From contig AP026126.1 in NCBI GenBank assembly GCA_030295235.1, positions 1,240,001-1,304,000 of the forward strand: a DNA stretch of 64,000 bases, given 5' to 3'. Origin of the DNA: Fistulifera solaris. Lineage: Eukaryota. Of this stretch, positions 1-64,000 are shown piece by piece. Each line of letters starts with the position of its first letter. Within the stretch, counting starts at the first letter, position 1. A program made the translations under genes and the position numbers. The notes below the pieces were generated by a model. The model made no database searches, was not told the DNA's origin, and saw only the letters and a list, made by a program, of their open reading frames with translations.

Positions 1-1195
1 CACAGACGCTTGCTCGATTGGGAGGCGTGTACCGTGACCCTTGGCGCGTTGACCGTGATGCTAGTGCTCTGCTTCGGAGCAGCGTAGGGGCCTATTTAGT
101 ACCTATTATTGCTGATCATTTCGAAGACGACGGAACTGAAGCCCTTGTCCTAGATTTGAAAGGAACGATCGCTACTCATTACCGAGGAAATACCTATCAC
201 ATACTCGTCGAAATGTTCCTTGCGCCGGGCTACCCTGGTCGTCCGCCCATTTGTTTTGTGCGCCTTGCTGAGAACATGTTTTTCAAAGAAAATCACATGC
301 ACGTGGGATCAGATGGAAAGGTCTATCTTCCTTATTTGCATGAATGGAGTAGTCATACACACAATCTTATCGAGTTGGTTGTCGCTATGAGCTCCGTTTT
401 TCCGCAGACCCACCCGTTTTTACTCGAGCACCGACGGAAGGGCCGAACCGCCCGAATGATCCTCCTCTGCCGTTATTCTCTCCCACGACTTCGACGGTAT
501 CAACGTCATCGACTGCTTCTCACCAGAGCCATGATTATCATTTGCAACGGATGCAACAAGAGCAAAGAATGCAGGAGCAACTTCTTGTCGAACAACGGTT
601 AGCCGAATTACGCATCGCGGAACAGCGTGTAGCAGAAGAGGAAGCGCGGGAGCGTCAATTGCAGGCGCAAAGAGAATGGGAAGAACGACGAACGCAGCAA
701 GTGAGACAGGACGTGGCGAAGAAGATCACTTCTCACATTCAAGACTTATCGCAACAGTGCCAGCAAGAGTTACAGAATGACTGGAAGGATCAGCAAAACC
801 TGACGTACTCGGCAGAGCACAAGATTGAGCCACAAATCGAACTCTATAAAAAGAGTATTAATGATATGGAAAAGAGTATGAAAGAGGTTGACCGCAGCAT
901 CAGCGAAATTCAGGTATGGTTGCAACAGGCTGAAGAGCATAAAGAAGAAGACGCGCATATTCCGGTGGATGATTTAGTCCAACCTGCTCACCGTCACCAT
1001 GAGCAAATGTTGAACCTATCCGCTGAAAACGCTGCCATTTCAGACGCACTGTACTTTTTGGACCGTGCTCTCTATCAAGGGAACCTGACCTTGGAAACAC
1101 ATTTGCGTCATGTAAGGAGATTGTCGAAGAGGCAATTCCTCGTTCGTGCGCACTTGCTGAAGATCAGCCAAACTTTCATGGTAATTTCCCGATGA
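1..1195 (+). CDS. TSG101: ESCRT-I subunit TSG101/Vps23 (UEV domain, coiled coil, steadiness box); 5' end lies outside the window
   Basis: UEV motifs LKGTIATHYRGNTYHI, YPGRPPICFV and HVGSDGKVYLPYLHEW in ORF 18-602. Vps23-core motif AENAAISDALYFL..HLRHVRRLSKRQFL in ORF 542-1195. Joined by a frameshift near the T-run at about 400. Confidence 0.9.
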
Positions 1196-1353
1196 TAAAA
1201 TGCAAGTCAAAAACAAGTGTGCAGAAGATAAAAGATTTCAATAGTTAAAGAGTAGGAAACACGTATACTAATACTGACTAAACTCTCTAGGCTAAAGTAC
1301 CTCAAACAAATGATGGTGAGAGGGTGTAATCCTGCGACATCACAAATTCATCT

Positions 1354-2475
1354 TTAAAGCCAGTCGACGGCATCCAAAAGGAACTCTCCGAATTCAGGAT
1401 CGGCTTGCAACTCCGACAAAACAGTATTTTCCGCCTGGTCGAAACAGGGAAACAAGGTGCTGTCAATTGGATCCAAGTTGAGGGTTTCTACCGATGACTG
1501 ACAAGGATCCGGTTCAAGATACGGAGACGGGTCGGGAAGAAGAGGAAGCTGAGATGAGCCAGTGATCTTCACTGCTGGAATGGTGATCTTAGTGTTGTGA
1601 AAGTAGGATGGTATCCATTTTCAGCAACGACAAAACGAGAGCATGATCAGCCTTTAATCTGTCACATTAAGTGGTTGGGTGCAATAGCCATAGTGACATT
1701 TGCTTAGAACAGACGAAAATGACTGAAAAATTCAATCATACGTGCTGTGGGCTGGAACAGATCTACGGGGGTGCTCGAGTCCTGTCTTGTTAAGGTGAAT
1801 GATTCTTGACTAAGCTTGTCGAGAGATCATCTTAGATGGCTCAAATCCCACCTCTTCTTCCACGTCGCTGTCTTCATTCTTTACCATAACCTTGTCTGCA
1901 AAAGAGAGAAACGTAGTTGAAGTGGGTGAGGACCGGGGAGTTACCGTCTTAGCTTCCTGGGGAGGAGGAGTCTCAGATCGTGTCGTTCGTAACAGGATGA
2001 GCTCAGCTGATTCCGAAATGTAATTTCGTCCTTCTTCGTGAGCTTTAATTTTGCTCACGACAGTTTCGTATTTTTCTTTCCATTCTTCTAATTCAGTTTC
2101 TAATTCGTTGATGCGGTCGCGCTGACGTTGGCGACTGGCTGCAGCACTTTCCCTATTACGCTTGCGTCGCTGTTCCCTTCTCCAAGCAGCGGCTTCTTCC
2201 CTTGTCATGGGAATTTCCGGATTGTACTTCATCTGAGGCTTCTTCTCAGCATGTTTCATTCCCTTGTCGAGTACTTCCAGCTTGGGCCGCTTAGTGCCAT
2301 CGTGCGAGCTCGAACAAGAAGATTCATCACTGCTACTGCTGCCGAAGCTACTACGTTGCGTGACAAGAATTTCACGGCGACGCTTTCGCGCTTCACTTGG
2401 AGAATCATTCAGGAATGCAATACCATCCTGAGCGAAAGAAGGAACGAGAAGGGGTTGGGATACTACAGCCGTCAT
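1354..2475 (-). CDS. bZIP transcription factor, HAC1/XBP1-like organisation; unspliced ORF 2475-1810 plus in-frame acidic C-terminal exon 1574-1354
   Basis: Basic region RRKRNRESAAASRQRQRDRI followed by a leucine heptad (LETELEEW). The downstream ORF is in the same frame and ends in an acidic/hydrophobic tail (EFGEFLLDAVDWL). Confidence 0.85.
1575..1814 (-). other. Putative IRE1-type unconventional intron, 240 nt
   Basis: 5' hairpin AUGAU-UCU-GAC[AAG|CUUA]GUC-AGA-AUCAU and 3' hairpin UUC[CAG|CAGU]GAA. Joining after the third loop base (G) in each gives in-frame R-Q-A-V-K-I-T and removes the TAG. Confidence 0.6.
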
Positions 2476-2818
2476 GGTTGGTTTTGAAACTAAGCAACTA
2501 TCATGCGCCTTTTTGTAAATTAATCAATTCGCAAACAAGTTTGCACTTGGGATTTTTTTAAACTTTGATGGTCAGTTACGCAAGTCTTGCTTGCTTGATC
2601 GATTAAAGCGTCACGAAACGCGAAAACGGAAATGTACGGCTGTTATTCAGTTCTAAATGGGCATCGAATGTAATACCGGGTGCTAAAACTTTCTTTCTGT
2701 TTCATATTCAATAGGAATCTGGTTTAAATTAAAATATACATTTTCAACTTCAACGTTGTTTCATAGGACAAAAGATCTGATGGGAATTGGAATGCTGATG
2801 ATGATGATTCAGTCCCTC

Positions 2819-2912
2819 TACGTCATTTCACATGCACTTACGTCATCACTCTGGTCACAATGTCACAATTGGGTCACGGGTGTAGGGTCACGGTCACGGG
2901 TAAAGGGTCACT
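2819..2912. promoter_or_regulatory. Motif cluster upstream of the bZIP gene
   Basis: TACGTCA (reverse complement TGACGTA) at 2819 and 2839, and six GTCAC copies between 2854 and 2911. Confidence 0.4.
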
Positions 2913-2989
2913 TGTCAATTGTTTTTAGTTTTATCCCCGCACCCGCATGCTACGAAACGACGTGCTAGTGAGCTAGGCACCAAGAATAT

Positions 2990-3860
2990 CATGTACTAAA
3001 TCTTTCAAACACACCAGATAAATAAGCTGTGTGCATGCTTATGACTAACCAGACGACTTTTGAACGGAGCTTCACATTGCGGTATTCTCCAAAAGGTACA
3101 CATCCCACAACATAGAAACAAGCGGATAGGCCTGAACCATGTCAGACAAAGCATAATCAACAAGCTGCCCTCCCTTGAACTGTAATACATTTCCCAACGC
3201 ACAAACCGCTCCTGCAGCGAAAGCCAGTAGACGATCAATCAACGAGTCTCGGCAAAAGTAAGCTGTCCAAAGCCGTATAGCGTTTGAGCAATTTGTTCTG
3301 CCTTGAAGAGCCAGCCTTTCATGCCACATAAGGAGACCATTTCCGAAAACACTAGCCGAACATAAAAGCTACGCTGAACCAAAAGTTAGCCTCCGCAATC
3401 AATGAATCTTGACTGGCGTTTGAATCATTTGGGTCCATGTTGTTGCTTGCCCATCGAAACGGATCGTTGACGGCGTTGTTGAATGCGGGCGAAAAGAAGC
3501 CAAAGCATATTCCACCTGCAAGTGCTACCACAACAGCCCAACGAGCGTCTTTGTAACCCTCATTTGATTCCTGTGATGAGTTGGGTAGTGAACTGAGCGA
3601 GGTTACATTGGATTGTTCATAAAGCTGGTAAGAAAAATCACGTTCCATTTCCTTTCTGAACTTGCGCCAGCGAAAGCATATTGTTCGGCTACCACAGCTT
3701 CGCTCACTGTCGTTTTAAGCACATTCATTAATTACTGGATCGATCCCTCATTTACTTCCCGTCCCCGTTTGCTGTTTGGTGGTGTCCTGGTCTTTTTTGG
3801 TGGGTATTTCTTTGCTACCCTGGCGCAGATTTTGTATGCACAAGAATGCGGTGAGGCAAA
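2990..3860 (-). pseudogene. Rearranged ureide permease (UPS family) remnant
   Basis: The minus strand gives AGGICFGFFSPAFN-A-ND, LGNVLQFKGGQ..DMVQAYPLVSMLW and FGEYR (C-terminal half). The plus strand at about 3690-3850 gives TASLTVVLSTFINYW..LLFGGVLVF, a more N-terminal segment in inverted orientation. No N-terminus is visible. Confidence 0.75.
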
Positions 3861-3953
3861 TGTCTTTATGACAACCGTTTCACAGAGATGGAGCTAGAGA
3901 GGAGATAGAACTGGACAAAGTTCATCCTCCATCTTGTGGCGGTGAAGAACCTT

Positions 3954-4233
3954 GATTGTCTGTATGAATGAAGTACAACAGGTCCAGAATTACTGGACCG
4001 TCCAAGATTTTCCGTACAAATGAATAACAACTGGTCCAGAATTTCTGGACTATCCCCGATTTTCCGTACAAATGAATAACAATTGGTCCAAAATTTCTGG
4101 ACCGCCCGGATCTTCTGTATGAATGAAATTCAACTGGTCCAGAATTTAGGGACCGTCCCCGATTTTCTGTATGAACGAAATACAACTGGTCCAGAATTTC
4201 TGGACCGTCCGGATTTTCTGTATGAATGAAATT
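3954..4233. repeat. 51-52 bp minisatellite, about 5.4 units, each with an internal palindrome
   Basis: Consensus GTATGAATGAAATACAACT-GGTCCAGAA-T-TTCTGGACC-GTCCCCGATTTTCT. Confidence 0.93.
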
Positions 4234-4550
4234 CCCCCAATAAGTGTTATCTGGACGCAACCACGACTGCATTCCACTAAAAAATCCATTTTGTCGCAAT
4301 TAGCCAGAATACGAGTCTATGCTCACTAACTTCCACATATTCTTTTAAGAACGGAATATGCTGAACGCAGTTTGGAGTAAGGGTTTTGTAACGATAGCTT
4401 TCCAAATACACAGAGATTAACCATTAGCTTTTTTCTGTCTTGTTGTCTTGGAAATTCATCAAACTTTCGCTGTGAAGTTTTATAACTTGGATGTGGCTCA
4501 GAAACTATGACCCGAAAGCAGCTTGTTACGAATTAGTCTTATTTTCACTG

Positions 4551-5540
4551 TCAAAACTTATTTTGCTTGGCAATATTTCCCGCCCTTACACGGCTAGATT
4601 GCTGAACATCACTTTTGAGTCCATGGCCCCTTTCTTGGCTTACTAAGACCGCTCCTTCAAATGTTCCGTCCTCTCGCTTCCATCCTTCGTTGGCGATGAC
4701 GGCACTATAAACCGGTATATCAAACCAGTTATTGTCAGCCAGCCAAACGTCGATCGGGCCTTGGACAGGTAACTTGTTGAGTAGAATCAGAGCCGCTTGC
4801 TGGGTGATCAGGTACGCATGCGTATGGTAACCATACTCAGGTTGATAAATCTCAACTGTGTACAAGTACTTAGACTTATGCCGGTTTTTATTGTGCATCG
4901 CTTCTACGTAGTGCCGTTCTCCTCGGCCAGAAAATCCCAAGTAGAGAATGCCCCAGTCACTCGGAACGTTGTCCAGAGCTTGCGCCAACACATCTACAAA
5001 TCGAGATCTACCAGCTACTGACGAGAAGACGGCATCATCTTCCAACACCATCATTACTGGATTTTCGCTTGACGATTCCGTTGAAGTAAGAATTTTCCAT
5101 AGTTCGACATGCGACAAAGCACAACCAACTTCCCCAGCCGTCATCGTTTTAGTACCTGGACGTGCTCTCGAACTGTATTTTGCATTTATTGATGCATCCC
5201 ATACTAGCTTAATGCAATCGTCGCTGCATCTACCTTCGCGCAAAACGTGTTTTCCATTGACGGCATCGAACCTCTTGACCAGCCCGGCGAATTCGCTGTG
5301 GACATTCAGAGCCCTATTCTGGAAAGCACGCCATTTGTCCGGGCGTTCCGATAGATTGATGCAATAATAGAGCGTGATTTGACCAAAATCAGGGGGTAGT
5401 TGCGTGGTTCTATTGTAGGCTAATGAACCATAATTTTCTTTGCAAGGAGTACGCTTGTTGGAATTTAATGGAGGTTTATTGCTCTCGTTGCAGCCTTCCC
5501 CTTCTTTTGAACGTCGCTTGTGCGGCGGGACATAGGCCAT
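4551..5540 (-). CDS. Glycosyltransferase family 25 protein, copy 1
   Basis: INLSERPDKW, RFDAVNG, GEVGCALSHVELW, VLEDDA, WGILYLG, THAYLIT and PIDVWL motifs. Confidence 0.88.
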   Translation of the reverse strand: MAYVPPHKRRSKEGEGCNESNKPPLNSNKRTPCKENYGSLAYNRTTQLPPDFGQITLYYCINLSERPDKWRAFQNRALNVHSEFAGLVKRFDAVNGKHVLREGRCSDDCIKLVWDASINAKYSSRARPGTKTMTAGEVGCALSHVELWKILTSTESSSENPVMMVLEDDAVFSSVAGRSRFVDVLAQALDNVPSDWGILYLGFSGRGERHYVEAMHNKNRHKSKYLYTVEIYQPEYGYHTHAYLITQQAALILLNKLPVQGPIDVWLADNNWFDIPVYSAVIANEGWKREDGTFEGAVLVSQERGHGLKSDVQQSSRVRAGNIAKQNKF

Positions 5541-6014
5541 CGCCTAGGAACACTGTTTTGCGGCAACCGGATCAAAAACAATATAATCATTAATCAGCAT
5601 CACAAATGCTTTCCTTGCAGCTTCGGTTTTGGAACGGAAACGACGGAAAACGGAAACAAAAGGTCGCAGTATTTCAAGTTCGCGAGTCCCGACATTGCAA
5701 AATCTTTTGCTTTAGTCACGGATCCTGTTCCTGTTGAAAAGCCCACTGCGACAAGATCCAAAACCACATGCGTTCTTGGTTCTACATGCCTTCTTGGTTC
5801 TTGGGCCAAGAAAGGCCGCATTTCTTCGATAAAAAAAATCGATGACATTTTAAATTTTTGTTATCTTTCCAGTTTGTAGCACTTTCTACATTACTACAGT
5901 ACAAAGTTAAAACCAAGCGAATTATACTGATACTACGTATTTATTCCTAATTTCCTCAAGTCAGAATGCAAAATTTGATGTTCATTATTTATAAATATAA
6001 AAGAAAGAAATAAA

Positions 6015-6294
6015 GCGGGAGCTGGAGATTACGCGAAAGTCGCTTAAAATTCTGTGAAACTACCATTTTTCATGACGGTGTTGCGTCCGAAGTTGTTGTT
6101 ACAAAGCAACGACGCTCAATGCGAATCACATAAGGCTTCAAATGGGTTACATTTCGGTTGAATTATGGTCAATTAGGTCCTTTGCAACCGTGTGAGCTTC
6201 ACCTGTCATTAAATAAGTGACTTCACACCCCGGAGATGCTGCTGTGGTTGTGGTTCTCCGAGTGAAGTCTTTCGTTTGAGGTCTTGCCAGCCCG
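6015..6294 (-). ncRNA. Candidate ~280-nt structured non-coding RNA of unknown family, copy 1; strand tentative
   Basis: Nested complementary pairs: 6019-25/6287-93, 6034-39/6269-74, 6072-80/6200-09, 6083-87/6111-15, 6140-44/6150-54, 6155-60/6185-90, 6219-26/6262-69, 6231-36/6255-60. Minus-strand TATATAAA about 30 nt upstream and a T-rich tract directly downstream. Confidence 0.5.
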
Positions 6295-6316
6295 TCAAAT
6301 GAGCGACGTCTTTCAC

Positions 6317-6371
6317 TTTATATAGCCCATCACATGCACTGAATCTGGAGATACATGTTTTGCGTGGGTCA
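6317..6371 (-). promoter_or_regulatory. Possible snRNA-type promoter (USE-like element plus TATA box)
   Basis: Minus strand TGACCCACGCAAAA (6371-6358) and TATATAAA (6324-6317) precede the structured segment. Confidence 0.4.
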
Positions 6372-7250
6372 CAGGACTTTTGTGCATAAAATTCTGGTAC
6401 TGATTATATTTTCGGTCTTCATAACGTGATGATGATTCGATCCACGTTGTGCATGTTGCTGTTTTGGTGCTGCTGTAGCTACGCGGATCCGAAATAATCG
6501 GAAGACGTTTGTCCCTTCATGACGCAAGGGAATTACCCATGATCTACTCACGGCTATACGTCATTGCAAAACAAAACACAAGCACAAGTCCCGATGCCGC
6601 TGCAAAGCCGTAATGCTACGGGTTCTTGCTGCCATTAGATTTACGGCGTTTAAAGACTTTTACATTGTACAAACATTATTTAGAAGTGTACTCCTCGAAA
6701 TACACACCTATTTATCGGCTTGATCTTGCAATAGCTTTCGTTGCGCTTCGAGCAAATGTTGAAGAAGCATCGTTCGATGGTTACTTGGTAACTGGTTCCA
6801 AAGCATATTCCACCTGCAAGTGCTACCACAACAGCCCAACGAGCGTCTTTGTAACCCTCATTTGATTCCTGTGATGAGTTGGGTAGTGAACTGAGCGAGG
6901 TTACATTGGATTGTTCATAAAGCTGGTAAGAAAAATCACGTTCCATTTCCTTTCTGAACTTGCGCCAGCGAAAGCATATTGTTCGGCTACCACAGCTTCG
7001 CTCACTGTCGTTTTAAGCACATTCATTAATTACTGGATCGATCCCTCATTTACTTCCCGTCCCCGTTTGCTGTTTGGTGGTGTCCTGGTCTTTTTGGTGG
7101 GTATTTCTTTGCTACCCTGGCGCAGATTTTGTATGCACAAGAATGCGGTGAGGCAAATGTCTTTATGACAACCGTTTCACAGAGATGGAGCTAGAGAGGA
7201 GATAGAACTGGACAAAGTTCATCCTCCATCTTGTGGCGGTGAAGAACCTT

Positions 7251-7530
7251 GATTGTCTGTATGAATGAAGTACAACAGGTCCAGAATTACTGGACCGTCC
7301 AAGATTTTCCGTACAAATGAATAACAACTGGTCCAGAATTTCTGGACTATCCCCGATTTTCCGTACAAATGAATAACAATTGGTCCAAAATTTCTGGACC
7401 GCCCGGATCTTCTGTATGAATGAAATTCAACTGGTCCAGAATTTAGGGACCGTCCCCGATTTTCTGTATGAACGAAATACAACTGGTCCAGAATTTCTGG
7501 ACCGTCCGGATTTTCTGTATGAATGAAATT
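7251..7530. repeat. 51-52 bp palindromic minisatellite, duplicated copy
   Basis: Same sequence as 3954-4233. Confidence 0.93.
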
Positions 7531-7847
7531 CCCCCAATAAGTGTTATCTGGACGCAACCACGACTGCATTCCACTAAAAAATCCATTTTGTCGCAATTAG
7601 CCAGAATACGAGTCTATGCTCACTAACTTCCACATATTCTTTTAAGAACGGAATATGCTGAACGCAGTTTGGAGTAAGGGTTTTGTAACGATAGCTTTCC
7701 AAATACACAGAGATTAACCATTAGCTTTTTTCTGTCTTGTTGTCTTGGAAATTCATCAAACTTTCGCTGTGAAGTTTTATAACTTGGATGTGGCTCAGAA
7801 ACTATGACCCGAAAGCAGCTTGTTACGAATTAGTCTTATTTTCACTG

Positions 7848-8837
7848 TCAAAACTTATTTTGCTTGGCAATATTTCCCGCCCTTACACGGCTAGATTGCT
7901 GAACATCACTTTTGAGTCCATGGCCCCTTTCTTGGCTTACTAAGACCGCTCCTTCAAATGTTCCGTCCTCTCGCTTCCATCCTTCGTTGGCGATGACGGC
8001 ACTATAAACCGGTATATCAAACCAGTTATTGTCAGCCAGCCAAACGTCGATCGGGCCTTGGACAGGTAACTTGTTGAGTAGAATCAGAGCCGCTTGCTGG
8101 GTGATCAGGTACGCATGCGTATGGTAACCATACTCAGGTTGATAAATCTCAACTGTGTACAAGTACTTAGACTTATGCCGGTTTTTATTGTGCATCGCTT
8201 CTACGTAGTGCCGTTCTCCTCGGCCAGAAAATCCCAAGTAGAGAATGCCCCAGTCACTCGGAACGTTGTCCAGAGCTTGCGCCAACACATCTACAAATCG
8301 AGATCTACCAGCTACTGACGAGAAGACGGCATCATCTTCCAACACCATCATTACTGGATTTTCGCTTGACGATTCCGTTGAAGTAAGAATTTTCCATAGT
8401 TCGACATGCGACAAAGCACAACCAACTTCCCCAGCCGTCATCGTTTTAGTACCTGGACGTGCTCTCGAACTGTATTTTGCATTTATTGATGCATCCCATA
8501 CTAGCTTAATGCAATCGTCGCTGCATCTACCTTCGCGCAAAACGTGTTTTCCATTGACGGCATCGAACCTCTTGACCAGCCCGGCGAATTCGCTGTGGAC
8601 ATTCAGAGCCCTATTCTGGAAAGCACGCCATTTGTCCGGGCGTTCCGATAGATTGATGCAATAATAGAGCGTGATTTGACCAAAATCAGGGGGTAGTTGC
8701 GTGGTTCTATTGTAGGCTAATGAACCATAATTTTCTTTGCAAGGAGTACGCTTGTTGGAATTTAATGGAGGTTTATTGCTCTCGTTGCAGCCTTCCCCTT
8801 CTTTTGAACGTCGCTTGTGCGGCGGGACATAGGCCAT
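7848..8837 (-). CDS. Glycosyltransferase family 25 protein, copy 2
   Basis: Translation identical to 4551-5540. Confidence 0.88.
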   Translation of the reverse strand: MAYVPPHKRRSKEGEGCNESNKPPLNSNKRTPCKENYGSLAYNRTTQLPPDFGQITLYYCINLSERPDKWRAFQNRALNVHSEFAGLVKRFDAVNGKHVLREGRCSDDCIKLVWDASINAKYSSRARPGTKTMTAGEVGCALSHVELWKILTSTESSSENPVMMVLEDDAVFSSVAGRSRFVDVLAQALDNVPSDWGILYLGFSGRGERHYVEAMHNKNRHKSKYLYTVEIYQPEYGYHTHAYLITQQAALILLNKLPVQGPIDVWLADNNWFDIPVYSAVIANEGWKREDGTFEGAVLVSQERGHGLKSDVQQSSRVRAGNIAKQNKF

Positions 8838-9312
8838 CGCCTAGGAACACTGTTTTGCGGCAACCGGATCAAAAACAATATAATCATTAATCAGCATCAC
8901 AAATGCTTTCCTTGCAGCTTCGGTTTTGGAACGGAAACGACGGAAAACGGAAACAAAAGGTCGCAGTATTTCAAGTTCGCGAGTCCCGACATTGCAAAAT
9001 CTTTTGCTTTAGTCACGGATCCTGTTCCTGTTGAAAAGCCCACTGCGACAAGATCCAAAACCACATGCGTTCTTGGTTCTACATGCCTTCTTGGTTCTTG
9101 GGCCAAGAAAGGCCGCATTTCTTCGATAAAAAAAATCGATGACATTTTAAATTTTTTGTTATCTTTCCAGTTTGTAGCACTTTCTACATTACTACAGTAC
9201 AAAGTTAAAACCAAGCGAATTATACTGATACTACGTATTTATTCCTAATTTCCTCAAGTCAGAATGCAAAATTTGATGTTCATTATTTATAAATATAAAA
9301 GAAAGAAATAAA

Positions 9313-9592
9313 GCGGGAGCTGGAGATTACGCGAAAGTCGCTTAAAATTCTGTGAAACTACCATTTTTCATGACGGTGTTGCGTCCGAAGTTGTTGTTAC
9401 AAAGCAACGACGCTCAATGCGAATCACATAAGGCTTCAAATGGGTTACATTTCGGTTGAATTATGGTCAATTAGGTCCTTTGCAACCGTGTGAGCTTCAC
9501 CTGTCATTAAATAAGTGACTTCACACCCCGGAGATGCTGCTGTGGTTGTGGTTCTCCGAGTGAAGTCTTTCGTTTGAGGTCTTGCCAGCCCG
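9313..9592 (-). ncRNA. Candidate structured non-coding RNA, copy 2
   Basis: Same sequence and flanks as 6015-6294. Confidence 0.5.
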
Positions 9593-10005
9593 TCAAATGA
9601 GCGACGTCTTTCACTTTATATAGCCCATCACATGCACTGAATCTGGAGATACATGTTTTGCGTGGGTCACAGGACTTTTGTGCATAAAATTCTGGTACTG
9701 ATTATATTTTCGGTCTTCATAACGTGATGATGATTCGATCCACGTTGTGCATGTTGCTGTTTTGGTGCTGCTGTAGCTACGCGGATCCGAAATAATCGGA
9801 AGACGTTTGTCCCTTCATGACGCAAGGGAATTACCCATGATCTACTCACGGCTATACGTCATTGCAAAACAAAACACAAGCACAAGTCCCGATGCCGCTG
9901 CAAAGCCGTAATGCTACGGGTTCTTGCTGCCATTAGATTTACGGCGTTTAAAGACTTTTACATTGTACAAACATTATTTAGAAGTGTACTCCTCGAAATA
10001 CACAC

Positions 10006-12836
10006 CTATTTATCGGCTTGATCTTGCAATAGCTTTCGTTGCGCTTCGAGCAAATGTTGAAGAAGCATCGTTCGATGGTTACTTGGTAACTGGTTCCGAA
10101 TAGACGATCTCCGGACAAATGCGCTCGCACGTTCCAATCCACAGCCAAATTCCATCATGGAATGGGCTAAGGAGCCAAGCTGGGCGAACACGATTGCGTG
10201 AACCTGCGACGCGGCTTCTACCCGCTCGACTGAATTCAGATCGTGCCATTTGGTTTTTCGAACCTGGCCCCACTCACTATTTTGTCGAATCTGACGGGCT
10301 CTCGATATCTTTTGTTTCTCGAAATTCGCCATCACTCCGCTTTGAGTCATTGCCTCGTCAATTTGTTGATTCAGGGCTTCGTCCCAGAACTCATCTTTGG
10401 ACCAAATTGGATGACCAAGTAACTTGTTCCGAATGTATATGCGTTCACTTCGTGAAATCGAAACGTCAAGGGAATGTTCACATGAATCGGATTCGATCAT
10501 GTAGAATGTTTGCGTCAACATGATGCATATCTTTGCATTCGATATTCCCCCTTCCTCATTCGCGCATCCGGTCAAAATGGCAGAGAAAATTTCGCAGAGA
10601 CCATCGAATTGAAGTTTCGTCAGCACATGGGCATTGTCGCTCCTTTTAAATTCAAAGCATAGCACAAAGCTGACCGCGATGATTTTCCTTGGTGGGCAGT
10701 TTGGCATAGAAACGATACTGTACTATCGAACTCATCGCGAATTCTCGCTGTGTCGTCGTTCATAAGCAAATCTTGCTGCAATTCTGATGTTGTAGCGAAC
10801 AACTTTTGAATGGAATCGTTGATTTTTTCTATTGACGACTCAAAAACAGCTTCATTCATTTCCGGGATCACCGATGGTGCTTGATCGGTACTGGTACCGT
10901 CAACGCGCTTCGAGGACTCCTGATGAGAGCCACCTGTCATGGCCTCTACGTGACTACTAAGTGTAGCAAGCGCCGAAGCCACTCCGCCATCATCATCGTC
11001 ACCGAGATGACTGGAGCCACCGGGGCTCCTCTTGTCGGCCTCTATGTAGAAATCCAAGTCGCGTCGCACATCTATCGCATCGATCGACTCTTCTACCGCA
11101 GCAAGTGATGTCAACCGATCTTCCAGAGACGCTCGTTCCAGCTCAATCCAGAATTTCAAGCATCGTGCCTGAGCGTTTCCTGCGGCAAGAAGACAAGCTT
11201 CAGCCGCTGTTCGAGCCGAACGACGCGTAGTATCTAAAGTAGACAGAAGATTCAGTAAATCTCGAGCGGCGTCTTCAATATCTTCATCAGCTTGTAGTGC
11301 TGTCTTTCTCAAATCCGGTAGACCAACGTAATGTTCAATTTGTTCACGTGATGCTGTGGGTCCGACAAGCTGGTCGTTAAATTCATCATCTCCTTCATCT
11401 CCATTGAAAGTAGCTTGGTCTTGTGGAAGTGAGAAAGGGGCGCTGGGTAGATCCATCGGTTCAAAACTACCATCTTCCATCATATCTGCGACACCTTTGG
11501 CTATATCAGAGATCTCCTCCGACGTTGTACCGAGAATGGCCGCCGACTGTCCGTCTTTTTGCTTTTTTAACTTATCCAGACGCAATCTCTGACGATCCAT
11601 ACTTCTTTGTTTTAAAGCTTGTTCCATCTTCTTTTGGCACTTTAACTCAGCGTTGTAAACATTTTCCCAACATCGATCAGCGTTCTGCTTAAGCTGCGAG
11701 ACCCTCTCTTCCATAATTCGTACACGTTTCAATATTTCGGTCAAAGCTTGTTGCCTTCCGGCAACGCGTTGTGCAGTTTTATCCATTGCAGCCCTGTATG
11801 CGGTCAAAAATCCTTCATACGACGAATCGCTCTGGGTCACTGCCGAGAAGCTATTGCGGAGTTTGCCATGATCTGTAGCGGCCGATGCCTTTTGTAATCG
11901 TTGAAGATCCGCTTCGGCCATAGATAAGTGATATTGTTCCAACGCCTGAATGGCTTGATACACCGTACTTGTGGACGGTGACAGGAGAGGTCCTACGCGT
12001 TCTGTCGTTTCTTCAAAATCCACTGCTCGTGGATCAAGAAGTTCCCAGTCCGACGACACCGTCCTGCCACGGCCTGAGTACCAGGCACTGCCGGTTCCAT
12101 TTGAAGTTACAACAGAAGGATGCGTCTGTCGCCATCGTTGACATAATTTGCTTACATCTGCACATATCTGCTGTTTGCTGGCCGTCAAAACATCATGGCA
12201 GAAGCTCCCCAGATGCTGCATGGACTGTTCTGTCTGATACAAGGCATGCGATGTCGCCGGTATAGACCATCCTTTGGCGCTAAATCCATTAAAATGCTGA
12301 TCCTTTTGCAAATCATTCCCCAAAAAGATTGCCGATTCGTAATCTTCTTTTCCTTGCGCGATAAGTTGTGAAAACAAGGTCAAAGCATCTTCATCTCGTT
12401 CCGGGTTCACATCCTCGCCATTGTTTTCTGAAACACCCTCCATACGATTGCCAGTTTTCTTCCACTGCGACGCAACTGTCTGACTGTTCACTAGTAGTAG
12501 ATCCCCGTCTGGTGAGACTAAAACCGAACAATCCATGAGACCCGATTGGGGATCTTTCCGAGCCGCCAGAACGGTATTTTCTTTCCGCAATCCGGAGGCA
12601 GCACCGAGGGCATCGGCGGCGTGAACACACGCATCAAATGTAGCGAGACCCGCCATTTTCTTGTTATCAGCATTCGTCCATCTCTTCTTTGGTGCTTTCT
12701 TTTCATTGAAACGAGCTTTGGGTGAGTTTGGCGCAGGAGACTGTTCCGTTGAAAGAACAAGTTCACCGTTGTCGTCTTTGTCGACTTTGCCGCCGCTATT
12801 CTCTTTCGAGAATTGGCGTTTCAGAGCGCGGATCAT
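10006..12836 (-). CDS. Large coiled-coil protein with C-terminal SBF1/SBF2-like domain
   Basis: 738-aa and 233-aa ORFs joined by a frameshift near 10645. The C-terminal pattern AKICIMLTQTFY..LLGHPIWSKDEFW..VFAQLGSLAHSMMEFG resembles the SBF2 domain. Confidence 0.65.
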
Positions 12837-13275
12837 TGTGTGAAAGCTCTGTTGTGTTTTTAAGCGCTCTTTTGTCTCCCACGGTGTCTATGCTGTTTCA
12901 CCGAAGATCATATAACATCCGCGAAGTCGGTAGTCCAGCGAACCGAAAGAATAGAAAAGGATGAAAAAGCATGCGTTGGCTTTTATTGCGGATGACTTTT
13001 TCACGTTTCTCAGTCCGATGACGTTTCATAGTATAAGAGTGGAACAGGTATTCTTTAATAATTGAAAGTCTTTGGTACCGGTACGTCATTCAGTGTTGCA
13101 GGTGCATTTTTTGACGTGTTCGTTATCCTTTTGACCACATCGCAAAACGACAAAATGAATTTCGTTGCCTTCTTTTTCCTCGTTCTCTCTCCGCGACGCC
13201 CAAAGCCTTCATCTTTCGTCATACGTGACTATTTGCTACATGATGGTAGCAAGACATTTATCGGCGATTAACAGG

Positions 13276-14280
13276 ATGCGTTATCTTCGATTGGTGGGAA
13301 CGATCTCGGGCTTGGTAGCATTTCCCCCTTTCGTTCATTCCTTTGCGCTGCCAACTGTAGTACAGGACGGACAGAAACCAACCGTTTTCAAAAGATTCTT
13401 CGCATTGTCATCTCGAGCATCCTCTGAAATGGAAACAATGGCTGGATGTGACGATAGATGGAGTGACATTCTTCCGTTTGAAACAGGTAGTCACAATTCT
13501 GCCAAAATAATCATTCCTTCCGCATTTTCTAGCAATGACCCCTTTCTTTCACAAAACATTACAAATTTATTCCAATCGACGGTTCTAGCCTGCAAGATGA
13601 ATGATAAATCGAGTATATGGGTGCACGTTCCCATGACGCGAAGTTCTATCATCGAGGCCGGTCAATTGTACGAGTTGGGATTTCGTTTTCACCACGCCAT
13701 AGACGACGTTTCCGTATTGAATTTATGGCTCCGTAACAGTGAAAGCAAAGTCCCCAATTTTTCGACACATAATGTGGGAGTGGGTGCCTTTGTTGTGAAC
13801 AGCCAGAATCAAGTTTTGTGTGTTCGCGAACTACGGAAAAATTATATGCCGTGGAAAACGCCCACAGGAACCTCGGAATTGGGAGAATCGATCGAAGATG
13901 CCGCAATCCGAGAAGTGTTCGAAGAAACAGGGATCCGAACGACGTTTCATAGTATTCTTGGGTTTCGTCAAACGCATGGTATGGCTCACGGGAGATCCGA
14001 CCTGTACTTTGTTTGCCGTCTCGATCCGATCGAAGAACAGGACGACAGGGGCAATGTCGTCATTCCTACACCTTGTGCTCAAGCATGTGAAATAGAAACT
14101 GCCGAATGGGTCCCTTTCGATGATTACAAGCGAATGGTCGACGGAGAAGGTTCTCAAAAAGGTCATCCGATGATGTCTCATGTAGTTCACGCTTACGAGA
14201 TGGGTCGGATAATCGAAAAGAAAGTGGTGGCAAGTGTAGTTCCTGGTCGCCTACCCAATGATGTCTACTTTCCTCGATAA
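13276..14280 (+). CDS. Nudix hydrolase, NUDT6/plant NUDT8-like, with N-terminal presequence
   Basis: GFRFHHA, THNVGVGAFVVN, Nudix box GTSELGESIEDAAIREVFEETGI, FRQTH..SDLYFVC. Start ATG chosen at the hydrophobic leader. Confidence 0.88.
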   Translation: MRYLRLVGTISGLVAFPPFVHSFALPTVVQDGQKPTVFKRFFALSSRASSEMETMAGCDDRWSDILPFETGSHNSAKIIIPSAFSSNDPFLSQNITNLFQSTVLACKMNDKSSIWVHVPMTRSSIIEAGQLYELGFRFHHAIDDVSVLNLWLRNSESKVPNFSTHNVGVGAFVVNSQNQVLCVRELRKNYMPWKTPTGTSELGESIEDAAIREVFEETGIRTTFHSILGFRQTHGMAHGRSDLYFVCRLDPIEEQDDRGNVVIPTPCAQACEIETAEWVPFDDYKRMVDGEGSQKGHPMMSHVVHAYEMGRIIEKKVVASVVPGRLPNDVYFPR

Positions 14281-14408
14281 ATCTACGATTTTGAAGTCTT
14301 AAGAACTACTCTAGATATTGTCAAGTATATAGAAGGTCTCATCTGGTACTATGCATTATGGGGCTCCGCCCTGTGAGTAAACAGAAAAGGTTCCTCCTGT
14401 CAAGCGCC

Positions 14409-14696
14409 TTAACGGGCCCGTTGACGCATCTTACGACGCTTGCGTCTGAGACGACGCATGCGCTTTTTGCGCCACTTGGGACGCATACCGGCCTGAACTT
14501 CCAAAGCCATGGCGAGTTCGTCCTCTTCTTCGACACCGTTGGCAGCCAAAGTGCCACCCTCGAGGATATCACTGCCGCGCATGAGGCGGATCTGACCAGA
14601 AGGAACAAATTCCTTGTTCTCAATGGCGAGTTTGAGCGACTCAACCGAGTCGGTGGCGTCCACGTTGTACGCCGTAGCACCTACGAAAATCTGCAT
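14409..14696 (-). CDS. RPL41: Ubiquitin-like domain fused to ribosomal protein eL41
   Basis: About 70-aa acidic Ubl (MQIFV..VESLKLAIENKEFVP..QIRL..LEGGTLAANGV) followed by the 25-aa eL41 sequence MRPKWRKKRMRRLRRKRRKMRQRAR. Confidence 0.92.
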   Translation of the reverse strand: MQIFVGATAYNVDATDSVESLKLAIENKEFVPSGQIRLMRGSDILEGGTLAANGVEEEDELAMALEVQAGMRPKWRKKRMRRLRRKRRKMRQRAR

Positions 14697-15370
14697 GATT
14701 GCTGTTTTTAGACAACTGGTTGCTCAGACCTAACAGCACGAGTATGAATGGTAAGATATATAGCTCATAAGAATGAGTGAAATAATAAAAAGGCTCATTT
14801 TGGTAATTCCACGCTATGAAACCTTCACGATTTCAAGTCACAACGCCTTAAAGGCGTCAAGCGGGCACATAAATCGTGACATGCTTCAATCGCTGCAACC
14901 GCGCCTCTTGCAAAGCACCGACTGGCTCTCAATACCAATCCAGGACAAGCTATATTCACGAAGGAACGAAATGATAGAAAATAACATATTTATCGAACAT
15001 ACCTTATTACAAGGGAACAGACTGCAGTTATGAGTGTTTCGTTGAAAGGCTGCGGTGGAGGGAGGCTCAACAGCACTGCGTACCTCTAGTAGCGGTCCGT
15101 ACATTTTGTACGCAAAAGGAGCACAGCCTGAAAATTGGAGGACGAGAAGGCATCGAAAACAAAGTAGCGGACGACGAGAAGACGGTCCTTCAGATATGTA
15201 GACATCGATTTATGGTGTGACACAATCCTACAGTATGAGTGAGTGAAGAAGTGCCGCAGTCCCATCCCCTTTCGCACGTTCGTCGCGAATGCAGCGTGAT
15301 GAAAGCAGCAAACAGCACGATAGAAAGGCTCATTAACAAGAAAACAATCCATAAAAATTGCAACAACAAA

Positions 15371-18300
15371 ATGACTCCAGTAGGAAAGAACATAGAAGAC
15401 ATGAAAGAAGATGACCGAGGCATTCGATTCGGCGAGGGTGTAGGCTATGATGATGGATACGGTGACAACGATGAAGAGTTTGTTTCCGAATTGCCCACTG
15501 CGGAAGAAGAAAATGCGGTCGAAGATGAAGAAATTGATGAAGGTAATGCACGTAGCCATCCCAGTAGTATTATCGGTCGATCGTCGGTAGGTACTCACAC
15601 GTTGCTCCTCTTTGTTTCCCCATTCCGTACAATTTCTCACAGCACTTTGTTCTTCCAGACTGAAGAAGGAGGAGAAAATACAGATCCTTTCAAAGGACGA
15701 TCTTCTGGTTCTGGACTTGTAAACACGAGAATTGCCGATCGAGAATCGGATTATCAGAGACGTAGACACGATAGGGTACTTCGTGAAGAAGGTGTCTCGT
15801 TCAAAGATGCGATGAAACAGGCTAATATGGAGAAAGAGGAAGATGAACTGCATCGAGATTTGGCCAAGCTGCAAAAGAGGCTGCTGAAGCTGCGGATATG
15901 GCAGACGACGGTGGCGAGAATGGTTCCCGAAGGCGTAAGAGACGGTGGGATGCCACGGGGCGGATCCTACACCCGACAATAAGGAGGACTCGGCACTTAT
16001 TTCGGATAATGAATCAATTGTGTCTTCACAAAACAAATGGGATGTAGACCCTGCCGCAGAGCGATCGTCTTCAAGTCGTCGAAAGAAACGTTGGGATGAG
16101 ACTCCTGTTATTAGTGCTTCTGGTGTAGCGGCGACACCAATGGTTGCATCAGGTGTATCAAAATGGGATCAGACCCCGCTTGTGGCGTCGGGGGCGCAAG
16201 TTGGTGCCACTCCTGTTGTCGGCGCCTCTGCGGGTCGAAATCGATGGGACGCGACACCGCTCACAACGACAACTACGACGACTGGTGTCCCACAAACCCC
16301 ATCCGGTGGACTCGTCTCTAAGGCAGCGGCCTTGCAGCAAGAAATGGAATCGAGGAACCGACCGTGGACTGATACGGCCTTGGATGCTATTTTGCCTTCG
16401 GAAGGGTATACTATTTTGCGTCCACCGGCTAATTACATTCCTCTTCGGACACCAGGTCGTAAACTGCTAGCGACACCCACACCTCTTTCCATGACTCCGG
16501 CTGGGTTTCAGATGGAAATCCCTATCGAACAGCGGGTGGATGCATCGATTCAGGAAATTCGTGCCGCTTACGGTGTACCAGTCGGTCCTGAAACCGATCA
16601 GTCGGGGCTTCCTTCTTCTTTGCCTAACATAAAACCCGAAGATATGCAATATTTTGGACGTCTTCTTGAAGATGCCGACGAAGACAAATTATCTAAAGAT
16701 GAGCAGAAGGAACGCCAGATTATGGCTTTGCTGCTGAAGATCAAGAGCGGCACCCCACCGCAACGCAAGACTGCAATGCGACAGATCACCGACCGGGCTC
16801 GATTTTTCGGGGCCGGTCCACTTTTAATCAGATATTGCCACTTCTCATGAGTCCTTCTTTGGAAGATCAAGAGCGACACCTGCTTGTCAAAGTGATTGAT
16901 CGGGTTCTCTACAAATTGGACGATCTCGTGCGGCCATTTGTTCATCGCATTCTGGCTGTTATCGAGCCCCTTTTGATTGACGAGGACTACTACGCCCGAG
17001 TAGAAGGAAGAGAGATTATCAGCAATCTGGCCAAGGCCGCTGGGCTCCCAACGATGATCGCGACTATGCGCCCCGACATTGACAGCCCCGATGAGTATGT
17101 TCGAAACACTACTTCTAGAGCGTTTGCGGTTGTTGCCAGTGCGCTTGGAGTATCTGCTTTGCTTCCTTTTCTCAAAGCCGTTTGTCAATCACGAAAATCA
17201 TGGCAAGCTCGCCACACCGGTATTAAGATCGTGCAACAGATTGCGCTTTTAATGGGAATTGCTGTTCTCCCTTATCTTCGAGAACTTGTTGAAATTGTGA
17301 GTCATGGATTGGAGGACGACATGCTCAAAGTCCGAATCATAACGGCTCTCACCTGTGCAGCGTTGGCCGAAGCGTCCCATCCTTTTGGTGCGGAAAGCTT
17401 CGATGTGGCTATCCGTCCCCTTTGGAAAGGAGCTATGGAGCAGAACGGCAAATCCTTAGCTGCTTTTCTGAAAGCCATTGGATTCATCATCCCCCTGATG
17501 GAAGAAAATTATGCGAGCCACTACACTCGCCTGGTTATGCCGATTCTTCTCCGAGAGTTTCACTCTCCTGACGAAGAAATGAAACGAATTGTTCTTAAAG
17601 TTATACAGCAATGTGTTGCAACGGCTGGTGTCGAGCCTGACTACATCCGTCAAGAAATTCTTCCGGAGTTCTTCAAAAACTTTTGGATTCGTCGAATGGC
17701 ATTGGACCGACGAAACTACAAACAAGTAGTTGAAACGACCGAAGAGCTTGCCAATAAAGTTGGGTGCTCTGACATTGTCGTTCGGATCGTTGATGACCTG
17801 AAAGATGATTCCGAACCATACCGAAGAATGGTCATGGAAACGGTCAAAAAGTGATTGAAAATTTGGGTGGAAGTGATATCGATGATCGTCTAGAAGAAAG
17901 ATTAATTGACGGAATTCTATACGCTTTCCAAGAGCAGGCCGTTGACGCAAGTAACACTGGAGCGAACAGCTTTGGCAGAGAAAGTCAGACCATGTTGGAA
18001 GGTTTCGGAACTGTGGTGAACGCGCTAGGAGAGCGATGCAAGCCTTATTTGAAACAGATTGCAGCTACAATCAAGTGGCGTCTAAACAATAAAGCCTCTA
18101 CCGTCCGGATGCAAGCGGCTGATTTGATTGGCCGCATTGCAGTTGTTATGAAGGCATGCGGAGAAGATCAGCTGATGGGGCATTTAGGAGTTGTTCTCTA
18201 TGAATACCTGGGCGAAGAATACCCAGAAGTCTTGGGATCCATCCTCGGAGCCCTACGTTCAATCGTGTCATCGATCGGAATGACTAAGATGCAGCCTCCT

Positions 18301-19179
18301 ATTCGAGATCTATTGCCGCGACTCACACCAATTCTTCGCAATCGTCACGAGAAAGTTCAAGAAAATGTTATTGATCTTGTGGGGCGCATTGCCGACAGGG
18401 GCGCTGAATTTGTGTCTGCCAAAGAATGGATGAGAATCTGTTTTGAGTTGCTTGAGATGTTGAAAGCGCAGAAGAAGGCTATTCGTAGAGCAGCCGTGAG
18501 TACGTTTGGTTTCATTGCCAAGGCCATCGGACCCCAAGATGTCTTGCATACACTTCTGAACAACTTAAAGGTCCAAGATCGACAGATGCGTGTGTGCACT
18601 ACTGTAGCAATAGCTATTGTCGCTGAAACGTGTGGGCCGTTTACAGTTCTCCCTGCTTTAATGAACGAATACAGAGTTCCTGAGCTAAATATCCAAAATG
18701 GAGTACTGAAGGCGATGAGTTTTATGTTCGAGTACATCGGAGATATGGGCAAGGATTATATCTATGCCGTTTGTCCGCTCTTGGAAGATGCCCTAATGGA
18801 GCGCGATCCCGTCCATCGACAAACTGCTTGTTCGACAGTCAAGCATCTTGCGCTTGGAGTCGCTGGATGTGGATGCGAAGACGCGTTGATCCACCTGCTG
18901 AACTTTGTTTGGCCAAACATCTTCGAGGAAAGTCCGCACGTGATCCAAGCCGTTATGGACGCTATCCAAGGCTTGATGGTTGCCCTTGGACCGAACATAA
19001 TTCTACAGTACACTATTCAGGGGTTGTATCACCCGGCACGAAAAGTGCGTGAAGTCTATTGGAGGATCTATAATTCTCTTTACATTTATAATGCTGACGC
19101 GCTTGTTGCGGCGTACCCGCTGATCGAAGATGAAGGGGGAAATACCTACTCTCGTACAGCTCTTGAGCTTTTCATTTAA
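15371..19179 (+). CDS. SF3B1: Splicing factor 3B subunit 1
   Basis: RWDETP/ULM repeats, [41 protein letters not shown] and HEAT repeats to [12 protein letters not shown]. Probable intron about 15587-15658. Frameshifts near 15870, 16825 and 17848. Confidence 0.97.
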
Positions 19180-19279
19180 ACAACTTTGCAGTACAAGCAA
19201 AAAATTAATTCTTATAAAAAGTTTCGTCACATCGTGTAATATTGTGCGGCAAAAGCTGAGAATAATTATTGTCCCAATC

Positions 19280-20086
19280 CTAAAGAATGGACTTCAAATC
19301 AGCTGCAAGCAATTGCCACAATCTCATCTTCGTCTGAAGTTCGGCTAGACGAGATTCGTCCGAATCTTTACTACTATCTCGTTGCATTGTTGTGTCTTGG
19401 TAACTAGCACCATTCAACAAGAGATGGAGTTTCTTTTGTTCCTCGCTCGCGATTGCCTGTTTCAAAACTGACACTTCTTGACCAAGACCGGATATGAGTT
19501 GTTCGGCTGCGCTCAGCAGAGGTTTCAAAGCATGTTTCTGATGATTATAAACATCTTTGAAAAATCGAGCCTCCTTGCCGAGAAGTTGCGCAATGATGAA
19601 AAAGGAGTTATCTCGAAGCGGATGCGGTTCCGATAGGGAAATTGGACTAGAGGTTGCAAATTTGGAATGAAATACGCTAGATCGAGGGGTCAATCCAATA
19701 CGTCCAGGTGTCTGCTTCGCCGGCGATCGAGCTTTAGTATTCGCTTTGAGCTGCATTGCCTCTCGCCTAATATTATTCCAGAGAACGGCTTCCTTCTTTG
19801 CGCTGCTTATGCTAGGGCGATTGACGAGGAAATCTCCGATCTTGGTCCAAATGTCGTCGTCTATTTTGTCACCGCTAACGTCGCTAACGTCGCAATGACT
19901 CTGAACTGCATCTGACAAGTTTGATTTTCCATCGTAAAGAGATCTCAGCATCTTGAAATGAAAGTCGACAAAGCGAAACTTGGAAGCAAGTTCGACGGCA
20001 GCTTCTTCGCTGTCATCGCTCAACCGAGCACGCTTGCGAGACTGATCATCCACATCCTCCGCTTGGTCTCGAATATCCTTGTTCAT
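19280..20086 (-). CDS. Hypothetical protein, 268 aa, helical/coiled-coil C-terminus
   Basis: Uninterrupted ATG-started ORF filling the space between two genes. No family recognised. Confidence 0.6.
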   Translation of the reverse strand: MNKDIRDQAEDVDDQSRKRARLSDDSEEAAVELASKFRFVDFHFKMLRSLYDGKSNLSDAVQSHCDVSDVSGDKIDDDIWTKIGDFLVNRPSISSAKKEAVLWNNIRREAMQLKANTKARSPAKQTPGRIGLTPRSSVFHSKFATSSPISLSEPHPLRDNSFFIIAQLLGKEARFFKDVYNHQKHALKPLLSAAEQLISGLGQEVSVLKQAIASEEQKKLHLLLNGASYQDTTMQRDSSKDSDESRLAELQTKMRLWQLLAADLKSIL

Positions 20087-20520
20087 ATTATGTCAAGATC
20101 GTAGACGGTCTGGTCAAAAGTCAAACGTAATGCGGTGCAGCAACAACACCTACCTGCGACCTTGACTGCATAACCAGCACGGCATCACAGAGTAATTACC
20201 AGTATAACTCTCATCTCTCATGGCAAAAAGCAATGCGTTGCTTCTCTGCTGAGGTTAAGGTTAATTCTCGACGGAGGGGGTACCCGGATATGAAAGAATT
20301 TTACGACCCTCTACCTGGTACGGTACTTGTACCCGTACCAGGAAACGGCGTTAAAATTCTGCCTCGTCGTGGACAATACGTAGAAATCTTGTACTGTACT
20401 GGGAGGCAGAATTTTAACGTCCTTTCCAGGTGCCATGCTATCCACCAGGTACTTGGTATAATTAATTGCAACAAGTACAGTACCTGGTAAAGATGAATAC
20501 CATTATAAATTTGCATCAAA

Positions 20521-23500
20521 ATGGAAACAGATGATATTCATTTCGTTAAGATGGCGGAGGATGTGGCACAAAAAGCAGTAACAATCATCACACATTGTCT
20601 GGATGAGTTGCGTGATACAGAAGTCATCACCGCGTTCCGGACGGAGCACCTTCTTCTGCCAGTCTCCGACGTGCTTCAACAAGCACGTGCACTCCATGGC
20701 GATGCAACAAATGATAAAGGTCAAACAATTGTTGCCAATTCAGTGCGCCAAGTAATTGTTTTCGGCATTTTTGTACCTTTATTCGAGGCACTCACGTGTG
20801 CTTACAGAGTTCTCGACCGCATTCCCGAACCTCCTGTGATCAAGGGAGTCAAACCCAAGCCTCCTCCGGGGATGCTATCGCTACGAAATTACACCGATGT
20901 GGCTTGTGCAACGGAATGTGCAGTTCTTTTAGGTATTCTCCCTCATTTAGAACCGAATGTGCTGCTTGCCTCACTCGAACGATTGCGGTACAGCTTACCC
21001 AAATCCTTGGCGGGGCGATTGCCACGCCGACTGCTGTTGCAATCAAAAATGGTTGTAGATTTAGACTCTCGCGTGGCTGAGCTGGATGCCGTTGCTCGAG
21101 CCATTGGAAATTTAATTTCGCTGGATCGCTTTCGGCCCATGTTGCTGCCACGACATGTCGCAGACTTATACGCGGCTTTGCTACAAGCCAACCACGAGTC
21201 GCCCACAACTACACGGGGCTTACCCTGGTTATTTCAATCTACAGTGCCTACTCTTTTGCAAGCCAAAACATTTCAAATGTTATTGCTTTTTTGGTACGAA
21301 AGGACCTCTGTGGTTACGACAAGCCGTCTCCATCTATCTGACCGATCTCGCGGTACAAGATTTGTCAGCTATTGTTCAAGTCTTTGTCATGCCCGACATA
21401 AATTCTTCCTGCAGCTGCCATTCGTTTAGCCAAGACACTTCAAGTCAGTCGTCGAAAAGAGGACGACGAGGAATTCCACTATTTTTCTTCCTTGTTGCAC
21501 CAATGTTTTTCTTTCTTGTCTCACCTAGAGAACCAAGAGGCATCAAAAGTGCAATCCGTCGTACATACCGCGTGGGCGATTCTGGACATCATCCCCGTGG
21601 ATTGTTGGCGAAAATCAGTGCATTTCGATGCCACTTCTCCCATAGTCTTGTCACAATTTCTCAATCTATTTTCGTCGAGTACCACCGTCGAGCGATGCTC
21701 GACGTGTCATTGAATGGCTATGGGAAAGTATCGGAGAAGAGCCCAGTATCTGGTGCCTGTGGTGGCGACTGGCAGCTCATTCGGAAGTTTTACATGTACC
21801 AGTCGTTGAGAAAGTAAAACAATTGCTTCGTCTCGTGACTGTTATTTGGCTAGAACACGCTAAGAAGAACACAATCCAAAGGCGTGACAGGCTAGTGTTC
21901 CATTTGCTGCACGCACTTGCTCCGATTCCATGGGACGAAACTAAGTATTTACATATTGATCAACAAAGTATCCGAATCGAAGAACGAGAATCTAATTTAG
22001 CTGATCTCTCTGAAATGGCTCGTTTGGTCGAAAAAGGACTCTTGTTATGATTCATACCGTTTTGAAGAGCGATGATAATGAAGTGAGACTACTAGCTTCC
22101 TCTTTCTTTGCCTTGATTTTGAAGCTGTATCTCTCCTCCAATGGACTTGCTAAATCCTCTTTCCGATTAGTTCCCCTTGTTGCACTACCTCTTCTCTGCG
22201 AAGAGCTATCTCTCGAACCACTGTTGATCAGCAATGATAACAATGGAATTTTTGAGATGATGAAGTTCGCATTTGGTTGCATGGTAAAGCATTTCAGAGG
22301 AGAAAAGGAGATTGTTGCCGATTCGCTTTTCAGCTTAGACGAAAAGCGATTGTTAGAGGACCTGACGAGGTTGGGATCATCGCAAAGCATCCAAGAGTTT
22401 GCCATTGAACTGAGTCCAGAGACGCTGCTCTCAGTAGGGTCGCTTCTTCTTGGTATGCTAATCAGTATTTTGGAGTTAGGAGCTCAGGAGAGATCGATTG
22501 CCGATGAAGAAGTTCTGCAATCATTTATCGGACCACTCCAGACGTTCGCTCGGGTCACGGCTGACAGCGACGACATTTCATCGTCAACAAAGGTGGAGAT
22601 AGGAGAAATGTCCAGTCACGTTGTTGCTTTACTTGCTTCTAGAAAGGTTATAGAGCCGCAACAGAAGAACGCAACTGCTCAAAGTTTTGTTGACAAGGTT
22701 GCACAAATTGAGCAAGATCTGAAATCTTCCGAGCCACCTATTCGTGCACGCGGAGTCGTCACACTGCGCCATTTGGCTGGTGCTGTCGATGGTGCGACGG
22801 ATCGCACGGAATTTCTTTCGATTTTAAAATTGGCCGTTTCTGCCTTGGCGGACAAGGAATCGTACGTTTATTTGGCCGCTATACATACTCTTGCTGCTGT
22901 TGCAGATATTGTACCACCGATCGTGATTCCTATGATGGGTAGAGCAGTTGCTATTGGAACACTAAACTATGAAAGGTTGTCGGAGGAACAACGGATTAAA
23001 CTAGCGGAAGCATTGATTGCTGTGATTCGACGCAAGGCAGCTATCGATGAGTACTCCCCGTTTTTAATTGAGTATATGCTTTGGGGCTCCCCCAGCAATA
23101 AAACAACGGCAACACTATCACATGCGAAAACGATACAGCAGCAGACTCACGAATATTTTGTTGGGCCAGGAGATGATGAAGCAGAAGAAGACAAAAGCTT
23201 TGAAGAGCAAATGATTCGGCTCAACACAGGCGGCCCGCTGTTTAAAAACGAAGAAAGTGACATTCTTCAAGCTAGTTTCCTTCAGATTGTATCCGAACTT
23301 TGGGGATCTATTCGATCGGATGCTTACATCGGAAGTGTGATGCATGCTTGTAGACTTTCCGTGTCTCTGGATTCAGGTCGGCCTGTCAGACGTGCTGGTG
23401 CTCTTTTAGCACGACAAATGTATTCCAGGCTTTTGGAGCGAGGTGACCTAGACGAAGCGCGTTCTATGGTTGCTGCTAATGAGGAAGGCTTATACGCGTC

Positions 23501-23750
23501 TCTAGTTCGATGTTACAGTCTCAAGGATCTTAAAGACTTGGAAAGTGAAAGGTTATATGACCCTGCTACGGAAGCTCGCTGTCGAGAGGCACTTGATTTG
23601 CGGCAAGAAGCGATCGAGCTTCTCAAGATGGGAAATCTAGCTTGGTCGGTCCAGAAACAAGAAGACGCGAATCCGATCATTCATTTACTGAAACAGAGCA
23701 ATGTAGCTACAAAAATTCCAAAAAGCTTTTTGATCAAAGAGATTGACTAA
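20521..23750 (+). CDS. TANGO6: TANGO6/Rtp1-like ARM/HEAT protein
   Basis: DLKSSEPPIRARGVVTL and LADKESYVYLAAI match the RTP1 C1 region. Several consecutive plus-strand ORFs are joined by frameshifts. Confidence 0.7.
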
Positions 23751-24272
23751 TCATAGTCTATAAACTATTAAGGCCGACAAAGCCGGTCCTCCTTGGCCAC
23801 CATATCTTCTGTCTTCTTTCTTCAATTTTCTATCTAGTCAGAGCGCGACGCTATCCATAATTGATGTTAAGATTATTGTTGAACGGAAATGGAAGGTTTG
23901 CCTTGAATTTGAGTAGCGCCTAGTCTGTTACCAGCGAGATCCACAAATGAGACAAGCGAAAATCGCACATAAACATTCGACATAGTCGCTCTATTGCCAA
24001 TTGATATATGGAAGCAATAAAGCCAGCAATAGCTTTTTACTTGTACGTTAAATGATACGGAGTACTCCAGTACCTAGTATATGATCGATGATGTAGCAAG
24101 AAATCTGTTCTGTATCATGACTGAGATTCAGTCTTGTTAGCTGGGAGCCTACACTTTAGCCTACAGTGGCGTCCTATCATTCGTGACAAAAGGCTTGCGT
24201 TGTGTACTAACAAAAACCCATCATCATCATTCTTAAAACACAGACAGCAACCATTCACTTCTTACACTGAAA

Positions 24273-25232
24273 ATGTTCCCTCTACAGTCCATCATAGGCT
24301 TAGGAGTACGTGCTAACTCCAGAACCGCGGTTCGATGTCAAAGTAATCTCATCGATATTCTCGAGCAAGTCAGCAAGGGACAACTTGAGCCCCAGGAGGC
24401 TGCAAAGCTTTTTCCGGAAGCAAGCCAAGATGAAACGTTAAAAAATTCGCAAATCTTGACCATCACCGCTCCTTACGTGTCGGATTTCCGGAGGCTATTT
24501 TCGCACAAGGCAAAACAGCACAGCAAGTGGCTCGGATACTGGATGATATGGCGTTTCAACAGAATGAAGCCGTCGACACTACCACGGTGGCGAAAACGGC
24601 CATTCTCGCGACAAGGTAAGAAAGTTGCTAAGAAATTCTCATGATTGACCACTAATGGTTCTTGGTCTCAGAACTGTGATTATAAAAAAATTAGAGTCGA
24701 TCAAGAAATGTACGAAACGCTTTCCGAATACAACTTTCGGCACGGTGTTATTGACTACTATAAGGACGCCCGCATTGTTTCAATGAAAGCATCAGGGACA
24801 ACAGAGCTTCCTGTCCTTCCTAAAACACGTGTAGTAGTCGTTACAGCCGGCACAACTGACATTCCTGTGGCTGAGGAAGCCGCTGTCACACTGGAGGCAA
24901 CCCACGGTTGTCATGTCGACCGCGTCAACGACGCTGGTGTTGCTGGTTTACATCGGATTTTGCGCGCACTCCCTACACTGACTCATCCGGATGTTGGTTG
25001 CGTGATTGTTTGTGCCGGAATGGATGGTGCTCTTCCTAGTGTGGTCGGAGGACTGGTTAGCGTTCCTGTAATCGCCGTACCAACATCAATCGGATACGGA
25101 GCCTCCTTTGGCGGTATAAGTGCCATGCTAACTATGATGAATTCATGTAGTCCAGGAGTAGGGGTTGTGAATATTGATAACGGCTTTGGAGCAGCAGCGA
25201 TGGCATACAAATTTGTCCGTCGCCTCGGGTGA
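24273..25232 (+). CDS. larB: LarB/CpmA family protein (PurE-like; nickel-pincer cofactor biosynthesis), with N-terminal extension
   Basis: [24 protein letters not shown] (after a frameshift near 24445), [47 protein letters not shown] and [15 protein letters not shown] intron 24616-24694. Confidence 0.92.
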
Positions 25233-25545
25233 GACCGAAATTGCTATTATTTTCAAAGACTAAGACACAAACATTTTGTCCATTTGATCGACTTTTACAT
25301 ATTACTCTTTAAACAAAGGAGAAAGAGCTCCCAAGCCAACACCTAGCCCCAGCACCCAGTCACAAAGGAATCAGGACTTGCCGGTGGTACCGGTCCGATG
25401 TGTAGGCAGTGTACCTTTACTGACGTGTTCATGAACAAGGTGTCACATCGTGCCAACTCTCCAAGATTTCATCACACAAATTCTAGTCGAACAACACATT
25501 CACTCCGATAAACATCGTGTTGAAAAATTCAAATAGTTTGCTAAG

Positions 25546-26090
25546 ATGCGCGCAATTAGCCTTTCCCTTATCAGTATCGCTTTGTCGCTTTCCCAGACAT
25601 CGGCGTTCTCGGTTGGCGACAACTCACGAAGGGCGTTTCTAGCACAAACAGCCGGGTCGGCGGCAGCTCTTCTGGGAGCTCAAACCGCTTTCGCCGCCCC
25701 TGAAGTGATTACTACACCTAGCGGAATCAAATATGTGGTTACGAAGCCGCCAAAAGAAGCGCCAAAATCGATCAAGGGTGACATCATCGCCATTGAGTAC
25801 ACTGGCTATTTGCCGAACGGACAAATTTTTGATGCTACCCATGCCGAGGGCAAAAGAACGCTCTTATGTTTGAACTCGGTGGTAACGCAGTAATTGATGG
25901 GATCAATGAAATGGTGGCAGATATGGGCGTTGGTGAAAAACGCCAGGTAATCGTCCCAGCTTCCTTGGCTTTCAAGGACAAAGGCATTTGTGTCGAAAAA
26001 GAGGGAGGGGAGAACGAATGTCTAATCAAACCCGGCCAGACTCTCGTTTACGACATTAGCCTTAAACGGACATCCATTCCACCACCATAA
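25546..26090 (+). CDS. FKBP-type peptidyl-prolyl isomerase, probably thylakoid lumen
   Basis: Signal peptide ending TSA-F, twin-arginine SRRAFL, IEYTGYLPNGQIFD, VIDGINE..MGVGEKRQVIVPASLAF. Frameshift near 25855. Confidence 0.9.
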
Positions 26091-26247
26091 TTCCGAAGAG
26101 CAGCGTGTACGTCTAAAATGATCCAAATTCTTTTTCGGCGACTAAGATCAGACCAGAATCATGAAACACAACCTACATGCAGGTCGCCTTTCCACGTCGA
26201 TGTTAACTGAAAAAAATATAGAAGAATAACTAAGTTATAATTTACAT

Positions 26248-28389
26248 CTACCAGCTTCCATTCTCAATGCTAAGTGCGCGCGATCTCTTTAACGTGTTCG
26301 CCCACGTTTCATGTAAAGATGCTCGTTTAACATCAAAACTTGGCTCCTTGAAAACGGATGATTCCGCCGATTTGTTTGACATATCCGAAGCATTGGATTC
26401 ATAACTCATTGGTTCAAAAGAACGGACGTCATCTCCTTCATGGTCGCGAAGAGAATCGTTGTCACTGGCGTCGCCATCGCTTTCGTCGTCACTGTCGGAT
26501 GAGTCTTCTTCGAGAACTTTGTCCTGCTCTCTATCAGCGCTTTCTTCGTTATTATCATCATCCGAAACCGAAGGCAGCAAGGGCTCTTCCCAGTGACCAT
26601 AGAAAGGTTCAACATGTTTACTTGATCGGTGTAATAAGTATGGATCAAAGGAAAGAACGAATCCAAAGGATTCATACCATGGCCCATACCTCCAACACCT
26701 CCTGTTTGGCGCTCCTTTTCCAAAGTAGCCGGAGTCGAAATTGTAGAGCGACGTTTCTTTCGTTGTTTCCCGGCCTCGGACGCCAGGCGTTTCTCTTCGG
26801 CGACTAGTTGACTCAGAACTTGTTCGCTTATCAAATCAAAATTCTTTGAGATCACTAAAAACTCGGATCGGACACTTTCAAGGCAATATCGAAGCGGTTG
26901 CAGTGGATGTTCGCACAACCTAGTCCATCGCTCGGCGCTAATATCGATTCGAGACGGCTCGTAGTAAGGAGAGTCCGACGAAGAAAGAGCATCGCGGTGG
27001 AATTCAAGTGCCTCGACACCACGGAAACACATGATGTAAAAGCTAGACTGGCAGACCGTGTAAAGAGTGAATGCAAGCTGCACTGATTCCGTATGTCCAC
27101 TGCATAAACAGCAGATGACTGCAATGTTGCGACATACGCTTCCGCCCACCGTAGTAAGGCGGAAACGGCCTCGCAGATTGTTTCTGCACAAACGTACGTA
27201 GCGCGGCTGACGAAGGAGGCCAAGTAGCAAGCCGCGCATTGTCGGATGGCAATAGCACGGTACGGATCTAACACGATTTCGATTAGCTTTGACGCATACT
27301 CTCGGTAGAGAAGAGATGCCTCCGTATCATCTTTCATCTGTATGCTTTCCAATCCGCACAAATGTAGAATAAGAAACTGCACGAACTTGGACTTGTGCGT
27401 TATTAAAATTGACTTCTCAAACGATCGCAACAGAGTATTGAAAATTTTGTACGCATTGGAAAGATCTTGTTCGCACCGACTTTCAATGTACTCAAAAAGT
27501 ATTTTCATGATAGAATCCAGTCGGTCCGCCATTTCATCCACAGTCGCGTCTTCCGGAAGGATCTCCTTAGGTTTTTCTTCTAAGTCCAACTGGAAGATAC
27601 CAGGATCATCGCAATCGCGATCAATCGACACTTCTCCTCCATCATTTATCTTTATTTCGACATCCATTTCCAAACAACGATCAATCATCAGTGCGATAAG
27701 TTCGCCTTCCATTGATGGAATGTACTCCAAGACATCGAGACAATTCTTGTAGTACCATCTAAGAGAAGACTCCTCTTTCTTCCGAAATGGTGTATTAGAA
27801 GACACAATGGGAAACATTTCCATTTTCCCCGTAGGACACATGAACATGATGGTAGCTAAGGCCGCATGCACGCGATACCATCTCTCTACGGATGCGTCTT
27901 CTTGAGATATAACAAGCTTCCACAGAGCGGAGATAGTAGGGACCAGCAATGTCGAATTCGCTGAAACAAGAACAACCAGCAAATTAAAATGAGCATCGAC
28001 TAAGGTGAAGTCAATGACTTTGTTGTTACCGTCCCCTTCCTCGGAACTCTGAGCGAACGGATCAAATCGCACAATCATGTGTATTAATCTCGCATGCTTT
28101 TTCGAAATGCTAGTCAGGCAATGCACCGTATTCTGACTAGTCCTCATGGCGAGCATAATCTTTTCAATAGCGGTAAATCGTGTTTGAGTCGAAACGCATC
28201 GGTCAAAGCTTTGTAACTCTTGTTGGGAGGAAGATCTGGACCTTGTTCGTGCTGTTCTTGCACGGCTTTGGATACGAACGACTCAATCGGACCGAATTCA
28301 CTTGGAGGAGGAAGTTCGCATTTAGGAAGGACAAATTTTGATTCTGGTTGAACAAGACTGGCGTCCATGCTTTCATGCAGCGGAACCAT
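26248..28389 (-). CDS. RRN3: RNA polymerase I initiation factor RRN3/TIF-IA
   Basis: LEMDVEI, ILITHKSKFVQFLI, AACYLASFVSRA, FYTVCQSSFYIMCFR, LQPLRYC and PLDSFFP(FDPY). Three frameshifts. Confidence 0.92.
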
Positions 28390-29184
28390 CAACTGTTCTG
28401 TTTGGTTTTTTTTCTATTCTGATCCATTTTGACATCCATTTCGACGCTAACTTCGGCTGCTAAGTCTGCGTCTGTCATTCTCTTGTATATTGGTAAAAAG
28501 ATAAGTGTACTTGATCAATAAATGGCTAATTTTGCCACAATAATGATAAGGTCGCTAACAATATAGAACGAGAAAATAATAGTGATGGTGGAGGAGAAAA
28601 GCACGGTGCACGGTTTCTGGCTGGGTGGTAGAGATTTGGCCGTGTACCCCCTACTACTTGTACCTCTGTCCCCACGACGACCGGGACATCGGCAGACGCC
28701 CAAGGCACAGACACGACGGTTTTTCCAGTAAAGGAAGTATTACATCACCTCCAAGAAATTCGATTGGTGATTTCTAATGATCACATTGTTAGACGATATA
28801 TTAGCATCCACGGATCGAACAATGTGCTAAGTGCGTACGTAGTGCTGCATGGAAATGATAATGTCGATTGTATCCGGGACTGCGATTCAGTGGAGTCGGA
28901 AATCGTTCAAACCACTTTCTAAGCTACAATAAATGCCTTGCATGTATTTTTTGTTTTCGATATATACAGTTCAAAGCGTGCCGGTTTTCATTTCCTTTAA
29001 TTTTAATTTGTCTTCTTCCTGCTTGTTAAGTCCCCGGTCTACATTAACCTTTATACTATTTTTTATCTGGTATTGCATCAAGGAACGCTTCGTCGCAAGT
29101 TTCGCTCGTTCCTTTCCCATGTTACCAGCCGTCATTTTCGACGGCGACCTCTTTCGAAGGAACAAAAATCATCAAGAGACAACC

Positions 29185-30928
29185 ATGGCGGACCCGGGTG
29201 AAGACCCGGGTGTGGCACGGCTGCCAAATGAGGAACAAGTTGATACGGATGCCTATGAAAATTTAGAATTATCGTTCGATGATATCGAAGGCGAAGATCT
29301 GATGGCTCGAATTGATCCTCCCAGAACGACGCACGAACCCGACGACCTGAAAAAGAAAGCATTCGATGATTTTGGTGGATTTCCCGACTCGGGAATGGGT
29401 GAGGATTACATATTAGGGACACTTATAGTCAGGGTGGTAGCTGCTAGAGGTTTAGAATCGGTTGGCGGGGAGGATTTGGAAAGCTTTTGTTTGGCGGCGA
29501 TGCACGCAATCCTCGATCCTCCGGGGGACGACAGGCTGCGCGAAAGGCGGGCTCTCCTAATCCGTATGCGAGCGTTCGCTTTGGCACAACAACTCAACGC
29601 ACTTCGGAAGTGTACAATACTGTAGATCCGATCTGGCCGAGAGGTGAATCTATGTACATGGATGTTGTGCAACCGAAATGGGAACAATTGACGGGAGAAA
29701 GTTCGGATGTCAAGTCCAGTTTCTCTTCCGATGACAGTTTGGGAAAACAATCGAACAAAATACATTATGGAAAGACTTCGCGAGAAATCGTACAAAAACA
29801 CAGAGAAATGGCGAAACCCATATTGACGGTGGCTGTTTTTCACGCCAGTGAAGGAGGGAAAACTCTCAAATTTCCCGACAAAAGTCAAGCGAGCGGCGAC
29901 AGTGATGACAAATTCCTCGGCATGACTGCTATTGACCTTACTGAATTAATAACGGGCAAAATCAGATCGTACGATGAATGGTTGTCACTGAACGGGTCGA
30001 AATCAGATCGTGCTGAAATCCGAATCTATTGTGAGTACGAACCCAGCGATGGACGAATTCAAGCTGGTGACATGGTTCGATTTACCGATTACTGTCATCC
30101 GGCCGATATCTACCCGCTTTTGGCGGGACAGAAGTACAAAGTTGCTGAAGTAGAAGGAGACGACGTGATTGTGTCGCACGTCACTCCAGAGGGGTGGATG
30201 ACTTCCTTTGTGCCCACCGGAACATGCTGATTTGTGAGGAACGTCACGTGGACGCCATTGATGTGGCACATGATGAGCTAGCCTCGATTACCGCTAGGTT
30301 AGCTCATTCACCACTAATGGAAACGCTTAGTCAAACCGTGCAACGCCTCCCAGATGAAGGGCTAGTAAATGTCGGTGTCGATGCTGTTCGTGGTGGTGCT
30401 CACTTGCTGACACGATGGCTGGAAAATGGTTTGGGTACGGCTCTTGGGGATATTGCGTACGCCACCAACTGGGACGGACGTTTCAATCCGGATATTGCAG
30501 ATACTCTTTCCACCACATCTTTGGAAGAAGACGATGCTTCAAGTCGACGGCAAGAATCACTGTTTGAAGATAGGAAACTTCCAGCGGCTGAAGTTGTACT
30601 TGATACTCCAGATATTGAACCGCTACCGAATATGCCAGCTTGCCCGATCACGGGAGAACCCATGCGCGAACCAGTGGTTGCTGCAGACGGACACACTTAT
30701 GAGAGAAGTGCGATCGCGAGGTGGCTTCAAGCGAGTGACAAGAGTCCTCTGACTGGTTCGGTCCTGTTGCACAAAAATCTTGTTCCAAATTACATGTTAC
30801 TTTCCAGTCTACAGGAAGCAAATGATGGTAGGTCTAGTGCAACCTGCGAGGAGGTCGTTGCGGCATCTGTGAAGCGATTACCCGATGACAGCTTGGACGA
30901 AGCCACAGCAGAAGTGAACATTGACTAA
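29185..30928 (+). CDS. C2-domain and U-box protein (putative E3 ligase)
   Basis: C2 elements GTLIVRVVAARGL, NPYASVRFG, DPIW and DKFLGMTAIDLTEL. U-box CPITGEPMREPVVAADGHTYERSAIARW..SPLTG..LVPNY. Two frameshifts. Confidence 0.88.
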
Positions 30929-30933
30929 ATCGA

Positions 30934-31807
30934 TCATCTGTTAGACCTTATTCTTTTGTACACCAAAGTTTCGTACGCAACTCCTACATCCCCCTTTGTT
31001 GAGACGTGTTTGTCTCGCGAGACAAGTCGATATGTATTATCCCATCGATAACGGGATGGAAATCGTGAGTACTTCCGGATACCTGTAATCGTTACGGGTT
31101 TATCGACCAAAGTCAAATGCAACCATTCCGCCGACGGATGCTGAAGTGCCTCTTGATACAGTCGCTCTCCGCCCGCAATCCAGCAATGCAAATTGTCACA
31201 ATCGTTGTCGGTATCCGCGTTCAGTGTCTTGGCAAGCGTATTGGCCATTTGCAACGCCTGATCGAAGGAAGGAACTACATGCAACGAATCTCCAGCTAAG
31301 TTGGTCAGAGCGTTGGAAACAACAATGCTGTGGGCAGAATGAGAAATATGTCGCTGATTCTTTTCTTCTTCAAATGTTCGTCGACCAATGACTAGTATTT
31401 TGTTGCGTGTCAAAGCCTTGAACATTTCTCGTTCTTCGGGTAAATCCCAAGGCAAGATCCCGTCAACTCCGATCACATTGTTTTCTCGTGCCGCGGCAGC
31501 CACAATACCGAATCGAAAGTCTGTGAGTTTTCTTTCGTTGTTCGTCTACTTGTTCAGAATTTAAAAAGTGAGCCAATGATTTGAAGCGTCCTTCTCGTGA
31601 TGGTGACGGCCGACTTACTCTTTCATCGTCCGAGTTGTTGCGCGTGTTTTCGCGTCGTTTCTTGTTCGGTGACTCGGATGGCGCACACCAGGAAAGTTCT
31701 TTCACAGAAAGTTGTCGTGATTGATTCCATAGTTTCTTCTCTAATGCGCTTCGAAAACTTGTGTGACGCAATGAAACGAATGACATGGCGAATGAGAAGC
31801 TGGTCAT
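30934..31807 (-). CDS. Stand-alone dihydrofolate reductase-like protein with N-terminal extension
   Basis: GIVAAAARENNVIGVDGILPWDLPEEREMFK, LVIGRRTFE, WIAGGERLYQEAL, LHLTLVD. Probable intron 31618-31521. Start position tentative. Confidence 0.8.
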
Positions 31808-32226
31808 AAAAAAATCAAATATCACGCTTGTTGTTTACACCGCGAGCGTCAAATGTGCAAGGTTGATTCGCAGCTCGCAGCCTCTAATTGTTAGAAAACG
31901 GTAGTTTATATTTGTGTTGTTAGTTATGCTACCAGGTAAGCATGCTAAAAAAGTGATGCATTTATCATTTTTTTTTTCTCGATCGACGAAGAGGCCGTCA
32001 GTGTCTGACCGCCAGCCGACCCTCGCTTTCTTAAACAATAACCATGTACAAAAATACTCTGTACTTTCTTCCAACAAGACGAAGCTCGCATTACCCATTA
32101 CTCACTCATTGTGTCGTTCAAGATAAAGGCAACCAAAAAGCGCGTGAAACATACGAGTAAATACACTCCTAAAAACGTAGTGCCATCGTCAATCATAGAT
32201 AGATCTTATATAAAAGTGCTGAACAG

Positions 32227-32620
32227 ATGGTGGATGCGAAAAAGTCGGGTGGCCTAAAAGGCATTCTTCAACGAACCGGAAAGTTCTTTTACTCTGGTGG
32301 CCTTTACGCCTACCAGTTCGCGAAAGTAGGATATGTTTACGGTGGAAAGGTCGCATTCTCTGTGGCTACGACTTCCATGATTGTTCTAATGCCTCTTTTA
32401 TTTGAAATTGCGAGGGAGGGTCAGGTACGTGTTCAAGCGGCAACATAAGCCTCGTAATGAATCAATCTTATCGTCTTTATCGCAACAGATGATTGAAACA
32501 GAACGCGCCCAGATTAAGGATCTTAAGAGTAAAGGTTACTCGGAACGACAGCTTCAGGAAATGGGATTTAGTGAATCTGCTTTGTTTCAACCGTCCGTCG
32601 CTTCCCTTCAAGCTAAGTAG
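32227..32620 (+). CDS. TOM22: Mitochondrial import receptor Tom22 (short, TOM9-like)
   Basis: GKVAFSVATTSMIVLMPLLFEIAREGQ transmembrane motif. Intron 32425-32488 joins the two ORFs in frame. Confidence 0.8.
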
Positions 32621-34107
32621 ACAGACAGATGATTTTCTGGATCGATGATTCACCTACTTTGCCCCAATTATGATTTGCAACGGGCAGTATCAATGCGTCT
32701 ATTGTTATGCCGCAGGCTATTCAAAAAGCCGGCTCAGCAACCCTATATACCCTAAAAAATGTTTTCGATACAAAGCATGACTACTCAAACTTATCGCTCT
32801 TACGTATGCGTTAGACAGCAACTATGTCGTTTTGAAATCAAAGCTTTCTGAATCATTATCATCGCTAGCTGCATCGTCGTGATGTGTTTGCACGTCGGAT
32901 CGCGCTTCGCGACAGCGAGTTAAAGAAATGAGATCACAACGATCTGGTTGGCATCAAGAAGTGAGGTATAACAAACAAACACTGGTGGCAGTAATTTGTT
33001 CGTATTAAAGACACTTGTAACTTGTAGCTTACCAGGCTAGCAAAACAATAGCTGTGTACATCGTAGTCCGGCTTGTGAATGTGTTGATTCATGACTGAAA
33101 TGCAGTCGTGGTGCTAAACGAACGACGAACGACACCTTCGTTATACAATTACTTGTAATTCGCATGACAACGATCTGCACGAAAAGTCGGCATCAAGAAG
33201 CGACATATGCATAATAAGCATTGATGGCGTAGTAAAAGAATAGGTCTGTAAATCGTAGTTTGGATTTTTTTAAATTGGGGTTCAGCGCCGTCGCTGCGAA
33301 GTCTTAAGACGATCGGTTGTCCCCGGTTGTGTCTGAATCAGTCAGGAGCCCCTTTCGCCGTCACCAGTGACCTGGCAACAGTTTGGGTGTGTGTGACTAT
33401 GTAAGGATTACTGGTAATGGATAAAAAACGGGTCCTAAATGTGTTTGGTGGATTTCATCCGCAGTCACATCCACTTGGTCCGTTGTGTTTGTACCTGGTA
33501 TTAGGGACTCGGTTCTCTTGTAGGTTGTAGGGATAGTCTGCATTCTGCATAAGGTTACTTTGCAGTAAGCCATTTTTGTTTTAATTATTTCATTTTGGTT
33601 GCGGTTTGGTTTTCTGTACCGGATGACAATGACGGATGGCGGCTGGCGGTTTGGACGTTTGGACACTCATTTTTATTATACGAGTTGATCCGGCATTGAA
33701 GTTTCTGGGAGATGGTGTCATGAATCTGTTCCCATCTACCAGCTGTTGCCATCTGTTCACATTTTGTTCGCCGATTCAAATTTCTACCTGGTACAGACTT
33801 GCGCTACCGTGCGATATTTGCGCGCAAACTGCGTGCAAACGATGATTCGGTGAGGATGAGGAGGATGTTTTGATAAGCTCGTGGTAAGACTTGTCCGCTT
33901 TACCAACAACAATACACAATCAAGAGTCTATTGCATGATAATTACACAACAGCAATATTGGAGGTATCCAAAACAATTAGCAAGACAAAGAGTGGACTAG
34001 ATACTAGGTATTTCATCCTATTGACTCTTTTTATCGCATAAGTAACTGAGCCGAAGAATATTTGACATCGAGTTTTTGACCTGTTCACGTTGGCGGGAAA
34101 GTGAACG

Positions 34108-36336
34108 ATGGACCATCATCAACTATCTGAGAAAGGTAAGGAAGGTTTATCATTTGTGTATAAGGAGCATCATCGAAACCTTCGTTTGAAACTCGATTAC
34201 TAATACCTGTCGCACAGGAGAGTCGTATAAAGGAAGTAGGCAAGGACTTGCATCTGCTCCAGTCTCCAGTCTACTACCCCCAATTCCAAGCAGTATACCA
34301 GCGCCTAGTTTACAGGCCCAGCTACTAGCTTTTGTTGCTAACAAAGTATATGCAGCACCCACTCCTCGGTCGTCTGCAGAAGAGGCTGTAGCTAACCTTC
34401 TTACTGCAGCAACAGCTGGAGGTCTAACCGGAGGTAGCCAACCATTCCATTCCCTCACGCAAGCGCAACCAACGACAATACGCGACTGGACAGTCGAAAA
34501 ACTTGGTAAGTGGTCACCAACGAAGTGAAAGGCTGTTGCCTTTATCAATGACGCTGATCCTGATTATCTTTGTTTCAGAGAAACATGTCAAGTTACTCAC
34601 GCAATTGCAACAGCCAGTGCCACCGAATATCTCGATCATGCTTTCGGAGATGAAGCGTCGAGAAGAGAAGAAGCACGCGAAACGATTGGCGAATAGAAAG
34701 TCGGCTAGTACTTCCAGAGCTAGGAAGAAGGCGCTTGTTCAAGAAATGACAGAGCTCAATACTCGGCTGAAACGCCAAGCGCTTATCCTCTCTCTCTTAC
34801 CAGATCTTGTGATCGTTGTAAATCTTGATGGAGTAGTTACTTTTTGCAATGAGCAAGTTGAACGAGTTCTCAGTCATAAAGGTGCTGATTTGGTTGGTAC
34901 GAAGCTCGTAAATATTCTTGTGCCTTCGTCGAGACGGAGATTGGAAAACCTGATGAAGACGTTGTCAAAATCTATTCACCGCGAAGCAATTTCGGAGACT
35001 GCTCTTAATGAACGCAATGAAAGCACTAGACCGGGCCCTAATCTGAACTGTGCTGAAGAGGCAGGTGCGTCGCAGGAAGTTGCCGAAATATCATCTAGTG
35101 ACGTAGCAGCTTGTGCTGCAGGGCAGTCCATATTCCCATTATCTGTAGTCCAAGTTGCTACTCATCCGCAGGAAGGATCTTCATCTTCTGGTGGTGGATT
35201 GGATGAAAATGAGAATTCTGACGAAAGCGGTGGTAATGCGGAGGGAAAAGACAGCAAACAGGCATCGTCGTTGACAAATAGCGGAACGATATCGGGATCG
35301 TCATCGCTGCGGCCTCAATTGTCATCTTGCCTAGATAATAATGGTTTCGATAGTGTGTCTATGATGAAAGATAAGCCAGCTAGTGACTCTGCCATTGGTG
35401 CGAAGGTTAAGTCTTCCAAAGACTCAGCGAGCTGTGACATCTCTAATACGAGCTCCTTGTCGACCTTAAAAAAGTTACGAAATGCAAATGACAACTTGAT
35501 CATAAACGTACGGTGGCATAATCGAAATATCAAGGACAACAAGAAGGCAGGGACATTTAAAGACGACGTCACAGGAGATGATGTGACAGCGAACAATGCC
35601 TCTGCGAGACTTTCTTCCTTGCGGCATCATAGGGAGTCTTCATCTGAAGAAGATTCCGGTTACAGAGAGTCTAACGAGTCTCGAGAGGAAACATCATCCT
35701 CTACCAGTGATCTTTCGGATTCAAACGGTAAGTAGTTATGAAGCCTCAATGTGTGCCATAGTGTTACCATAGCTCACATCATAACTTCTAGGTCGACGCA
35801 AGCCTGTTGCGCCAACCTGCAACTTATGTCTCATCAGGGCAGACATGTCGACAATTCGATGCGAAGTGACTTCGTCTATACAATCCCGTTACGTAGACGA
35901 CGATCTCGATGACGACATGAAGTCAAAAAAAGCCTTTTCTGGGAGTGACACAGATACCGCCCATGAAATAAAGAGCGAATCTTCAGCGTCGAAGGAACCG
36001 ATCGTAGAGATCCTGCTCTGCATCCGACCCATTCGTGACGGGACCGTCCGTGTCGGTAAAAAGCAGGGAATGAAGAAGGTTCGTCTAGACCGTGAAGGTA
36101 CGGCAAAAACGGTCTCCGATTCTAATATGGGGGAAGGAACTAGTCAAGATACTAGTAATAGCTCACAGGAATCGTCTAGAAAGCAGTCGCATTCCCAAAA
36201 GAAGCGATTACTTGAAGAAGTTTCAACTGAGTCTGATCAGTTGGGGAAGAAAGGCAAGCTTTCGAGTGAACCAGAAGCTCCCAACAACGACGCCGTAGAG
36301 TCCCTCATGTCGATGTCTTGCACGAAAACATTGTAG
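34108..36336 (+). CDS. bZIP-PAS transcription factor, four exons
   Basis: KRLANRKSASTSRARKK basic region, then PAS start LPDLVIVVNLDGVVTFCNEQVERVL. GT-AG introns 34136-34217, 34506-34578 and 35728-35791. Confidence 0.88.
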
Positions 36337-36460
36337 GAGGTTTGTGCTGCTGATAATGTATAGTCTAGAGTTACTATCGATAAACACTCTAACATAGATG
36401 AGACTGAAGATGACAGTACTCTGCGCCAAGGATCTCCGGGAATGGTTCGCTTTGGTGGGT

Positions 36461-37987
36461 TCAACTAAAATCCCTGTTGGGGAATAGACGAGGGGCAATC
36501 AGCGTCCACACGTAAAGCGATAGAACGAGCCATTGCGAGGCAATTATCATCCACATGCTGATTCTCCCAGTCGAAGAGTCTACTATAGTTCCGTCGCCTG
36601 ATATTTCTCCCCAGCGTGTCAGGACCACACTTTTCCAGCATGTAACAGAAGCGAGCACAAAGTTTAGACGCCAAGAATTTGAGAATTTTCTTGGGTCTCC
36701 GTCGCCCTGTGTTGAGGTGCCTTCATCGTTGTTCTTCTCCGTCTCGTCGTCTCCCGTCACCACGCCCGTTACATTCCGTCGCTCTCCTTCTGATCCCGTG
36801 TTTCCAGTATTTTCGGGCAACTTATTCTTGTCGCCTCGACTAGTATTCCTATCAGGATTGAACTTATCTTCTGCCGTGTAAGACCATCCCGCCCAAGCTA
36901 AGCTGATGAAAGTGACAATCACACCAAGGAATATTGTCAATGTTTCGTCCTGTCCGAGATTGGGATTGCATGCTTCATTCGGGTTTCGTGCCACAGCACT
37001 GTAGCACAAAAAGCAAGACCATGCCATGAGGAGGCTGCTTGACAGTAAACTCCCTTCATCTCCCGACAACTGGGCGGCGTGGACCATGACCGATAGAATC
37101 AACGTCATCGCAATAAACGCGTTGTTGCTGGGACAGCCGGTAAATTCCATAAACATGTAAATCAACATCCCGAATGAAAACACATAATTGATGCCACACG
37201 CACAAAGAATAGCCCTTAGCCAATTTTTCCCAGTACCAGCTTGTTCGGCCTCCGCTTCGTTCGATTTGGTGACCCAACTGTCATTCCAATTGTACGCCAT
37301 ATCAAGAATGATAAGCTGTTGTGCAATGATGAAGATGACACCACCAACTGATTAAGTTGAGTTTATAACGTCAGATAAACTCGCAAGAACTTTGTGAGCA
37401 CCACACCATGCAACTTACTGCGTGCTACATTGAGAAAGATGGAAGCAAAGAGTGGTTCATTCGGAATGAAAGCGGAAATGAGAACCATGAATAGATAAAG
37501 AGTATATTTTGCAGGCCAAGCTTCTCGATTCGCGGTCGGCTTCAGAACTGCGGCAACACCAGCTAGGCAGAAGAATATGAAAGTAGCACATGATACTCGG
37601 AAATTCCCATTGTTGCCTACGCAAACTTTTTCAAGATCGGTGGATAGACCCTCACAACCGTCCAGCCAGGCATCGGTAAGCAGATTATTCGCGGTTGAAC
37701 TCACTATTTGGTCCGCTATACCATATTGGAAGGCTAATGACAAACCAATGGAAAGAATCAGTAGCGCTACCGATCGTTTGCGTCCTGAAGTTGCACTCGG
37801 AGGAACCGTGGATAGCTTATCATTTCCGCAGCAAGATGAAAACAGCGAAGAACAAGCTTGACAGAAGCACCACGAAACGGATGTGGTTAAACAAACAGCG
37901 ATAGTTGCCTAAGAAAAATAAAAATACATAAGGCTCGAATCCGTTGAATCAAGCAATGACGACAAGCAGAGCATTCGGTCTTACCAT
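36461..37987 (-). CDS. SERINC: Serine incorporator (SERINC/TDE1) family membrane protein
   Basis: CVGNNGNFRVS, IIAQQLIILDMAYNWNDSW, GSLLSSS and MWMIIASQWLVLSLYVWTLIAPRLFPNRDFS. Introns 37984-37909 and 37418-37348. Confidence 0.93.
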
Positions 37988-39373
37988 CGCTACAATCTGT
38001 CGTCACGAAAGTGATGAATGCCAATTTAGTGTATTCGAACAAGAAGTAATCGAAAGAAGGATATTATCAACAGAATTGCGCGAAATTAAATCATTGATTC
38101 ACCTTCAATCATCAATCGCATCACTTTTCATCATTCGTTCAAAATTTGTCCATCATGCAGTCACGCGAAGAAGCACGAATAAAACGTCGTCTTGGGTCTC
38201 GGAGCTAGGAGATTGGTGATTGACAAATTGAAAGGGTTAAGGTTAGATTTAAGCTGAGGTGGTTGTCGGATCTAATCCGTCGCCCACTTTGCCCCAAGTT
38301 TATCCAAAGGAGTATATTTACTTTTTTGGTTTATCTAAAGATAGCTGGTGAACCGCTTCTATTCGACGAATAGATTGAAGGCCCCGGGTTTTAGAAGATC
38401 AAACCTCTCACGATAGTTTTGGCACAATTAAAATCTAGAAGCCAAATCCTTGGTTTTTATGCGTCACCGTCTTGTAAAGGTGGTTACTCCGAAATCGGAA
38501 TTTTCTCAGCGCAAAAAATGCGGAGAATTCTCAAATTCTCATGCATTCCCAACTCCCTTCAAATCCCTAAGAGGAAAGAATGTATCTTGACACCGTCACA
38601 TAAGACTGGTATATAGGTAAAACAGTGGATATCACCCGAAGCGAATGATACATGTTCTCTTCTAGCTTAGAGTTTGGGGCACGTGTGAATGGTGATGTCT
38701 GTCGCTGTGACACTGTGACACCGCCATCAAGGTCTGATTGCTCGACTGTTTTGTTTGCCGTTAGTGCAAGTATTTCCACACATAGATGGATAGTCCAATG
38801 AGATCGCTGACGGCATGCGGCTGGGTGAACCTATGGTAACCTTTTTACGTGGAGTTACTCGTGTCGATCCTACACATTCCCGCATAGAAAACCGTATTCA
38901 TTTGTCGTCTGGTAAAGGCGATCTGAGCAAGAACTGGGCATAAAACCGCAAAAGCGAGACTACCTGGTACTTAGTGTTTGTAGCTTGTACCAGGCATTTG
39001 CTCGAAACTCTCAAAAGAATTGCGGCTCACTGCTTGTCTGCAAATCGTTATCTTTTGTTCTTTGTTGTTTCTATTTGAACGAAGTGACTCTTTTGGATAT
39101 CGTTTTGCTTTGTCTGTGGTCAAGGGCGCCGTTGCCGCAGTCAAAGATCTTGAGCTCCTATTCCGAGAACAACGCCAAAAGATCGCCTTGTTCGATCCGT
39201 TAACCTGTCTATATCGTGGCATATCAACTAACTTCTGCGCGTGCTCTTCAAATATCACCCCGATCAGGGTGATACGTTTTACAACGAAGGCATAGCCGCT
39301 TCTAATTGATCAGAAGTCCCGATCGTGCGTCATACACGTTTCTAATCTTCCGGATACGATCACATCTGGCACG

Positions 39374-41640
39374 ATGGTGAGCATGGATCAACGCGAAGCT
39401 TCACAAAGAGGAACGGACATCAAAATTTACGTTCGCGATGTTCGTGACCCTGAACAGAAAAAACGAGCCCTGACTGTTCGCTCGTGGTCTACAATCAAGG
39501 ACGTAAAAGACGTTTTAAAAGATTTGATCCACGTCCCACCCAGTGCGCAACGTCTTTATTACGGGCCTTTGCTTACTTCGAAAGGAGAATTACCAAATCA
39601 TCGAAGTCTTAACGATGCTGGAATCTACCGATCAGGAGAGACTCTCTTGCTCGACATCAAACAGAGCCATTCAACTGCGACAACACATTATTCTTCGATC
39701 GTTTCATTGCATCAATCCAACGATATTTGTGTTTCTTCTTCGGTATTTGACATCACACCGAAACCTTTGCGGGCCTTAGTTCAGAAAGCCCGCCGTGCCT
39801 TCACAATCGGTTTGAAGCCAGAATTCATCATGGATGGTTCTGGTGGATCGTACTTTATTCACGATGCCCGCAAGAGTCGCCTTGCAGTTTTCAAGCCAGC
39901 TGACGAAGAGCCTTACGCGGAAAATAACCCCCGCAGGTACATTCAACAAGGCAATCAACAACTCTCGCTACGTGATGGGATTGTTCCTGGAGAGTCTTGC
40001 CTTCGCGAGGTCGCAGCTTATCTTCTGGATCACGATCATTTTAGTTCGGTTCCTATGACTACCCTGGTGGAAGCACGTCATCCTGCATTTAATACAAACG
40101 GGGCCAGATTAACAGTCGCCGAAGGAGGCGCTAGTGTTGGGAGACATTCTTTGAGTCCTAATGCAAGTGTCAGCTCACCAACGATGAAAAAAAGCTGGTT
40201 CATTTCAAGAGTTCGTTCGTTGCGAGTGCACAATGGATGATATCAGTCCAAGCATGATCTCTGTCGAAGAAGTTCACAAAATTGCGATTCTCGACATACG
40301 AATCATGAACGCGGATCGAAACGCAGCCAATCTTTTGATACGTCGACGAGTGGATAATTCCTTGGAGCTCGTTCCCATCGATCATGGATACTGCTTGCGG
40401 TCTGTTGGCGATGTGTCGTGGATGGACTGGTGCTGGCTGGACTGGCCTCAACTTAAGAAGGTAAGTCTCAATGTTGGCTGGAATCAATGTGGTACTACTA
40501 TCTTCGCTAACGTTTTTGTGTTGCAGCCTTTGAGTGATCGCCATAAAAAGTACATTGCCGCGTTGGACATTGAGAAGGACGCCGAAATGCTTCGTAGTAG
40601 ACTTGGTATTGGTCAAGAAGCAATCGATTACTTTCGCGCATCGACTGCCTTGCTCAAAGCAGGCGTAAATGCAGGTCTTAATCTGTATGAAATCGCGATC
40701 TTATGTTGCCGCAACGACAACCTTGCTGAGATACCATCCATGATGGAGAAATTATTCTCCATGGCTTCTGACTTGGCACACAAGGCAGTTGAGAATGAGC
40801 GATGGCACCATGCTGCTGCTTCGTTGGCTATTGAAGAAAAGTTGACTTTACGTCGTTCTACGATGGCGGCATCGCAGCTGCGTCTAGAATCTTCTGGCTA
40901 TAAGATTCGCAAGTCCGCATCTTCGCTCGGCTTCCATTCTCTTGAGTCGGCATCTGGTGGGTCTTTTTTACGAAAGCGACGGCCTCAATGGCCGTGATTC
41001 GCCAGGAATGGTTCAGTCATCGGCGTCGGACTCAAGCTCCGATGGGGATGTAGCTGAGCAAGAAGAATGTGAAGAGTGGGCTATGAATGCCATTGCAGAT
41101 GCTACAGCTGGGAACCTTGTGGAAACTTATCAGGGTCGCCCCGAGCGTTCGTGTTCGGTTGCTTCGGACGATTGTTCGAACGGTTCGCGGGAAGGCTTTT
41201 GGACTGTGGCGCCTGGAAGTGTCGTCGTTCCTACTGAACCATCCGATGACGGTTCGTTCACTTGGAGCCCACACCCCTCTCCGCGAACAGATAGTGTACA
41301 GGTTTTGTCACCCCCGTCAAGCCCGAAATCATTGAAAGTTAGCTTTACGACGAAACTTCCTTCCGGTCCGTTCATTCCTCCTTCGACTGTGGCGGTGTCT
41401 AAAGATTCTTTCGAACTTGATAATCCCTACTTACTTCGCTCCGAAAGTGGCATGACAAGAAGCAAGAGTTATTCGTCGATTCCTCGGGAGTCATCCTCCT
41501 ACAGTGGTGCTTCGCGTGATAGCCGTACGCTGAAGCCTTATTCGGAAGCTTACGAGAATTATCGCAAGTATTTTCACAAGTTCATTGACCTTGTCATTGT
41601 TCGTGAAACTACTACTGCAGCTTTACAATCCAAAAACTGA
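39374..41640 (+). CDS. Type II phosphatidylinositol 4-kinase gamma-like, with N-terminal ubiquitin-like domain
   Basis: Ubl ([17 protein letters not shown]), [43 protein letters not shown] and PIDHGYCL. Intron 40461-40526 and two frameshifts. Confidence 0.92.
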
Positions 41641-41773
41641 TCACTGCATTGAACATTTCATCATTATCTATTGTACAGGTGCCCCCGAGTGCCATTCCAT
41701 ACAATTCTACTTGCTTCATTAACACCCAATGAAAATAACATAAAAATGTATTTCTAATTTAATCATTATCCTT

Positions 41774-42553
41774 TTAGTCCAATAACTTCGACAAACGCAA
41801 AAGCGACATTGCGACTGTGGCTGTCCACTTGATTTCAAGAAACTTGCCTGCCAGGACAGCCGACTGAAGATCGTTAAGGCTAATAGTCGTCAGATCTTGG
41901 TATTCTGTATCAGGCGCGCCCACTTCATTTTCTTTTCCAGATCCTTCTTCGATGAATACTCCTGGCTTGCAGTCTAAGGCCAAGTAGGTAAACGTCCATC
42001 CAGCCCCACGGTTCACGTCGGCTCGAAATCGTCCGAGGAGATGGAAATTGTCGCAAATGACGTGCATTTCCTCACTTACTTCTCGTCGCGCCGCAGTTTC
42101 CGGGTTTTCGTTCGGCTCAACGATACCTCCCACGACGGCTAGTGATAAGCGATCTTCTAGGGCGTACTTTGTCTGCTCAAAAACATAAAAATGTGGTTCT
42201 GTCCATGATTCTTGGTGGGGGGCCTGAACGAGAACATTAATCTGGTCGTGATAGTCCATAAAGAGCCAATCGGGAATGATCGAACCTTCGATTTGCACAG
42301 CATGCTGTTGTATTTTCATAAACTTGCTTTCTATTAAGCACTTCGGTGTTCCTCTCGTAGAAGATGATCTGTATTCTATACCCCCATAATGTCCTAATGA
42401 AATGTCGCATTTAGTCAACGAGTCCCAAGAAGACGTTATATTCGAGTAAAGAGTCGACACGAAGATGCCGAGTACAAAGCAACCGACCATTGCTGCATGA
42501 TTCAACTTGTATTCTCTCCAAATCATTGCTTTGGACCCATCGTCGGAGCCCAT
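41774..42553 (-). CDS. Membrane-anchored Nudix hydrolase
   Basis: Nudix box GGIVEPNENPETAARREVSEEM and an N-terminal hydrophobic segment. Start uncertain. Confidence 0.8.
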   Translation of the reverse strand: MGSDDGSKAMIWREYKLNHAAMVGCFVLGIFVSTLYSNITSSWDSLTKCDISLGHYGGIEYRSSSTRGTPKCLIESKFMKIQQHAVQIEGSIIPDWLFMDYHDQINVLVQAPHQESWTEPHFYVFEQTKYALEDRLSLAVVGGIVEPNENPETAARREVSEEMHVICDNFHLLGRFRADVNRGAGWTFTYLALDCKPGVFIEEGSGKENEVGAPDTEYQDLTTISLNDLQSAVLAGKFLEIKWTATVAMSLLRLSKLLD

Positions 42554-42939
42554 GGTCGTTCCACAATTTGTTGCACCTTGCAAAAGGGCGACGAGGAAAA
42601 AAATTCATCTGGTCATCGTCAAAATAAAATAGTAATTTTAAGTAAATAAATTTGCACAGGCCAAGCAGGAACGACCATACTACGATGACAGCACCGCTTC
42701 CCGTCTGCTCAGCGAAGTTAATCATCGTCAGGCCCGGTTAGTACTACGGTGGGGGACCACGTTGGAATCCCGGGTGTTGTTCTTTGATTTTCCAAATCAA
42801 GCGTCTGCACGTCGGCAATCATTTTTGCGTATGTCACGTCATTTGGAGGATGGCGGTTTCCAGTTCTAAGGTTTCCCATTTTGCACGAATTCATTCTAGA
42901 GAACTCACCCATATTCATATCCGAGCGTTATAACAAAGG

Positions 42940-44740
42940 ATGCGGCTCACATTCTGCGTCTACGCCGCTTTGGCTTTATCGTCGGAAGCATGGATGAGTC
43001 CATCATCCTTGCGTCAGACTTCCTTCCTTCAGCCCATGACGCAATCAACCCGTCCCATCCCCACCAGCTCAACTTCGTTACACATGATGTTTGATCAGCT
43101 CTCGTCAGCCATTTCCGAGGTCGCGAAAATTTCGGCCCCAAACGGCGGATTTCGGAGAAGTCGATCCAATCGGCTCTACGACAAGTCAGAAGGGCTTTAC
43201 TTGATGCCGATGTGAACGTAGACGTGGCAGATACACTGGTAGAAGGTGTGCGGGCGAGAAGTTTGGGAAGTGAGATTTTGGACGGTGTCACTGCGGATCA
43301 ACAGTTCATCAAAGCTGTAAGTGGGTAGTACGGGTACCGGTACCTTTATTTGTTTGGTTGTGTTTGTTTGCTTGAAATTTTTGCTGATGATACACGTGCA
43401 GATGTACGACGAACTCTTGGATCTGATGGGAGGCGATTCCACTCTTTCTCCTCTAGCGTCCCAGCAAGCGAAATCGGTTCCCGCCGCGACGTTAGCTGTT
43501 GGTACGCCGGAAAATCCAGCTGTCATTCTGCTCGCCGGTTTGCAGGGTGCGGGAAAGACGACGGCTGGGGCGAAACTTGCTTTGTACTTGAAAGAAAGGG
43601 AAGTTAACTATGATATGGTGGATAAGGATCTCGATTCGGCAAAAATGCTAGCAAGTCGTCTCCCAACTCGAAATCGGAACGTTTTATTGGTGGCTGCGGA
43701 TGTCTATCGACCAGCTGCAATTCAGCAGCTTGAAATTCTCGGAAAAAGCATCGGAATCGAAGTATTTAGTAAGGGTACGGAAGCTGACCCTGTGGATATC
43801 GTCACTGAAGCTATTGCGAAGGCGAAAGCAGAGGGCTTTGATACTGTCATCGTTGATACTGCGGGTCGACAAGTAATTGATGTCGACCTTATGAATGAAC
43901 TCAAAAACATCAAAAAAGTGTCGAATCCCTCAGAAACTTTGCTGATCGTTGATGCGATGACGGGACAAGAAGCAGCTTCGCTCACAGCCGCTTTCAATGA
44001 TGCCGTCGGGCTTACGGGTGCCATTCTCACGAAAATGGACGGTGACTCGAGAGGTGGTGCAGCCGTGTCGGTGCGCGGCGTTAGTGGCAAACCCATCAAA
44101 TTTATTGGTATAGGAGAAAAGGTAGCAGATCTGGAACCGTTTTATCCCGACCGCATGGCGAGCAGGATTCTAGGTATGGGAGATGTGATCAGTCTAGTTG
44201 AAAAGGCAGCGGCACAGGTCTCGGATGAAGACGCACTCAAGATGCAAAAGAAAATGAGGGAAGCAACTTTTGATTTTGATGATTTTACGAAGCAGTCCGA
44301 GCTTGTCTCCAAAATGGGAAACTTGGCTGGCATTGCCAAGATGATGCCCGGTGTAGGAAACCAGCTCAACATGAACCAAATCCGCGATGTCGAAGCGCGT
44401 TTAAAGAAAAAACAAAGCCATGATCAATAGTATGACCAAGAAAGAACGAATGAGCCCGGAGTTGCTGATCACAGATAGTACTGCCCGGTCCCGATTGATG
44501 CGTATCACCAAAGGCTCGGGTTGTCGCTTTGAAGAAGGGCTTCAATTTATGAGCGAATTCCAGAAGATGCGAACGATGATGAGTCGCATGCAAAAATCGA
44601 TGGGATCAGCGATGGATCCGTCTCTTGCCGGAAGCGATGGCGAAATGATGCCCGCTATGGCTCAAGGCAATCGGGCAATGAGAAGGGCATCTAAGAAGAA
44701 GACTAACACGGGACGCGGAGGGGGGAGTGGTTTCGGATAA
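42940..44740 (+). CDS. ffh: Plastid signal recognition particle 54 kDa subunit (cpSRP54/Ffh)
   Basis: Bipartite leader (SSEA-W), VRRALLDADVN, GLQGAGKTT, DTAGR, TKMDGDSRGGAA, FYPDRMASRILGMGD and INSMTKKER. Intron 43317-43401 and two frameshifts. Confidence 0.96.
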
Positions 44741-45108
44741 CGTATAGTTTTCTTGATAAAAAAATTATCCGTCCTTTGTGATCGATTTGTAAGCTACGCT
44801 CATGTATACTCCGGAGTATTGTTTATGTGGTTTGGTAAGTGTAGTTGAAGTAATGATCGACCCTAAATCAATGCTGGTGCGACATAATTTTCTCAGTCCG
44901 CCGCAGCACGACAATGAAGATCGACCTCTTCTAAGACCTAGAAGAAAAGCCGACCTTGTATTAGTTGCCTCGTTTTCATCAAGCATCTACACCTCGTAAT
45001 CGCCATACAATCACTAGGTGAGACTATAAGGTATTTGAATTGCCCCTCCAGGCGATCGATCGGTTCTATTTTGGTAAAGATCTCGCGTAAGAACGTATCG
45101 GCGTGACA

Positions 45109-47401
45109 ATGGCCCGAACGAGCAAAGGAAGCACTCCTGCAGCTGCAAACGTGCAAGCTCTTGATAATCTGAACTTGGATGACATGTTCGATGAAGGAGG
45201 AGATGACCTCTTCGACGGCCTTGACATTGATCTGGGAAACATGGATGACATCACGGGGAGCGGTGGCCGATTGACTGCCGATTCGATAGCAGAACCGTTG
45301 CCTATACCCGGCGAAGAGCCTGCATCACCGGAAGGCTCTTCTCCTCAGCCACGAAAAACCAAGAGAAAACCGAAAGCCCCATTGATGTACGAAGACAATG
45401 ATGATGATCTCGCAGCAGAACCGCCAAAGAAGAAGAGAAAAGGAGCAAAGTCAGCGACGAAAGGAAAAACAGACGGTATCGCAATGAATGACAATTCAAT
45501 AAGAAGTAGTCAAGTCGGTACAAAAGTAAAAAAGGGAAAGGGATCATCATCTGCTCCAGGGGCGACGGTACGAACTGGTTCCGCGGAGAGCACAGTGGCA
45601 GCGGCTGGACAATTTGGAAGGCGGACAGGGTCTTTTACGCTGCCCAAGGTAAAGTCAAAACCACCCGCTCGCCCCGATCCAAAGTCAAAATGTCTTCGCC
45701 ATCCCATGGCGGGGTGCAAGATACGGCAAATGTTGCTTCCGCAACTCTTTCGGCTCTTAGACAAGTATTAGCTTCTCATCCCGCCTTGAAGCCAAACACA
45801 TCCTGTGGTCTGTCACCAAGCAGCACCGTATTTTATCCTTTTCTGCCATCGTTACCATCCGAACTTGCTATGAAAAGCCGAAAGGTGTATGTTTTCTTGG
45901 AAAAGATACAGTCTGCTTTTGTCAGCATGCATGGTAAAGGCTCCACGGATACCGTTAATGCAGCTCTTGAATCGGACGCTATTTTCAAACTGGTTCAGGA
46001 AGCCTTCCGGGAACCGGCTCAATCTTCTGATGCTGCTACCATGGACACTACTTCAGGTCGAGCCGACATAGTCGGGAATGCTATCGGGGCGATTAGACAA
46101 ACTGTTGCTAGCTTTGATAAGACGAAATTTGCGGGCGACTTGTATGCCATGTGTGAATTACTGAAGCGACAACATGATTTTTTGAAACAAAACTTGGACA
46201 ATATGGAGAAATGGTGCAAAAACAATTTTGCTAAAGAAGACTATGCGTCAGTGTATCTTCCTCCTAAGTCAAAGAAGCGAAAAGCTAGTGAAATATCTGA
46301 TGAAACGATTCTGAGAAGTTTCAAAAGAGACTCCTCAAGGTCCGCGTCACATGCGTAGGATTCAGAGAATCCAAAACCACGACGCTACAAGCTGTGTTAC
46401 CTATACAATTTGGGCCAGTCGGTCAAGAAGCCCCTACGAATACATCATCTCCAAAGTCAAAGAAGAAGAAAGCAGCGAATGAGACGACTAAGCCAGTGAA
46501 AAGTGGGTCCGGCTTGCCTGTTGTCAACGAAAAGACACTCCCTTACGCAGACTGCAAGCCATTGAAACGGCGTAAGTTAGTTGCCGATATTTTGTCTTGT
46601 ACTGCCCGCGAACTTGAGATGCGATTCCAGCGGCGCATTGACGATCGCGATCAACTAGTCCGACGCCAAGAGACAGAATTGAAAAAAGTAGTTGATGAGG
46701 ACGAAATTCCTATTGTCCACAGTGCAGGCATGTGGCGTTGGGTGGAAAAATCTGGATTATTTGCGCCTTTTACTCATAAGGACGTCGTGGATCGACTGAG
46801 TGTACTAACTCAACAACCGCTTTCTTCTGAGAAATCGTCACAACGTACCCCGTTGTCGGAGAGAAGTGATATAAAGATCCAATCGTCCATGGATAGGCTC
46901 AGTTCACTTCTAGTCGAAGAAAATATCTCTGATGATGAAGGCAACGACTTCGAACCGGAATATTCGTCGGATGACGAGTTTACAAACAACGAACCCTCGC
47001 TTGACATTTCATCTCTCTCATTTGCAGAACGATCATTGATACATCTTGAAATGCTGGGGTTGAGAGCGACTTCTGGATCCCTGTCAACTCGAACGCACTT
47101 TCTGTCACCCGATGCTGAATGTGATAATTTGAAGGGAGAACCTGATTGCGACGTAGAAAGCGTTATTCTTCAAATGACCGCAGATCTAAATAATTTGGAA
47201 TCTATGAATGTCAGGCGTGCCGCCTTTTTGGAATCACTCGCACTCTCCGCAGATAATTTGTCAGAAGGAATGAAGAGAAGAAGAGACGAGGAAGCAGCGA
47301 TGATTACAAAATGTCAGCAACTGTTAAAGAAGAATCGCGAACATAAGTTAAAGCCAGCAAAAGCAAAGGCCGCACAAGATGACCTTGCACTTCCCTGGTA
47401 A
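45109..47401 (+). CDS. Hypothetical lysine-rich nuclear protein, possibly with an Ada3-like C-terminal region
   Basis: Three consecutive plus-strand ORFs joined by frameshifts, with several NLS-like clusters (PPKKKRK, KSKKRK). Family call is weak. Confidence 0.55.
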
Positions 47402-47522
47402 CGCTTTGTAGACTCGGTTATACAGCGTCAGCTGAGGCTCTTGCTAAGAAGCCAACTCAAATCGAGTAAAGGGCAGCTTAAGTTTTGTCTATACTTAGAA
47501 GGTGCTATCAGTATGTAAATTA

Positions 47523-50500
47523 TTAGCTCATGTTAAATCGCTTGTGAACCTGGCTGTTTAGCCCTGCATTCGGCATTTCGCCGAAACCCATTAAGCTTAT
47601 CGCCTCGATATCAACTTCAGCAACGGAGTTATCTTGGAAAAGCCCTACACCAAGATTTTCAAGAACGCCGGCAACTATATCGTCCCCAACTTCTTCTTCA
47701 CCGTTATCAACGAGTTCGAATAGTCTTCCTCTACGAGAAGCAATGCCATTCATATCATGCGGTGAGAAAGGTTGAGGTATACTTTCACCCCCGATCGCCC
47801 CGTATTCGTGGCTTGTTGAATGTCGGTTAACGGCGTTCGATGCTAAGCCACGTAGGAAAGAGTGAGAAGCTTCACCCTCAGTGTAAAGTTCATTCTGGAA
47901 TCCCGAAGACGACATTTTTATTGTGCCAACCAAATTGGAAAATGCTGCATCTGGAAGTTTAGACGTTGCCCTCGCGTAGCTGTTCTGTAATACAAATAGT
48001 AGCGACGTTGTATTGCAAACCTTCGAAACGCCAGACTCGCTCCCTGAATAAAAAGCGTGCTGTCCGGCTGGGAGGCATTCAATCAAACGGACAAGATCTT
48101 GATGCTCTCGATACAGGCGGGGATCAAGATGATATAGATCGGACGGTGTATTTGCGCTGTCATGAAAGCAGTTTGAATGCGCAACAACAAAAAAGGAAAT
48201 CGGAATATTAGAAACCTCGGGACAAATGAGAATGTCAACCATGTGCTGTGTATATTTCGCCGCTACAAGTGGGTCAAGTGGCAAAAACGCAAGTATCAGC
48301 GATCCAAGCTGTTGGTAGATGTCGCGAGAAGGATATTTTGGAAAAACATTAAAGCCGCCGAACAATCTGTCAACGACTTCGAACGTCCCCCAAAATGCAC
48401 ATCCTGGTTCAGTACAAAACGGATCGGAGAACACTTCTGCGACCTTAGCTATACCCAGTGCAAGTTGTTTTGTCTGTGGAGGAAATCGATACCCCATGGC
48501 TGTGTCGTCGGTAATGATAGTCCTTGTGTCGTACCACAGTTTAGCCATGAAAACTGCGGCAAGAAATCGACTTTTAAGACCAATGAATCTCTCTTTCAAC
48601 TGAGAAAAGACGTGACAAGAAATTTGAACTTGTGCCCGGTTCGCCCAAGAAATAATTGTGACAGGGCCTTCATTATGACGACCATTCTCGGACACAGTCA
48701 TTCCCAACTCTGCATCAGTCCAGTGACCAGGGAGATGGCTTTCAATCTGATGCCGGAATTGATCAAGCTCACGGGCGAGATTAATACAGTACATGGCCAT
48801 CGAAGCTCCAGAATCCTTGAGGACTTCTATGCTCAATGGAGCTGAACCAGATTTTCGATTTTCAGCGATGAGCTGTCTTTGAAAGAAGGTCACAACCTGG
48901 TCATGATCATCCCAGCTTGGAATGATTGGATCCAAGAATGGGGATGAGTCGTGTGAAGCTCGAATCATCCAGCGGTAGATGACGCTCTTGACAAGAGAGC
49001 CGTCAACTGCAGCAAGAAGCTGAGTGCATCGGGTTATCATTCTTAAAACTTTATCTCGCCTATACAGGCAGATAGCCGGATGCTCTATCACGAGATGGGA
49101 TGAAAGATCCTGTGATCGGGAGGTTGTACGGTGACTATGGTCATTCGTAACGAACTGATGCAGTCCATGGGCGCGTCCAGAACTCTCCCATGTTCTAGAC
49201 AGGGGAAGTTGAGTTGAATGCCACTTTCCATTCTCTGGTTGTGAATGACAGTCATCCCTGTGAATTGCCGAAGCTTCCGGTTGGTCAGAGTTTATACTTT
49301 GCTGACTGGATGGGGAACCAGATATTTCATGCTTTTCCCAGCGACGATTTGGCGCACTTGATGGCCCATCCGCAGCACTTGTAGAAGTTGCCAGAGCGAG
49401 CTGCTTTGATTTTAATCGTTGCGTGCGAAGATCGCTCTTTGAAGTTGCCTCTTCCTTCTTCTGTTTCTCCATTTTTTCTTCTGTTCTCGTTCCTGTTGCT
49501 GCCGTTCACGTTGCTGTCTTTCTTCTCGCTCTTTGCGTTTCGCGGCTAAAATCTTTTCCCGTTCAAGTTGTTCCTTCTGCTCTTGCTGTTTCTGCTTCAA
49601 TAACAAGAGCTCACGCTCTCTTTTCTCTTTTTCTTTCTTTTGTCGATCTCGTTCTAAGCGTTCTTTTTCTTCCTTCTCGCGTAAAGCTTGTTCAATCTTA
49701 AGTTTCTCCTGTCGATCCCTTTCCTTTTTCTCTTTCTTCTTTTGACGTTTGTTATTAGCTTCTGCTCTCTCTTTCATCGCCTTGCTTTCTTCCATTTCTA
49801 ATTCTAAAAGTAACGCTTCCTCGGCGGCGCGAGCTTTTTCCTCGGCTGATTCGCTTGGTGCCTTTTTATCTCGCTTGTTTTTCTTAGCGGTGGCGGAAAG
49901 AGGAGTCTGTAGGCCTGATCCACACGCGTGTTCTCCATCTCCATCGTGACTGTCATTTAAATCGTGCTTCTGATCATCACCATCTGAAGTATCTCCTGAA
50001 GGGTTTCCTGTATTTCTGCTCTCGAGTTGCTTCATGCGCAAATTAATCAAAAGCCGAGCCCGCTGTACTTTCTTTCTATCTCTTGAACAACGCGGTATGC
50101 TAGCATTGTGTAGAGTCACCATCTCCACAGCAGCATCGATTAAATTTTGTTCAACGAGAATTGAAAGTGCCGTATCGCCCTTTTTCGTAGTGACGGTATG
50201 ATCGGCTCCGTGCTTGAGCAAAAGTGCCACTGTATCGGGAAGTCCTTTCGTCGCAGCTTGCAGAAGGGCACTGAGGGTTGGATCCTCTTCCTCGGTTGGT
50301 GCCCCTTCTTCAAGAAGCAGCTTTACTACATCGTCGTGCCCCTTATATGAGGCGATTGATAAAGGCGACCATCCTGTATCAGTGCACTTACACGGGTCGG
50401 CACCAGCTTGCAAGAGAACGTCGACAGCTCCAGCTTGCCCATGATTTGCAGCAGTCAGCAGTGGCGTTTCCCTCCATTTATTTAAAGCATGCACGTCCGC

Positions 50501-51901
50501 CCCTTTAGCCAGCAACGCTTTTACAGAAGCTAAGTGTCCTGGTTTTGCTCCTGCGCACGCTTTGTGTAGCGGTGTACTTGCATCTTCGGTCACTGGGCAG
50601 TTCACGGGAGCTCCAGCTCGAAGTAGTAAAGACACGATATCATCGTAGCCCTTCGCGTAGAAATGCCGCCGTATTAGTTGATCAAGTGGGCAAATGACGA
50701 CGCACAACTGCAATCTTACCTTATGAGCCGCGAACGTGAGAGCACTCCAACCTGCTTCGCTGCATAAGCTTGGATTTGCACCATGTTTAAGTAACGCTTC
50801 AACAGCTGCACGGTGCCCATTATTAGCAGCTATCAAGAGCGGGGTTTCTTTCCACTTATTGCAGGCATTTCCATCCGCACCTTCCTCTAACAAGAAATTG
50901 AGCACTTCCATCGAACCGTTACTACTCCCCGACGAACAAGCCGTATGGAGTGGAGTGTAAAGGTCATCTTTGAACTTGCAATTCACGGAAGCTCCATGCT
51001 CTAGGCAAAGTTTAACTGCTTCTACGTCCCCTTCTTCTACGGCACATTTCAAGTAAAGTTCAGCGTCCTCTTCATCTACACTTACTGATGATGACTTCAC
51101 CGTTACCGATGCCCGAACGATCAACGAATCATCTGCCACGAAACCTTCTTGTTGAATCCGATCCGCTGTGATGAACTGCGACCAGCCCCAATCAATAGCT
51201 TTGGGGCACAATTTAAACGTCTTATCAGGGTTTCTCTTTGCGTAGCATAATGTCGGTCCTTTAGGATGTTCTAGTGTCAGAACGTAACTCACCGCCTTCT
51301 TCCAGCCGAAAGGTAAGTCCTCCGCATCTGCTACCTGCAAAAACAAACTCAAGTGATGATTGCTTGCTCTCCCGTTACCGTTAACGTAGACGATCAATCG
51401 CCATTGATTGCCGTACTCATCGACCGTTGTGGGTGAATATTCTGCTTTCTTACAACCGGATTCTCTCTTTGATGCATAATCTTTGATGGTGTGTGTGAAT
51501 TCGCAGGTAGAATGAACATTTTGAGGAAGCCATGGTATAGGTGGATCTTCCGCGTGGTCTCCGCCGTCGTCTTCCCCTACATCGCTCTCTGTGGACGGAC
51601 TCCTTTGATTGTTGTCATCGTCAGAATTCCCTGAAACACTATCCGGTAAGTCATTCAAATCATTGCTGATTTCGTACTTTTTCTCTTCTTCATGCAATAA
51701 TGGCAATTGCAGCTGATCATCCCGATCATGATGTAAATGACGGTGGGGATCATCGACGGACGAAGACGTGGCCGTCAGAATGTCTGGGTCGTCCGTCTCC
51801 AGTTTCGACGCGAGTAGCATCGTATTTTGTAATGTAGTTTCGTGAGTCGCCTTATCGCTTGAATCTGCCGAAGAGCTCTTCTCTACTCCCCAGCGGAGCA
51901 T
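47523..51901 (-). CDS. MATH domain + ankyrin repeats + coiled coil + degenerate PCIF1-like domain protein
   Basis: MATH (WRLIVYVNGN..HLSLFLQV..DWGWSQFI), multiple TPLHxA/TPLLxAA ankyrin repeats and a charged coiled coil. Frameshift at the T-run near 49475 joins the 649-aa ORF. In-frame intron 50719-50651. Confidence 0.85.
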
Positions 51902-52868
51902 TCTTCTTCACCTTTATCGTCGTTGGTAAATACGAGCTCTGTAAAAGGATTATTTGAAAACCGAAGCGAGGAGCGACACAAGGAATGGATAAGTCACAAC
52001 GGGTGAGAGGCACTACTTCTTGTCGCAATATTTTACAGGTTTCAAAGCAACAAAGCGAAGAATTTCATTTGATTTCATATTTGACCGTCGTTTTTGAAAA
52101 GATCAGATTCTGGAAGTGACAGGACTGCATACTTGATAAACGTAGCTCGCTACGTGCTCAGAATCCAGGAACATGAAATTGAAGCCTTTTTTTTGCATCG
52201 ACAAATTCCCGCCAGTGTTCCTTCGCGGCGATTGCAGCCACGACACATGGCACCTTGTTCTTCCTCATTGCATAAATCAAAAAGAAAACAGCAAAGAGCC
52301 TTACCTGATGCTGAAGTTTCATACAAAACGAGTTCAATTTTAATGGATGTGGAACGGGGCAAAAAATAATACTGCACTTCTCGTCTTCTTGCGTCGAATG
52401 GAGTGGTTTGATCGCCGTTCGTCTGACATCGCTCGATATCGGAGGTGGCGGGAAATGGGTTCCCACAAAAAGTACTTGTACTCGTCAACAGCTTTCGGGA
52501 TAGTCATGAATTCTGCGTCGGTCTTGGTTCGTCTTCTCCTCCAACCGGGACTGAAGTTGGCGAATGACCGTGACTCTTTGAAAACGCATGACGCATGACT
52601 GACCTTTGACTGTCGGAAGACCGAAGTTGAAAAGTCTCCCCGACTCCAACCGACACGGCGACGAGCCGAAGGAAGATCGATGATCATCAAACAAACGCTT
52701 TGAACTTTCACTTGCATTTAGACGCTCTATCAAAGATCTATAAAATCATTGTGAATAAGCTTGAAAGGTCGTGTCAAAGTGGCGAGCTAACGAAAGCAAT
52801 TGGAAAAGAAAAGAACTCGCTACCCACTCCGTTTTCCTAAGCCCGTATATTGATTCCTTTTTTCCACC

Positions 52869-53844
52869 ATGAATGACCGATTAGGTGATCTTCCCACTTG
52901 GGCAGCCGACAGTGACGATGAAGATGAGCCGACAAAGGGTGATATCGAAATGGGAGAAACTACGAAACAAGCAAAACATATGGATCATTTCTTTCGAGAA
53001 GTAGAATCGATCAAACGCGACATTGAAGCTATTACAAAAGCCACCAAATCGATCGGCAACATCAATGACAGAGCCCTGCAAGCCACATCTACAGAAGAAG
53101 AGAACGAATTGAGTAGGAAGCTTCGTCCGCTTGTAGATCAAACCAACAAACAGGCGAAACGCACTAAAACTTTGTTAGGTCTCTTGAAAGAAGAGACACA
53201 GAAGCTTCAGGAAAACAAGCAAATTAAGCAAAGCGATCTTCGGTACGTACTTCGTTGTGCAAAGTGCTTCCTACATCAACACTACTTTGATCTCAACGCA
53301 TCATTTTTCATTCTAGCGTCCGTGAGAATCTATGTAACACTCTCACTCGTAAATTCATTGACGAAATGAAGGCCTACCAGGCAGCGCAACAAAAGTATAA
53401 GACAGATATCAAAAGAAAGTAGCCAGACAAGTACAGATTGTAAAACCCGACGCCACGGACGAAGATATTGATGCTGTTATGCGAAGCGAAGGCGGTCGTG
53501 ATGCACTTTATCGGGAGCAAATATTGGCAGGTGGAGTGAACGACCAGGTAAAAACAACCTATGAGAAGGTGGCAGGAAAGTATCAGGATGTTTTGGCTTT
53601 GGAACATAGTGTTGCGGAACTGCACCAGATGTTCTTGGATTTTGCCTTACTGACAGAGCAACAAGGAGAATTGTTGGATCAGATTGAGTTCCAAGTGAAA
53701 CAGGCCGGAGACTACGTGGAAGAGGCCAACGTGGACGTGTATGAAGCCATTGAATATCAACGAAAAATTCGAAAGAAGCAGTGTTGGATTTTACTCATCG
53801 TTGTGGTGGTCATGGTCGTCATTGTGGTGTTTGTCCTCGGTTAA
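52869..53844 (+). CDS. Plasma-membrane type syntaxin (Qa-SNARE)
   Basis: MNDRL start, FFREVESIK, SNARE motif LEHSVAELHQMFLDFALLTEQQGELLDQIE and a C-terminal transmembrane helix. Intron 53243-53316. Confidence 0.93.
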
Positions 53845-53944
53845 CGGATGAATATAACGTGTAGTGAAGTTACGAGCAAATAACTTAACGCCATGCTAAA
53901 GAACACGACCCTTTGCCATCTAACAAATCATTTAATTGCATATA

Positions 53945-54992
53945 CTAAGAAACCTGCGCGATATTAAAATGGTTCGCGAGAATTTTTCCGTCATCAGCCT
54001 TATGCTGCGCAAACGATATCCTGCCTTCTTCGTCCCCGGTTTCGACTTTCTCCCCTCGCCCCCAATAATCAGCCGCATCCAGAGCAACCAAACAGCTTTC
54101 ACGAACCGCATCAATATCACTTTCGTCGTTGGCGAATCGCTGCAGAATTCGTTCAACTTCTTCCCATCGTCCATCGATTGCCCCCAAAGCTTCCGCACTT
54201 TCGTGTCGCACCATGACGTGCTCGTCACGTCGTTTCAGTGTTTTCCTCGAGCGCTTCCACCGAAGCGGGATGTTGCATTTGTCCCAAAACATACGCGACT
54301 TCGTGCCGCAAGAGAGGCGAACTGGTGTCTTGGGTGAGTGCTCGGCACAACTGTAGTACCGATGCTTCTCCCCCGCGATTCCGCAGCGAAAACATGGCCC
54401 GATACCGCTCAAAGAGAGGCAATGCAGCGTCGTAGAGAATGTCTCCCAGTTCTTGGAATGATTTGCTTTGATGTGCCGGATGTGGTGGTGCAGGATCGAC
54501 CGTGGAATAGGGATTCAACATGCAGGCACAGACGGCCGGCACATTCTCCGGATCTTCACCCGCGGCCCGCCATTCCATTATATTGAGTGCGAGCTGGCAC
54601 GTATCCGACAATTCTGGAAGATCGGGATTCGATTCTCCTACGGATTTTAAAATAGGTTCGGATCGGGCTGCTCCGATCGCACCGAGAGCTTCGGCGGCTT
54701 CGTGACGAACCATCACGCAATCGTTCGCATCCTGTAAGATTTCTTCCAAGCAATCGCAGCATCGTTCATCGCGCAATTGTCCCATAACGTAAGCAAATTC
54801 ATGACGCATGAGTGATCCGTGTTGCGTCTCATGTAGGCCTTTGGCGAGGACTCTTACAACATCATTCTGAAGTTCCATCTCGTTGGCGTGGAGTTGACGC
54901 AGAAAGTAAGCAGCTCGCATGCGCATGCCGATGGGATTTTGAGGATTTTCGAGCGACTTTTCAAGGTCAGAGAACGATGGTATTTCCCACAT
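53945..54992 (-). CDS. DOHH: Deoxyhypusine hydroxylase
   Basis: Four His-Glu motifs ([50 protein letters not shown]), DPAPP and [11 protein letters not shown]. Frameshift near 54243. Confidence 0.96.
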
Positions 54993-55365
54993 GTTGTAGT
55001 TAGAATAAAATGTAGTGCTTTCGTGTTACGGATTACGGAGTGTCTGTTATGGCTATAATGATCAATGACGATGATGAGTAAATGACAAGAATGCCGAAAG
55101 GAGGCGAAAATTCGAGTGCAAGACGGATGGTCACCACGGCAAATTCTAAAACCTACCGGTACCGTACCGTTACTACCGGAGTACCGTATATTTTTTTACA
55201 AGCTAGCCCCGTGCTGGATGAAAATTACTTTGTAGTTTAGGGAGTGCTACTCGAGGTACTTGAACCGGTAGTTAGTTGAGGGCGAGTCCTGAGTCCTGAA
55301 CCCGTTTCCCCATGAGGGGAGAATCTCCGTGTTGCGTTTTCCATACTTCTGTTGGTAAATTTTTT

Positions 55366-55686
55366 TACCAGTACGAGGCCTACCAGGTATGACATTATTT
55401 TCACGTAGATATTCGAAGCGTTGTGTTTTTGCTTATTTCTGTGTTTGATGTTCCAAGTAATGACAATTCTTGTTAAGAAGCTCTACAAATGTATGTTGAT
55501 GAATGTTTTGAGCTTCGATGAGATGGCATAACTTTTAGCAAACGTTTTCCATAGCTGCCAGGTACCGTAGCTGCCAGCTACCGCAGGTTCCATGTCGTAC
55601 CAGTACCAGTACGCGGCCTACGAGATTTTCACGTAGACATTCGAAGCGTTGTTTTTTTTTTTGCTTTTTTCTGTGTTTGATGTTCC
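55366..55686. repeat. Imperfect ~85-bp direct repeat (55366-55454 and 55604-55686)
   Basis: Both copies read TACCAGTACG.GGCCTAC...ATTTTCACGTAGA.ATTCGAAGCGTTGT...TTCTGTGTTTGATGTTCC. Confidence 0.8.
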
Positions 55687-55756
55687 TTGTTACCAGGTAA
55701 TCATCTATCATCCTGTTCATTGTCGTTATAACGATTATAACGAGACGATTTGCATC

Positions 55757-56771
55757 ATGTTTGCATCAATCATCACTAGGCGCGTTGCTTCTTCTCAATC
55801 CACATTTTCCGGCCAGAATAGTAAGTCGATCGCGCGACGATTCCTCTTCGCCGAACCCCACAACATAGAACTGTACGAATATGCGATCTGCCCTTTCTGC
55901 AACCGTGTCAAAGCATTTCTAGATTATGCTGGGTTGAAGTATTCACAGATAGAAGTGAACCCACTCACAAAAAAGGAAATCAAATGGTGAGTCGTCTATA
56001 TCACCCACACTCTCTTGCCACGGTCGTCGTTGGCCGAGTGCTCATCCACTTCATCGTTGCACAGGTCCAAAGATTACAGAAAGGTACCAATTGTTAAATT
56101 AGATCAAAAGCCACTTCTGGGATCTGATTCCATACTTGAAGCTCTGTTGCAACAACCAATTGTTCAAGAAAATCTGGAAAGTAAATGGGAAGGATCCAAC
56201 ATGAGCATGGATGAATTTGCAACGTCGGAGTTGAGTCAAAGATGGACGAAATTCGCTACAGATGAACTCGCATACTTACTCTATCCGAATATTTGTCGTA
56301 CGCTCAGCGATTCGTATCGTGCATTTGCGTATGTCGAAACAACGGACAGCTTCGGTACCTTGGAAAAACTATCGATTCGTGGCTTTGGGGTCGCTGGCCA
56401 TGTACATGGCAGCAAGTCGTGTGAAAAGTGAGTCCATAAGTTGAATCTTTTCATGCATTTCGCGTTGCTCTTGTAACTCATATACCTCTTATCGAAAAAT
56501 TCGATAATTTTCAGAGAAACGAAACATTACAGATGAACGAGCGGCACTTCATCAAGCCTTGGTCCAGTTGGAACAGGACGGTTTGCGCGATCACGATTTC
56601 GTGTCGGGTAACGACAAACCCAACTTGGGTGACATAACACTCTTTGGTACGTTGCGTTCCATCGAAGGCCTACCCGCTCACAAGAAGGCTATAGAATCGC
56701 GTGATGGACCGCTCCGGGCATGGTATGAACGAATGAGTGCAGAAGTAGTCTCCTCCAAGAAACAAGTATAA
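55757..56771 (+). CDS. PTGES2: Prostaglandin E synthase 2-like glutaredoxin/GST protein
   Basis: LYEYAICPFCNRVKAFLDY, EVNPL, YRKVP, LLYPNICRTLSDS and PNLGDITLFGTLRSIEG. Introns 55987-56064 and 56428-56514. Confidence 0.9.
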
Positions 56772-56841
56772 TTATAGCTAGATCGCAACCAAATAAAATA
56801 AAATTTCACGGAGCATACTGAATTAAAGTATTTATAGGAAC

Positions 56842-57579
56842 TTAAAGCGCCCCACCTTCACCAAAATCGGCAATCAATTCATTGAGTCGAGGTTGCACCT
56901 TGCGTCGTCCTTCTTCGTCCAGTCGATCAATGTACACGGTTCCATCCAAATGATCGTACTCGTGTTGGAAAATTCTCGCCTCCCAGTCTGTAAATTTCCG
57001 TTTAATCTTTTTCCCTTTCATATTCATGGCTTCTACTTTGATCCACTTGGATCGCTCCACTGGCCCGTCCATTCCTGGAAAACTAAGACACCCTTCTGTC
57101 TCGACGTTGCGCGCTTCGCTGGATTCCACAATGGTTGGATTAACCATAATAACTTCATCGAGCCACTTTTTCGGGTCTCCAGATTGATTGTATACCATTA
57201 AGCGCTTATTCACGCCGACTTGGGGTGCTGCCAAACCCACTCCGGCAGCCGCGTACATGACCATGAACATTTCCTTGGCAAGCTTGGCGATCGATCCATC
57301 CTTTAATTCTTCTAGTGTAACTAGTTCATTTGGTTTGCGTAAAGCGGGATGCGGGTATTTTACAATTCGCAAATCCGTTCCTTCTACAACTCCTGGGTCG
57401 ACTTCTTCTTGCAATGAGGCGAGTAGGGAGGGAGAAGGTAGAACTCTATGAAATGCGGTTCGGCTCAGTCGTGTCAAGTAGCCCGCCCTTTGAAACGCCA
57501 TTGTTGAATCAGTCAGAAGAAGAAGAAGAAGGCCAAGAATCAATGGTAAATATTCTTTAATGAATGAAGGCGTTGCCAT
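56842..57579 (-). CDS. def: Peptide deformylase, probably plastid-targeted
   Basis: Motifs GVGLAAPQVG, EGCLSFP and QHEYDHLDG. Signal peptide followed by A-F. Confidence 0.96.
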   Translation of the reverse strand: MATPSFIKEYLPLILGLLLLLLTDSTMAFQRAGYLTRLSRTAFHRVLPSPSLLASLQEEVDPGVVEGTDLRIVKYPHPALRKPNELVTLEELKDGSIAKLAKEMFMVMYAAAGVGLAAPQVGVNKRLMVYNQSGDPKKWLDEVIMVNPTIVESSEARNVETEGCLSFPGMDGPVERSKWIKVEAMNMKGKKIKRKFTDWEARIFQHEYDHLDGTVYIDRLDEEGRRKVQPRLNELIADFGEGGAL

Positions 57580-57911
57580 GGTAGAATTACAGCACTCAAT
57601 TGTCGTATGACTAGAAATGAAACAGTATATGGATTCGAACACCACACGATAAAAAAAGAAAAGCCAAGAGCCACGAATGCAACACTTTAAATGTCTACGT
57701 GAAAAGTTTCACGTAGCCCCCAGTAGCAGGTATAGGGAAATTGATTGAGAGAGGGGGTACCCGGATATGCGTGTGAGAATCAGAAAGGCCGCACATTTTC
57801 TTGATGCATTTTATTATTTGATTTTGGCAAACAAAGAGTTTTTCCCTTCGTTCCATTCATAACATCCCTCACCCCCTTGTAAATTGGAAAGGCTGGCATA
57901 TTCTGGAGACC

Positions 57912-58711
57912 ATGACGAAACGGGACGTCCAAACGAAATCGCATTATGAAGGCCACAGTTCTACTTCATACGAAAACGCCTTTTTCTACGAACCCGGTGT
58001 GTATCAAGAGTATTTGCGAGATAAGGTCCGAGCCAGTCTCCACCTTACTTCTGAATCGAAGCACAAATTAATAGATATAGGTGGTGGAACGGGCAACTTT
58101 ACTAGGGCTATCATTGAAAGCACCCAAGTTACAGCTATTGTCGTTGACCCGTTTCTGGGGGATTCGTCGGACGACAACAACTCGCCATCGGTGCAGTTTG
58201 TCAAAGCCTCAGCAGAAGATTACAAACAACCACCTAGTGCAAACAGTTGGAGAACTGGATACAGTCAAGTACTCTTAAAAGAAGTAATTCATCATATTGC
58301 AACAGCGGACCGAGTTGCCGTTCTTCGCGGCATCCGTCAAGGGATGTCTAGCAATTCTGCGATAAAGCCGGCTATTCTCATCATCACTCGTCCACAACGT
58401 GATATCGACTATCCGCTCTGGAACGATGCAAAAGAAGTTTGGGCTCAAAATCAGCCGTCACTGGAAGAATTGGTCAACGATTTGAAGAAAGCTGGTTTTC
58501 AAAATGTTGAACATACCGTCGAGGCGTACAAGTGCCAAATCCCAATCGCACGGTGGAAAGATATGGTGAAAGCACGTTTCTGGAGTTTTCGAGCTTCTCC
58601 GATAGTGAGCTGGAAAAGGCGTGTGATATGATCGAGCAAAATGAAGCAAGGCGCACGGTGAATGGGGTCATTTCCTTTGAGGATAGATTACTGTTCATCA
58701 AAGCCGATTAG
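57912..58711 (+). CDS. Class I SAM-dependent methyltransferase
   Basis: LIDIGGGTGNF motif I and LLKEVIHH. After a frameshift near 58588 the frame continues FSDSELEKACDMI..FEDRLLFIKAD-stop. Confidence 0.85.
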
Positions 58712-60599
58712 GCCCTCTCGATGATGCTTGCATTCTCGCGACGTGCGATACAGTCGGCTGATTTATCCCAGCTGCAGCATGTTCGGAATTGAGGGTTTGC
58801 GTGAGTTTGGAGGCATTGGAAAACGTGGTCGTGGTAGGCACCACAACCTTCGGACAGGATATCTTTCAGCATGAGATGGAAACTAGAACAGCAATTGCCC
58901 AGCGTGAATCGCGGATAGAGTTGTAACCGTAAGGATGCCATTGCCGATAAAATAGCTTCATCTGTGCCTTTGTCGTATGTGTTTTCTATTGGAGAGGGCT
59001 TGAAGTATCCGGTATTCTGTGTTACATCAAGATGGTTGACCACGAGTGCTGACACAAAGTCAGTAGCGTTTGTCCGCTTTAGTAAGTTCATTTCATCTTT
59101 GATCTTTTGGGACTCTGTAGTAACGATAGTAAAGGGTTGCTGGCTCTGGGCATGGTCAAACGCTTGCCAAGATTCTTGCGCTGCATCTAAATGATTCGCA
59201 AAGGACATGCACTCCATTTCAATATCGCATTTATCAGACGCTGTCGACAAATAGCAGTGAATCAGAAACAACACAAAATCAATAACAACTGGCGAACGTC
59301 ACAAGAGACTTACCTCGAATCGGCAGACCGATACTTTTCCTTGATTCAAAGGAGGGCGGCAGAACCGACTTTACGATATCATCTATCCGATGCAACGCGC
59401 GTGGATTTGGTCGCAAAGCATACAACAATAGTCCATGAAAAGTGGTGAGTCCATCCCATAATAGCTGAAGGACTCATTTTGTGGTATATTGTCATCCTTT
59501 TGGAGCTGATCGGCCGCTTTGAACAGCGTCTGTTGGAGGTCAGGATCGTTGGTCATACTGCGAATTAGAGGCAAAATAGTTGTGTGAACTTTGCCTCTCA
59601 GATTTTGCGGAATGCGCTGCGCTCGGAACGGGAGCTGCAAGAGTAGCACGCGATCATCCTGTCGATCTTTTGGAAGAGTCCCCGTCCGAAATAAATGACG
59701 CCTTTCTATCTTTTGCAATGAATACGCCTCTTCTATTTCATAATGCGTCAAAGCACACGGACTCGACGGCAAAAGAAGCACTGAGCATCGCGACGATCAC
59801 ATGTGACTTGGGACCACGGCTGTTGCAAGAATGGAGGACCTACTGGAGAGTTATTGATGAATAGCACCACTCGGTCCGTCGCGAGACCCGCCATCAAAGC
59901 GGGGACGGCTGCATACCTCATGTTGGCTCCAATGCCGTTGTTGTAAAATCGCACGACCAGGAATTTGGCGCTGGCACATTCGAAATCAAAGGGTCCGATA
60001 CCAGCTTCTTGGCGCTCGAGTATGCACTGAGAATCCATGTTTTGTGCTTCGGTAAAAGCATGTCGGTGCTGATGGTAATGAACATACATGTAAACGAGCC
60101 GAACGACCCAATGCCGCAATTCCGATTCGGCATCTTTTGTAGGCTGTCTTTGCACAAATATAGAGTTCTGCTCGCAAATGCTCTTCTGTAAGAGTATGGG
60201 TAGATTGTCGTTGCTCCAGTGAACTGCTGATATGATCAAATATTTCCCCAAAGAATCGTCCATTCCAAAAGAGTGGTTGGCGTTGCCGAGGCGAGGACCA
60301 CGAAGCCAAGCATGTGAGTTGAATTGCAAGCAGCGTTTGTTGGGAGTAGCTGCAGCCGCACCATCATTGGGAATAGATTTGCCATGCCGAGGTGAATCAT
60401 TTGGGGCGAAGGATACCCTTGCGAAGACAGTAGCAATGATCTCATTGCGATCAGTCTCGCGATGATTCAGCGCCCATGCGTTGGATATCGCCAACCAAAC
60501 CGAGTATACGATGGGTATTGAGATAGTTAGAATTCGGACTTTTTGTAAAAGAAAGCACTTTCTCTTCCTCTTTTCCTTCACTACCGTTGTCATGGTCAT
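58708..60599 (-). CDS. Type II membrane glycosyltransferase, GT23 (FUT8/NodZ)-like
   Basis: N-terminal basic stretch plus transmembrane helix, NGIGANMR..LATDRVVLF, IGLPIR|ASDKC across intron 59313-59241, VTTES and TLGNCCSSFH. Contains frameshifts. Confidence 0.65.
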
Positions 60600-60650
60600 T
60601 TTTTCTGAGTGACAAGTGAGAAAAGAAAAGTGCTACGTAGTAATACACAA

Positions 60651-60844
60651 ATTTTCTGGGTACGTGAAAACACCAAACGCCCATATTTTCTGGATACGTC
60701 ACAACACCACACGCCCACATTTTCTGGGTACGTGAAAACACCACACTCCCACATTTTCTGGGTACGTGAAAACACCACACGCCCATCGTTTCTGGGTACG
60801 TGAAAACACCAAACCTCCAGATTTTCTGGGGACGTGAAAAGACC
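60651..60844. repeat. 34-bp minisatellite, about 5.7 units
   Basis: Consensus ATTTTCTGGGTACGTGAAAACACCACACGCCCAC. Confidence 0.93.
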
Positions 60845-61111
60845 AACGAGTTATGGCTAATAACTCAATGGAAAAATAAGACCACAACATTCCCTGTTTT
60901 CTGGTGACGACTTGACGGCTCCTCCTCGGAGACTGAGGAGTCCCGGAACGGATTAATACGTCACCAGGGTGAACATCACCATTTTTGCGTTTTTCCGCTT
61001 TCATTGTGATGACGACGGAAAGGGACTCCTTAAAGAAAAGACGCTGTATCATTTATTCTAAAGGCGAACGCATAGTTAGATATGGAAAGGACTACTCCTA
61101 TCTCCCATCCA

Positions 61112-62209
61112 ATGAGAATTTTTGTATATCTAATCGGCTTGGCTACTTTGTGTCCCGCGATAATCGGTTTCACTCCCTTTGTCATAATTGGTCGATCGCC
61201 GCTGCATGGTCATCGCATACGTACTTGTACCGTTTTAGCTGCTCCAAGCGAGCCCCCTACTACCGCAGTTGTTACACCCCTCGGCTCAAATGTTGATTCT
61301 ACCCTTCAATCAGATGATAATTCGACAAAACAACGTCGTCGAGTTTCCGTACTCCTCTGTCCAGCCCAATTTTGCGTTCCCGATGATTATTCGGACTTTT
61401 TGGATCGCTTGTCACTTTTATCGCAGACGGATCCGTCCATGAGCGAAATCGGAACCTGCCGTGTGGCACCTTTGCCTCGGACCGAATGGATCAAGGTGGC
61501 AAAGCAGTTACCAACACAAGAGTTCTTCGAGGCTCGGCTCAATGTACCCAAAACGTTGGATTGGTACTTTCAGGCAATTGAAAAGGATTGGCGGAAATTT
61601 TTACCGAAGAGGGACCGGATGCAAACATTTGCTTTGTGGGACATTCGATCGGGAGGTTGGGTGGCACGTGCTTACTTAGGAGGAATGAGCGAGTCGTCAT
61701 CGTCCGTGTCGCGTCTTGCGAATCAGCGGTGCACGTCGTTGATCACCTTGGGAACACCGCATGTGGCTCCAGAAACAGCACTGGTGGATCAAACCCGGGG
61801 TTTGATTCGATCTATTGACAGCCAGCAAGAATGCAGCTCGCAGGCACTGGCCGATAGAGGCATTGCTGTCACCTGTGTGTGTTCGTCCAGTATGAAAGCA
61901 AACTTTTTCTCAGTTAACGTTGAAGATATCGTGGCGGCTGCATCGTATCTGCCACTGTTGGGTCGCTTGGATGCTTCGGTTCGAGGAGACGGGATTGTTC
62001 CTTTGGATTTGGCGTTCCTGGAAGAACCGGCTCGACGAGTGATTATTGACCAGTGTCCTTTGACTAACGAGAAAGTACGCCATTCACATGTTGTTCCAAC
62101 ACCGTGGAACCTTTGGGATGGATATGCTTCTTCTATACGATTACCTTCCTCGTTTCCTTCCTACACGTCAGATGGTGTTGTGCCAATGTGGGCGAAATAT
62201 ATATTATAA
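61112..62209 (+). CDS. Alpha/beta hydrolase (lipase/PGAP1-like) with signal or plastid presequence
   Basis: Nucleophile motif VGHSIGG recovered from the alternative frame at 61588-61655 (two compensating frameshifts), LITLGTPH and GDGIVP. Confidence 0.82.
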   Translation: MRIFVYLIGLATLCPAIIGFTPFVIIGRSPLHGHRIRTCTVLAAPSEPPTTAVVTPLGSNVDSTLQSDDNSTKQRRRVSVLLCPAQFCVPDDYSDFLDRLSLLSQTDPSMSEIGTCRVAPLPRTEWIKVAKQLPTQEFFEARLNVPKTLDWYFQAIEKDWRKFLPKRDRMQTFALWDIRSGGWVARAYLGGMSESSSSVSRLANQRCTSLITLGTPHVAPETALVDQTRGLIRSIDSQQECSSQALADRGIAVTCVCSSSMKANFFSVNVEDIVAAASYLPLLGRLDASVRGDGIVPLDLAFLEEPARRVIIDQCPLTNEKVRHSHVVPTPWNLWDGYASSIRLPSSFPSYTSDGVVPMWAKYIL

Positions 62210-62343
62210 GCTCCGGAAAATAGAAGCAAAATTGGGGTGTAAACTACGAGTGGTTCGTTACGTTTTCGTGTTTCGCGATGTGTTGTACTCGGCATACCTC
62301 GCAAGTCGGATGGATGGAAAACATATGTTAATAGTTTAGATGA

Positions 62344-63737
62344 TCAATATTCAATGCCAGCTTCCTTTAGTTTCTCTTCCAAATACTGAATTCGTTCATT
62401 TGCTTCGGCCAAACTCTTTTGGGTCTTATCCAGATCTTCCTGAGCTGTCTCAAGACTCTTTGTCTTTTCATCCAAGTCTTTTGTGCCCCTTCCAATTCTT
62501 TCTGTACGGCAGCCGCCGGTTTGAATGTTTTGGTGGGCTTGGAGACGGCGGCCGCTGTCTTGCCTCCATCCTTGGGGTCCAGCGACATTTTGACCGGCTC
62601 CTTCGACGATCCCTCCAGCCACTCCGCGAATGAGTGCGATGGCACCGCGGCTGCCGTATCGGGGAAGATGTCGTCTTGGAAGGCGTCCGACTTGCGTGGG
62701 ACTGTGAAGCTGAGAGGATGTACACCGGTGCTATTCGTTACCTTCAAAATACGTGTTGTTTCACAGTTCATGATTTTCAACCCACGTTTCGGCACCATGC
62801 AGTATCCCTTACCCGGAATGTTCGAGCGGAATCCATCATTTAGCTTGAAAATGAAAGGACTCTTGTCTTCGTACTCATACAAACGAACGATACCATCTCC
62901 CTTACCGCAAAGGTAAAGAACGTTGGTGTCTCCGTCCCAGAGAGGAATCATGGCACCCGCGGCTGTATCCACAGGTTCCGTGTGAATCGGCTTGTCAAAG
63001 TTTCGGATATCAAAGACTTTGATTTCTCGTGTGGATTGTTTGGAAGCACCAAAGAGAAGAGCTTACCCGAGTCGTTCGCATACACCACTTTGACACTTTT
63101 CGCTCCGTCATGCCCCAAAGTCTCAGCGGCCGTTTCCGCCGATCGCGGGTCGACGAGTCGAATTTGCTTGTCTTTACAAGTAACCGCGAACATGTCACCC
63201 GTATAATCCCATACAATGTCGTGAATGATATTGTCACATCCGGAATACTTGCGAGCTTCCGAGCCGGTCTCGACGTCCCAGATTCGGACCGTGTAGTCTC
63301 CACTGCTACTCATGAGTGAGTTGGCGGCCGTGGGATGGAATCGCAGCAACGTGACCTTCTTTCGGTGTCCGACAAGATCCACCACGCTTTCACTGAGTCC
63401 TTGTCCGGCTTTCTGTACACCATTCTCGTCGGTGGGTTCCCAAGTTTCCGGAATTTGCCAGATTTTAATTTTGGTGTCTTCACTACCGGTGGCCATCATG
63501 CTGTCATCAAAGGGATTCCAATCAAAGTCATTGACTGCACCTTCGTGTCCATGAACATATGGCCCATCGGCGACATCGAAACGACCGGGACGGTCGAGTC
63601 GATTGACGTAGACAGGGCCACCTCCGCCGGCCATGCCGACGGCAAAGTATTGGCGGATGCCTTGATATACTGTTGATCACCCGTGACGGTCGAGAGACGG
63701 AACTCTGTGAAAGTTTCCTGAAAAGAAGAAGAAGAAG

Positions 63738-63769
<32 letters not shown>

Positions 63770-63895
63770 GTAGTGTAAGCGACCGTTTCTGTGAAACAAA
63801 GCTCAATCTTGAAAGGAAGCTATACAAGTACTCACTTCTACTTTCGGCTGGTCACAGAAAACATGACGATATTTGGATGTGCGGATTTTAAACAT
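62344..63895 (-). CDS. CORO: Coronin
   Basis: Exon 1 MFKIRTSKYRHVF, intron 63835-63718, WD40 repeats (DFDWNPF, GSEDTKIKIW, FHPTA), LYLCGKGDG, VPRKSDAFQDDIFPDT and a C-terminal coiled coil. Confidence 0.96.
63723..63767. repeat. (AAG)15 microsatellite in the coronin intron
   Basis: Perfect trinucleotide run forming the polypyrimidine tract on the minus strand. Confidence 0.97.
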
Positions 63896-64000
63896 GGTGT
63901 GAAGATTGGTTAGATCAAATGACACAAAAGAGCAACGTCTATGTTGTACCAGGTATATTCTTTGAATGAATGAGTTGCCGAAGTGACTTGTGACTTCGAA

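Follow-up and report, generated by a model that had tools for sequence, protein, structure and literature searches.

Gene organisation and protein forms

The window, by which we mean the whole 64,000-nt stretch of DNA that was analysed, contains on its minus strand a bZIP gene (2475..1354) that is interrupted by one unconventional intron of 240 nt. Exon 1 (1815..2475) extends from the ATG at 2475 to G1815, and exon 2 (1354..1574) is comprised of the last two bases of an alanine codon, followed by 72 codons and a TAA stop codon (1356-1354). The host protein was assigned to the bZIP family based on a match to Pfam bZIP_1 (E 2.3e-8, 34.4 bits for a cut-off of 27.6; P0001 scores 36.5 bits), which corresponds with the basic region and leucine zipper at 2032..2190 (residues 96-148). 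The basic region WRREQRRKRNRESAAASRQRQRDRI is nearly invariant across 29 relatives.

The intron (1575..1814, minus strand) starts with CU, ends with AG, and contains the stop codon of the unspliced open reading frame, which terminates as ..ATG ATC TCT CGA CAA GCT TAG (TAG at 1812-1810) and encodes a protein of 221 aa. The open frame of exon 2 (1572-1357) codes for VKITG..EFGEFLLDAVDWL, an acidic tail that ends at the TAA. An earlier note on this DNA had described a stop after ISRQA and an acidic exon lying in the same frame 240 nt downstream, and both lie where it had placed them. The cut after G1815 and the ligation to C1574 that it had proposed also proved consistent with the reading frame: the joined minus-strand sequence, ..CGACAAG|CAGTGAAG.., reads CAA-GCA-GTG and yields a spliced ORF with a computed length of 293 aa compared to 221 aa for the unspliced form, so that the C-terminus of the protein is swapped. 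The motif at the end of the tail is kept in 22 full-length relatives, the tail was seen only in spliced forms, and a Pfam scan of the exon-2 tail returned no family.

Upstream of the gene, two TGACGT motifs (CRE/ACGT-core) are located on the minus strand at 2845-2840 and 2825-2820, approximately 350-370 nt 5' of the ATG. The motif occurs 29 times in the window on both strands, two of these within 26 nt at this position, and at least one copy is present no more than 700 nt upstream in 12 of the 17 related loci having upstream DNA. Judged by its sequence, the pair represents candidate sites for bZIP binding within the promoter of this same gene, and might, only tentatively, be considered as part of the system.

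The junction in transcript assemblies

The runs X3 and X4 each possess one 57-nt contig that joins 1815 to 1574 on the minus strand, skipping exactly 240 nt; this is the junction that the earlier note had predicted. The joint was given as 1573-to-1814 on the plus strand with three ambiguous letters (AGC), and none of the four possible placements of the junction (AG..CC, GC..CA, CT..AG and TT..GC) corresponds to GT-AG, GC-AG or AT-AC. The spliced contig has a depth of 35.5 in X3 and 41 in X4, versus 11.1 and 8.6 for the unspliced contig (1547-1843), and junction and unspliced form together amount to approximately 47-50 versus approximately 113-179 on the exons; these values come from runs whose tag 'RNA?' is a guess and whose conditions are not given, and from contigs, which cannot quantify the forms or prove the absence of one.

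The GT-AG junctions that the earlier note had named as evidence for conventional splicing (1884 or 1851 to 1588) have no joint in the contigs of X3 and X4, which rare forms can escape. The exon contigs of X3 (1360-1576 and 1814-2489) are unbranched, and the corresponding pieces of X4 (1366-1576 and 1814-2157) show no branch at the GT-AG sites. The contigs of run X1, whose nature as DNA or RNA was guessed, cover all 30 bins, intergenic DNA included, and contain no such joint, a result that speaks against a genomic deletion. Run X2, a freshwater metatranscriptome (share 0.26), covers only 1433-1607 and 2177-2381, where a contig running from exon 2 into the intron and no joint were found, a result that bears neither on habitat nor on absence. 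The runs also contain a second allele or homeolog, whose exons differ from the window by approximately 6-9%; it matches the window without any difference in 1547-1603 and in 1731-1950, two stretches that span both cut sites, and carries at least 15 differences within 1604-1730.

Junction, frame and intron diversity in related sequences

The junction was compared in an intron-bearing set of 45 sequences, comprised of 44 related contigs and the window. The same junction (..[SF]R-x-A|VKI..) is present in 20 of the 22 full-length relatives from diatom transcriptomes, the only exceptions being two genome-derived gene models (P0061 and P0108), and its position is the same in independent collections (MMETSP/EukProt proteins, JGI contigs and Logan contigs). 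Spliced forms account for 17 of the 80 related contigs. Spliced and unspliced forms can be closely matched: L040 (spliced) and L046 (unspliced) share 99.9-100% identity apart from a 457-nt intron, and the protein clusters hold 313-aa forms alongside 242-aa and 71-aa forms. Contig L043, which is unspliced, terminates in an A8 tract that is absent from the genomic contig L045; the unspliced form is polyadenylated in this relative.

The intron varies in length from 120 to 787 nt and occurs in all three phases, its length leaving a remainder of 1 after division by three in 21 of the 45 sequences, 0 in 15 and 2 in nine. GT-AG, GC-AG or AT-AC ends are possible at no placement in any of them, and in eight the 3' end is CG, TG or GG rather than AG. 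The junction opens exon 2 for at least 67 codons to a stop in 42 of the 45 (41 of these end in WL), the contigs of the other three ending before the exon-2 stop, and the unspliced frame meets a stop no more than two residues past the junction in 35.

Structure of the two cut sites

The 5' splice-site stem-loop (1798..1831, minus strand) displays a 7-nt loop, AAG|CUUA (1817-1811), with the cut between 1815 and 1814. Its stem pairs 1831-1826, 1824-1822 and 1820-1818 with 1810-1808 and 1806-1798; the outer helix consists of GAUGAU/AUCAUU, and the pairs next to the loop are GAC/GUC. This hairpin, first described in the earlier note, is the local minimum-energy fold (-8.7 kcal/mol), and in the window alone it stays within chance (z -1.8, with 13 of 200 shuffles folding as well). 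Among 47 sequences, GAC/GUC and a 7-nt loop are present in 46, and the loop belongs to the minimum-energy fold of 37, whereas shuffling the flanks gave 13.9 +/- 2.8 (no more than 19 in any of 100 rounds). The aligned hairpin has 69.4% of its cells paired versus 28-44% in slid registers, both-side changes occur in 7 of 13 pairs, and the covariation score of 0.150 (0.097 +/- 0.012 in shuffles) was matched by none of 500 shuffles. The compensatory changes that had been suggested as a check are thus found at the 5' hairpin, with pairs changed on both sides and co-varying outer arms. RNAalifold retains only the three inner pairs of the gap-free alignment, since the register of the outer arms differs from lineage to lineage; each sequence was therefore folded separately.

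The 3' splice-site element (1564..1588, minus strand) reads GAUC-ACCA-UUC[CAG|CAGU]GAA-GAUC, with its loop at 1577-1571 and the cut between 1575 and 1574. The loop is C-N-G|C-A-G-U in all 45 sequences (N being A in 37, C in five, U in two and G in one). The proposed hairpin UUC[CAGCAGU]GAA (1580-1568) can be drawn, but the local minimum-energy fold differs, using CAGUGA/UCACUG in short context and GAUC..CAUU[CCAGC]AGUG..GAUC in the 321-nt context, and in the window alone the hairpin is insignificant (z -1.7). A closure of the 7-nt loop by at least 3 bp is possible in 42 of 45 sequences, usually by 3 bp (32 of 45), and this fold is the minimum-energy one in none of the 45; a rival register with a 5-nt loop reaches at least 4 bp in 33. 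As both arms are invariant, covariation speaks neither for nor against the 3' hairpin. Both cut sites, whose conservation in relatives had been proposed as a further check, are kept in the 44 related contigs; this conservation, the RNA joint at exactly the predicted place and the fold of the surrounding 321 nt (see below) lift the observation above chance. A conserved CUAAG, situated 14-20 nt 5' of a pyrimidine-rich ..UUCCAG|, resembles a spliceosomal branch site and acceptor.

For S. cerevisiae Ire1, an excerpt of PMC6037481 gives the motif CNG|CNGN (or CNG|ANGN) in a 7-membered loop. Measured against this yeast consensus CNG|CNGN (same excerpt of PMC6037481), the 3' site fits in 45 of 45 sequences, while the 5' loop has G at -1 in all 45. 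Position -3 of the 5' loop is occupied by C in 27 sequences and by A in the other 18, position +1 by C in 42 and by U in three, and only five sequences have G at +3. The departure from consensus at -3 and +3, raised in the earlier note as a caveat for this locus, consequently holds as a general property of the family. The intron starts with C/U-A-N-N within the conserved hairpin loop, and this start displays no 5' splice-site consensus.

A long helix between the exons

In all 45 sequences, a stretch of approximately 55 nt in exon 1 pairs with one of approximately 55 nt in exon 2, and the two strands co-evolve; this exon-exon zipper is new here. In the window its exon-1 strand (1836..1887, minus strand) pairs with 1562-1508, and its exon-2 strand (1508..1562, minus strand) with 1887-1836. 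The window duplex has an energy of -49.0 kcal/mol versus -29.5 for shuffles (z -5.6), and the cognate exon-2 strand beats all 44 non-cognate ones. The 321-nt stretch 1860-1540 as a whole folds at -91.3 kcal/mol versus -71.0 +/- 4.6 when shuffled (z -4.4), none of 100 shuffles being as good.

Across the set, duplex energies range from -30 to -61 kcal/mol with a mean z of -5.3 and z < -2 in 45 of 45, and the cognate pair is more stable than every non-cognate one in 39 of 45 (means of -40.7 and -22.2). The helix has a median of 36 pairs, 5.6% of which are G-U. The distances from its ends to the cuts, 20-27 nt and 12-15 nt, are near constant, though bounded by the windows chosen. A control pairing the first with the last approximately 60 nt of the intron gave a mean z of -0.47, with z < -2 in 7 of 44, and revealed no conserved closing helix. 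The antisense duplex is on average stabler than the sense duplex (-44.0 versus -40.7 kcal/mol), the sense strand being better in only 14 of 45, and this comparison of strands offers no evidence that the sense RNA is under selection.

Proposed mechanism and alternative explanations

Observed are the junction in RNA with its non-canonical ends, the conservation of both cut sites, a frame logic and a zipper that recur across the 44 related contigs, and, in one relative, a polyadenylated unspliced form. It is probable that the mRNA bears a non-spliceosomal intron of the HAC1/XBP1/bZIP60 kind, for which we infer an IRE1 nuclease, a ligase, ER stress as the trigger and a tail acting as activation domain. 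This bZIP gene looks like the long-missing ER stress switch of diatoms.

In the proposed mechanism, the unspliced polyadenylated mRNA would be translated up to the TAG three bases into the intron, giving the 221-aa protein with its DNA-binding domain and without the acidic tail. Under ER stress, the presumed trigger, an endonuclease would cut after the G in the two hairpin loops, AAG|CUUA (1815/1814) and CAG|CAGU (1575/1574); this nuclease is most likely the ER stress sensor IRE1. A tRNA-type ligase would then presumably join the exons, resulting in the 293-aa protein with 72 additional residues ending in EFGEFLLDAVDWL, which probably serve as an activation domain. The zipper, with approximately 36 bp directly outside both hairpins, would bridge the long intron and so keep both sites, and the exon ends after cutting, close to each other.

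A more far-reaching reading, which we consider rather unlikely, is that of a distinct structure-guided splicing, in which approximately 36 co-evolving bp between coding exon segments would present two minimal 3-bp hairpins. The 5' site, lacking two of the three loop bases needed by yeast Ire1, would be cut either by an IRE1 with a looser, as yet undescribed specificity or by an additional nuclease, and the peptides encoded by these exon segments would be shaped mainly by RNA complementarity.

It is unlikely that the intron is excised by a non-spliceosomal nuclease other than IRE1, guided mainly by the long helix and the two hairpins, or that IRE1 acts at the 3' site only, with another enzyme at the 5' site. 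Such an enzyme would fit a 5' loop without the C at -3 in 18 of 45 sequences and without the G at +3 in 40, both motif positions that S. cerevisiae Ire1 requires according to an excerpt of PMC6037481. It would also fit the near-fixed zipper-to-cut distances, with the bounds mentioned above, and a zipper that is far longer than that of XBP1. Against it stand the perfect IRE1 motif of the 3' loop in 45 of 45, the geometry of both cuts, which would be that of IRE1 (each follows a G in the third place of a 7-nt loop, weakly closed at the 3' site), and the location of the cuts within hairpin loops rather than in bulges as in a bulge-helix-bulge motif. In addition, the host is a bZIP gene with a C-terminal swap, like, to our knowledge, every known substrate of IRE1 splicing. 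Moreover, the specificity of Ire1 varies by species, that of S. pombe being described in an excerpt of PMC6037481 as UG|C with variable loops.

Very unlikely is a spliceosomal intron with non-canonical ends that is partly retained (regulated intron retention) and unrelated to IRE1. The 3' end is acceptor-like in most sequences (the CUAAG 14-20 nt upstream, the pyrimidine-rich stretch, and CAG| in 37 of 45), transcript assemblies contain spliced and unspliced forms as they do for retained introns, and in-frame GT-AG alternatives exist both in the gene models P0061 and P0108 and in the window (1884 or 1851 to 1588). However, no canonical ends can be placed in any of the 45 sequences, eight of which do not even end in AG; the intron start lies within a conserved hairpin loop and is no splice-site consensus; and CUAAGAU is also found 5' of the exon-1 cut site, where a branch point is senseless. 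The non-canonical junction is furthermore the one used by all full-length proteins except the two genome-derived models, and X3 and X4 have no joint at 1588, 1851 or 1884.

Finally, it is scarcely credible that a false deletion arose from an assembly error or from a reverse transcriptase that jumped across the helix base, where 3-8 nt are microhomologous. Template switching is favoured both by the microhomology at the junction (three letters in the window, up to seven, CCAG|CAG, in relatives) and by the place of the junction on top of a highly stable helix. Exon 2, however, is conserved as coding sequence, lacks a start codon and lies in a frame other than that of exon 1 in 30 of 45 sequences, so that it is readable only via exactly the observed junction. 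The position of this junction is identical across independent collections, and the joined contig is deeper than the unspliced one in both X3 and X4.

Gene models and implications

The public gene models of this bZIP family are wrong, in two ways. Some are cut at the intron stop, such as the window's own 221-aa record and Fistulifera solaris FisN_4Hh033, while others (P0108 and P0061) were forced into canonical introns, by which residues were added or dropped. A full-text search of CC-licensed PMC and bioRxiv literature returned no description of IRE1-type splicing for a diatom or other stramenopile.

If the proposed reading is true, diatoms, important both as primary producers in the sea and as hosts in biotechnology, would gain their ER-stress transcription factor, together with a simple read-out in the form of a 240-nt size shift in RT-PCR. 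The IRE1-bZIP splice would reach a third eukaryotic supergroup, which bears on the age of the mechanism, and the 45 natural substrates, with their variable 5' loops and long co-evolving zipper, could be used to study what IRE1 and the ligase need.

Comparison with known systems

Splicing of mRNA by IRE1 has been described for HAC1 in fungi, XBP1 in animals, bZIP60 in land plants and bZIP1 in Chlamydomonas. Similar to HAC1, which is processed by Ire1p and tRNA ligase, the diatom gene encodes a bZIP protein and has a long intron (240 nt in the window, 120-787 nt across its relatives; 252 nt in HAC1). As in HAC1, the unspliced ORF ends just inside the intron and splicing swaps the tail for an activating C-terminus, this activity being putative for the diatom protein. 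A pairing between 5' UTR and intron, which blocks translation in HAC1, was not detected between 2600-2476 and the intron (z 0.05), the 5' end of the transcript being assumed. As in HAC1, the diatom cuts follow a G in loops that would have seven members, and the diatom 3' loop fits the CNG|CNGN given in an excerpt of PMC6037481. In contrast to HAC1, the diatom 5' loop is less strict, with A at -3 in 18 of the 45 sequences and G at +3 in only five, each loop is closed by only 3 bp, and the sites are flanked by a co-evolving exon-exon helix of approximately 36 pairs.

With XBP1, the substrate of IRE1alpha and RtcB, the diatom gene shares the bZIP host and two stem-loops (that of the 3' site being putative) cut at G|C within a CUG|CAG-like motif (CAG|CAGU at the diatom 3' site). 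In XBP1 too, the exons are held by a zipper-like structure, which coordinates its two sites (excerpt of PMC6037481). Splicing shifts the frame in 30 of the 45 diatom sequences, as it does in XBP1; unlike in XBP1, it removes a stop codon without a frame shift in the window, since the intron length there is a multiple of three. The XBP1 intron is also much shorter, 26 nt according to an excerpt of PMC4084626, versus 120-787 nt between the two hairpins in diatoms. An Rfam scan of 1300-2000 at E <= 10 returned no family, though Rfam 15 includes RF04247 (metazoan Hac1/Xbp1 intron).

Like plant bZIP60 and Chlamydomonas bZIP1, the diatom gene belongs to a photosynthetic eukaryote. The plant introns differ in being 20-23 nt long, and their splicing removes a transmembrane domain, whereas the unspliced diatom protein has none because its ORF simply stops. 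According to an excerpt of a review (PMC13545648), CrIRE1 of Chlamydomonas splices CrbZIP1 when the ER is stressed. Compared to plants and Chlamydomonas, the diatoms represent another eukaryotic supergroup.

The bZIP gene and its two reading frames

The bZIP ORF is located on the minus strand of the window, from the ATG at 2475 to the TAG at 1812-1810 (..ATG ATC TCT CGA CAA GCT TAG), and encodes a protein of 221 aa with a Pfam bZIP_1 domain at residues 96-148. A second open frame, VKITG..EFGEFLLDAVDWL (1572-1357, minus strand) followed by TAA, lies 240 nt downstream in the same phase. Cutting after G1815 and before C1574 joins the two as CAA-GCA-GTG, with a computed ORF length of 293 aa instead of 221 aa. 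An earlier note, made from the sequence alone, had described the ORF, its TAG, the downstream frame and an in-frame Q-A-V join, and this description was accurate.

The junction in RNA

Four of seven listed sequencing runs (X1 to X4) were compared with the window. X3 and X4, which belong to the same coded organism and study, each contain one 57-nt contig in which 1573 is joined to 1814 (plus strand), leaving out 240 bases, and three letters of the joint (AGC) are ambiguous; the earlier note had predicted this 1815|1574 junction. Both runs are labelled 'RNA?', their RNA nature being a guess, although a loose A24 tail is attached to one X3 contig at 1287. The joined contig has a depth of 35.5 in X3 and 41 in X4, and an unspliced contig (1547-1843) has 11.1 and 8.6; together these reach about 47-50 versus 113-179 on the exons, sums that do not match, and such contigs neither quantify the forms nor prove absence. 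The rival GT-AG junctions (1884 or 1851 to 1588) were not found: the X3 and X4 contigs show no joint at any of these three positions, since the exon contigs run through these places (unbranched in X3, 1360-1576 and 1814-2489; spanned in X4 by 1366-1576 and 1814-2157). None of the four placements allowed by the ambiguity of the junction (AG..CC, GC..CA, CT..AG and TT..GC) is canonical. X1, with coverage of all 30 bins, including intergenic DNA, contains no joint.

A second allele or homeolog of the locus (window 1150-2750) is present in X1, X3 and X4, its exons differing by about 6-9% from the window (for X3 and X4, at 14 of 217 nt in exon 2 and at 18 of 202 nt in exon 1). Both versions occur in X1, while X3 and X4 have the other version only, except where the two are identical. 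Judged by the ends of shared and variant X1 contigs, they are identical over 1547-1603 and 1731-1950, both cut sites included, and the middle of the intron (1604-1730) has at least 15 differences and one deletion; this comparison rests partly on contig boundaries, with 39 further differences beyond those itemised. Position 1903 is G in all X1, X3 and X4 contigs versus A in the window.

Introns of related contigs

A scan of metagenome contigs with alignment A1 returned 110 relatives, of which 80 were kept: 17 are spliced and 51 have the intron with both sites. The other 12 comprise three with the 5' site only (L014, L029, L079), three that end ahead of the site (L012, L048, L049) and six more distant bZIPs with neither site (L060, L064, L068, L070, L071, L075). 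After leaving out near-duplicates (L020, L025, L027, L036, L045, L062, L078), 44 of the 51 intron-bearing contigs were analysed, giving 45 sequences with the window. The spliced contig L040 and the unspliced contig L046 share 99.9% identity in exon 1 and 100% in exon 2, and a 457-nt intron distinguishes them. The terminal A8 of the unspliced contig L043 is not encoded in the genomic contig L045; the intron-bearing mRNA is therefore polyadenylated.

Among the 45 sequences the intron measures 120-787 nt (median 304), with a length modulo 3 of 1 in 21, 0 in 15 and 2 in 9. GT-AG, GC-AG or AT-AC borders are possible in none of them at any placement consistent with the product, and the intron's 3' end is CG, TG or GG in eight. 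In the frame set by the junction, exon 2 is open for at least 67 codons to a stop in 42 sequences, the contig running out first in the other three, and 41 of these 42 complete frames end in WL (L073 ends otherwise). In the unspliced frame, a stop follows directly after the Ala codon in 22/45 and within two residues in 35/45. Exon 2 lacks its own start codon, and its frame differs from that of exon 1 in 30/45, so that it can be expressed only via a junction of the 1815|1574 type. An artefact of reverse transcription or assembly was ruled out, since exon 2 is expressible only through exactly that junction.

The 5' hairpin (AAG|CAUA) is retained in the more distant relatives L073 and L079, whose basic region is ..SRNKTRARIDELE.. 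or ..SRKKIQGRVGELE..; in L073 the intron is only 120 nt long, the 3' loop is CCG|CAGU and the C-terminus ends differently. Both may originate outside the core diatoms.

Protein relatives and gene models

The exon-2 peptide, used as a query among longer proteins, had two matches among 65 candidates. P0001 (276 aa, from a 966-nt contig) is a spliced form, with the bZIP domain and the sequence ..KMISRPA|VKITGSS.., and P0002 (..KITIPAVKITG..) reads through the 3' end of the intron. A search with P0001 found 625 proteins with E <= 0.001 among 2857 candidates, the best 120 of which were inspected; an all-against-library search gave 626 cluster representatives. The matches listed fall into two classes: proteins of 205-260 aa, often located on long genomic contigs, that cover about 72% of the query, and proteins of 270-400 aa, mostly from transcriptomes, that cover 96-100%. 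Their named sources are Synedropsis, Cylindrotheca fusiformis, Pseudo-nitzschia multiseries, Fistulifera solaris and a Bacillariaceae MAG, together with the diatom-bearing hosts Durinskia and Nonionella.

We aligned 29 of the 120, 22 taken for full-length and seven short. VKI follows directly after [SF]R-x-A in 20 of the 22, the two exceptions being genome gene models with a forced canonical intron, P0108 of Pseudo-nitzschia multiseries (..SRHATSSIPAVKI..) and P0061 of the Bacillariaceae MAG (..TTMITIPAVKI..). A C-terminal motif like EFGEFLLDAVxWL is present in all 22, and all seven short proteins end at the Ala or just beyond. Clusters at 90% identity mix spliced and unspliced forms, for example 313 aa (1230-1235-nt contigs) beside 242 aa plus 71 aa (1518-1550-nt contigs). 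The family's public gene models (P0108, P0061, P0031 and the window's own P0003) are truncated at the intron stop codon or forced into GT-AG introns, which insert TSSIP or turn ..SRxA into ..ITIPA. The NCBI and UniRef record of the window's protein is the truncated 221-aa form, 92% identical to F. solaris FisN_4Hh033.

Structure of the two cut sites

The 5' hairpin proposed in the earlier note (minus strand, 1831-1798) is indeed the local minimum-energy fold, with the 7-nt loop AAG|CUUA at 1817-1811 and -8.7 kcal/mol, but taken alone it does not exceed shuffled sequences (z -1.8, 13/200 equal or better). The whole stretch 1860-1540 folds at -91.3 versus -71.0 +/- 4.6 kcal/mol for shuffles (z -4.4, 0/100 as good). 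Among the relatives this hairpin is conserved with compensatory changes, a check that the note had named. GAC/GUC closes the 7-nt loop in 46 of 47 sequences, the G-C becoming U-A in two (L031, L043), and in a gap-free alignment 69.4% of cells are paired versus 28-44% in slid registers. Changes on both sides occur at 7 of 13 pairs (for example columns 16/45, U-A in 21 and A-U in 15), and the covariation score is 0.150 versus 0.097 +/- 0.012, reached by 0/500 shuffles. When each sequence is folded by itself, the minimum-energy structure contains the 7-nt loop in 37/47 versus 13.9 +/- 2.8 (max 19), and a hairpin of at least 9 bp in 36/47 versus 6.6 +/- 2.2 (max 13), in 100 trials with shuffled flanks; since the 47 are related, these shuffle comparisons are not probabilities. 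The outer arms vary by lineage (GAUGAU/AUCAUU, AGAG..GAU/AUCCUCU, GAGAA/UUCUC, UAAUC/GAUUA). G at -1 is found in 45/45 and C at +1 in 42/45; the departure from consensus at -3 and +3 that had been noted for the window extends to the relatives (C at -3 in 27 and A in 18; G at +3 in 5). In L029 (810-873) the site is GAC-CAGCAGUAUA-GUC, with a loop of 10 nt that contains an additional CAG; that contig has no recognised 3' site.

The 3' loop is C-N-G|C-A-G-U in 45/45 (N is A in 37, C in 5, U in 2 and G in 1), with a conserved intronic ..CC-N-CU..AAGAUCA(n)(U)UC on its 5' side and GAAGAUC on its 3' side. It fits the CNG|CNGN motif in a 7-membered loop that the consulted part of PMC6037481 gives for S. 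cerevisiae Ire1, beside UG|C with variable loops in S. pombe and CUG|CAG for mammalian IRE1alpha. The proposed hairpin UUC[CAG|CAGU]GAA is the minimum-energy fold neither in the window nor in any of the 45 sequences. Its stem is marginal, with 3 bp (UUC/GAA) in 32/45, 4-5 bp in 10 and 2 bp in 3, beyond which come a bulge of 1-7 nt and GAUC/GAUC. A competing register with a 5-nt loop (CAUU/AGUG) has at least 4 bp in 33/45 and at most 2 bp in 12/45. Lineages without CAUU carry (C/U)UUC/GAAG, a point in favour of the 7-nt register; both arms are invariant, however, so covariation says nothing here.

CUAAGAU precedes both cuts, at 1841-1831 in exon 1 and 1593-1583 in the intron (minus strand), likewise in most relatives; it could be a shared recognition element or the trace of a duplication.

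A helix between the two exons

A 56-nt segment of exon 1, whose end is 20 nt short of the 5' cut, and a 59-nt segment of exon 2, which begins 12 nt beyond the 3' cut, form a zipper in 45/45 sequences, with 29-44 pairs (median 36), energies of -30 to -61 kcal/mol and z < -2 in all (mean -5.3, versus shuffled exon-2 strands). In the window its strands are about 1887-1836 and 1562-1508 (minus strand, -49.0 kcal/mol). The two intron ends, tested alike as a control, gave a mean z of -0.47. The cognate exon pair is better than all exon-2 strands of <70% identity in 39/45 (means -40.7 versus -22.2 kcal/mol), and the two coding segments therefore co-evolve. A purely RNA-level reading is opposed by the antisense duplex, which is not weaker but on average about 3.3 kcal/mol more stable (-44.0 versus -40.7). 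On the mRNA strand A-C oppositions thus outnumber G-U pairs, which make up only 5.6%, and the sense duplex is the more stable one in just 14/45. The zipper starts a few bases from both hairpins, thus placing both loops on one platform with the intron body between. By analogy, its role would be that which PMC6037481, in the part consulted, assigns to the zipper-like structure of XBP1, a platform for the two sites.

Promoter and neighbouring gene

Two TGACGT motifs, 20 nt apart, lie at 2820-2845 (minus strand), 350-370 nt upstream of the ATG at 2475; the 64,000-nt window has 29 on both strands, and 12 of 17 related loci with upstream DNA have at least one within 700 nt. From its sequence, the pair may serve autoregulation via a CRE/UPRE-like site. 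GTGACC repeats (..AAGTGACCC..CCGTGACCGTGACCC..CCGTGACCC..TTGTGACA..TTGTGACC..) cluster just upstream, at 2850-2915 (minus strand), and may represent a second kind of promoter element. A plus-strand ORF (353-1195, 280 aa, Q/E-rich) is convergent with the bZIP gene; the A24 tail of the X3 contig follows 1287, which is probably the poly(A) site of this neighbouring gene and lies only some 70 nt short of the bZIP stop codon (1354).

Proposed mechanism and comparison with known systems

The sequence of steps, as a whole, is most likely IRE1-type splicing. What we observe of it is the junction and its non-canonical ends, the conservation of the sites, the logic of the frames, the helix and a polyadenylated precursor; the nuclease, the ligase, the function of the tail and the trigger, putatively ER stress, we infer. 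The unspliced polyadenylated mRNA would yield at most a tail-less bZIP; IRE1 would cut after the G in each of the two loops, the zipper would hold the exon ends together across the long intron, a tRNA-type ligase would join them, and the product would gain an acidic, hydrophobic tail. A HAC1-like translational block by pairing of the 5' UTR with the intron found no support (z 0.05, with an assumed 5' end).

No description of IRE1-type splicing in a diatom or other stramenopile was found in the full-text literature searched, which covers few subscription journals, and an earlier description is possible. Of two reviews from 2026, in the parts consulted, one on microalgal lipid regulation mentions CrIRE1-CrbZIP1 of Chlamydomonas alone (PMC13545648), and one on non-canonical splicing lists XBP1, HAC1 and bZIP60 (PMC13149111). 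Window 1300-2000 has no Rfam match at E <= 10 (Rfam includes RF04247, the metazoan intron).

The diatom system would belong to the known kind of IRE1-spliced bZIP mRNAs, because the bZIP host, the non-spliceosomal junction, the geometry of the 5' stem-loop, the C-terminal change and the exon pairing are all present; it departs in that the 5' loop follows CNG|CNGN in part only (the 3' loop fits), the 3' stem is marginal and Rfam gives no match. With HAC1 it shares a long intron, a stop codon near the start of the intron and the swapped tail, and with XBP1 the zipper and the frameshift found in most relatives (30/45).

Follow-up and report, generated by a model that had tools for sequence, protein, structure and literature searches.

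A candidate orphan small RNA gene behind a putative U6-type promoter in an intergenic spacer of a diatom

Background

Does the spacer upstream of a glycosyltransferase gene of Fistulifera solaris contain a gene for a small structured RNA, or is it ordinary promoter DNA in which pairings and promoter-like words can be picked out by eye? The question was raised by a preliminary description of the locus, which proposed a multi-branched non-coding RNA of about 280 nt transcribed from a promoter of the snRNA type. It was addressed here by analysis of the surrounding 64,000 nucleotides of contig AP026126.1, a stretch hereafter called the window, to which all positions refer. To our knowledge, the small non-coding RNAs of diatoms have barely been catalogued. 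The answer reached from sequence comparisons is a tentative one, held at slightly less than even confidence: the spacer may carry, in diatom nuclear DNA, an orphan small RNA gene of about 282-295 nt on the minus strand, read by Pol III from a U6-type promoter and belonging to no described family.

Results and discussion

Genomic context and coding potential

The spacer is bounded by the ATG of a gene for a GT25 glycosyltransferase (position 5540) and by the stop codon of an upstream minus-strand gene (10006 in the second copy of a duplication, equivalent to 6708 in the first). The stop-to-ATG distance amounts to 1168 nt, and the upstream gene, the candidate and GT25 all lie on the same strand. 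Intergenic gaps of about 1 kb are common within the window, and three consecutive same-strand units are compatible with a plainer explanation, namely that this is ordinary intergenic or promoter DNA with no dedicated structured RNA, its helices being the pairings that any 280-nt sequence offers and its TATA box and upstream motif either serving Pol II, which would make a short lncRNA or a long leader for GT25, or having no role. We regard this explanation as the main rival, only slightly less likely than an RNA gene; against it, a GT25 leader starting here would have a length of about 750 nt, with several upstream AUGs in it.

The absence of a long reading frame, on which the preliminary description had relied, holds: no open reading frame of at least 60 aa from a start codon was found inside 6012-6293; of the stop-to-stop frames that overlap this interval, the longest measure 56 and 64 aa. 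A perfect tandem duplication with a unit of 3298 bp, its halves differing by one T, covers 3500-6797 and 6798-10095, so that the candidate occurs a second time on the minus strand, promoter and body being identical, at 9310-9670 (offset 3298 nt). The second copy previously placed at 9313-9592 is therefore present and identical, but as the other half of a tandem duplication it is a product of that event and offers no independent support. No paralogues of the candidate beyond this copy were found within the window, exact 21-22-nt pieces of the candidate RNA had no match in the genome contig collection or in viral contigs, and a tRNA search found none. No RNA dataset was listed among the sequencing runs that contain the stretch, and the three runs analyzed, all made up of contigs (up to 24 kb), behave as DNA, with no start, end or strand signal; read depth is about 30 and even over gene and spacer, as for single-copy DNA apart from the duplication. 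A search with the GT25 protein retrieved diatom relatives (best identity 84%, next 61-65%), and a metagenome scan with the same protein gave 4 loci from 45 pattern matches, at 28-34% identity, which are useless for synteny.

Putative promoter elements and predicted start site

The case for a gene is carried by the promoter context of the minus strand, whose resemblance to U6 promoters is supported at the level of sequence. A consensus TATA box, TATATAAA, lies at 6317-6324 on the minus strand, in agreement with the earlier report of such a box about 30 nt upstream. It is one of three occurrences of TATATAAA on both strands of the window; two of them are the duplicated copies and the remaining one precedes a protein-coding ORF, as would be expected if the box served ordinary promoter DNA. 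TATA-like 7-mers numbered 24 in the window versus about 59 in block shuffles. The 24th nucleotide after the box is G6293, the first G of GGGCUGG and the predicted start site. In two published diatom U6 genes, the distance from the TATA box to the start G is 23 and 27 nt, the Phaeodactylum tricornutum U6 gene having a conserved G 27 bp past its TATA box (PMC4842962). The geometry of the candidate fits both genes, a supported likeness, and its sequence places a TATA box ahead of the predicted first base, as in U6-type Pol III genes, where the box is found about 25-30 nt upstream of the start.

Upstream of the box, the element GTGACCCACGCAAAA occupies 6358-6372 on the minus strand, with the core TGACCCACGC at 6371-6362, where an element about 75 nt upstream had been noted before; the distance from the end of its ACGC to the TATA box is 37 nt. 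The U6 promoter of P. tricornutum has CTTTGAC-ACGCCAA, and 37 nt separate this ACGC from the TATA box (PMC4842962, supplement). By eye, TGACCCACGC resembles TGACACGC of this published Phaeodactylum promoter and the candidate CTGTGACCCACGCAAA has the identical order and spacing of ACGC, 37 nt and TATA, in a comparison made post hoc with one promoter of another diatom. When the arrangement was written as the pattern TGAC-N0-2-ACGC-N33-41-TATAWR, only the candidate locus and its duplicate matched, 0.03 matches being expected per window.

The upstream motif alone may be less specific. At no more than one mismatch, GTGAC-NN-ACGCAAAA was found at three independent sites in the window versus 0.10 expected. 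A second perfect copy accompanies the 5S gene, the sole further Pol III gene recognized in the window, at a distance of 38-52 nt from its 3' end, which favors a small RNA gene; a one-mismatch copy lies 165-179 nt upstream of the ATG of protein-coding GT25. Owing to the latter, the motif may belong to promoters in general, with no specificity for small-RNA genes, which again suits the explanation by ordinary promoter DNA. The proposal of a plant-like USE of the CCCA type was not borne out, as GTGAC..ACGCAAAA, and not CCCA, is what the remaining occurrences of the motif have in common.

A composite of TATA-like box, 7-bp stem at the expected start and T-rich tail past the 3' strand was present at two of the 24 TATA-like sites, these being the candidate locus and its duplicate; with parameters chosen after the locus had been seen, it occurred once each in three of 30 block-shuffled windows, each with about 59 TATA-like sites. 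The 37-nt U6 spacing, a G at +24 and a T-rich tail adjoining the terminal stem are rare in shuffles when combined, which argues against ordinary promoter DNA. If the gene is real, the GTGAC-CC-ACGCAAAA element, the 37-nt spacer and the consensus TATA box would constitute an external promoter recruiting Pol III as at diatom U6 genes, with initiation at G6293.

Predicted transcript and its ends

The predicted transcribed body extends over 6012-6293 on the minus strand, about 282 nt (at most about 295 should the end lie deeper in the tail), as proposed from the start geometry and from the lack of both a long ORF and an Rfam match. Its terminal stem consists of GGGCUGG at 6287-6293 and CCAGCUC at 6019-6025, which pair with a probability of 0.64-0.99. 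The T-rich run said to follow the 3' stem is indeed there: UUUAUUUCUUUCUUUU, at 6014-5999 on the minus strand, begins 4 nt past the terminal stem and resembles in kind the TTCTTTGATTTT with which the 5S gene of the window ends. As a candidate Pol III terminator it would release an RNA of about 282-295 nt, the ends of which would pair in the 7-bp stem and leave over a short U-rich 3' tail. Short U-rich 3' tails of Pol III transcripts are bound by La-type proteins.

The T runs of this candidate terminator are at most T4. An internal UUUU at 6046-6049 on the minus strand, about 245 nt into the predicted RNA, equals the longest of them; it is a possible early Pol III stop and counts against the full-length model, since it could end the transcript prematurely.

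Secondary structure

The preliminary description had reported eight nested helices. All of the quoted strings are present where they had been located, on the minus strand: GGGCUGG (6293-6287) with CCAGCUC (6025-6019), CGAAAG with CUUUCG, AUGAC(A)GGUG with CACCGUCAU, and the hairpin GACUUCAC-UCGGAGA/UCUCCGG-GUGAAGUC at 6219-6269 (51 nt, 8 + 7 bp with a 3-nt bulge). As an ensemble, however, they amount to no more than chance. The minus-strand fold had a z of -0.97, 32 of 200 shuffles being as good (-1.26 and 13 of 150 in a repeat); that it was no better than shuffled sequence is one of the outcomes named beforehand as refuting the RNA, though a control shows this to be a weak test. The genuine 5S rRNA of the window folded with a z of only -1.18, and among 30 arbitrary 283-nt strand-windows taken elsewhere in the window eight reached -1.26 or lower and one reached -2.5 or lower, from which it follows that this statistic has little power either way.

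Ensemble pair probabilities were high for the terminal stem, as given above, and for the inner stem of the hairpin (0.93-1.0), low for its outer stem (0.09-0.17) and about 0.02 for both CGAAAG/CUUUCG and AUGAC..GGUG/CACC..GUCAU. Forcing all of the named helices into one fold gave -65.4 kcal/mol, where shuffles gave about -65 and the unconstrained optimum was -70.6, so that the proposed architecture is 5 kcal/mol worse than the best one. The multi-branched structure, being at chance level, is not evidence for an RNA, and both its chance-level stability on the proposed strand and the suboptimal architecture are what intergenic DNA would give. Only the hairpin segment (6213-6269) beat its shuffles, with z of -3.05 on the minus and -3.98 on the plus strand. 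Its 18-nt loop (6237-6254), ACCACAACCACAGCAGCA, contains ACCACAACCACA and two tandem copies of ACCACA. In the orphan RNA proposed here, the hairpin, with 15 bp, would be stable and would present this C/A-rich loop as the likeliest site of contact with a protein or nucleic-acid partner; any pairing outside that hairpin and the terminal stem is a suggestion.

The behavior of the hairpin raises the issue of strand. An RNA read from the plus strand, starting after the TATA-like run at 5986-6000, would fold better than the minus-strand one (z -2.73, 2 of 200 shuffles as good; repeat -2.49, 3 of 150), and a 9-bp hairpin contains two plus-strand G-U pairs that are C-A mismatches on the minus strand. 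The opposite G-U bias is displayed by the terminal stem and the inner hairpin stem, however, and one of the 30 background windows attains an equal z. Moreover, no U6-like upstream element was found on the plus side, and Pol III would be halted about 45 nt into the transcript by a T5 at 6066-6070. Transcription from the plus strand is therefore considered improbable.

Comparison with known RNA families

A gathering-level Rfam scan of the whole window returned only 5S rRNA. At E <= 10, seven weak matches of chance level were obtained on 701 nt and two on 296 nt, and models for snRNA, SRP, RNase P, MRP and telomerase RNA were absent even among these. The failure of the preliminary description to recognize likeness to U1-U6, U3, SRP or MRP/P is thus matched by Rfam scans of the stretch, which gave no family. 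Readings as SRP or U3 RNA were weighed by their motifs, likewise an Sm site (AAUUUUAAG ahead of a small hairpin), an H/ACA box and a P4 like that of RNase P/MRP, and all were dropped for want of model support. Most RNAs known to use U6-type or USE+TATA promoters are represented in Rfam, and the lack of a match is a further point in favor of ordinary promoter DNA. It is also what the proposed divergent or undescribed non-coding RNA would give. That proposal keeps the non-coding sequence, the lack of an Rfam family and the minus-strand promoter context on its side, but loses the structure and the second copy as support.

Two known RNAs deserve separate consideration. The first is the diatom telomerase RNA, of which a literature search yielded no description among the papers listed. 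The tandem ACCACA-ACCACA of the loop, two full copies of a 6-mer made of C and A only, has the form of a template and would specify a (TTGTGG)n telomere in place of TTAGGG, with the helix just upstream as template boundary and Pol III acting, as in plants and ciliates, from a USE+TATA promoter. According to PMC8287931, the telomerase RNAs of these groups have type-3 Pol III promoters and are missed by cross-lineage models, and the telomere repeat of one diatom, Nitzschia inconspicua, departs from the canonical one (PMC8329260). The latter work gives TTAGGG for the telomeres of Thalassiosira pseudonana and P. tricornutum, which speaks against this identity. As had been stated for TTAGGG, no template was found among the six telomere repeats checked: a C-strand permutation plus one base was absent from the candidate for TTAGGG, TTTAGGG, TTGGGG, TTAGGGTTGGGG and TTTTAGGG, and TTAGG had a single ACCTAA only. 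A literature search on TTGTGG-type words and telomeres showed no such telomere among the best matches listed. Judged by known telomerase RNAs, a template is also unlikely to sit in a loop of 18 nt at the tip of a 15-bp helix. On these grounds telomerase RNA is a very improbable identity for the candidate.

The second is a very divergent RNase MRP or P RNA, in which the terminal stems would correspond to P1/P2 and the hairpin to P3, with AAGUCACUUA and UAAGCGACUU forming P4 at long range. Size and Pol III-type promoter fit, these two segments are complementary over 10 positions with one mismatch (duplex -7.2 kcal/mol), and a hairpin with a GAAAA pentaloop, GUCAU-GAAAA-AUGGU, is present. By our estimate, a random sequence of 290 nt would offer about one complementarity of this size, and the P4-like pairing is in competition with both the hairpin and CGAAAG/CUUUCG. 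The P4 consensus of a published MRP search, gaaAGuCCCC / acnnnanGGGGCUnannnu at 80-500 nt with two deviations allowed (PMC1796607), had no counterpart in a manual inspection, the best candidates having more than two deviations or being separated by only 63 nt and lacking a preceding P3. In MRP RNA, the P8 pentaloop GARAR adjoins CR-I/P5, and CR-IV has six nt (PMC13184271); by the former criterion the sole GARAR hairpin of the candidate (GAAAA) is misplaced, lying about 140 nt from the CR-I-like site. With no Rfam P or MRP match on 296 nt even at E <= 10, this identity is extremely unlikely.

Implications and closest known systems

If the orphan RNA exists, diatoms would have a lineage-restricted Pol III transcript not described before, and the arrangement TGAC..ACGC-37 nt-TATA would provide a first handle on a diatom promoter of the snRNA type. 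Such a handle could be used genome-wide for hidden Pol III RNAs, including the diatom telomerase RNA, and could furnish additional guide-RNA promoters for diatom genome editing. Should it not be real, the locus would illustrate that a TATA box together with hand-drawn nested helices is no evidence for an RNA gene.

Among known systems, RNase MRP RNA is comparable to the candidate in length, transcription by Pol III (predicted for the candidate), paired termini and a helix-bulge-helix hairpin near the 5' end, and differs from it in possessing the P4 consensus, a GARAR loop beside CR-I and an Rfam match. Plants and ciliates have type-3 (USE + TATA) Pol III genes, among them those for telomerase RNAs, with which the candidate would share further features (PMC8287931): an external promoter with a fixed distance between element and TATA box, an RNA of a few hundred nucleotides, a T-rich terminator and a sequence that cross-lineage models do not find. 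Unlike the telomerase RNAs among them, the candidate contains no template for the telomere repeats that were checked. Its 37 nt between element and TATA box also differ from the distances given there for Arabidopsis, 23-24 bp in Pol III genes and 32-34 bp in Pol II snRNA genes, and the same work (Fajkus et al. 2021, PMC8287931) describes stramenopiles other than Blastocystis as having no conserved USE.

The closest counterparts are the U6 genes of diatoms (P. tricornutum chromosome 8; T. pseudonana). The body of the candidate has no U6 similarity, as indicated by the lack of an Rfam match, and is nearly three times longer, and its T runs of at most four contrast with the T8 terminator of the P. 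tricornutum U6 construct (PMC4842962, supplement). The likeness resides in the flanks: diatom U6 genes end in a T-rich tract, as the candidate would, and have a TATA box of the Pol III type followed at 23-27 nt by the start G, and that of P. tricornutum shares with the candidate TGAC..ACGC, with ACGC exactly 37 nt before the TATA box.

Organization and predicted promoter of the candidate locus

The candidate RNA gene is carried by the minus strand. Its upstream element, GTGACCCACGCAAAA (6372-6358), is followed by a 37-nt spacer and a TATA box, TATATAAA (6324-6317). After a further 23 nt comes GGGCUGG (6293-6287), the 5' arm of a terminal stem whose 3' arm, CCAGCUC (6025-6019), is followed by CCGC and then by a T-rich tail, UUUAUUUCUUUCUUUU (6014-5999). 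The body contains a long hairpin (6269-6219) with an 18-nt loop (6254-6237). All sequence strings quoted in the preliminary description of this locus were found in place, and the reported lack of a long ORF was also observed, the frames inside the body being open over at most 64 codons.

These features led us to a tentative reading of the locus as an orphan Pol III small RNA gene, with a probability falling just short of even. This reading is favoured by the U6-like promoter architecture and by the way the predicted start, the terminal stem and a T-rich tail fall together. It is weakened by a fold at chance level, by an internal UUUU that equals the strongest runs of the tail, by the use of one external comparator judged by eye, and because Rfam would recognise most RNAs using such promoters. 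The upstream element and TATA box would recruit Pol III, which would start at G6293 and stop in the T-rich tract. The RNA ends would then pair into the 7-bp stem, leaving a U-rich 3' tail as in other Pol III transcripts, and the stable hairpin would display its C/A-rich 18-nt loop as the likeliest interaction surface. Past the sequence elements and their spacing, we infer this mechanism.

TATA-like 7-mers (TATAWAW) were depleted in the window, with 24 on both strands versus about 59 in composition-matched block shuffles, and this scarcity makes an idle consensus box at the locus unlikely. A composite pattern (TATA-like box, 7-bp stem beginning where the start is expected, T-rich tail), whose parameters were set after the locus had been seen, was found among the 24 TATA-like sites at this locus only, with its duplicate, and once in each of 3 of 30 block-shuffled windows. 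The window also holds a solitary 5S rRNA gene (42667-42785, plus strand; Rfam 98.7 bits), preceded at about 25 nt by an AT-rich stretch. This gene ends in TTCTTTGATTTT, and the tail of the locus is alike, resembling a Pol III terminator.

Gene context and tandem duplication

The window consists of gene-dense eukaryotic DNA of about 46% G+C. The locus lies within a perfect 3298-bp tandem duplication (3500-6797 / 6798-10095), with a one-T difference in the T run at 5854. The second copy previously proposed at 9313-9592 does exist, but it provides no independent support because it is part of this duplication. The duplication edges cut ORFs (3352-3648 versus 6680-6946), and sequencing-run contigs branch at the junction (6799). 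Each copy holds a complete gene for a family-25 glycosyltransferase, GT25 (4551-5540 and 7848-8837); every named relative of this neighbouring protein found in a protein search came from a diatom (Attheya, Amphora, Cylindrotheca and a Bacillariaceae MAG), which is why the window is taken to be nuclear DNA of a diatom.

The minus strand carries the candidate together with the stop codon of the gene upstream of it (10006 in copy 2) and the start codon of GT25 (8837 in copy 2, 5540 in copy 1). Stop and ATG are 1168 nt apart, and the TATA box could therefore drive GT25 through a leader of roughly 750 nt. In that case the locus would be plain promoter or intergenic sequence that encodes no structured RNA of its own, our main rival explanation, whose probability we place only slightly below that of the small-RNA reading. 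It also draws on the distribution of TATATAAA, which occurs three times on both strands of the window: two occurrences are the locus and its duplicate, and the third precedes a protein-coding ORF. The several upstream AUGs that such a GT25 leader would include argue against this form of the explanation.

A 35-nt element (5937-5971 and 9235-9269) reached a depth of 680 versus about 31 around it in sequencing run X1. This roughly 20-fold excess, together with the unrelated flanks of the contigs carrying it, points to a dispersed short repeat. Its minus strand includes AATAAA, and it sits 40-75 nt past the predicted 3' end of the RNA. Just downstream of GT25 is a tandem array (3954-4232 and 7251-7529) of 5.4 copies of a 52-nt unit with 82% identity, a short palindrome, GGTCCAGAATTTCTGGACC, being present in every unit.

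Fold statistics

The structure of the candidate RNA was mostly no better than chance. The minus-strand RNA folded at -70.6 kcal/mol versus -65.8 ± 4.9 for dinucleotide shuffles (z -0.97; 32 of 200 as good), and the exact predicted transcript gave z -1.26, 13 of 150 shuffles being as good. The sole element beating shuffles was the hairpin segment 6213-6269 (minus strand z -3.05, plus strand z -3.98). The plus strand folded better than the minus (z -2.73 and -2.49), and these values favour a plus-strand RNA, which we consider very improbable. Of 30 strand-windows of 283 nt chosen arbitrarily from the rest of the window, eight reached the minus-strand z and one the plus-strand z; given this background and a z of just -1.18 for the genuine 5S rRNA, the fold z neither supports nor excludes an RNA.

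Only the terminal stem (0.64-0.99) and the inner hairpin stem (0.93-1.0) were favoured by ensemble pair probabilities. The outer hairpin stem reached 0.09-0.17, and the long-range helices CGAAAG/CUUUCG and AUGAC(A)GGUG/CACCGUCAU about 0.02. A fold forced to contain all named helices had -65.4 kcal/mol, 5 kcal/mol above the optimum and level with the average shuffle; the eight-helix architecture put forward earlier thus loses its value as evidence. Inverted repeats comparable to or stronger than the hairpin are present elsewhere in the window, the strongest short-range one (20337-20431; 29-nt arms, 90% complementarity, 37 nt between) lying in the spacer that separates the divergent ORFs 19280-20086 (minus) and 20521-21429 (plus).

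Comparison with known RNA families

At gathering level, Rfam recognised the 5S rRNA alone in the whole window. Permissive scans of the locus gave chance-level matches, seven on 701 nt and two on 296 nt, with none to the snRNA, U3, SRP, RNase P/MRP, 7SK or telomerase models. Both levels agree with the initial view of an unassigned RNA. The candidate RNA holds GUGAAGUC and ACAGAA, and a 10-position complementarity of AAGUCACUUA with UAAGCGACUU. RNase P/MRP membership was rejected: the MRP search consensus gaaAGuCCCC / acnnnanGGGGCUnannnu (PMC1796607) is not matched within its tolerances, the complementarity competes with the hairpin, and the sole GARAR-type hairpin loop lies away from the CR-I-like site, unlike P8, which adjoins CR-I (PMC13184271).

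Neither strand of the locus contains a telomere template (C-strand permutation plus one base) for TTAGGG, TTTAGGG, TTGGGG, TTAGGGTTGGGG or TTTTAGGG, the first as already described. The telomere repeat is TTAGGG in model diatoms and differs in Nitzschia inconspicua, and a limited literature search found no published description of a diatom telomerase RNA. Telomerase RNA and a divergent P/MRP RNA are subsets of the orphan small-RNA reading, and the chance of each is slight.

Upstream element and comparison with U6 promoters

The motif GTGAC-NN-ACGCAAAA was found at three independent sites in the window with at most one mismatch (0.10 expected) and at five with at most two (2.26 expected). Its second mismatch-free site (42823-42837, minus strand), 38-52 nt past the 3' end of the 5S gene and on the opposite strand to it, hints at a link to Pol III genes. 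Another site, with one mismatch (5705-5719, minus strand), precedes the GT25 start codon by 165-179 nt and would fit a promoter element of general use. No TATA box lies 37 nt downstream of either site. Given these occurrences, F. solaris may use the motif repeatedly as a promoter element.

The arrangement TGAC-N0-2-ACGC-N33-41-TATAWR was restricted in the window to the locus and its duplicate (0.03 expected). The P. tricornutum U6 promoter, as given in the supplement of PMC4842962, reads CTTTGAC-ACGCCAA with ACGC exactly 37 nt before TATA. The locus reads CTGTGACCCACGCAAA, its ACGC also exactly 37 nt before TATA. By eye, and against this single external comparator, it matches at 12 of the 14 positions compared once a single 2-nt gap is introduced. 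By our own post hoc estimate, a match locked in register like this would arise by chance with a probability of roughly 0.001 to 0.02. The snRNA-type promoter context suggested in the preliminary description is strengthened by the U6-like geometry and the 37-nt spacing, and a CCCA-type USE as in plants is not supported: the part common to the motif copies of the window differs from the CCCA core of plant-type USEs (PMC8287931). The start geometry also fits diatom U6 genes: a G, with which the terminal stem opens, is the 24th nucleotide past TATATAAA, compared with a promoter end placed by 5' RACE 23 nt past the TATA box in T. pseudonana U6 and a conserved G at 27 bp past it in P. tricornutum U6 (PMC4842962).
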